Assembly (NCBI GenBank): GCA_951406725.2
Contig: OX597839.1
Span: 20,584,001-20,648,000 of the forward strand
Source: Octopus vulgaris
Taxonomy: Eukaryota
DNA: 64,000 bases
Reading direction: 5' to 3'
In this document: positions 1 through 64,000 of the stretch, piece by piece
How the letters are laid out: the number at the start of each line of letters is the position of its first letter
How positions within the stretch are numbered: the stretch's first letter is position 1
Notes under the pieces: model-generated
Database searches by the model: none
What the model was told of the DNA's origin: nothing
What the model saw: the letters and a program-made list of their open reading frames with translations, nothing else
Made by a program: the position numbers and the translations under genes

Positions 1-13723: not shown

Positions 13724-13998
13724 TGGTGAACTAAAAAACGAGAAGAGTTACTATTCGGGAGGGGGGTGGGGGAGACGACTGCCTGGGGATCGAGTTATAT
13801 CAGCAGAGGGTAACCGATGTAGAGGGCAATGAGAAGAAAGAACCTGTCTCTTCGGTTTCCTTTTTGCCTCGAGTCATGTTATTGTTGTCTACATTATTGT
13901 TTTCAGATTGAGGATAGGGGGCGGGCGGGCGAGGTGGATTGGTGGTGGTGGTGGTGGGAGGGAGAGGAATATGAGAGTGAAAGAGGACAGAGGGAGTG

Positions 13999-14031
<33 letters not shown>

Positions 14032-14034
14032 CTC

Positions 14035-14067
<33 letters not shown>

Positions 14068-14213
14068 ATGGTACTACTAGTAGTAGTAGTAGTAGTGGTA
14101 GTAGTAGTAGTAGTAGTAGTAGTACTGGTAGTAGTTAACGGGAAGAACATCCTAACAATCATCTGCTGAAACGCAGACAAACCGAACCATATTTTTCTTT
14201 AAATGTGATCTTG

Positions 14214-14248
<35 letters not shown>

Positions 14249-14256
14249 ACACACAC

Positions 14257-14298
<42 letters not shown>

Positions 14299-14437
14299 AC
14301 ACACACACTCACACATACACACACACACACACATACACACATAGAAATAAAAATATATAACATGTATGTATGTATATATATATATATATATGTGTGTGTG
14401 TATGTGTGGAGGCACATGGCACATAAGATTTGTTTAT

Positions 14438-17400
14438 GTGGATTCGCGTGGCTTCGTGGTTAGGGTGTCAGTATCATGATCGTAAGATTGTGGTTTCGAT
14501 TCCTGGACCGGGCGACGTGTTGTGTTCTTGAGCAAACCACTTCATTTCATGTTGCTCCATTCCACTCAGCTAATGGTTAGGATGTTGCACTCGTGACTTC
14601 TAGATTGTGGTTTCAATTCCTGGACTGGGCAGTGTATTGTGTTCTTGAGCAAAACCCTTCATTTCATGTTGCTCAACTCCACTCAGCTAATGGTTAGGAT
14701 GTTGCACTCGTGACTTCTAGATTGTGGTTTCAATTCCTGGACTGGGCAGTGCATTGTGTTCTTGAGCAAAACCCTTCATTTCATGTTGCTCAACTCCACT
14801 CAGCTAATGGTTAGGATGTTGCACTCATGACTTCTAGATTGTGGTTTCGATTCCTGGACTGGGCAATGCATTGCATTCTTGAGCAAAACCCTTCATTTCA
14901 TGTTGCTCCAGTCCACTCAGCTAATGGTTAGGATGTTGCACTCATGACTTCTAGATTGTGGTTTCAATTCCTGGACTGGGCAGTGCATTGTGTTCTTTTG
15001 TAAACCACTTCATTTCATGTTGCTCCAGTCCACTCAGCTAATGGTTAGGATGTTGCACTCATGACTTCTAGATTGTGGTTTCAATTCCTGGACTGGGCAG
15101 TGCATTGTGTTCTTTTGTAAACCACTTCATTTCATGTTGCTCCAGTCCACTCAGCTAATGGTTAGGATGTTGCACTCGTGACTTCTAGATTGTGGTTTCA
15201 ATTCCTGGACTGGGCAGTGCATTGTGTTCTTTTGTAAACCACTTCATTTCATGTTGCTCCACTCCACTCAGCTAATGGTTAGGATGTTGCACTCGTGACT
15301 TCTAGATTGTGGTTTCAACTCCTGGACTGGGCAGTGCATTGTGTTCTTGAGCAAACCACTTCATTTCATGTTGCTCCACTCCACTCAGCTAATGGTTAGG
15401 ATGTTGCACTCATGACTTCTAGATTGTGGTTTCAATTCCTGGACTGGGCAGTGCATTGTGTTCTTTTGTAAACCACTTCATTTCATGTTGCTCCAGTCCA
15501 CTCAGCTAATGGTTAGGATGTTGCACTCGTGACTTCTAGATTGTGGTTTCAATTCCTGGACTGGGCAGTGCATTGTGTTCTTGAGCAAAACGCTTCATTT
15601 CATGTTGCTCCACTCCACTCAGCTAAGGGTTAGGATGTTGCACTCGTGACTTCTAGATTGTGGTTTCAATTCCTGGACTGGGCAGTGCATTGTGTTCTTG
15701 AGCAAAACCCTTCATTTCATGTTGCTCCACTCCACTCAGCTAAGGGTTAGGATGCTGCACTCGTGACTTCTAGATTGTGGTTTCAATTCCTGGACTGGGC
15801 AGTGCATTGTTCTCTTGAGCAAAACCCTTCATTTCATGTTGCTCAACTCCACTCAGCTAATGGTTAGGATGTTGCACTCATGACTTCTAGATTGTGGTTT
15901 CAATTCCTGGACTGGGCAGTGCATTGTGTTCTTGAGCAAAACCCTTCATTTCATGTTGCTCCACTCCACTCAGCTAATGGTTAGGATGTTGCACTCGTGA
16001 CTTCTAGATTGTGGTTTCAATTCCTGGACTGGGCAGTGCATTGTGTTCTTGAGCAAAACCCTTCATTTCATGTTGCTCAACTCCACTCAGCTAATGGTTA
16101 GGATGTTGCACTCATGACTTCTAGATTGTGGTTTCAATTCCTGGACTGGGCAGTGCATTGTGTTCTTGAGCAAAACCACTTCATTTCATGTTGCTCCAGT
16201 CCACTCAGCTAATGGTTAGGATGTTGCACTCGTGACTTCTAGATTGTGGTTTCAATTCCTGGACTGGGCAGTGCATTGTGTTCTTGAGCAAAACCCTTCA
16301 TTTCATGTTGCTCCACTCCACTCAGCTAATGGTTAGGATGTTGCACTCGTGACTTCTAGATTGTGGTTTCAATTCCTGGACTGGGCAGTGCATTGTGTTC
16401 TTGAGCAAAACCCTTCATTTCATGTTGCTCAACTCCACTCAGCTAATGGTTAGGATGTTGCACTCATGACTTCTAGATTGTGTTTTCAATTCCTGGACTG
16501 GGCAGTGCATTGTGTTCTTGAGCAAGACACTTCATTTCATGTTGCTCCAGTCCACTCAGCTAATGGTTAGGATGTTGCACTCGTGACTTCTAGATTGTGG
16601 TTTCAATTCCTGGACTGGGCAGTGCATTGTGTTCTTGAGCAAAACACTTCATTTCATGTTGCTCCACTCCACTCAGCTAATGGTTAGGATGTTGCACTCA
16701 TGACTTCTAGATTGTGGTTTCAATTCCTGGACTGGGCAGTGCATTGTGTTCTTGAGCAAAACACTTCATTTCATGTTGCTCCACTCCACTCAGCTAATGG
16801 TTAGGATGTTGCACTCATGACTTCTAGATTGTGGTTTCAATTCCTGGACTGGGCAGTGCATTGTGTTCTTGAGCAAGACACTTCATTTCATGTTGCTCCA
16901 GTCCACTCAGCTAATGGTTAGGATGTTGCACTCGTGACTTCTAGATTGTGGTTTCAACTCCTGGACTGGGCAGTGCATTGTGTTCTTGAGCAAAACACTT
17001 CATTTCATGTTGCTCCACTCCACTCAGCTAATGGTTAGGATGTTGCACTCATGACTTCTAGATTGTGGTTTCAATTCCTGGACTGGGCAGTGCATTGTGT
17101 TCTTGAGCAAAACACTTCATTTCATGTTGCTCCACTCCACTCAGCTAATGGTTAGGATGTTGCACTCGTGACTTCTAGATTGTGGTTTCAACTCCTGGAC
17201 TGGGCAGTGCATTGTGTTCTTGAGCAAAACACTTCATTTCATGTTGCTCCACTCCACTCAGCTAATGGTTAGGATGTTGCACTCATGACTTCTAGATTGT
17301 GGTTTCAATTCCTGGACTGGGCAGTGCATTGTGTTCTTGAGCAAAACACTTCATTTCATGTTGCTCCAGTCCACTCAGCTAATGGTTAGGATGTTGCACT

Positions 17401-17741
17401 CATGACTTCTAGATTGTGGTTTCAATTCCTGGACTGGGCAGTGCATTGTGTTCTTGAGCAAGACACTTCATTTCATGTTGCTCCACTCCACTCAGCTAAT
17501 GGTTAGGATGTTGCACTCATGACTTCTAGATTGTGGTTTCGATTCCTGGACCGGGCGACGCGTTGTGTTCTTGAGCAAACCACTTCATTTCACGTTGCTC
17601 CAGTCCACTCAGCTGGCAAAAATGAGTAACGCTGCTGTGGACTGGCGTCCCGTCCAGCTGGGGAACCCATACGCCATGGAAACCGGGAAACCGGGCACAT
17701 GAGCCTGGCTAGGCTTTGAAAGGGCGCATTTATATATTTTA
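14438..17741 (+). mobile_element. SINE family C insertion containing an internal tandem array; 13-bp TSD
   Basis: aagatttgtttat at 14425-14437 and 17742-17754. The 5' head and the 3' tail (ggcaaaaatgagtaacg...gaaagggcgcatttat) match the monomer at 24651-24902. Confidence 0.9.
14569..17610 (+). repeat. SINE-head-derived satellite, 117-bp unit x26
   Basis: Unit gctaatggttaggatgttgcactc(g/a)tgacttctagattgtggtttcaattcctggactgggcagtgcattgtgttcttgagcaaaac(c/a)cttcatttcatgttgctccactccactca; starts at 14569, 14686, 14803 ... 17495. Confidence 0.97.
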
Positions 17742-17804
17742 AAGATTTGTTTATAATGGTCAGAATGTTCGTTATACCTTAGCTCAGTCCTTCCATCAAA
17801 TCGA

Positions 17805-17972
17805 TATTTCTTGTACAGGTGCACGGCGTGCCACACATCAACACCTCAGGTGTCAAAGTGATCGCAAAGCAACGTGATATGAAGAATTTTGCTCAAACAC
17901 ATGATGCATTGACCTGTCCGGGAATCGAAACCGTGATTTCGCGATCGTGAGTGCAACACACTGACCACTAAT
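17805..17972 (-). mobile_element. older SINE family C-related copy
   Basis: Reverse strand tagtggtcagtgtgttgcactcacgatcgcgaaatcacggtttcgattcccgg...tttgagcaaaattcttcat. Confidence 0.7.
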
Positions 17973-18300
17973 CTCAACCTGAAATTATAGAGAAGCGTTT
18001 TGAAACCCAACTCAATTCACCCGTTGATTTTTCTTACCTAAAACCCTAACCACAAAGCCATTTGCGCTCTTTGTAGTTCAATGAAGGACTGTGACTTGAA
18101 ATGTTCGACAGTTGAAATCTTCGCAACAATTGGCTGTTGGATTGGACTTATCGATGAAATTCTTCAATGAACTTTTATCAATAGCTTCTCGTTGTAAATA
18201 TCTTCAGTTTTCTTTAGTTTAAATGATATTTAATTCTTACCGAGAAAGACGCACCAGCCCTTTAAAATATTCTGATGGCATCCGTAGAATATACATACAC

Positions 18301-18460
18301 AGGAGTGGCTGTGTGGTTTGCTTACCAACCACATGGTTCCGGGTTCATTCCCACTGCGTGGCACCTTGGGCAATTGTCTTCTTCTATAGCCTCGGGCTGA
18401 CCAAAGACTTGTGAGTGGATTTGGTAGACGAAAACTAAAAGAAGCCCGTCGTATATATGT

Positions 18461-18518
<58 letters not shown>

Positions 18519-18727
18519 ATGTTTGTGTGTCTGTGTTTGCCCCCCACCAACATCGCTTGACAACCGATGCTGGTGTGTTTACGTCCCCGTAACTTAGCGG
18601 TTCGGCAATAGAGACCGATATAATAAGTACTAGGCTTACAAAGAATAAGTCCTGGGGTCGATTTGCTCGACTAAAGGCGGTGCTCCAGCATGGCTGCAGT
18701 CAAACGATTGAAACAAGTAGAAGAGTA
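18301..18727 (+). mobile_element. SINE family B, full length with internal (TA)/(TG) microsatellite
   Basis: Head ggagtggctgtgtgg...; B-box-like gggttca(g/t)tccc; CORE-like gcaccttgggcaa; internal microsatellite; 3' part ending gaaacaagtagaagagta. Confidence 0.9.
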
Positions 18728-19139
18728 TACATCAAGCATGTATGCACACACAAAGGGTAAACTGATTACATCGACCCCAGTATGCAACTGGTACTGATTT
18801 TAGCGAGATCGAAAGGATGAAGGGCAAAGTCAAACCCGGCAGCATTTGAGCTCAGAGGTACGGGTTAACGGGTTACCAGTTCGTAGGGGGATTTGGGCGC
18901 CTTTACTTGACTGTATAAAGTTGAAGTTCGTATTCTCAATGTCGGAATATTTTTAAGGAAAAGCAATGATATAGACACAATGCACATCTAGTTTCGCTTG
19001 GAGGTGCCGGCGTGTGTGAGTTTGTGTATCAGGATTCGTATGTGTATGAATATATTTGTATAACTATAAGCACATATATACACTATATTTGTGTGCGCGT
19101 GTGTATGTATACATTTTAAAGTTCATTCACACGCATACA

Positions 19140-19731
19140 TACAGACGGAGAGACAGGCTGATAGACTCATAGATAGACAGGTAGACTGATAGATAGACAG
19201 ACAGTCAGACACAGACAGATACACACACAGACACATACAGACACAGACAGATACAGACACAGACACAGACACAGACAGATACAGACACAGACAGATACAG
19301 ACACAAACACATACAGACACAGACAGATACAGACACAGACACAGACAGACACAGACACAGACACAGACAGATACAGACACAGACACAGACACAGACAGAT
19401 ACAGACACAGACACAGACAGACACAGACACAGACACAGACACAGACACAGACAGACACAGACACAGACAGACACAGACAGATACAGACACAAACACAGAC
19501 AGACACAGACACAGACAGATACAGACAGACACAGACACAGACAGATACAGACACAGACAGACACAGACACAGACACATACAGACACAGACACAGACAGAT
19601 ACAGACAGATACAGACACAGACACATACAGACACAGACAGACAGATAGATATATATAGATTGACTGACTGATAGGCAGACAGATTGATAGACAGACACAG
19701 ACAGACAGACTGATAGATAGACAAACAGACT

Positions 19732-19775
<44 letters not shown>

Positions 19776-19790
19776 TACATACATACACAC
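19140..19790. repeat. (GACACA)/(GACA)/(GATA) compound microsatellite
   Basis: Direct reading. Confidence 0.95.
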
Positions 19791-20315
19791 GTGTACACGT
19801 GTGTGTAAAACTGTAACTTATGTATGTATAATCAATACTTATATATATATATGTATACACACACCCGCACACAGATATACTTACATATCCATTTATACAT
19901 TCATAAACACACTTCTACAAACACACACACACACACACACACATGCATAAACATGTGTGTACACACGCCCTCGCGCACACATATATTAGTGTCCCCCCCA
20001 CGCCATCCCCACGCTTGCACACTCCGTCTTTGTCTGTCTGTGATGTCTTACAGCTGAGTCTACCATACAAGAGAATGGGAATCATTCTGCATGTTCGTTA
20101 AAATATTCTTCTCTTCCTTTCTTTGCATTATTTCATATTTTTCTTCTTTTTGGTTTTCATCATCTCTCTCTAAAAACAACACAAGATGACTTAAGCTTTC
20201 CAACATTTCATCTACCAGCTCTACACACACACACACACAGACAGACGTACATTCATACATACATATATATTCATGTATATATATATACATTCATATATAT
20301 ATATATATATATATA

Positions 20316-20513
20316 TACTCTTTTACTCTTTTACTTGTTTCAGTCATTTGACTGTGGCCATGCTGGAGCACCGCCTTTAGTCGAGCAAATCGACCCCCAG
20401 GACTTATTCTTTGGAAGCCTAGTACTTATTCTATCGGTCCCTTTTGCCGAACCACTAAGTAACGGGGATGTAAACACGCCAGCATCAGTTGTCAAGCGAT
20501 GTTGGGGGGACAA

Positions 20514-20569
<56 letters not shown>

Positions 20570-20706
20570 GACGGGCTTCGGTCAGTTTCCGTCTACCTAC
20601 CAAATCCACTCACAAGTAGGAGACACTTGCCCAAGCTGCCATACAGTGGGACTGAACCCGGAAGCATGTGGTTGGTAAGCAAGCTACTTACCACACAGCC
20701 ACTCCT
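20316..20706 (-). mobile_element. SINE family B, near full length
   Basis: Reverse complement of the family-B sequence, with internal microsatellite. Confidence 0.9.
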
Positions 20707-22074
20707 ATATATATATATATATAATCATTTACGGTCACTTTCCATGCTCGAATAGGTTCGACAGTCTGACAAGATCCCGTCGCACCTTAAGGCTGCATCG
20801 ATCCCAAATGTCAGCTTTGGCAGTTCCCTGTCACTGCTCGAGAACCGATATTCATTTATTTATACCCAACCGGCCTTAACAACAGAATTAGGACCAGTAT
20901 TTATTTATTTATTGTGAAAAAAAAACCCCGTAAGCTTTGGGGTCGATTTGTTGCACTAAAATCCTCAAGGCGGTGCCACCAACATGGCCGCAGTCCAATC
21001 ACTGAAGCAAGTAGAAAGGTAAAACATAAAAAAAAAAAACAAAAAAAACGGCGTGGGTGGGAGTGTGGAATAATACGGTGTGTCTTGATGCAAATTAGAC
21101 TACTACTACTACCATTACTACTACTGCTACTTCTTCCAGTGCCAACAACAATGAACAGAGAGAAAGGCTTCCTGTATTGTTTCAGTTCTCTGGTACGTTT
21201 GATCTTTTGTTTCACAATGGGAGGTATAAGTGTAGTCCCTCTGTCTCGTTTCGAGTAATGCTTGGAACATTTCCAAAAGGTCTGTCTACCATGAGGTTGG
21301 TGGTACGAGCTAGCGAAGTAAGTGGTCCTTCACTGTATTATACAGAGAAGTTGAAATTCCTTTTGAAAAATCTCTTCTCTTTTTTAACAAAAAATAAATT
21401 AATAATTTTATTGCGTAGGGGTTTGATTCGTCGTGTCTGAGAGAGGAACGGTGATAATAGCAGTTGTGGTTGTCTCTTAGGGGCGAGAAAGAAGCATCGG
21501 GGTTTGGGAGTGGAAGTGAATGGGGAGGGAGAAGAATGGAAAGAAGAAGAAACAATGATTGTTACAGGCAAAGATGACTCGTCGTCTACGAAAAATGCTT
21601 TACAACCTGGCGCCTGTCCCATCTTCCAAAATATATTATGTCTATCAAATAGTTTGTGTCTGTGTGAAGTGTGTGTGTGTGTGTGTGTTTATGTTTGGAG
21701 GTGGAAGAGAATTGAAAGAGAGAGAGGGAGAAATTGGTACCACTTCGAAAAGGGTTTTTTCCTAATGGCGTTCGACCTGAAAGTTGGCAATGAAAACATT
21801 TAATATGGCGATCATTCCGGAAGTGTGTTTTCCCTCTGTTTTTGTGGCACCAATGTAACCTGTCTTTGAAAATGTCCCACACTCATCTCACAACCCTTGT
21901 CGCAAATGAAAGGAATTATTATTATTATTATTATTATTATTATTGGCGGTGTCCCAGTATGGCCACAGATCGTGAGCTGAAACTAGATAAAATAAAAAAA
22001 TATATAAATAAAATAAAATTATTATTATTATTATTATTATTATTAGTGTTGTCGTTGTTGTTGATATTATAATG

Positions 22075-22430
22075 AAGCTGCGAGCTGGCAGAATCGTTAG
22101 TACGCCGGACGAAATGCTTAGCAGTATTTATTCCGACTTTACGTTGTGTTCAAATTTCGCAAAGATCGATTTTGCTTTTCATCCTTTCGGGGGTCCTTAG
22201 AGTAGGTACCAGTCGACTAATCCTCTCCTGCAAAATTTCAGGCTTTGTGTCTTATAGTACAAAGGGTTATTGTTGTTAAGGCAGCGAGCTGGCAGTGACG
22301 TTCTGAGTTCAAATTCTGCCTGAGTCAACTTGGCGTTTCATACTTTCAGGGACGATAAAACAAGTTCAATTTGAACACCTCCTCCCCGATAATTTCAAGC
22401 CTTGTGCCCAGAGTAGAAAGGGTTATCAGT
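22075..22430 (+). mobile_element. two diverged SINE family A (A' tail) copies
   Basis: cgagctggcagaatcgttag...ttttcatcctttcgggg and ggcagcgagctggcag...gttctgagttcaaattc. Confidence 0.75.
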
Positions 22431-22502
22431 AGTAGTTGTAGTAGACGTTGTGAAGTCCTTAAAATCTTGGGCTCTTGTAGCCAATAGATATACTATTTTC
22501 AC

Positions 22503-22965
22503 CAAGGCTGTGGAGCCGAAGCAAAAAGCTTCGACTCTGACTCCTCTACTATTGGTACCTCCGACTCTTCTACTATAGTACCTCTGACTCCTCTACTATT
22601 GGTACCTCCGACTCTTCTACTATAGTACCTCTGACTCCTCTTCTATTGGTACCTCCGACTCTTCTACTATAGTACCTCTGACTCCTCTACTATTGGTACC
22701 TCCGACTCATCTACTATAGTACCTCTGACTCCTCTACTATTGGTACCTCCGACTCTTCTACTATAGTACCTCTGACTCCTCTTTATGTAATTGGTTGTGG
22801 TCTACATATCTCATAAAGTATATGCATACGCTTGTACTTTGTATAGGCCTATTTGTTAGAATTGGCTTATATTAAAGAATAAAGACATTGTGAGTCGGAG
22901 TCGGTATAGTTTTACCGACACCCCTTAATTGTTTCCGACTCCACGACTCCGACTACTCAACTCTG
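22503..22965. mobile_element. hAT-type MITE with internal 45-bp minisatellite
   Basis: Degenerate TIRs caaggctgtggagccg and cgactccgactactcaactctg (CAGGGCTGTGGAGTCGGAGTCG type); 8-bp flanks attttcac (22495-22502) and attatcac (22966-22973); internal ctctgactcctctactattggtacctccgactcttctactatagtac about 5.5 times. Confidence 0.75.
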
Positions 22966-23440
22966 ATTATCACTGTGAACAGAACGCCTTGCAGTATTTC
23001 TTTCTCTCTACCGCTTTTGCGTTTATGAATTCTTCAAATGAATGCCAAGAACCAGCAATTCTAGAATAGCACATCTACTTACTCCGCCGTTGATACAGAC
23101 TGCTTCGTGCACCACAACGAGCAGTTTGAATTAGACATACCCGGACAATTGTATAGGGAAAAACCGTGACCTGTGCCAATGAGTATTCGCTCGTATTTGC
23201 ATGTATTAGAAGACATTCGCAAACAGAACAGTGAAAGGTGATGCTAGAAATTCTAGCCTAATGGAGAATAAATATATATACCGTTTTAATGGTAATGAAA
23301 CTTTTATTCTCGCTGTATATTTTGCATATGTGAGTACTCATACGCATACATCTATGTATATATATATGTCCGCACACGAACACACACACATATATATATA
23401 TATATACGCACCTATATATTTGTATAGATATTTGTTTCTG

Positions 23441-23484
<44 letters not shown>

Positions 23485-23538
23485 CACACACACACATATA
23501 TTTACGCACCTATATATTTGTATAGATATTTGTTTCTG

Positions 23539-23587
<49 letters not shown>

Positions 23588-23612
23588 CATATATATATAT
23601 ACACATACATAT

Positions 23613-23675
<63 letters not shown>

Positions 23676-24448
23676 TATATATAACACATATATATATATA
23701 TATATATACACATATATATACACACAAGCACAGTGAGAGGTACTCACACACGCTCCCACACATACAGCTATGTACTCCTCGGACCGTTAGATCTCAGGTT
23801 TCGTGCAAACGTGTACACGTCAGCGAAGCGGAAAGATTGTAACAGGCTCGGCTGACATATCTATTTTGTTCGGATTGAAAAGTTTAAGTTACCGAATCGC
23901 GGAGTGGGGTGTCAGATTGATTTTCACCGCCTAGCGGAGAAATACAAACGATTAAATTGAAATTCCACTGATTTCATCCTACGTTAGCATACTCTACCCG
24001 TGTCTGGCACGTAATTTATATTATATTATTTAGAAATATATCCCCATTTTTTTTTATTTTCTCGCAGAAATTCTTGTGCCCATAAGATTCGTAGATCATA
24101 TTTTATAATGATCGGATGCACATGTAAAATATTCACGTTCGATATACATGTAAAAATATACTTATATACAATGTTGCTATAAGCATAAACATATCCGTTG
24201 GATCTCAAGTTTCGTGCAAGCGTGCAATCGTCAGCAAAACGGAGAGTGATTTTCGGAGGCAAGCGACTTTATTTTCTTCTGTTATAAGAACTTCGTCATA
24301 GGGGTTAAAATATTGAAATTCACCCTCACACACACACACCTCCAATGCGAACTATAACGTTGAAATAGCATTCACCGCATTGCACATTAAAGTGCTATAT
24401 CCTTATAAAGGGAATCTTATATTTTATGTATACATATATATATTTCTT

Positions 24449-24650
24449 TATTGCCCACAAGGGGCTAAACATAGAGGGGACAAACAAAGGGATTAAGTCG
24501 ATTATATCGACCCCAGTGCGTAACTGGTACTTTATTTATCGACCCCGAAAGGATGAAAGGCAAAGTCGACCTCGGCGGAGTTTGAACTCAGAACGTAACG
24601 GCAGACGAAATACGGCTACGCATTTCGCCCGGCGTGCTAACGTTTCTGCC
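24449..24650 (-). mobile_element. SINE family A
   Basis: Reverse complement of the family-A body and tail; abuts a SINE-C head at 24651. Confidence 0.85.
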
Positions 24651-24902
24651 GTGGAGGCGCGTGGTTTAGTGGTTAGGGTGTCAGCACCATGATCGTAAGA
24701 TTGTGGATTCGATTCCTGGACCGGGCGACGCGTTGTGTTCTTAAGCAAAACACTTCATTTCACGTTACTTCAGTCCACTCAGCTGGCAAAAATGAGTAAC
24801 GCTGCGATGGACTGGCGTCTCGTCCAGCTGGGGAACACATAAGCCATAGAAACCGGGAAACCGGGCCCATGAGCCTGGCTAGGCTTTGAAAGGGCGCATT
24901 TA
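24651..24902 (+). mobile_element. SINE family C monomer (tRNA-derived head)
   Basis: gtggaggcgcgtggtttagtggttagg (A-box-like) ... ggattcgattcc (B-box-like) ... gttgtgttcttaagcaaaacac ... gaaagggcgcattta. Confidence 0.9.
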
Positions 24903-25000
24903 TCTATTTTTTTGTATACATATTTGTATAACATATTTCTTGCGTGTGATGTGCATCAACTCACTAAATAATTTTTTATTTTATTATTATTTTTTTTATT

Positions 25001-25256
25001 TATGCGCCCTTTTCAAGCCTAGCCAAGTTCATGGGCCCGGTTTCTGTGGCGTATGTGTTCCTCCCAGCTGGACAGGACACCAGTCCATCCCAGCGTTACT
25101 CAAGAAACAGGAAGAAAGAGGAAAGAAATTTGGGGCGAAAGAGTACAACAGGTGTTTCCGCTCAATAAACACACACAACGCCCGGTCTGGGAATCGAAAC
25201 CGCGATCCTCCGACCGCGAGTCCGTTGCTCTAACCACTGGGCCATTGCGCCTCCAC
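25001..25256 (-). mobile_element. SINE family C-related copy, inverted relative to its neighbour
   Basis: Reverse strand gtggaggcgcaatggcccagtggttagagc...ggtttcgattccc; shares the 3' tail ...gagcctggctaggcttgaaaagggcgcat-type sequence. Confidence 0.8.
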
Positions 25257-25401
25257 TTACTACATAATACAATGTATAAATATTATAGAGAGAAGCATTG
25301 AGCACTTGGAATTTCTCCTATAATATAGAATATATTGGGACACATTACAAAATTTTCATAAAGGTATATTTATGCATGTATGCCATATATATATATATAT
25401 A

Positions 25402-25782
25402 TCTTTATATATAAAAGTAAGGTTGTGCGTCTGTCTCCTACGATTTAGATTCCTAACTACTCCCGCATTTTGCGGTGCAGTTTAACCAAAAGCAGGTATC
25501 TTATAGTCGTGATTCATATCGAGACCTTCTGGGTATTAGCGCGCGTCTACGATGAGTCTACGATTTAAAAAAATATTTACCATAATTTTTTTCCATTTTA
25601 ATGCATTTTTTCGCTATTATATAAAAATGTCTACGATGAGTCAACGATTTAAAAAAAAATTTACCATAATTTTTTTCCCATTTTTAATGCATTTTTTTGC
25701 TATTTTTTGGCTATAACTCTCTAAAAATGCTTATATAGTTATTTCTCTTACAAACTCGAGCAACGCCGGGCGATACTGCTAG
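25402..25782 (+). mobile_element. non-autonomous Helitron
   Basis: a|TCtttatatataaaa start; subterminal GC-rich imperfect hairpin ctcgagcaacgccggg; ends CTAG|t; A/T target without TSD; internal ~80-bp duplication (tctacgatgagtc...). Confidence 0.8.
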
Positions 25783-25813
<31 letters not shown>

Positions 25814-26027
25814 CATTGGTATCATGGGCAATATTCAAAATCAGAACCATATAATTGAAGCAGGGTATTTGTAGCATATTTGAGTATTTTCTTTCCAGCT
25901 GTCTCTCATAAATATAAAGGATTTATATTAAAAGCTGATGCTATTTACATTCGTTTATACATCTGAAACTTTCATTGCTGCCACGCAATAGACGTTACCA
26001 ATACAGTCTATCTATCTATCATTCTAC

Positions 26028-26118
<91 letters not shown>

Positions 26119-26135
26119 CCTACCTACCTACCTAC

Positions 26136-26176
<41 letters not shown>

Positions 26177-40964: not shown

Positions 40965-41756
40965 TCAGTTTAATCGCCTTATTTATTTATCGCTGTCAAA
41001 ATGAAATGACTTCATTCGATGCATGTGTATGCGCGCATGCGTCTGTATGTGACTTCCCTCTCTTCCTCTGTGTACGTGTGTGTGTGTGTGTGTGTTTACG
41101 TATATTTGAATGTATCTTTTATAAAAAATTAAAAAATAATATATAAAACCCTGCTTTCTGTGTAACGTTCTGTGTTTCCAATGCAACATTAATATTAGTT
41201 TTCGAATATTTTTTGGTGCATCATCCCTTTTTGTCAGCGTCATCCCGTCCCTTCGTCTTTATATCCTCTCCTCATGTTAATCATCATGGCCGCCACCGTG
41301 ATCGTGGGCGGCAGCGGCGGCGGCGGTGGCATTTGTGTCTGCGTCAGCGTCATCAGAACACAACCTTGTGACAATTACCAATATGATTTCTTTTGTCTGG
41401 AACTGTTTGCCGAAGCCTTAGCTCTTAGCTTGGCGCTGCTTTTACCATTTACCTCTTCCCCCTTATTCCTCTTTGTCTAGTTTGCCATTGTCGCCGCCGC
41501 CATCACAACCACATCGTTCTTTCGCCCCCCTCTCTCTCTCTCTCTTATCGACAGCACCACCACCACCACCACCTCCTCTCCGCTTTTCCTCCTCTTCTCT
41601 TTTCAAGAATACTCTTCGACGACTCTTGTATTATTATTCCTTCTTATTTAAAATAACATTCCTTCTCGGACTATTGTCATATCCATCGCCAGCATATGTA
41701 CATCCTCCTCTTCTCTCCTCCTCTCCTGCCTCCTCCTCCTCATCATACACATCGTC

Positions 41757-41779
<23 letters not shown>

Positions 41780-41791
<12 letters not shown>

Positions 41792-41839
41792 TTATCATCA
41801 TATATATCGTCATATACATCCTTATCATCATCATCTTTG

Positions 41840-41880
<41 letters not shown>

Positions 41881-42246
41881 TCTATTATGTTCATCATCAC
41901 TTTCGCCATCATCATCATCATCATCATCTCTATTATGTTCATCTCTATTATGTTCATCATCACTTTCGCCATCATCGTCATCATCGTCATCATGTCCAGC
42001 ATCGTATTCAGCCGCATCACCACCGGCATCATCGACGTCTTCACCATCCGTATTATCGTCGTCCTCATTATCATCACCATCAGTATCATCAGAAAAATCA
42101 CTATCGTCAGCATCATCATCATCATGACCATCTTCACAACCATCTTCATTCATCCACGACAACAATAGCATCACGACCATTTCCTAATCATCTTTATCTT
42201 CTTGTGTCGTTGCTTCTTTTGTTAAGGCCACCATCACTAACTTCAT

Positions 42247-42278
<32 letters not shown>

Positions 42279-42428
42279 GCTTTGACACCATAGCCATCAT
42301 CATCACCATTGCCATCATTTTCATACTGATGATGATGATGATCATCATCATCATTTCCCTCCTCTTCATCACCATTTTGCTATCATCTTCATTATCGTCA
42401 TCACCATTGCTGTCGTAGTCGTCTTTTG

Positions 42429-42461
<33 letters not shown>

Positions 42462-42660
42462 TATCTGCATTTGCATCGCCACCATCATCCCCACCACCAC
42501 CACCATCATCATCAACATCATTATCATCATTGTCCGCCCCCCCCCCTTCACCGCTTCCCCATCAAGATGATCTTCACCTTCATAAGCATCTGCATCACCA
42601 CCACCACCACCACCACCCACCACCACCACCACTATCACTGCCAGCATCACCATTATGATG
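41780..42660. repeat. degenerate (CAT)n/(CAC)n low-complexity region
   Basis: Direct reading. Confidence 0.85.
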
Positions 42661-42742
42661 GTCGTTACCATTTCCAAGATGTAGCATTATATGTTTCATG
42701 TTGGCGGTAAAACGTCCGAAATCCGAGCAAATTAGTTAGTGC

Positions 42743-42791
<49 letters not shown>

Positions 42792-43207
42792 GGCATCAAA
42801 TAATTCAATAATTCTTCGAAATGGCAGATAAGAAGACTTTGAAGACCGTAGAAACGTTGATGGCAATGAAGACGTTGTGGTTGCTCTAAAGAAACGGTAA
42901 AGAACCAACAAGGCAATATGAGAAAGAAGAACGATTTCAATAAAAATAAAGCATGCGCACAATCGTGTTTCCAATTTATGATTGCTTTAATCCCCCACCC
43001 ACCCACACACAAACACTGTATTTTCGTTACTTGCAAGTCAATTCCGAAGAATATTTTTTGTTCTTGAAAATTATCTTCTGTGTTCTCCAAGTCGGTCGCA
43101 ATTGCTTCAAGGCATTTGTTTTGTTTGCCCTCTTCAGAAGTGAAAACAATCTCAGTAAATTTAAGCACTTACGTTGTATGATAATTAATATACCTTTATT
43201 CATCCTT

Positions 43208-43455
43208 GTGGATGCGCGTGGCTTAGTGGTTAGAGTGTTGGACTCATGATCTTAAGATTGTGGTTTCGATTCCTGGACCGGGCGATGTGTTGTGTTCTTG
43301 AGCAAAATATTTCCTTTCACGTTGCTCCAGTCCACTCAGCTGGCAAAACATATGAGTAACCCTGCGACGGACCGGCGTCCCATCCAGGTGGGGAATTTCT
43401 ACGCCACTGAAACCGGGATACCGGCCCTTAACAGCCTGGCATGGCTCGAGAAGGA
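43208..43455 (+). mobile_element. SINE family C monomer
   Basis: gcgcgtggcttagtggttagagtgttggactcatgatc...gtttcgattcctggaccgggcg...ccactcagctggcaaaa. Confidence 0.85.
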
Positions 43456-43849
43456 AACATTTCTTTTTTTTTTCTTTATTCAACCTTATATATGTACATA
43501 TGTATGTGTCTCCATGTATTTAGATAGATAGATGATAGATAGATAGATAGATAGATAGATACATACATACATACATGCATACATACATACGTACATACAT
43601 ACATACATACATACATACATACATACATACATACATGTGCACATGCATACATACATACATATATACATACATACATACATACATACACACACACTGTATA
43701 TGTCATAGATTTTTTTAGAAACGGAAATTAGTTTCTCGCGATTCATTTTTCACGCCTGACGATCGCTCTGGCACGAAACTCGAACGGTAAGAAATGATTT
43801 CAGTTAGAAACGGACATGTACCCTAGAACGTATATCTTATACTCCATTC

Positions 43850-43916
<67 letters not shown>

Positions 43917-43919
<3 letters not shown>

Positions 43920-44113
43920 GTTCCAAACATGAAAACACAAAGAGAAAACACAATAACGTGAGGACGTGGACCAAGTATAGTGTTATTGGATGCTCAGGAA
44001 AGAAGGAGGGTTCAACGTTTCGAGCGGAGCTCTTCGTCAGAAACATAGGAAAAGGAAAGATCCAAAGAAGGGAAGACGGAGGAAAAAAATTTCCAACGGT
44101 ACACACGCGGTCA
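43917..44113 (-). mobile_element. short Penelope-like/retrozyme-like repeat, family 2
   Basis: Homologous to 13349-13530, with an extra ~30 bp. Confidence 0.6.
44010..44044 (-). ncRNA. minimal type-I hammerhead ribozyme motif (intact core)
   Basis: Minus strand gttt-CTGACGA-a-gagc tcc gctc-GAAACGTT-gaac. Confidence 0.7.
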
Positions 44114-44338
44114 TATATATGCTTTCAGGGCGAATGTTTGTTTCTTTTAATACGGCACCGTATTTTAGAATGGTTGTATACTGTCAATCTAACAAGAACG
44201 TGACAGTAGGGGGTACACCACCGCTGTATAGCCCTAGGAAGCATCGAACGCCTCCTGATAGCTTTGACACATTTTTTCCCTGTGTCCCTATATACATTTA
44301 CGAAGGGGAGACAAACACCCCCGGCCGCCGGAACTGCA

Positions 44339-44384
44339 TCTAGGGACACCGTGATTCAGGATCGTTGTCCTTCATCGGCCTAGA
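44339..44384 (-). ncRNA. hammerhead-like motif, family 3 (two core substitutions)
   Basis: Minus strand tctagg-CCGATGA-agga caacga tcct-GAATC acggt GTC-cctaga: perfect 6-bp stem I, 4-bp stem II, GUC triplet; U4C and A15.1U changes. Confidence 0.55.
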
Positions 44385-44465
44385 GTAGCAGACACCGGTC
44401 AGCTGGTGATATTTGCCTCGACTTCGTAATTGTATATATGTATATTCAGTGAAGTCTATTCACTG

Positions 44466-44666
44466 TACAATCCTGTAAATAATAATAATAATGGTATTTT
44501 TTATCTAAGTTTACAGCTTGTGGCGATCGCCGCGCAATGACTAAGAAAAACCTATCTATAATCACTACTGCAAGCAGCCTTCTTTTTTCTGTCAAGGGCT
44601 TATATGCCCCCTTCATTAGACTATTTTCCTTAGTCATTGCACGATGATCGCCATAAGCTTTAAGCA
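44466..44666. mobile_element. foldback MITE with long inverted arms
   Basis: agcttgtggcgatcgccgcgcaatgactaagaaaa ... ttttccttagtcattgcacgatgatcgccataagct are imperfect inverted repeats. Confidence 0.7.
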
Positions 44667-45252
44667 TATATATACACCCGTTCATACGCACATACTGCAT
44701 ACAGCCAGAGAGTGAAGAAACACATGTCAACCGGCTCCAATAATAAGGTTTTTGACTCGATTCGATAGCTAACGTTTGTATTTATAGGGGACAAGAAATC
44801 AAGGAATGAAAATGAAATAAATGAATAAATAAATAAATCTACGAGACGAATGACGGGAGAGAGAGAAAGAGAGAGAGAAACAAAAGGATTTTTCAAATTT
44901 TTTCTCCTTCCTCCATATTAATATTATTATTATTATTATTATTATTATTTCATTAAATACTCAACCCGTCTCCCCTACCCCCATCAGTCTCCCAGCTCCC
45001 TACATACATATGTACACGCATCGCAGTAATCGAAAATTTTAAAGCTGCCCCCCCACACACCCCGTTCCATTTTGAATTGTTTTTTTTTTTTGCTACATAA
45101 TTCGCCATTATTGTTGTTTTTATTATCGCCCTTGTTGTTTTCTTGTTATTGCCAAAAAAATCAGTTTCTCTTTTGTATGCTTATTTTTGATATTTATATT
45201 TATTCTTGTTATCATTATGTTTGTTATTGATGTTGCTATAGCTGTTGTTGGG

Positions 45253-45307
<55 letters not shown>

Positions 45308-45509
45308 ATCAAGTCACATTGGAGAATTGTATATTTTCATATGATTCATACAAATATTTGTAATGAAAGTAAAAACGAAACTCTCATTTACTCTCTCTCT
45401 CTCTCTCTCTCTCACTCAAACACACATTTGTACATATATATATATATATATATATACATACATATCAAAATATACATATATATGGATATACACATATATG
45501 TCTGGGTAC

Positions 45510-45510
45510 T

Positions 45511-45546
<36 letters not shown>

Positions 45547-45716
45547 GATGGAGAGATGGATGGATAGAGGGACAGATATAGATATATGGTTACATAGAGA
45601 GATATAGAATATATATATATATAGCTGAAGATAGATATATATATAGAGAGATAGATATTTATAGAGAGATAGATATATATTGAGAGATATAGATAGATAG
45701 ACATAGAGCGAGATAT

Positions 45717-45761
<45 letters not shown>

Positions 45762-46195
45762 TGAAGATGTATATATATAGAGAGATAGATATATATAGAG
45801 ATAGATAGATATATATTAGAGAGAGATAGATATATATAGAGATAGATAGATATATATTGAGAGATATAGATAGATATATATTGAGAGATATAGATAGATA
45901 TATATTGAGAGATATAGATAGATAGACATAGAGAGAGATATAGAATATATATATATATATAGATGAAGATATATATATAGAGAGATAGATAGATATATAT
46001 TGAGAGATATAGATAGATAGACATAGAGAGAGATAAAAACAGATATAGATAGATGGATAGAGAGATAGAGATAGATAGATAGATTGATAGATAGATATAT
46101 ATAGGTAGATGGAGCGATAAAGATAGACAGACAGATAGATGGATAGATAGCTAGATAGAGCGATAAAGATAGATAGATAGATAGATAGATAGAGG
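45510..46195. repeat. (GATA)/(GA)/(TA) compound tract
   Basis: Direct reading. Confidence 0.9.
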
Positions 46196-46572
46196 GATAT
46201 TGAACCCATGCACTCATAGAACACGTAATCGTGGGATAAGGGTGTGTGGTGACATTGTTTTCTGCTTGCTAATCACTCATATATTTACCAAAATAGTAAT
46301 CATAATCGCTTCTCATCCTCACCACCTTCCACCATGGCAACTACTTATTGCTCCCTCATCCCTTAAACTCCAACACATCCCTTCTACATTATGCTATTGC
46401 CCGTCTGCCTACCCTCGGCATCCTGGGACATAATTATAATAATTCTCAGTTTCATTATTGATCTCTTGGCCCCGTCCGGGGTCCATATAAGATTTTGTTG
46501 TTAAAAATTGATTTGCTGTAAATTGCTTATATCTTTACAATGTACAAAATATTTCAGCAATTTTCTAGACAA

Positions 46573-46730
46573 CGTGGTTGTGGTAAGAAGCTCGCTTCCC
46601 CACCACGTGGTCCTGGGTTCAGTCCCACTTGTGGCACATTGGGCAAGTGTCTTTTATCTATAGCATTGGGTCAGCCAAAGCTGTGAGAATGAATTTGGTA
46701 GACGGAAACTGGAAAAAACCCGTCGTATAT
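46573..46730 (+). mobile_element. SINE family B 5' half
   Basis: cgtggttgtggtaagaagc...tgggcaagtgtc...ggtagacggaaactg; ends at its internal microsatellite, where the SINE-A array begins. Confidence 0.8.
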
Positions 46731-46745
46731 ATATTTATATATATA

Positions 46746-47348
46746 CCTATTTCTTTACTACCCACAAGGGGCTAAACACAGAGAGGACAAACAAGGACAG
46801 ACAAACGGATTAAGTCGATTGTATCGACCCCATTGCGTAACTGGTACTTATTTAATCGACCCCGAAAGGATGAAAGGCAAAGTCGATCTCGGCGGAAGTT
46901 GAATTCAGAACGTAGCGGCAGACGAAATACCTATTTCTTTATTACCCACAAGGGGCTAAACACAGAGGGGACAAACAAGGACAGACATAGGTATTAAGTC
47001 GAATACATCAACTCCAGTGCGTAACTGGTACTTAATTTATCGACCCCGAAAGGATGAAAGGCAAAGTCGATCTCGGCGGAATTTGAACTCAGAACGTATA
47101 GGCAGACGAAATACCTATTTCTTTATTACCCTCAAGGGGCTAAACACAGAGGGGACAAACAAGGACAGACATAGGTATTAAGTCGATTACATCGAATCCA
47201 GTGCGTAACTGGTACTTAATTTATCGACCCCGAAAGGATGAAAGGCAAAGTCGATCTCGGCGGAATTTGAACTCAGAACGTATCGGCAGACGAAATACCG
47301 CTAAGCATTTCGTCCTGCGCGCTAACGATTCTGCCAGCTCGCCGCCTT
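46746..47348 (-). mobile_element. SINE family A tandem trimer
   Basis: One head (~47345) and three bodies/tails; junction gacgaaatacctatttcttt at ~46921 and ~47105. Confidence 0.92.
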
Positions 47349-47640
47349 AATGGCCGCCAATTAATAATGGATGTTCAACACCTTGTTGTTCTGTACATTG
47401 TAATGGTGTTGTGATTTCTACCCTTGCGGCTTATAATAACAACAGTACTGTCGCTGTTGTTGTTGTTATTGCTACGGCTATTGTTGATGTAGTTGTTGCT
47501 GTTTTTTCTTCTTTGATATTCTGACTCCTCATTCCCTCCGATGTCTTCTTTTAGATTCCTTCTTTGCCGTCTAAGACGAAATCGCTATATTTTCTCAGAG
47601 CTTCATCTCTCTGTACGGGTCTGTTATATGTATCTTAGCG

Positions 47641-47762
<122 letters not shown>

Positions 47763-47828
47763 CCATACACACATATATATATGCACATTTACACACACAC
47801 ACACACATATATATACATTTACATACAT

Positions 47829-47868
<40 letters not shown>

Positions 47869-47984
47869 TTACACATACATACATATATATATATACATTT
47901 ACACACATGCATCTATCTATCTATCTATATATATATATATACACACACACACACATACATACATGTATATATATATACATACAG

Positions 47985-48042
<58 letters not shown>

Positions 48043-48089
48043 TCACATACATACACACACGCACACACATGTATTATGTCTCTTTGTGT

Positions 48090-48120
<31 letters not shown>

Positions 48121-49334
48121 CGCCAGCGTGTGTTACTAAGTCCATTTACCGTCTATTATGTTCTAATGATACAAATATCGCTTTAAGATCTCTTTAGAGG
48201 TGACTCTACTCTGATATCAACATATCAATTTATCATCACTTCAAAGCGAGGTGTATACAACTTGTCTATACCGCTTATCTTAATTATCTCAATGCTAGAA
48301 TACTGATGCTTTATCTAGCCATTTACTATCTTACTTGCTTTCACTGTCTCTCCTTCACACACACACACACACCACACACAAACACACACACACACGTGTA
48401 TACTATACATTGTTATACATTATATATATTGTAATCACACGTCTCTTATGTTATATATATGTTGTATATAGAGATGTGTTATTCACTATGGATTGTATAT
48501 ATATATATATATATATATATAGATATTATAATGTGTAATATACACACACATAATATATAGTGTATAGTATGACAAAAATATACGTATGTGTGTGCCTGGC
48601 CTACTTATGTGTTACAACATAATCTACTATATATGTGGGTGTGATGTGTGTGTGTGGTATGTGTGTGTGATGTGTGTGTGTGGTATGTGTGTGGGTATGA
48701 TGTATGTGTGATGTATGTTGGTGTGTGTGTGTATGATGTGTGTGTGCGTATGATATATGTTAATGTGTGTATGTGTGTGATGTGTTTGTATGATGTGTGT
48801 GATGTGTGTGCATGATGTATGTTGGTGTGTGTGTGTGTGTATGATATGGTGTGCGTATGATTTATGTTGGTGTGTGTGTATATATATGTGTGGGAGGTGT
48901 ATATATGTATATATATATATGTTTGTGTGTGTGTGTGTATACATATATATGTATATACATGTGTGTGTATACACATATATATATATATATATGTGTAGGT
49001 GTGAGTGTATACATATATGTTTATACCTGTGTGTGGGAATATTCATATGTATATATATGTGTGTGTGGGTGTGTGTATACCTATATATGTATATACATGT
49101 GTGTATGTGTGGGTATGTGTGTATATACGTATATATGCATATACATGTGTGTGTGTGTGTGTTAACAAGGACAACAATTACAGTAATGTTCAGAAACTGC
49201 CTTACTAGCGAAACTCCGTTTATAATCACTTATTTGTCGGACCTACAGTTATAGTCACTTAAAATTCCAAAAGTTACTTCACTCTTCTCTGTCCTCGGTC
49301 GTAGGCTGCGTTTAGCTTCCTTTGTCCAGGAATA

Positions 49335-50095
49335 TTCTTTTCTACTCTAGGCACAAGGCCCGAAATTTTGGGGAAGCGGGGCAGTCGATTAGATCGACAC
49401 CAGTACGCAACTGGTACTTAATTTGTTGACCCTGAAAGGATGAAAGTAAAGTCGACTTTGGCGGAATTTGAACTCAGAACGTAACGGCAGACGAAATACC
49501 TATTTCTTTATTACCCACAAGGGGCTAAACACAGAGGGGACAAACAAGGACAGACATAGGTATTAAGTCGATTACATCGACCCCCAGTGCGTAAATGGTA
49601 CTTAATTTATCGACCCCGAAAGGATGAAAGGCAAAGTCGACCTCGGCGGAATTTGAACTCACAACGTAACGCAGACGAAATACCTATTTCTTTATTACCC
49701 ACAAGGGGCTAAACACAGAGGGTACAAACAAGGACAGACATAGGTATTAAGTCGATTACATCGACCCCAGTGCGTAACTGGTACTTAATTTATCGACCCC
49801 GAAAGGATGAAAGGCAAAGTCGACCTCGGCGGAATTTGAACTCACAACGTAACGCAGACGAAATACCTATTTCTTTATTACCCACAAGGGGCTAAACACA
49901 GAGGGGACAAACAAGGACAGACATAGGTATTAAGTCGATTACATCAACCCCAGTGCGTAACTGGTACTTAATTTATCGACCCCGAAAGGATGAAAGGCAA
50001 AGTCGACCTCGGCGGAATTTGAACTCAGAACGTAATGGCAGACGAAATACTGCTAAGCATTTCGCCCGGCGTGCTATCGTTTCTGCCAGCTCGCC
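49335..50095 (-). mobile_element. SINE family A tandem tetramer (3 A tails + terminal A' tail)
   Basis: One head (~50093), four bodies, identical junctions at ~49490, ~49675 and ~49857; the last body ends in the A' tail (ttctactctaggcacaaggcccgaaatttt). Confidence 0.92.
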
Positions 50096-50194
50096 ATTCG
50101 ATGCGCGTAAGTGTTATGCCATTCGTCGCTTCCTTGGAAGGAAGCCTGTCCCTTACAATTTTCATCCGTAGCACTTTTCAAAATCAGAAGAAAT

Positions 50195-50650
50195 AATTCT
50201 TTCTAATTTTGGCACAAGGCCAGCAATTTTGAGGGACAAAAGGAAGTCAATTACATCGACCTCAGTACTCCATTGGTACTTGTTTTAAGGCGGCGAGCTG
50301 CAGAAACGTTAGCACGCTGGGCGAAATGCTTAGCGGTATTTCGTCTGCCGTTACGTCCTCAGTTCAAATTCCGCCGAGGTCGACTTTGCCTTTCATCCGT
50401 TCGGGGTCGATAAATTAAGTACCAGTTACGCACTGGAGTCGATACCATCGACTTAATCCGTTTTTCTGTCCTTGTTTGTCCTCTCTGTGTTTAGCCCCTT
50501 GTGGGTAGTAAAGAAATAGGTACTTGTTTTATCGACCCCGTAAGTATGAGAGCCAAAGTCGACCTCGAGGGAATTTGAACTTAGAACGCAAAAGACGGAG
50601 TAAATGCAGCTTAGCATTTTGTCCGGCATGCTAACGAATCTCCCATTTCA
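50195..50650 (-). mobile_element. old SINE-A' copy interrupted by a nested SINE-A
   Basis: Host halves at 50195-50287 and 50519-50650 join into one A' element. Confidence 0.8.
50288..50518 (+). mobile_element. full-length SINE family A with 13-bp TSD
   Basis: ggtacttgtttta at 50275-50287 and 50519-50531. Confidence 0.9.
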
Positions 50651-50774
50651 CTGTGTTCGTAACAGTATCAGCTTCTAGTGATAACTGCCAAACAGAGTGT
50701 GACGCACGTCCTAACTAATTGGGTGACACACCCAAGGAGTCATAAAGCCTGCTGCCTCGTTTCCATACTCTTTC

Positions 50775-50817
<43 letters not shown>

Positions 50818-51029
50818 CTCTTTTGTTTCTCTCTCTCTCTATTTCTTTCTTTCTTTCTTTCTCAGATCACAACCTACCTTCTTAAACAAAGGGAAAGAAA
50901 ACATTAGAGTATGTAGTCCTAAATACCTCTAAAAAAGACGAGATGGTCACGGCTGGAAAATACCTTTGAACGTATTCGTTTCTCTACTCTATCAGGACTA
51001 ACCTGGAGCTAATCATCATCATTATTATC

Positions 51030-51214
51030 ATCGCTTGACAACCGATGCTGGTGTGTTTACGTCCCCGTAACTTAGCGGTTCGGCAAAAGAAGACCGATAG
51101 AAAAAGTACTAGGCTTACAAAGAATAAGTCCTGGGATCGATTTGCTCAACTAAAGGCGGTGCTCCAGCATGGCCACAGTCAAATGACTGAAACAAGTAAA
51201 AGAGAGTAAAGAGT
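51030..51214 (+). mobile_element. SINE family B 3' half
   Basis: atcgcttgacaaccgatgctgg...gaaacaagtaaaagagag. Confidence 0.85.
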
Positions 51215-51239
51215 ATAACGCTATCACTATCGTCGACAT

Positions 51240-51286
51240 TCTCATCATCATCATCACCATCAACATCATCATCGTCATTATCATCG

Positions 51287-51318
<32 letters not shown>

Positions 51319-51580
51319 GTTATCATCATTATCATCATCGTCATCATCGTCATCATCATCATCGTCATCATTATCATTATCATCGTCATCATCATCATTG
51401 TCATCATCATCATCATCATCATTATCATTGTCATCATCATCGTCATCATCATCATCGTCATCATTATCATCATCATCATTATCATCGTCATCATTATCAT
51501 TGTCATCATCATCATCATCATCATCATCATCGTCATCATCATTATCGTCATCGTCATCATCAAAGCCGTCATCATTATCC
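51240..51580. repeat. (CAT)n degenerate microsatellite
   Basis: Direct reading. Confidence 0.9.
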
Positions 51581-52296
51581 TCATCTACTACAACACTAAC
51601 AAACACCCACCTTCCGCTTCTATTTTTATTCCTCTACTCCTACAACACCTTTCTGTGGTGGGAGGAAACGATCGTGATTAGCCCTGGACTTTCATTTTTG
51701 TTTCTCAGCCTGCTTTTTCACCTCCCCCCTCTCTCTCTCCCCCTCTCTCTCTCCCCCCTCTCTCTCCCCCTCCTATTTCTCTCTTTTGCTTCCTTAGTTT
51801 TTTTATTTGTTTGTTTTGTCATACGTTGACGTCATTGGCCTTTATGTAGGTTATTTCTGCTCTCTGGCCTTCATCGCATCCCGGTAATACCACTTCGTTC
51901 CCCCCCCCCCCGCCACCTTCTATCCAATCACCTCCTCCACCCACTCCCTGTGCCCTGAGAAATACGGTCCAGTGGAGAGAACAAGGAAAATCCCGCAATA
52001 TTACAAAACAAAATGATAAAAATAAATAAATACAACAAAAAAAAGCAAGAATTCCCTATTAGGGGGTTTTGTGTGTTAAGAGGAGGGGTTCATCGTTCCG
52101 CATCACTGAATCTCATCAATAATGAAAAAACAATCAGCAAAAATAAAAAAAATGAAATGAGGAAAGAAAGACTGACCATCGTACATGTGCACGGTTCTGT
52201 TTGCTGGACAAGGTATTGATCGATGTAAGTTCACACTCGCATACATACATACATACACACACACTCATACGGGCGCGCGCACGAGCAGAAGTGTAT

Positions 52297-52327
<31 letters not shown>

Positions 52328-53029
52328 GCTAAGTTACTTGTTAAGTTTCTCTCTCTCTTTCTGTTTCTCGTTGGAAAGAGAAAGTAGTGAGTGCGCCGAG
52401 AGAGGTGAAAAGAGAGAGAGAAAAAATTATAAAGGGTAGTAAATTAAGAAAGATAAATAGCTATGTGGGACGTTTATGCAGTAGAATCGAGAGAGTGAAA
52501 GTATAGGAGCTATGGGTGACAGAAAGAGAAGAAGGAAGGAGAGATAAAGCAAGAGAGAGTTGTTCGTTAGTGACCCAATATTTAGGAAAGTAGACAACGA
52601 AATATGGGAAATGGTAGAAGGAAAATGGCTGAAGGAGCGAGAGATAAATAATCACTTTGTAAGTGTGTTCGGTCACAGAAAAGAATGGACCATAGAAATG
52701 AAAAGCTAAGTTGATCTCGGCGTGATTTGAACTAAGAACGTAAACATCCGTCAGAAATGCCGCTAAGCATTTTGTGCGACGTGCTAACGATTCTGTTAGC
52801 TTGCCGCTTTAGCCTTTAAGAATAGATCTGTTTCATATCGAAGGTGATCCGGAACTAAACACACACCAACCCATCATTCTTTTTCTTTTCAATTTAAACG
52901 CTATGTTAACTTGCAGTGAAGTGAAGATGAAGATGAAGGGCGGAAGCAAATTTTAATCTCACAATTTGATCCACATTAGACCCGCTATTATTATCCGTTT
53001 TAAATATCATTTATATTATTTAAAAAAAA

Positions 53030-53590
53030 AAAGGCCGCGATCTGACAGAATCGTTAACCACGCCGGACGAAATGTTTACTGGCATTTTCTTCTGCTTTCC
53101 GCCGAGGTTGACTTTACCATCCGTCCTCGCCGGGGTCGACTTTACCGTACGTCGTCCCCCAGGTCGACTTTACCGTCCGTCATCGCCGAGATGACTTTAC
53201 TGTCCGTCGTGGCCCAGGTCGACTTTACCATCCGTCGACACCGAGGTCGACTTTATCGTCCGTCGACACCGAGGTCGACTTTATCGTCTGTCGACACCGA
53301 GGTCGACTTTATCGTCCGTCGTCACCGAGGTCGACTTTACTGTCCGTTGTCGTCGAGGTCGACTTTACCGTCCGTCGTCACCGAGTTCGACTTTACCGTC
53401 CGTCGTCGCCGGGATCGACTTTACCGTCCGTCGTCGCCCAGGTCGACTTTTTTTCAACCTCTCCATGATCGACCTTGCCTTTCATCTTTTCAGTGTCGAT
53501 AAAATAACCACCAACAGAACACAGGGATCAATGTTCTCGCCTTACCCTCGCTTAAAATTGTTGGCCCTGTCTCCGAAATTAGAAAGAATT
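53030..53590 (+). mobile_element. SINE family A' with internal 28-bp minisatellite (~12-13 units)
   Basis: Head gacagaatcgttaaccacgccggacgaaatg; unit ccgaggtcgactttaccgtccgtcgtca at 53101-53450; then gccttt catc...gtcgataaaa and the A' tail. Confidence 0.85.
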
Positions 53591-53654
53591 ACTTTTATTG
53601 TCAATGAAAAAAAAGCAGGCAAAGTTTCCCCCTCCTATCATGCCGATTCATAAG

Positions 53655-53812
53655 GATCGGTTTTTCGGTTCGTCGTGGGATTACTCATTTTTGCCAGCTG
53701 AGTAAACTGAGCAACGTGAAATGAAGTATGTTGGCTCAAGAACACATCGCATTGCCCGGTCCAGGAATCAAAACCGCAATCTTACGATCAACACCCCTAA
53801 CCTCTAAGCCAC
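53655..53812 (-). mobile_element. SINE family C
   Basis: ttactcatttttgccagctgagt...gcccggtccaggaatc...cccctaacc. Confidence 0.8.
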
Positions 53813-54289
53813 CAATGAGTCCTCGTTGCACAGAAGTTAAAGGTCACCTAGACTGGAGCTAGATGTTGGATTCACAGTTGTAGATCGCATACTTCGCTAA
53901 TTCTCTTGCTTTATGGGGTCAGAATGAACGCCACAACGTACTACACAGACGAGCTCTCGCACGCACACGCATACGTGCACATATACACTCACACACATAT
54001 ACATATACACTCACGTGCCCACATTCTGCACGGCAATCAATATAACTGATCACAGGGTATCGAACACCTTTGATCATACGAGAAATGTCAGGCCAAGCAA
54101 TTGACTTTATCTTGTCAAATGAAACTGTATAATGTGTGTGTATGTTGTATTAGTGTGTACAAACACACATCCCAAACTCTATCTATCTATCTATCTATCT
54201 ATATCCATCCATCTATCTATTTATCTATCTATCTCTCCATCTATCTCTCTGTCTGTCTACCTAAATACCTGTCCCTCTACCTGTCTGTC

Positions 54290-54345
<56 letters not shown>

Positions 54346-54450
54346 GTCTGTCTGTCTGTCTGTCGAGCTATATATACACATACGCATATATATGGACGGA
54401 CAGACAGACAGCTAGCTAGCTGTCTGTCTGTTCATCCGTATATATGCGTA

Positions 54451-54488
<38 letters not shown>

Positions 54489-54570
54489 CATGTATTGTAT
54501 ATATATATACATGTGTGTGCATTACATAACTATATATGTATGCGTATGTATATATATATATTTAAATTTT

Positions 54571-54926
54571 TAAGTAGCTTGCTAACCAACCACATGGTTC
54601 CAGGTTCAGTCCCACTGCGTGGCACCTTGGGCAAGTGTCTTCTGCTATAGCCCCGGGCCGACCAATGCCTTGTGAGTGGATTTGGTAGGCGGAAACTGAA
54701 AGAAGCCTGTCGTATATATGTATATATATGTGTGTGTTTGTTCCCCTAGCATTGCTTGACAACCGGTGCTGGTGTGTTTACGTCCCCGTCACTTTGCGGT
54801 TCGGCAAAAAAAGACCGATAGAATAAGTACTGGGCTTACAAAAAGAATAAGTCCCGGGGTCGAGTTGCTCGACTAAAGGCGGTGCTCCAGCATGGCCGCA
54901 GTCAAATGACTGAAACAAGTAAAAGA

Positions 54927-54929
<3 letters not shown>
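54571..54929 (+). mobile_element. SINE family B
   Basis: Near-complete match to family B. Confidence 0.9.
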
Positions 54930-54975
<46 letters not shown>

Positions 54976-56116
54976 TACATATACGAGGGTTCGTGTGTAT
55001 ATCTGGACGAGTTGTGTGCTTTAGAGAGTAAAGATTATCGGGGTTATCTCTCCCACCTTCTCACCCTCAATATTCGTCATGGTTTCCTATACTTTTCCCT
55101 CCTCGTTTGCTCGCTCTTCCTGTGATAGATCTTTCTTCCCCTGCATCCATTATATATAACATTCATTATTGTGTGGTCCTGGGCACTCCTTCATAACGGC
55201 ACACACACACACACAGACACTCCCTCCCTCATCTCTCTCTCTCTTTATCTCGGTTCTGTGTTTTATAGCGAGAAAGAGGCAGTGAGAGAGAGAGAGAGAA
55301 CGGTGTGTGTGTGTGTGTGTGTGTGTGTGTAGTAATTGCAGTCCCCCCCTCTAATATAAGTTCTCAAGTTAATTACTAAAAATTAATCATATATTCTTGG
55401 TGTATGGTCCAGCAAGTAATAATGATGTTGCACGATTTACTGCCGGTTGCAGCATCAGCAGTAATTGTAGTAGTAGTAGTAGTAGTAGTTGTTGTTGTTG
55501 TTGCTGTAATTTTTGCTGTTCCTGTTACCATTGGATGTAATTCTTGAGCTCTTTCTTCCCACCAATTAGTCATGTTGTCGGAATTAGTCAAGGGCTTTGA
55601 CGTTATTGTCGTTGTCGTTGCTGTTGTTACTGACCTCCGGTCAACCCTGGCCGATTAGATCGATAATCAATGACATTTCAACGGTGACCAATCACTAACT
55701 ACCATGATTACCACGACCACTTCGTTTTCGTTTCTAGATGCAAGTCTATCTAAACCCCCATTTTCCAACGTGTCTTTCTTTCATTTATTTTAAAGAATGA
55801 CATTTGAGGAAAAATTAGCTGTTTTGTCTTGCATCGAGGGCAACTACCTAGAGATTTCCTTCATTAGCCTGATTATATTGATAGTGTTGTTGCTGTTTAC
55901 TCCTAGGTTTAGCTCTGTGTACACACAGACCAATGATCAAAAGCGTTTCAGCCATGACCACTCCGCTCTTTTCCTTCCTATTGCATGTCCACGATTACAT
56001 TACCTCGTGTGTTCATTTTGTTTCTCAGACTAGACAGAAATCTGATGCTGCCTCTAATTTCTCTAGTGTCTTGTCTGCTGAGTTTCTGTACTTTTCTGCC
56101 TTCGCATTTTCATTTA

Positions 56117-56630
56117 CCGTAAATCCTCGAGTATAGTCCACCCTTGAGTATAATACACAGGGAATTTTTAGGGGGCTGTACCTCTGCAAAAACCTAAACC
56201 TTGTCTGTAATACGCACACCTTCTCTAACTTGGGTCAAAGAGGTCTATATAACGTCCTTGGTCTGTAAAAATGTTTACGGTAACGTCCCTTATTATTATT
56301 GTATATTTAACATAATGCAAACATGTAGCTTTTTTGTAGATTTTGTTTGCAGAAAATAAAGAAATAACAGTAATAACGTTTAATAAATGTTGCTTATTGC
56401 AAGTTATGGATGATTCTTTTATGACTTCATTGCTTTTAGGCTTAGCTTAAGGTATTTTCGCGCGTGACATCACAAAATGTGTCTGAATAAACATTGCCGG
56501 ACAGCAAATAGAGACTCGGACATTGCTTAGAAAATAATTTTCATTTTTAACCTCGTATATAGTACGCACTAGGGATTTTGACGCTTAAATTTTGGGGGGA
56601 AAACTGCGGATTATACTCGAGGATTTACGG
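56117..56630. mobile_element. Tc1/mariner-superfamily (pogo/Tc2-like) MITE
   Basis: TA|CCGTAAATCCTCGAGTATAgTCC ... GGATTATACTCGAGGATTTACGG|TA: 19-bp perfect TIR, TA TSD, no coding capacity. Confidence 0.9.
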
Positions 56631-57425
56631 TACTTATTTCACCGGCGTAAAATGTCGAATTGTTTCTTTTAATATATTTTTGTTAATTCACGTTTTTTCA
56701 AATCGAATCTCGCCATTCCATTAACCCTTCTTACACACACACTACACACGTCTTCCTTGTATCTCCTTCACTGACTCTTCCTCTCCCTCTCTCTCTCTCT
56801 CTGAACCGGACAGATGAATCCAGTTCGTTTTCAGCTGGAGATCCCACCTAAACAAAGCACCAAGCATCATAACAAAGCTTTCTGCCCAGCGATCCACGAC
56901 TCTGACCAGTAAGCATGGACTTGATTGTCCAACCAACGGACGGTTCCAAACCTACTGACCTATCCTGGTTGATGTCTTGCTCCCGTTTCCACCTGATATT
57001 CCTTCAGACCAGGAATATTGGACAAACGTCCTAAATTTAAAAAGAAAAAACGAGCGAGAGTGTTATGAATAGCTGGCCTTTCATCATACCCCTGCTTCAT
57101 CAGTGCTAGCCTGCTTTTAAGTAATAACAGCAACAAAAACATAAATAGCAAAATTTCCTTCACCCTTAAAAAAAAAACTGAACACATAAGATGACCCAGC
57201 ATGACCACTGTTCAGTGACTGAAACAGGCACAAGAAAAATGAGGGAAAAAAGTGTGTGTGTGTGTGAACAGGTACACACACATGATCCCACCATCATACA
57301 CACACACACACACACACACACACTGATGTCCATAGAATTCTTTGTTTTCTCTCACTTTTCTTTCCCATTTTCTGTTCACTCGATTACTGTATTTCCCTTC
57401 TCTTTTTCCTCTTTTTGTTTCGTTG

Positions 57426-57478
<53 letters not shown>

Positions 57479-57551
57479 CATCATCATCATTGACGTCGTC
57501 ATCATCAATATCTCCACTCTCCAGCAATATGTATCATGTATTGTTACAAAA

Positions 57552-57626
<75 letters not shown>

Positions 57627-57889
57627 TTCTGAGTCATTCCTTCTTCATCACTCTTTCTTTTCTTCTCCGCCTGTCTTTGTCACTCGCACACAAATTCCCG
57701 CCGTACACAAGCTCCACCGTCATCTACACACGCACTCAAATGTTTATCACTCGTTCACTCTTTCTGATTCTGCCCCTCTCACGGCGTTTCATTCAATAGG
57801 TTTCACCAAACACTAACAAAAAAAAAAATTTTTTTTAATCGAATATCAGGTGTATATAACCGTACACACAGATTAACAAGTAATGGTTT

Positions 57890-58520
57890 GGATGTTCATC
57901 ACCATCGTTGTCGTCATCATCATCAATATCATCATTGACGTCGTCATCATCAGTATCATTATTGACATCGTCATCATCATTGACGTCGTCATCATCAATA
58001 TCATCATTGACATCGTCATCATCATTGACATCGTCATCGTCGATATTATCATTGACGTCGTCATCATCAGTATCATGATTGACATCGTCATCATCAATAT
58101 CATCATTGACATAGTCATGATCATCATCATTGACGTCGTCATCATCAATATCATCATTGACATCGTCATCATCATTGACATCGTCATCATCATTGACATC
58201 GTCATCATCATTGACATCGTCATCATCAATATCATCATTGACATCGTCATCATCATTGACGTCGTCATCATCATTGACGTCGTCATCATCATTGACGTCG
58301 TCATCATCATTGACGTCGTCATCATCATTGACGTCGTCATCATCAGTATCATTATTGACATCGTTATCATCATCATTGACATCGTCATCATCATTGACGT
58401 CGTCATCATCAGTATCATTATTGACATCGTTATCATCATCATTGACATCGTCATCATCATCATTGACATCGTCATCATCATTGACGTCGTGATCATCATC
58501 AGTATCATCATCTTCATCAT
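57890..58520. repeat. (CAT)n-derived 18-bp minisatellite
   Basis: cattgac(g/a)tcgtcatcat repeated with longer variants. Confidence 0.9.
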
Positions 58521-58599
58521 CGACCCCTGGACATTGTTGTCTCAAGTCCTAAGATCCAGATGGACGGTCACTCGGTTTCAATGGCGTATAATAAGTGAC

Positions 58600-58777
58600 C
58601 GAAATTACAAAGTTCTTCAACAGAACCCCTGTTCCTGGCAGGGTTACTCATTTACAGCTGAATGGGCTGGAGTAACCTGAAATGAAATGTTTTGCTGAAG
58701 AACGCAATGCCCGGTCCGGGAACTGAAATCACGTTCTTGCGATCGTCAGTGCAACACCCTAACCCCTAGGCCACGCG
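58600..58777 (-). mobile_element. old SINE family C
   Basis: gttactcatttacagctga...gcccggtccgggaa...gtgcaacaccctaacc. Confidence 0.7.
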
Positions 58778-58915
58778 ACTTCGCTTACGATGTTCGATTT
58801 GCGAATGTCTTTCTCCCGAAACGGGAAATTTCTTGGGTTCTTCATCAAGGCACTTCATTTTGCGTAGCTCCAATATGCTCTGAAGAAAATGAGTTCCAAC
58901 CGAATGCGGGTGAAC

Positions 58916-58982
<67 letters not shown>

Positions 58983-59036
58983 TTTATTTTTCTCTTTCTT
59001 TCTTTCTTTCTTTCTTTCTTCCTTTCATTCTTTCTT

Positions 59037-59068
<32 letters not shown>

Positions 59069-59136
59069 CAGTTGTCACATCCTGGATATCCCGCTGGGTA
59101 AGGGTATGGGTTTAGAAGATATCCACGTCAGGTTGT

Positions 59137-59492
59137 ACTTTTATTCTTTTACTTGTTTCAGTCATTGAACTGCGGCCATGCTGGTGCACCGCCTGTAGTC
59201 GAACAAATCGACCCCAGGATTTATTCTTTGTAAGCCTATTCTATCTGGGGTTTTTTTGCCGAAACACATCAACATCGGTTGTCATGCGATGGTGAGGGAA
59301 CAAACATAGACACAAATAACAAATACATACATATTTATGACGGGCTTCTTTCAGTTTCCCTCTACCAAATCCACTCAAAAAGCTTTGGTCGGCCCGATGC
59401 GATAGTAGAAGACACTTGCTCAAAGTGCCACTTAGTGGGACTGAACCCGGAACTATGTGGTTGGGAAGCAAGCTTCTTACCACACAGCCACA
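59137..59492 (-). mobile_element. SINE family B
   Basis: Reverse complement of family B. Confidence 0.85.
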
Positions 59493-59851
59493 CCTACACC
59501 TCAGCTGCAAAAATATTCCGCCTTCGACCATTCTATATTTCATTCTTATTTTTGGTGGGGGTAGCTCATGGGCAGATGACTTTACATTAACCAGTGTGTC
59601 TTTCCTTACCTCATCAACAATAAGCTTTCATCTTTGAGGGATATTTAGCTGTTATTTCTTACAGGTTGAGTGACTACGTAGACGAGAAGCAGGCTATCAT
59701 TACCTCGTTGGCTTGTACAGGCTCGCGGCTATCATTTCTGTTTTATAGATATTCGAATTGGTTTAATCGATTACACACCGTTTTCACTCTTAAATGCATG
59801 GCTCTCTGCCAAACTTAGAAATTATCAAAGCAGTATTATGGCGTGAGCAGA

Positions 59852-60322
59852 GCGGCGAGCTCTGCAGAAATGTTAGCACGCCGGACGATATGGTAGTTCG
59901 TCTGCCACTACGTTCTTAGTTCAAATTCCGCCGAGGTCGACTTTGCCTTTCATCTTTTCGGGGTCGATAAATTAAGTACCAGTTACGCACTGGGGTCGAT
60001 ATAATCGACCTAATCCGTTTGTCTGTCCTTGTTTATCCTCTCTGTGTTTAGCCCCTTGTGGGTAGTAAAGAAATAGGCCTTGTGCATATGGTAGAAAGTA
60101 TTATTATAAGGACGGAGCGCTGGCAGAATCGTTAGCACGCCGGGCGAAATTCTTTGTAATATTTCGCTCATCGCTACGTTCTGAGTTCAAATTCAGCTGA
60201 GGTCGACTTTACATTTCATCCTTTCGGGGTCGATAAATTAAGTAGCAGTCAAGTACTGGGGTCGATGTAATCGACTGAATCCCTCTCCCAAAAATTCAGG
60301 TCTTGTGCCAACAGTAGAAAAG
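59852..60322 (+). mobile_element. two SINE family A copies
   Basis: 59852-60076 has the A tail followed by ggccttgtgc (an A' tail remnant); 60108-60322 has the A' tail. Confidence 0.85.
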
Positions 60323-60342
60323 ATTATTATTATTATTATTTT

Positions 60343-61352
60343 ATGTTTGACTTTTGCATTGCATTTGTACAAATTAGCTCCAAGTCTCACCCAGAGACCT
60401 CAAGAGACAACAGATTGGAAGTTCGTGTTGGTGTTAGGCCTAGGGTGTCATATATTTGGTTTTGTACATAGTGTTGTTCTAGAGAATATTTACTAAACGA
60501 TAAGAAAATTGTTTGTTTTAAAATTTGAGATTACATAGACAGTATCGTACGTAGGATATGGGCAGTTCTTATGAGCACAATCTTTTGAATTTCTGCCATT
60601 TTGGGGTTTCCTGATATCTGAGCTAAGTAGCAATCAGCCTCTTTTGCTATCATTCTCAGAGCACCTTTGACAACAGGTACTGTTTTAGTCTTCAGGTCCC
60701 ACATTTTGCTGATTTCTATTTCAAGATCTTTATATTTGCTCGGTTTTTGGTAGGTCTTGACAGATACGTTTATATCGATTGGGATAGTATTGTACGTAGG
60801 ATATGGGCAGTTCCTATAAGCACTATCTTTTGAAATTCTGCCATTTTGGGGTTTCCTGGTATCTGAGCTAAGTAGCAATCAGCCCCTTTTGCTATCATTC
60901 CCAGGGCACCTTTGACAACAGGTACTGTTTTAGTCTTCAGGTCCCACATTTTGCTGATTTCTATTTCAAGATCTTTATATTTGCTCGGTTTTTGGTAGGT
61001 CTTGACAGATACGTTTATATCGATTGGGATAGTATTGTACGTAGGATATGGGCAGTTCCTATAAGCACTATCTTTTGAAATTCTGCCATTTTGGGGTTTC
61101 CTGGTATCTGAGCTAAGTAGCAATCAGCCCCTTTTGCTATCATTCCCAGGGCACCTTTGACAACAGGTACTGTTTTAGTCTTCAGGTCCCACATTTTGCT
61201 GATTTCTATTTCAAGATCTTTATATTTGCTCGGTTTTTGGTAGGTCTTCACAGATACGTTTATATCGATTGACAGATACGTTTATATCAATGAGGAAGCA
61301 TGATTTTTGTCTGAAGTCTTTCAATATAATATCTGGTCTATTTGCATCTATC

Positions 61353-61353
<1 letters not shown>
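60343..61353 (-). mobile_element. 5'-truncated R4/Dong-clade retrotransposon end with 245-bp internal triplication
   Basis: IDANRPDIILKDFRQKSCFLID...KYKDLEIEISKMWDLKTKTVPVVKGALG...; the segment recurs at ~60539, 60784 and 61029; flanked by (TAA)n on both sides. Confidence 0.85.
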
Positions 61354-61387
<34 letters not shown>

Positions 61388-61388
61388 T

Positions 61389-61580
61389 AAGGTGGTGTGG
61401 TGGCAGAATCGTTAGCATGCCGGACAAAATGCTTAGCGACATTTTGTCCGTCTTTGTGTCGAGTTTAAATTTCGCTGAGTTTGACTTTGTCTTTCATCAT
61501 ACTAGAGTCAATATAATCGCCTCCCGCCACCTCCGCCCCTCCCTCGAACATGCTGGCCTCGTGCCAAAATTTGAAACCAA
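61389..61580 (+). mobile_element. diverged SINE family A'
   Basis: ggcagaatcgttagcatgccggacaaaatgcttagcg...gtgccaaaatttgaaacc. Confidence 0.7.
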
Positions 61581-61889
61581 TATTGTTGTTCTTGCTGTTG
61601 TTGCTTTTGTTATCGAGGAATCTCTATCAGCTACTTTACTATACAATAATTGTAATTCCTGAACTGGGTCTTTTTTTTTTTTTGTTGTTTTGCTTTTTTG
61701 GTAGGGAAGTAACTCCCGCCTCTCCCCCCATACCCCTCCCTCCTCGTTCCTCGCCCGATTCTTAATTGTTTTAACACCAGACACGTTCGCTTTAAGCCTG
61801 CAGCCGTTTGTGTTGGCAATGTTGTTGTTATAAAAGTCTGTAATTAGTCATACCCCACTCCTCCACCCTACACCACCACCACCACCATA

Positions 61890-61942
<53 letters not shown>

Positions 61943-62207
61943 CATCCACCATTATGTCATCATCATCATTATCATTATCATCGTCGTCTTCATCATTGAT
62001 ATCGCCACCATTATCGTTCCCGTCGCCGTCATCACTGTTGTCATCATACTCATAATTGTCATCCTCCTGGTTGTCATCATTATCGTCGACGTTAGCAACA
62101 TTATCATCATCGTTGACAACCCCATCGTCATCATCATTCTCCTCGTTATCAACGTCCTCATTATCTTTACCATCATCATCATCATCATCAAACATCATCA
62201 TCGTCGT

Positions 62208-62364
62208 CGTGGCTGTGTGGTAAGTAGTTTGCTGAACAACCACATGGTTCTGGGTTCAGTCCCACTTCGTGGCACCTTGGGCAAGTATCTTCTACTATAG
62301 TCGGGGGCCGACCAAAGCCTTGTGAGCGGATTTGGTAGACAGAAACTGAAAGAAGCTTGTCGTA

Positions 62365-62421
<57 letters not shown>

Positions 62422-62592
62422 TTGTCCCCCCAACATCGCTTGACACCGATGCTGGTGTGTTTATGTCCCCGTAACTTAGCGGTTCGGCAAAAGAAGACCG
62501 ATAGAATAAGTCCTGGGGTCGATTTGTTCGACTAAAGGCGGTGCTCCAGCATGGCCGCAGTCAAATGACTGAAACAAGTAAAAAAGAGTAAA
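62208..62592 (+). mobile_element. SINE family B
   Basis: Near-complete match to family B. Confidence 0.88.
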
Positions 62593-63136
62593 GTTTATAA
62601 CGCCATCACCATCGTCGACATTGGCATCATCCTCACCATCATCATCATCATCATCATTACTGCTTGCTGTCATTGTTATAATTAGTAATGCCCCACCCCC
62701 TAATATGAAGCCCCATGGTGAACAAAAACCTTCATCATCATCATTGTTAAAATCGATACCTCCACCCGTACCAAACCAATAACAACACTTACTCCAACAT
62801 CGACACTACCATTCACAGAGCCTCACAGCCACTATCGTTGACACTAGCGCCTATACCACATTCACTAAGACCTACACCACTACTGTTGCTACTACTATCA
62901 ACAACTAATATATCTACTACTAGCGCATATACTGCAGCTATCGCGACCACGGACACTGTTAGTAAACTGTCACCAACTTTACTACAACAACAACTACTAC
63001 TACTACTACCACCTCAACTATTACTACTACTACTAGTGCAAATACTACTACCGTAATCAACACCATTATTACTATTATTATTATTATTATTATCATTATT
63101 GTTGTTGTTGTTAATGATGATGATGATGATAGTAAT

Positions 63137-63349
63137 GGTTTTAAATTTTTCCACAGGGGTAGCCATTTTGGGGGAGAGGGATAGTCGATTACATCGACCC
63201 CAGTACGCAACTGGTACTTATTTTATCGTCCCTGAAAGGATGAAAAGGCCAAGTCGACCTCGTCGGAATTTGAACTCAGAACGTAGCGACGGGCGAAATA
63301 CCGCTGAGCATTTCGTCCAGCATTCTAATAATACTGACAGCTCTCTGCC

Positions 63350-63350
<1 letters not shown>
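63137..63350 (-). mobile_element. SINE family A'
   Basis: gtcgattacatcgaccccagtacgcaactggtac...gaactcagaacgtagcg...gccttaa. Confidence 0.82.
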
Positions 63351-63398
<48 letters not shown>

Positions 63399-63415
63399 TA
63401 ATACTAATAATAATG

Positions 63416-63467
<52 letters not shown>

Positions 63468-63547
63468 TAATAATAATAATAATAATGATAATAATAATAA
63501 TAATAATAATGATAATAATAATAATAATGATAATAATGATAATAATG

Positions 63548-63584
<37 letters not shown>

Positions 63585-63617
63585 TAATACTAATAATAAT
63601 AATAATAATGATAATAC

Positions 63618-63695
<78 letters not shown>

Positions 63696-63739
63696 TAATA
63701 CTAATAATAATGATAATAATAATAATAATAATAATAATG

Positions 63740-63798
<59 letters not shown>

Positions 63799-63818
63799 TA
63801 TTATTATTATTATTATCA

Positions 63819-63857
<39 letters not shown>

Positions 63858-63860
63858 ATA
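63351..63860. repeat. (AAT)n microsatellite switching to (ATT)n
   Basis: Direct reading. Confidence 0.95.
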
Positions 63861-64000
63861 CCGCCATTTCTACTATTACTGTAACAATTATAATGAGCAA
63901 AAATACTCCACAACCACTACTGTTACTACTGCTGCTGCTACCACTACTACTACTACTGCTGCTACTACTACTGCTGCTGCTGCTACTACTACTACTACTA

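Follow-up and report, generated by a model that had tools for sequence, protein, structure and literature searches.

The SINE insertion at positions 14425-17754 of the window (the whole 64,000-nucleotide stretch analysed here, C26:20,584,001-20,648,000 of a 2.8-Gb assembly) carries 27 head copies joined by 26 junctions with a 117-bp period, and the satellite that they form sits inside or beside SINE copies at 24 places on one chromosome. The array is built of a satellite unit derived from a SINE, with a single fixed junction, and it was probably copied into resident SINEs by homology-guided template switching or interlocus gene conversion.

Anatomy of the element in the window

The element is bounded by the 13-mer AAGATTTGTTTAT, which occurs exactly twice in the window and agrees with the 13-bp target site duplication (TSD) originally described; its length exceeds the 99th percentile (10 bp) of a null of 550 mismatched flank pairings. 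TRF places the array at 14485-17614 (period 117, 26.7 copies, 96% matches). The original prediction had counted 26 heads of 117 bp, and while this period and number hold for the junctions, the head copies are 27 and the purely internal units 25 (24 of 117 bp and one of 118 bp). The element is composed as follows.

14425..14437, + strand: left TSD copy of the host SINE insertion, 13 bp (one of only two window copies; null 99th percentile 10 bp)
14438..14571, + strand: 5' leader and first head of the host SINE, young CpG-rich subfamily (89.6% identity to the monomer at 24651-24784, grouping with C1 monomers, painting)
14572..14574, + strand: first of the 26 head-to-head junctions, CTCAGCT-AAT-GGTTAGG
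14575..17500, + strand: 25 internal units, probably imported
17501..17614, + strand: chimeric last head, unit-type up to 17527 and host-type from 17541
17615..17741, + strand: body and 3' tail of the host SINE, young subfamily (91.5% mean identity to 9 C1 control monomers)
17742..17754, + strand: right TSD copy, the second of the two window copies

The first head, the last two-thirds of the last head and the tail belong to the host SINE, where the original prediction had named the first head and the last half-unit, and the predicted return to host sequence near 17540 falls within the interval given above. The first head is host-type at least to 14537, so that entry into the imported sequence lies between this position and the first junction, which fuses the end of a head to the middle of an A-box-like motif. 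The inner units, as had also been noticed, are different: they are about 81% identical to the host SINE, and the first head departs from their consensus at 20 of 117 sites. The last head departs from it at 12 sites, but three of these already belong to the beginning of the tail. On the ~260-bp monomer the unit covers positions 17-134, again at ~81% identity, and is thus a part of the SINE and shorter than it. Within the window array the units are 96.5% alike, and they are 92-97% identical to units of other C26 loci. The motif TTGCACT is present, as stated before, in two older copies (17868-17971 and 58656-58778). With an identity to the unit of only 74-75%, and without its TGACTTCTAGA signature, these copies are not its source.

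The host SINE, a few hundred bases long and ending in a simple AT-rich tail, is dispersed and present in high copy number. A 31-nt tail motif of its subfamily has 1,324 exact matches in the genome, at least 100 of them on C1, and TSD-like repeats surround most of the nine C1 control monomers (out of 12) that could be parsed. It presumably resembles a named family such as the CORE-type octopus OR2. The name SINE-C used in the original prediction is given by no tool. As to the tRNA-like nature of the head, A- and B-box-like motifs are present as judged against the general consensus, and no tRNA match was returned by ARAGORN on the window or by Rfam on the array and one young monomer, for which Rfam gave only miRNA and snoRNA matches far below their gathering scores. 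The final part of the tail is AT-rich and includes a T4 run at 17737. T4 runs are also found in 5 of the 25 inner units (at 14996, 15113, 15230, 15464 and 16483), where they could stop RNA polymerase III, and four of these five units belong to a variant that also occurs in the array at 21.08 Mb. No reading frame of at least 150 aa in the window overlaps the array. The unit folds no better than shuffled sequences (z +1.47), and no stable hairpin is therefore invoked as a trigger of breaks.

Distribution of the junction and diversity of its hosts

A 28-nt junction pattern, searched with up to 3 mismatches in the 2.8-Gb genome, gives 174 matches (135 forward, 39 reverse), and all of them belong to 24 loci on C26, as do the exact matches (116/116). 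A loose form of the pattern yields seven matches on C1-C25, none of which is the junction of the 117-bp unit, and 52 of the 53 matches beyond those listed were traced to C26. A query of two units also matched many separate places on C26. The internal signature of the unit has no exact match on C1-C25 among the matches listed (100 of 154), which speaks against the dispersed SINE subfamily that had been proposed as donor. The 24 loci span 3.5-29.5 Mb of this 41-Mb contig, and 19 of them lie within 8 Mb (13-21 Mb), a clustering equalled in none of 20,000 uniform draws under a null that ignores local SINE density. The cluster is thus not subtelomeric, a position that for the reptile satellites discussed below is a reported tendency and not part of their definition. 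Neither is the junction dispersed over chromosomes as a multimeric SINE would be, the host tail motif serving as the dispersed control. The number of junctions per locus ranges from 1 to 47; at least four middle units are found at 6 of the 24 loci, and the same unit recurs among several of them, with 25 middle units in the window array.

The junction core of 60 nt is conserved among the 24 loci (mean identity 95.7%, minimum 90%) and units are 90-98% alike between loci, versus a mean of only 70.8% (55-95%) for the tails behind the last head, in which none of 136 pairs reaches 95%. This tail comparison covers 17 of the 24 loci and leaves out L032, L040, L041, L044, L048, L049 and L053, where the tail is absent, broken up, rearranged or of a different kind. 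Units are thus more alike than SINE copies, a contrast that is weak for the young subfamily, the monomer heads of which are 91% alike. This subfamily provides the hosts of the window locus, L046, L047 and L050, with tails 90-93% alike. Only 10 of the 24 loci have a detectable SINE leader, and only two have clear TSDs, the window locus (13 bp) and L046 (15 bp), with different sequences; candidates of 7-9 bp at L045, L039 and L042 remain below the null threshold. A single 5' end, a single tail and a TSD for each copy are thus not what these loci present. Of the mobile satellite foreseen in the original prediction, which expected the same junction at many loci with individual TSDs, the shared junction and the mobility hold, the former on C26 only, whereas the TSD would mark the older insertion of the host SINE and not the arrival of the satellite.

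In a tree of 58 heads, in which units were subsampled to at most four per locus, the first head of the window array groups with young C1 monomers (support 97/97), and its inner units fall together with those of other loci and with the chimeric last head (support 96/95). The array is thus, as anticipated from the window alone, not a simple duplicate of its host head.

The flanks are unrelated between loci except in the pair L033/L034. In this pair the end of the array, the tail and ~270 bp of flank are present twice, at L033:3940-4350 and at the corresponding end of L034, as inverted copies separated by 45 kb; the shared flank resembles, by eye, an exon on the opposite strand, and L033 starts with ~270 bp of inverted units. 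A 3' transduction was rejected for this pair, as neither a poly-A nor a TSD was seen where the shared sequence ends. Segmental duplication was rejected as the means of spread for the other loci, where flank matches of 70-90%, and one of 97% over 69 bp, are read as interspersed repeats.

Switch points and the route of spread

When the first and last heads are painted against the unit, the points of entry and exit are seen to vary by locus. The window locus, L040 and L050 have host-specific bases both before and after the insert. At L040 six such bases are common to the first and last heads; at L050 ~30-40 bp around the junction are foreign, and one private base is present on both sides. In the window, the host-type sequence that starts by 17541 is a second copy of part of the first head, down to an uncommon C (14537 and 17580) that most copies of the family lack; most of the contigs compared read A at 17580. 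This is the only doubled host-specific base of the window locus, and the same C is found in L031 and in five inner units. Any young monomer could have supplied the remaining host-type bases, as an inner unit of L032 shows. Entry and exit may fall at one point in L046 and L047. Fragmented and inverted pieces of the unit are found along the edges of L032, L033 and L041 and look like the product of repeated template switching. L032 is without a SINE tail, and L034 and L041 are without a host head; some insertions thus needed no whole SINE. At single-junction loci the foreign signature begins directly behind the junction.

Sequence variants are also common to distant arrays. A four-base variant occurs in four window units and in two units of L031, 0.5 Mb away, and another variant base in five window units and in seven units of L034, 4 Mb away. 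In general, rare multi-site variants of the unit are common to arrays 0.3-4 Mb apart, a sharing that assembly polishing could inflate. Within L032, one of the inner units contains a tract of young-monomer type that resembles the last head of the window array. At L043 (C26:13.164 Mb), unit sequence stands directly behind the SINE leader, with CCTAG where the junction has GCTAA; this locus is a candidate founder, and near-complete conversion explains it equally well.

Starting from the observed distribution, diversity of hosts, switch points, doubling of host sequence and shared variants, we infer the repair pathway, the order of events and the direction of each transfer, and the sequence mosaics, and indirectly the diversity of hosts, suggest that the host came first and the array later. 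In the proposed model, a single head duplication in one old, mutated SINE copy of C26 would have made the junction. A broken or stalled strand ending in a SINE head would then invade an array on its own chromosome, copy at least one junction and go back to its own head. Return upstream of the point of entry would double 40-70 bp of host sequence; at the window locus, entry would have occurred after 14537 and exit at 17528-17541. A one-ended template switch of this kind explains the doubled host sequence, and two-ended repair may apply to the loci where entry equals exit. The tandem seeded in this way would lengthen by unequal exchange or slippage while short tracts are still traded with neighbouring arrays. 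Every invaded copy would become a new donor, and physical proximity would limit the spread to one chromosome. The host TSD would then be a relic of the time when the host monomer itself was inserted by ordinary retrotransposition. The same junction is present at 24 loci, and among the routes named in the original prediction, gene conversion or template switching fits best as the means of import.

Other routes have to be weighed against this one, the main rival being extrachromosomal circles. Circles of n x 117 bp, shed by arrays and returned to homologous heads through one crossover, usually not far from where they arose, would account for the fact that most insertions keep the register of the host head and for the single point of entry and exit possible at L046 and L047, and satellites on circles are known in Drosophila (PMC7403614) and Tribolium (PMC11610590). 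A single crossover doubles no host sequence, yet the window locus, L040 and L050 all show such doubling, which would require later allelic conversion; nor do free circles give an obvious reason for the presence of 174 of 174 junctions on one chromosome, and the spread described for Tribolium is extensively interchromosomal (PMC11610590). These points leave circles as an unlikely route, although one with some weight. Considerably less probable is the retrotransposition of a whole multimeric SINE transcript, with its own TSD for each copy, which the original prediction had also considered. The window element and L046 each have a leader, a tail and their own TSD, four hosts have the young tail type in common, and 20 of the 25 inner units are without a T4 run, so that read-through would be possible. 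However, the four young tails are no closer to one another than the window tail is to the C1 monomers, whereas the junction cores are far closer; the remaining hosts have other tail types, no copies exist off C26 although the monomer is dispersed, and L033/L034, the sole pair with a common 3' flank, ends its shared stretch without the marks of retrotransposition noted above. A multimer predicts one tail and dispersal, both of which fail, and this reading is thus largely refuted; the diversity of tails, the unrelated flanks and the locus-specific points of entry and exit all indicate that the arrays were not retrotransposed as multimers.

It is equally hard to credit that the heads were duplicated separately in each SINE, at a microhomology favoured for this, with units homogenised later by conversion. 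Local amplification does occur, as the units of a C2 array (L083) are close to their own first head, but the exact junction is absent from C1-C25 even with the loose pattern, though hosts are plentiful there, and the single-junction loci are already foreign behind the junction. An assembly or polishing artefact as the origin of the array or of the mosaic ends is the most remote of these explanations: the 3.1-kb length of the array does rest on the assembly, and polishing can mix variants of similar arrays, but the junction is bridged by contigs from two other species labels (X5 record 18 and X7 record 26), locus-specific variants distinguish the arrays and the right border (17712-18047) is identical in run X1.

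Junction families in other samples and chromosomes, and known systems

The 3' end of the host and its flank are present, in short contigs, in samples X1, X2 and X4 (organism A) and X5 (organism B). Contigs that bridge the junction with more than 31 letters on each side come from X5 and from X7 (organism C), and X1 contigs cross it with shorter overhangs; no such contigs are listed for X10 (organism D). The depth of the junction relative to that of heads in general, a crude measure and not a copy number, is 2.5%, 7.0%, 0.9% and 0.02%, the last value being that of organism D. The near-absence of the junction in organism D suggests that it originated after the split of this organism. Relatives with more, fewer and almost no junctions thus exist in which empty sites could be sought.

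The pattern recurs in at least one independent family, on a different chromosome. This family has a 119-bp head unit, and 13 of its 15 exact junction matches lie within 5.3 Mb (C9:74.2-79.5 Mb), the other two being on C4 and C19. Its loci (L054-L059 and L091-L097) keep the whole A-box-like motif in unlike hosts, with tails that average 65.8% identity (11 tails, two of them off C9, on C15 and C19); L092 has a 13-bp TSD. L100 (C5), considered as an off-cluster junction, has no head behind it, and L098 (C4) and L093 do not match the fuzzy pattern. The 30 matches of a general junction pattern comprise 12 in the C9:74-79 Mb cluster, six in one C2 array, four at C9:34-43 Mb, two at C7:23-26 Mb and six that are scattered. 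A third junction type, with a 123-bp period, forms small regional clusters on several chromosomes, through either local spread or recurrent origin, and occurs at L084, L085 and L064 (C7:23-26 Mb), L086-L089 (C9:34-43 Mb) and L061 and L090 (C22). This type is found on C2, C7, C9 and C22, and confinement to one chromosome is thus not absolute for every junction family. Its C2 array, L083 (C2:31,918,500-31,921,300), holds at 513-2755 17 heads of 123 bp inside an 11-bp TSD, within one SINE insertion, and looks mostly like the result of local growth. Minisatellites derived from Alu and B1 also reportedly arise locally. The bases behind the L083 junction match the C7 dimer L064, which hints at a rare jump between chromosomes.

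Tentatively, and with somewhat less than even confidence, the junction can be regarded as a selfish, enzyme-free "homing" sequence that uses SINE heads as landing pads, enters them through repair, makes every invaded SINE both a further donor and the seed of an array, and spreads infection-like through one chromosome territory, with regional strains on C26, at C9:74-79 Mb and probably at C7:23-26 Mb and C9:34-43 Mb. If true, this would be a general and observable route from a dispersed SINE to a chromosome-specific satellite, and the regional strains would form a natural map of the reach of ectopic repair in the germ line.

By its structure, the window satellite resembles the SINE-derived satellites of reptiles, and by its mode of spread it resembles the Rsp-like satellite of Drosophila. 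The squamate satellites sSat1-3 (Vassetzky et al., 2023; PMC10702118) are likewise tandems of units shorter than the SINE (70-290 nt), sometimes of its head, with one unit present at many loci and units more alike than the parent SINEs. In contrast to C26, where many loci are flanked by the host SINE on both sides, the sSat form with both SINE termini is called "uncommon" and mostly one terminus is present, and sSat arrays are subtelomeric on many chromosomes, not clustered in the middle of one contig (PMC10702118). The consulted portions of that article report no confinement to one chromosome, no TSD-flanked hosts of different subfamilies and no mechanism of invasion, and are silent on how one unit comes to occupy many SINE loci; its Supplementary Fig. 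8B may bear on the foreignness of inner units to their host (PMC10702118).

The Rsp-like satellite invades 1.688 clusters on the X chromosome of Drosophila simulans and D. mauritiana (Sproul et al., 2020; PMC7403614). As here, a rare repeat with a shared junction has spread along one chromosome into an abundant resident repeat; a 32-bp host duplication is present at four clusters, arrays also move with their flank, and the choice between interlocus conversion and circles, both proposed, is left open (PMC7403614). In Drosophila the two partners are satellites of unrelated sequence that meet at microhomologies (PMC7403614), whereas on C26 the invader is a homologous part of the host SINE family that enters by ~80-90% homology at variable points. 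The landing sites also differ, being dispersed copies of a retrotransposon that keep the host tail, and sometimes the TSD, as a record. Satellites of Tribolium, for their part, spread between chromosomes (PMC11610590).

Tandem growth inside SINE copies at many loci is also known from Alu- and B1-derived minisatellites (Jurka and Gentles, 2006; Bois et al., 1998), in which the units are of 6-8 bp (PMC6947457) instead of 117 bp and foreign to the host. Dimeric and tandem SINEs such as Alu and the Dip/B1 multimers also repeat heads in one element, and are full-length tandems or dimers retrotransposed as such (PMC10702118); here, tails, distribution and switch points speak against such joint retrotransposition. 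Among octopus elements, OR2 is described as a CORE-type SINE (PMC4758252). Titles and opening lines of abstracts in the open-access literature gave no account of a SINE-head satellite invading dispersed SINEs on one chromosome.

How satellites arrive at new loci, whether by circles, interlocus conversion or transposition, is considered an open question (PMC7403614; PMC11610590). On C26 each host SINE is marked by its sequence, which makes the points of entry and exit readable for all 24 events and the question testable, and the proposed route would show how satellite DNA colonises a chromosome. The exchange of sequence over megabases among the SINEs of one chromosome would in turn affect the dating of repeats and their assignment to subfamilies.

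Further repeats are found in the window itself. In a second SINE-like family a 184-bp body is repeated three to four times behind a single head (1449-1975, 46743-47299 and ~49383-50050); further single or partial copies are present in the window, and its copies are 90-97% alike. A 47-bp tandem repeat with 5.3 copies, 98% alike, is located at 22535-22782.
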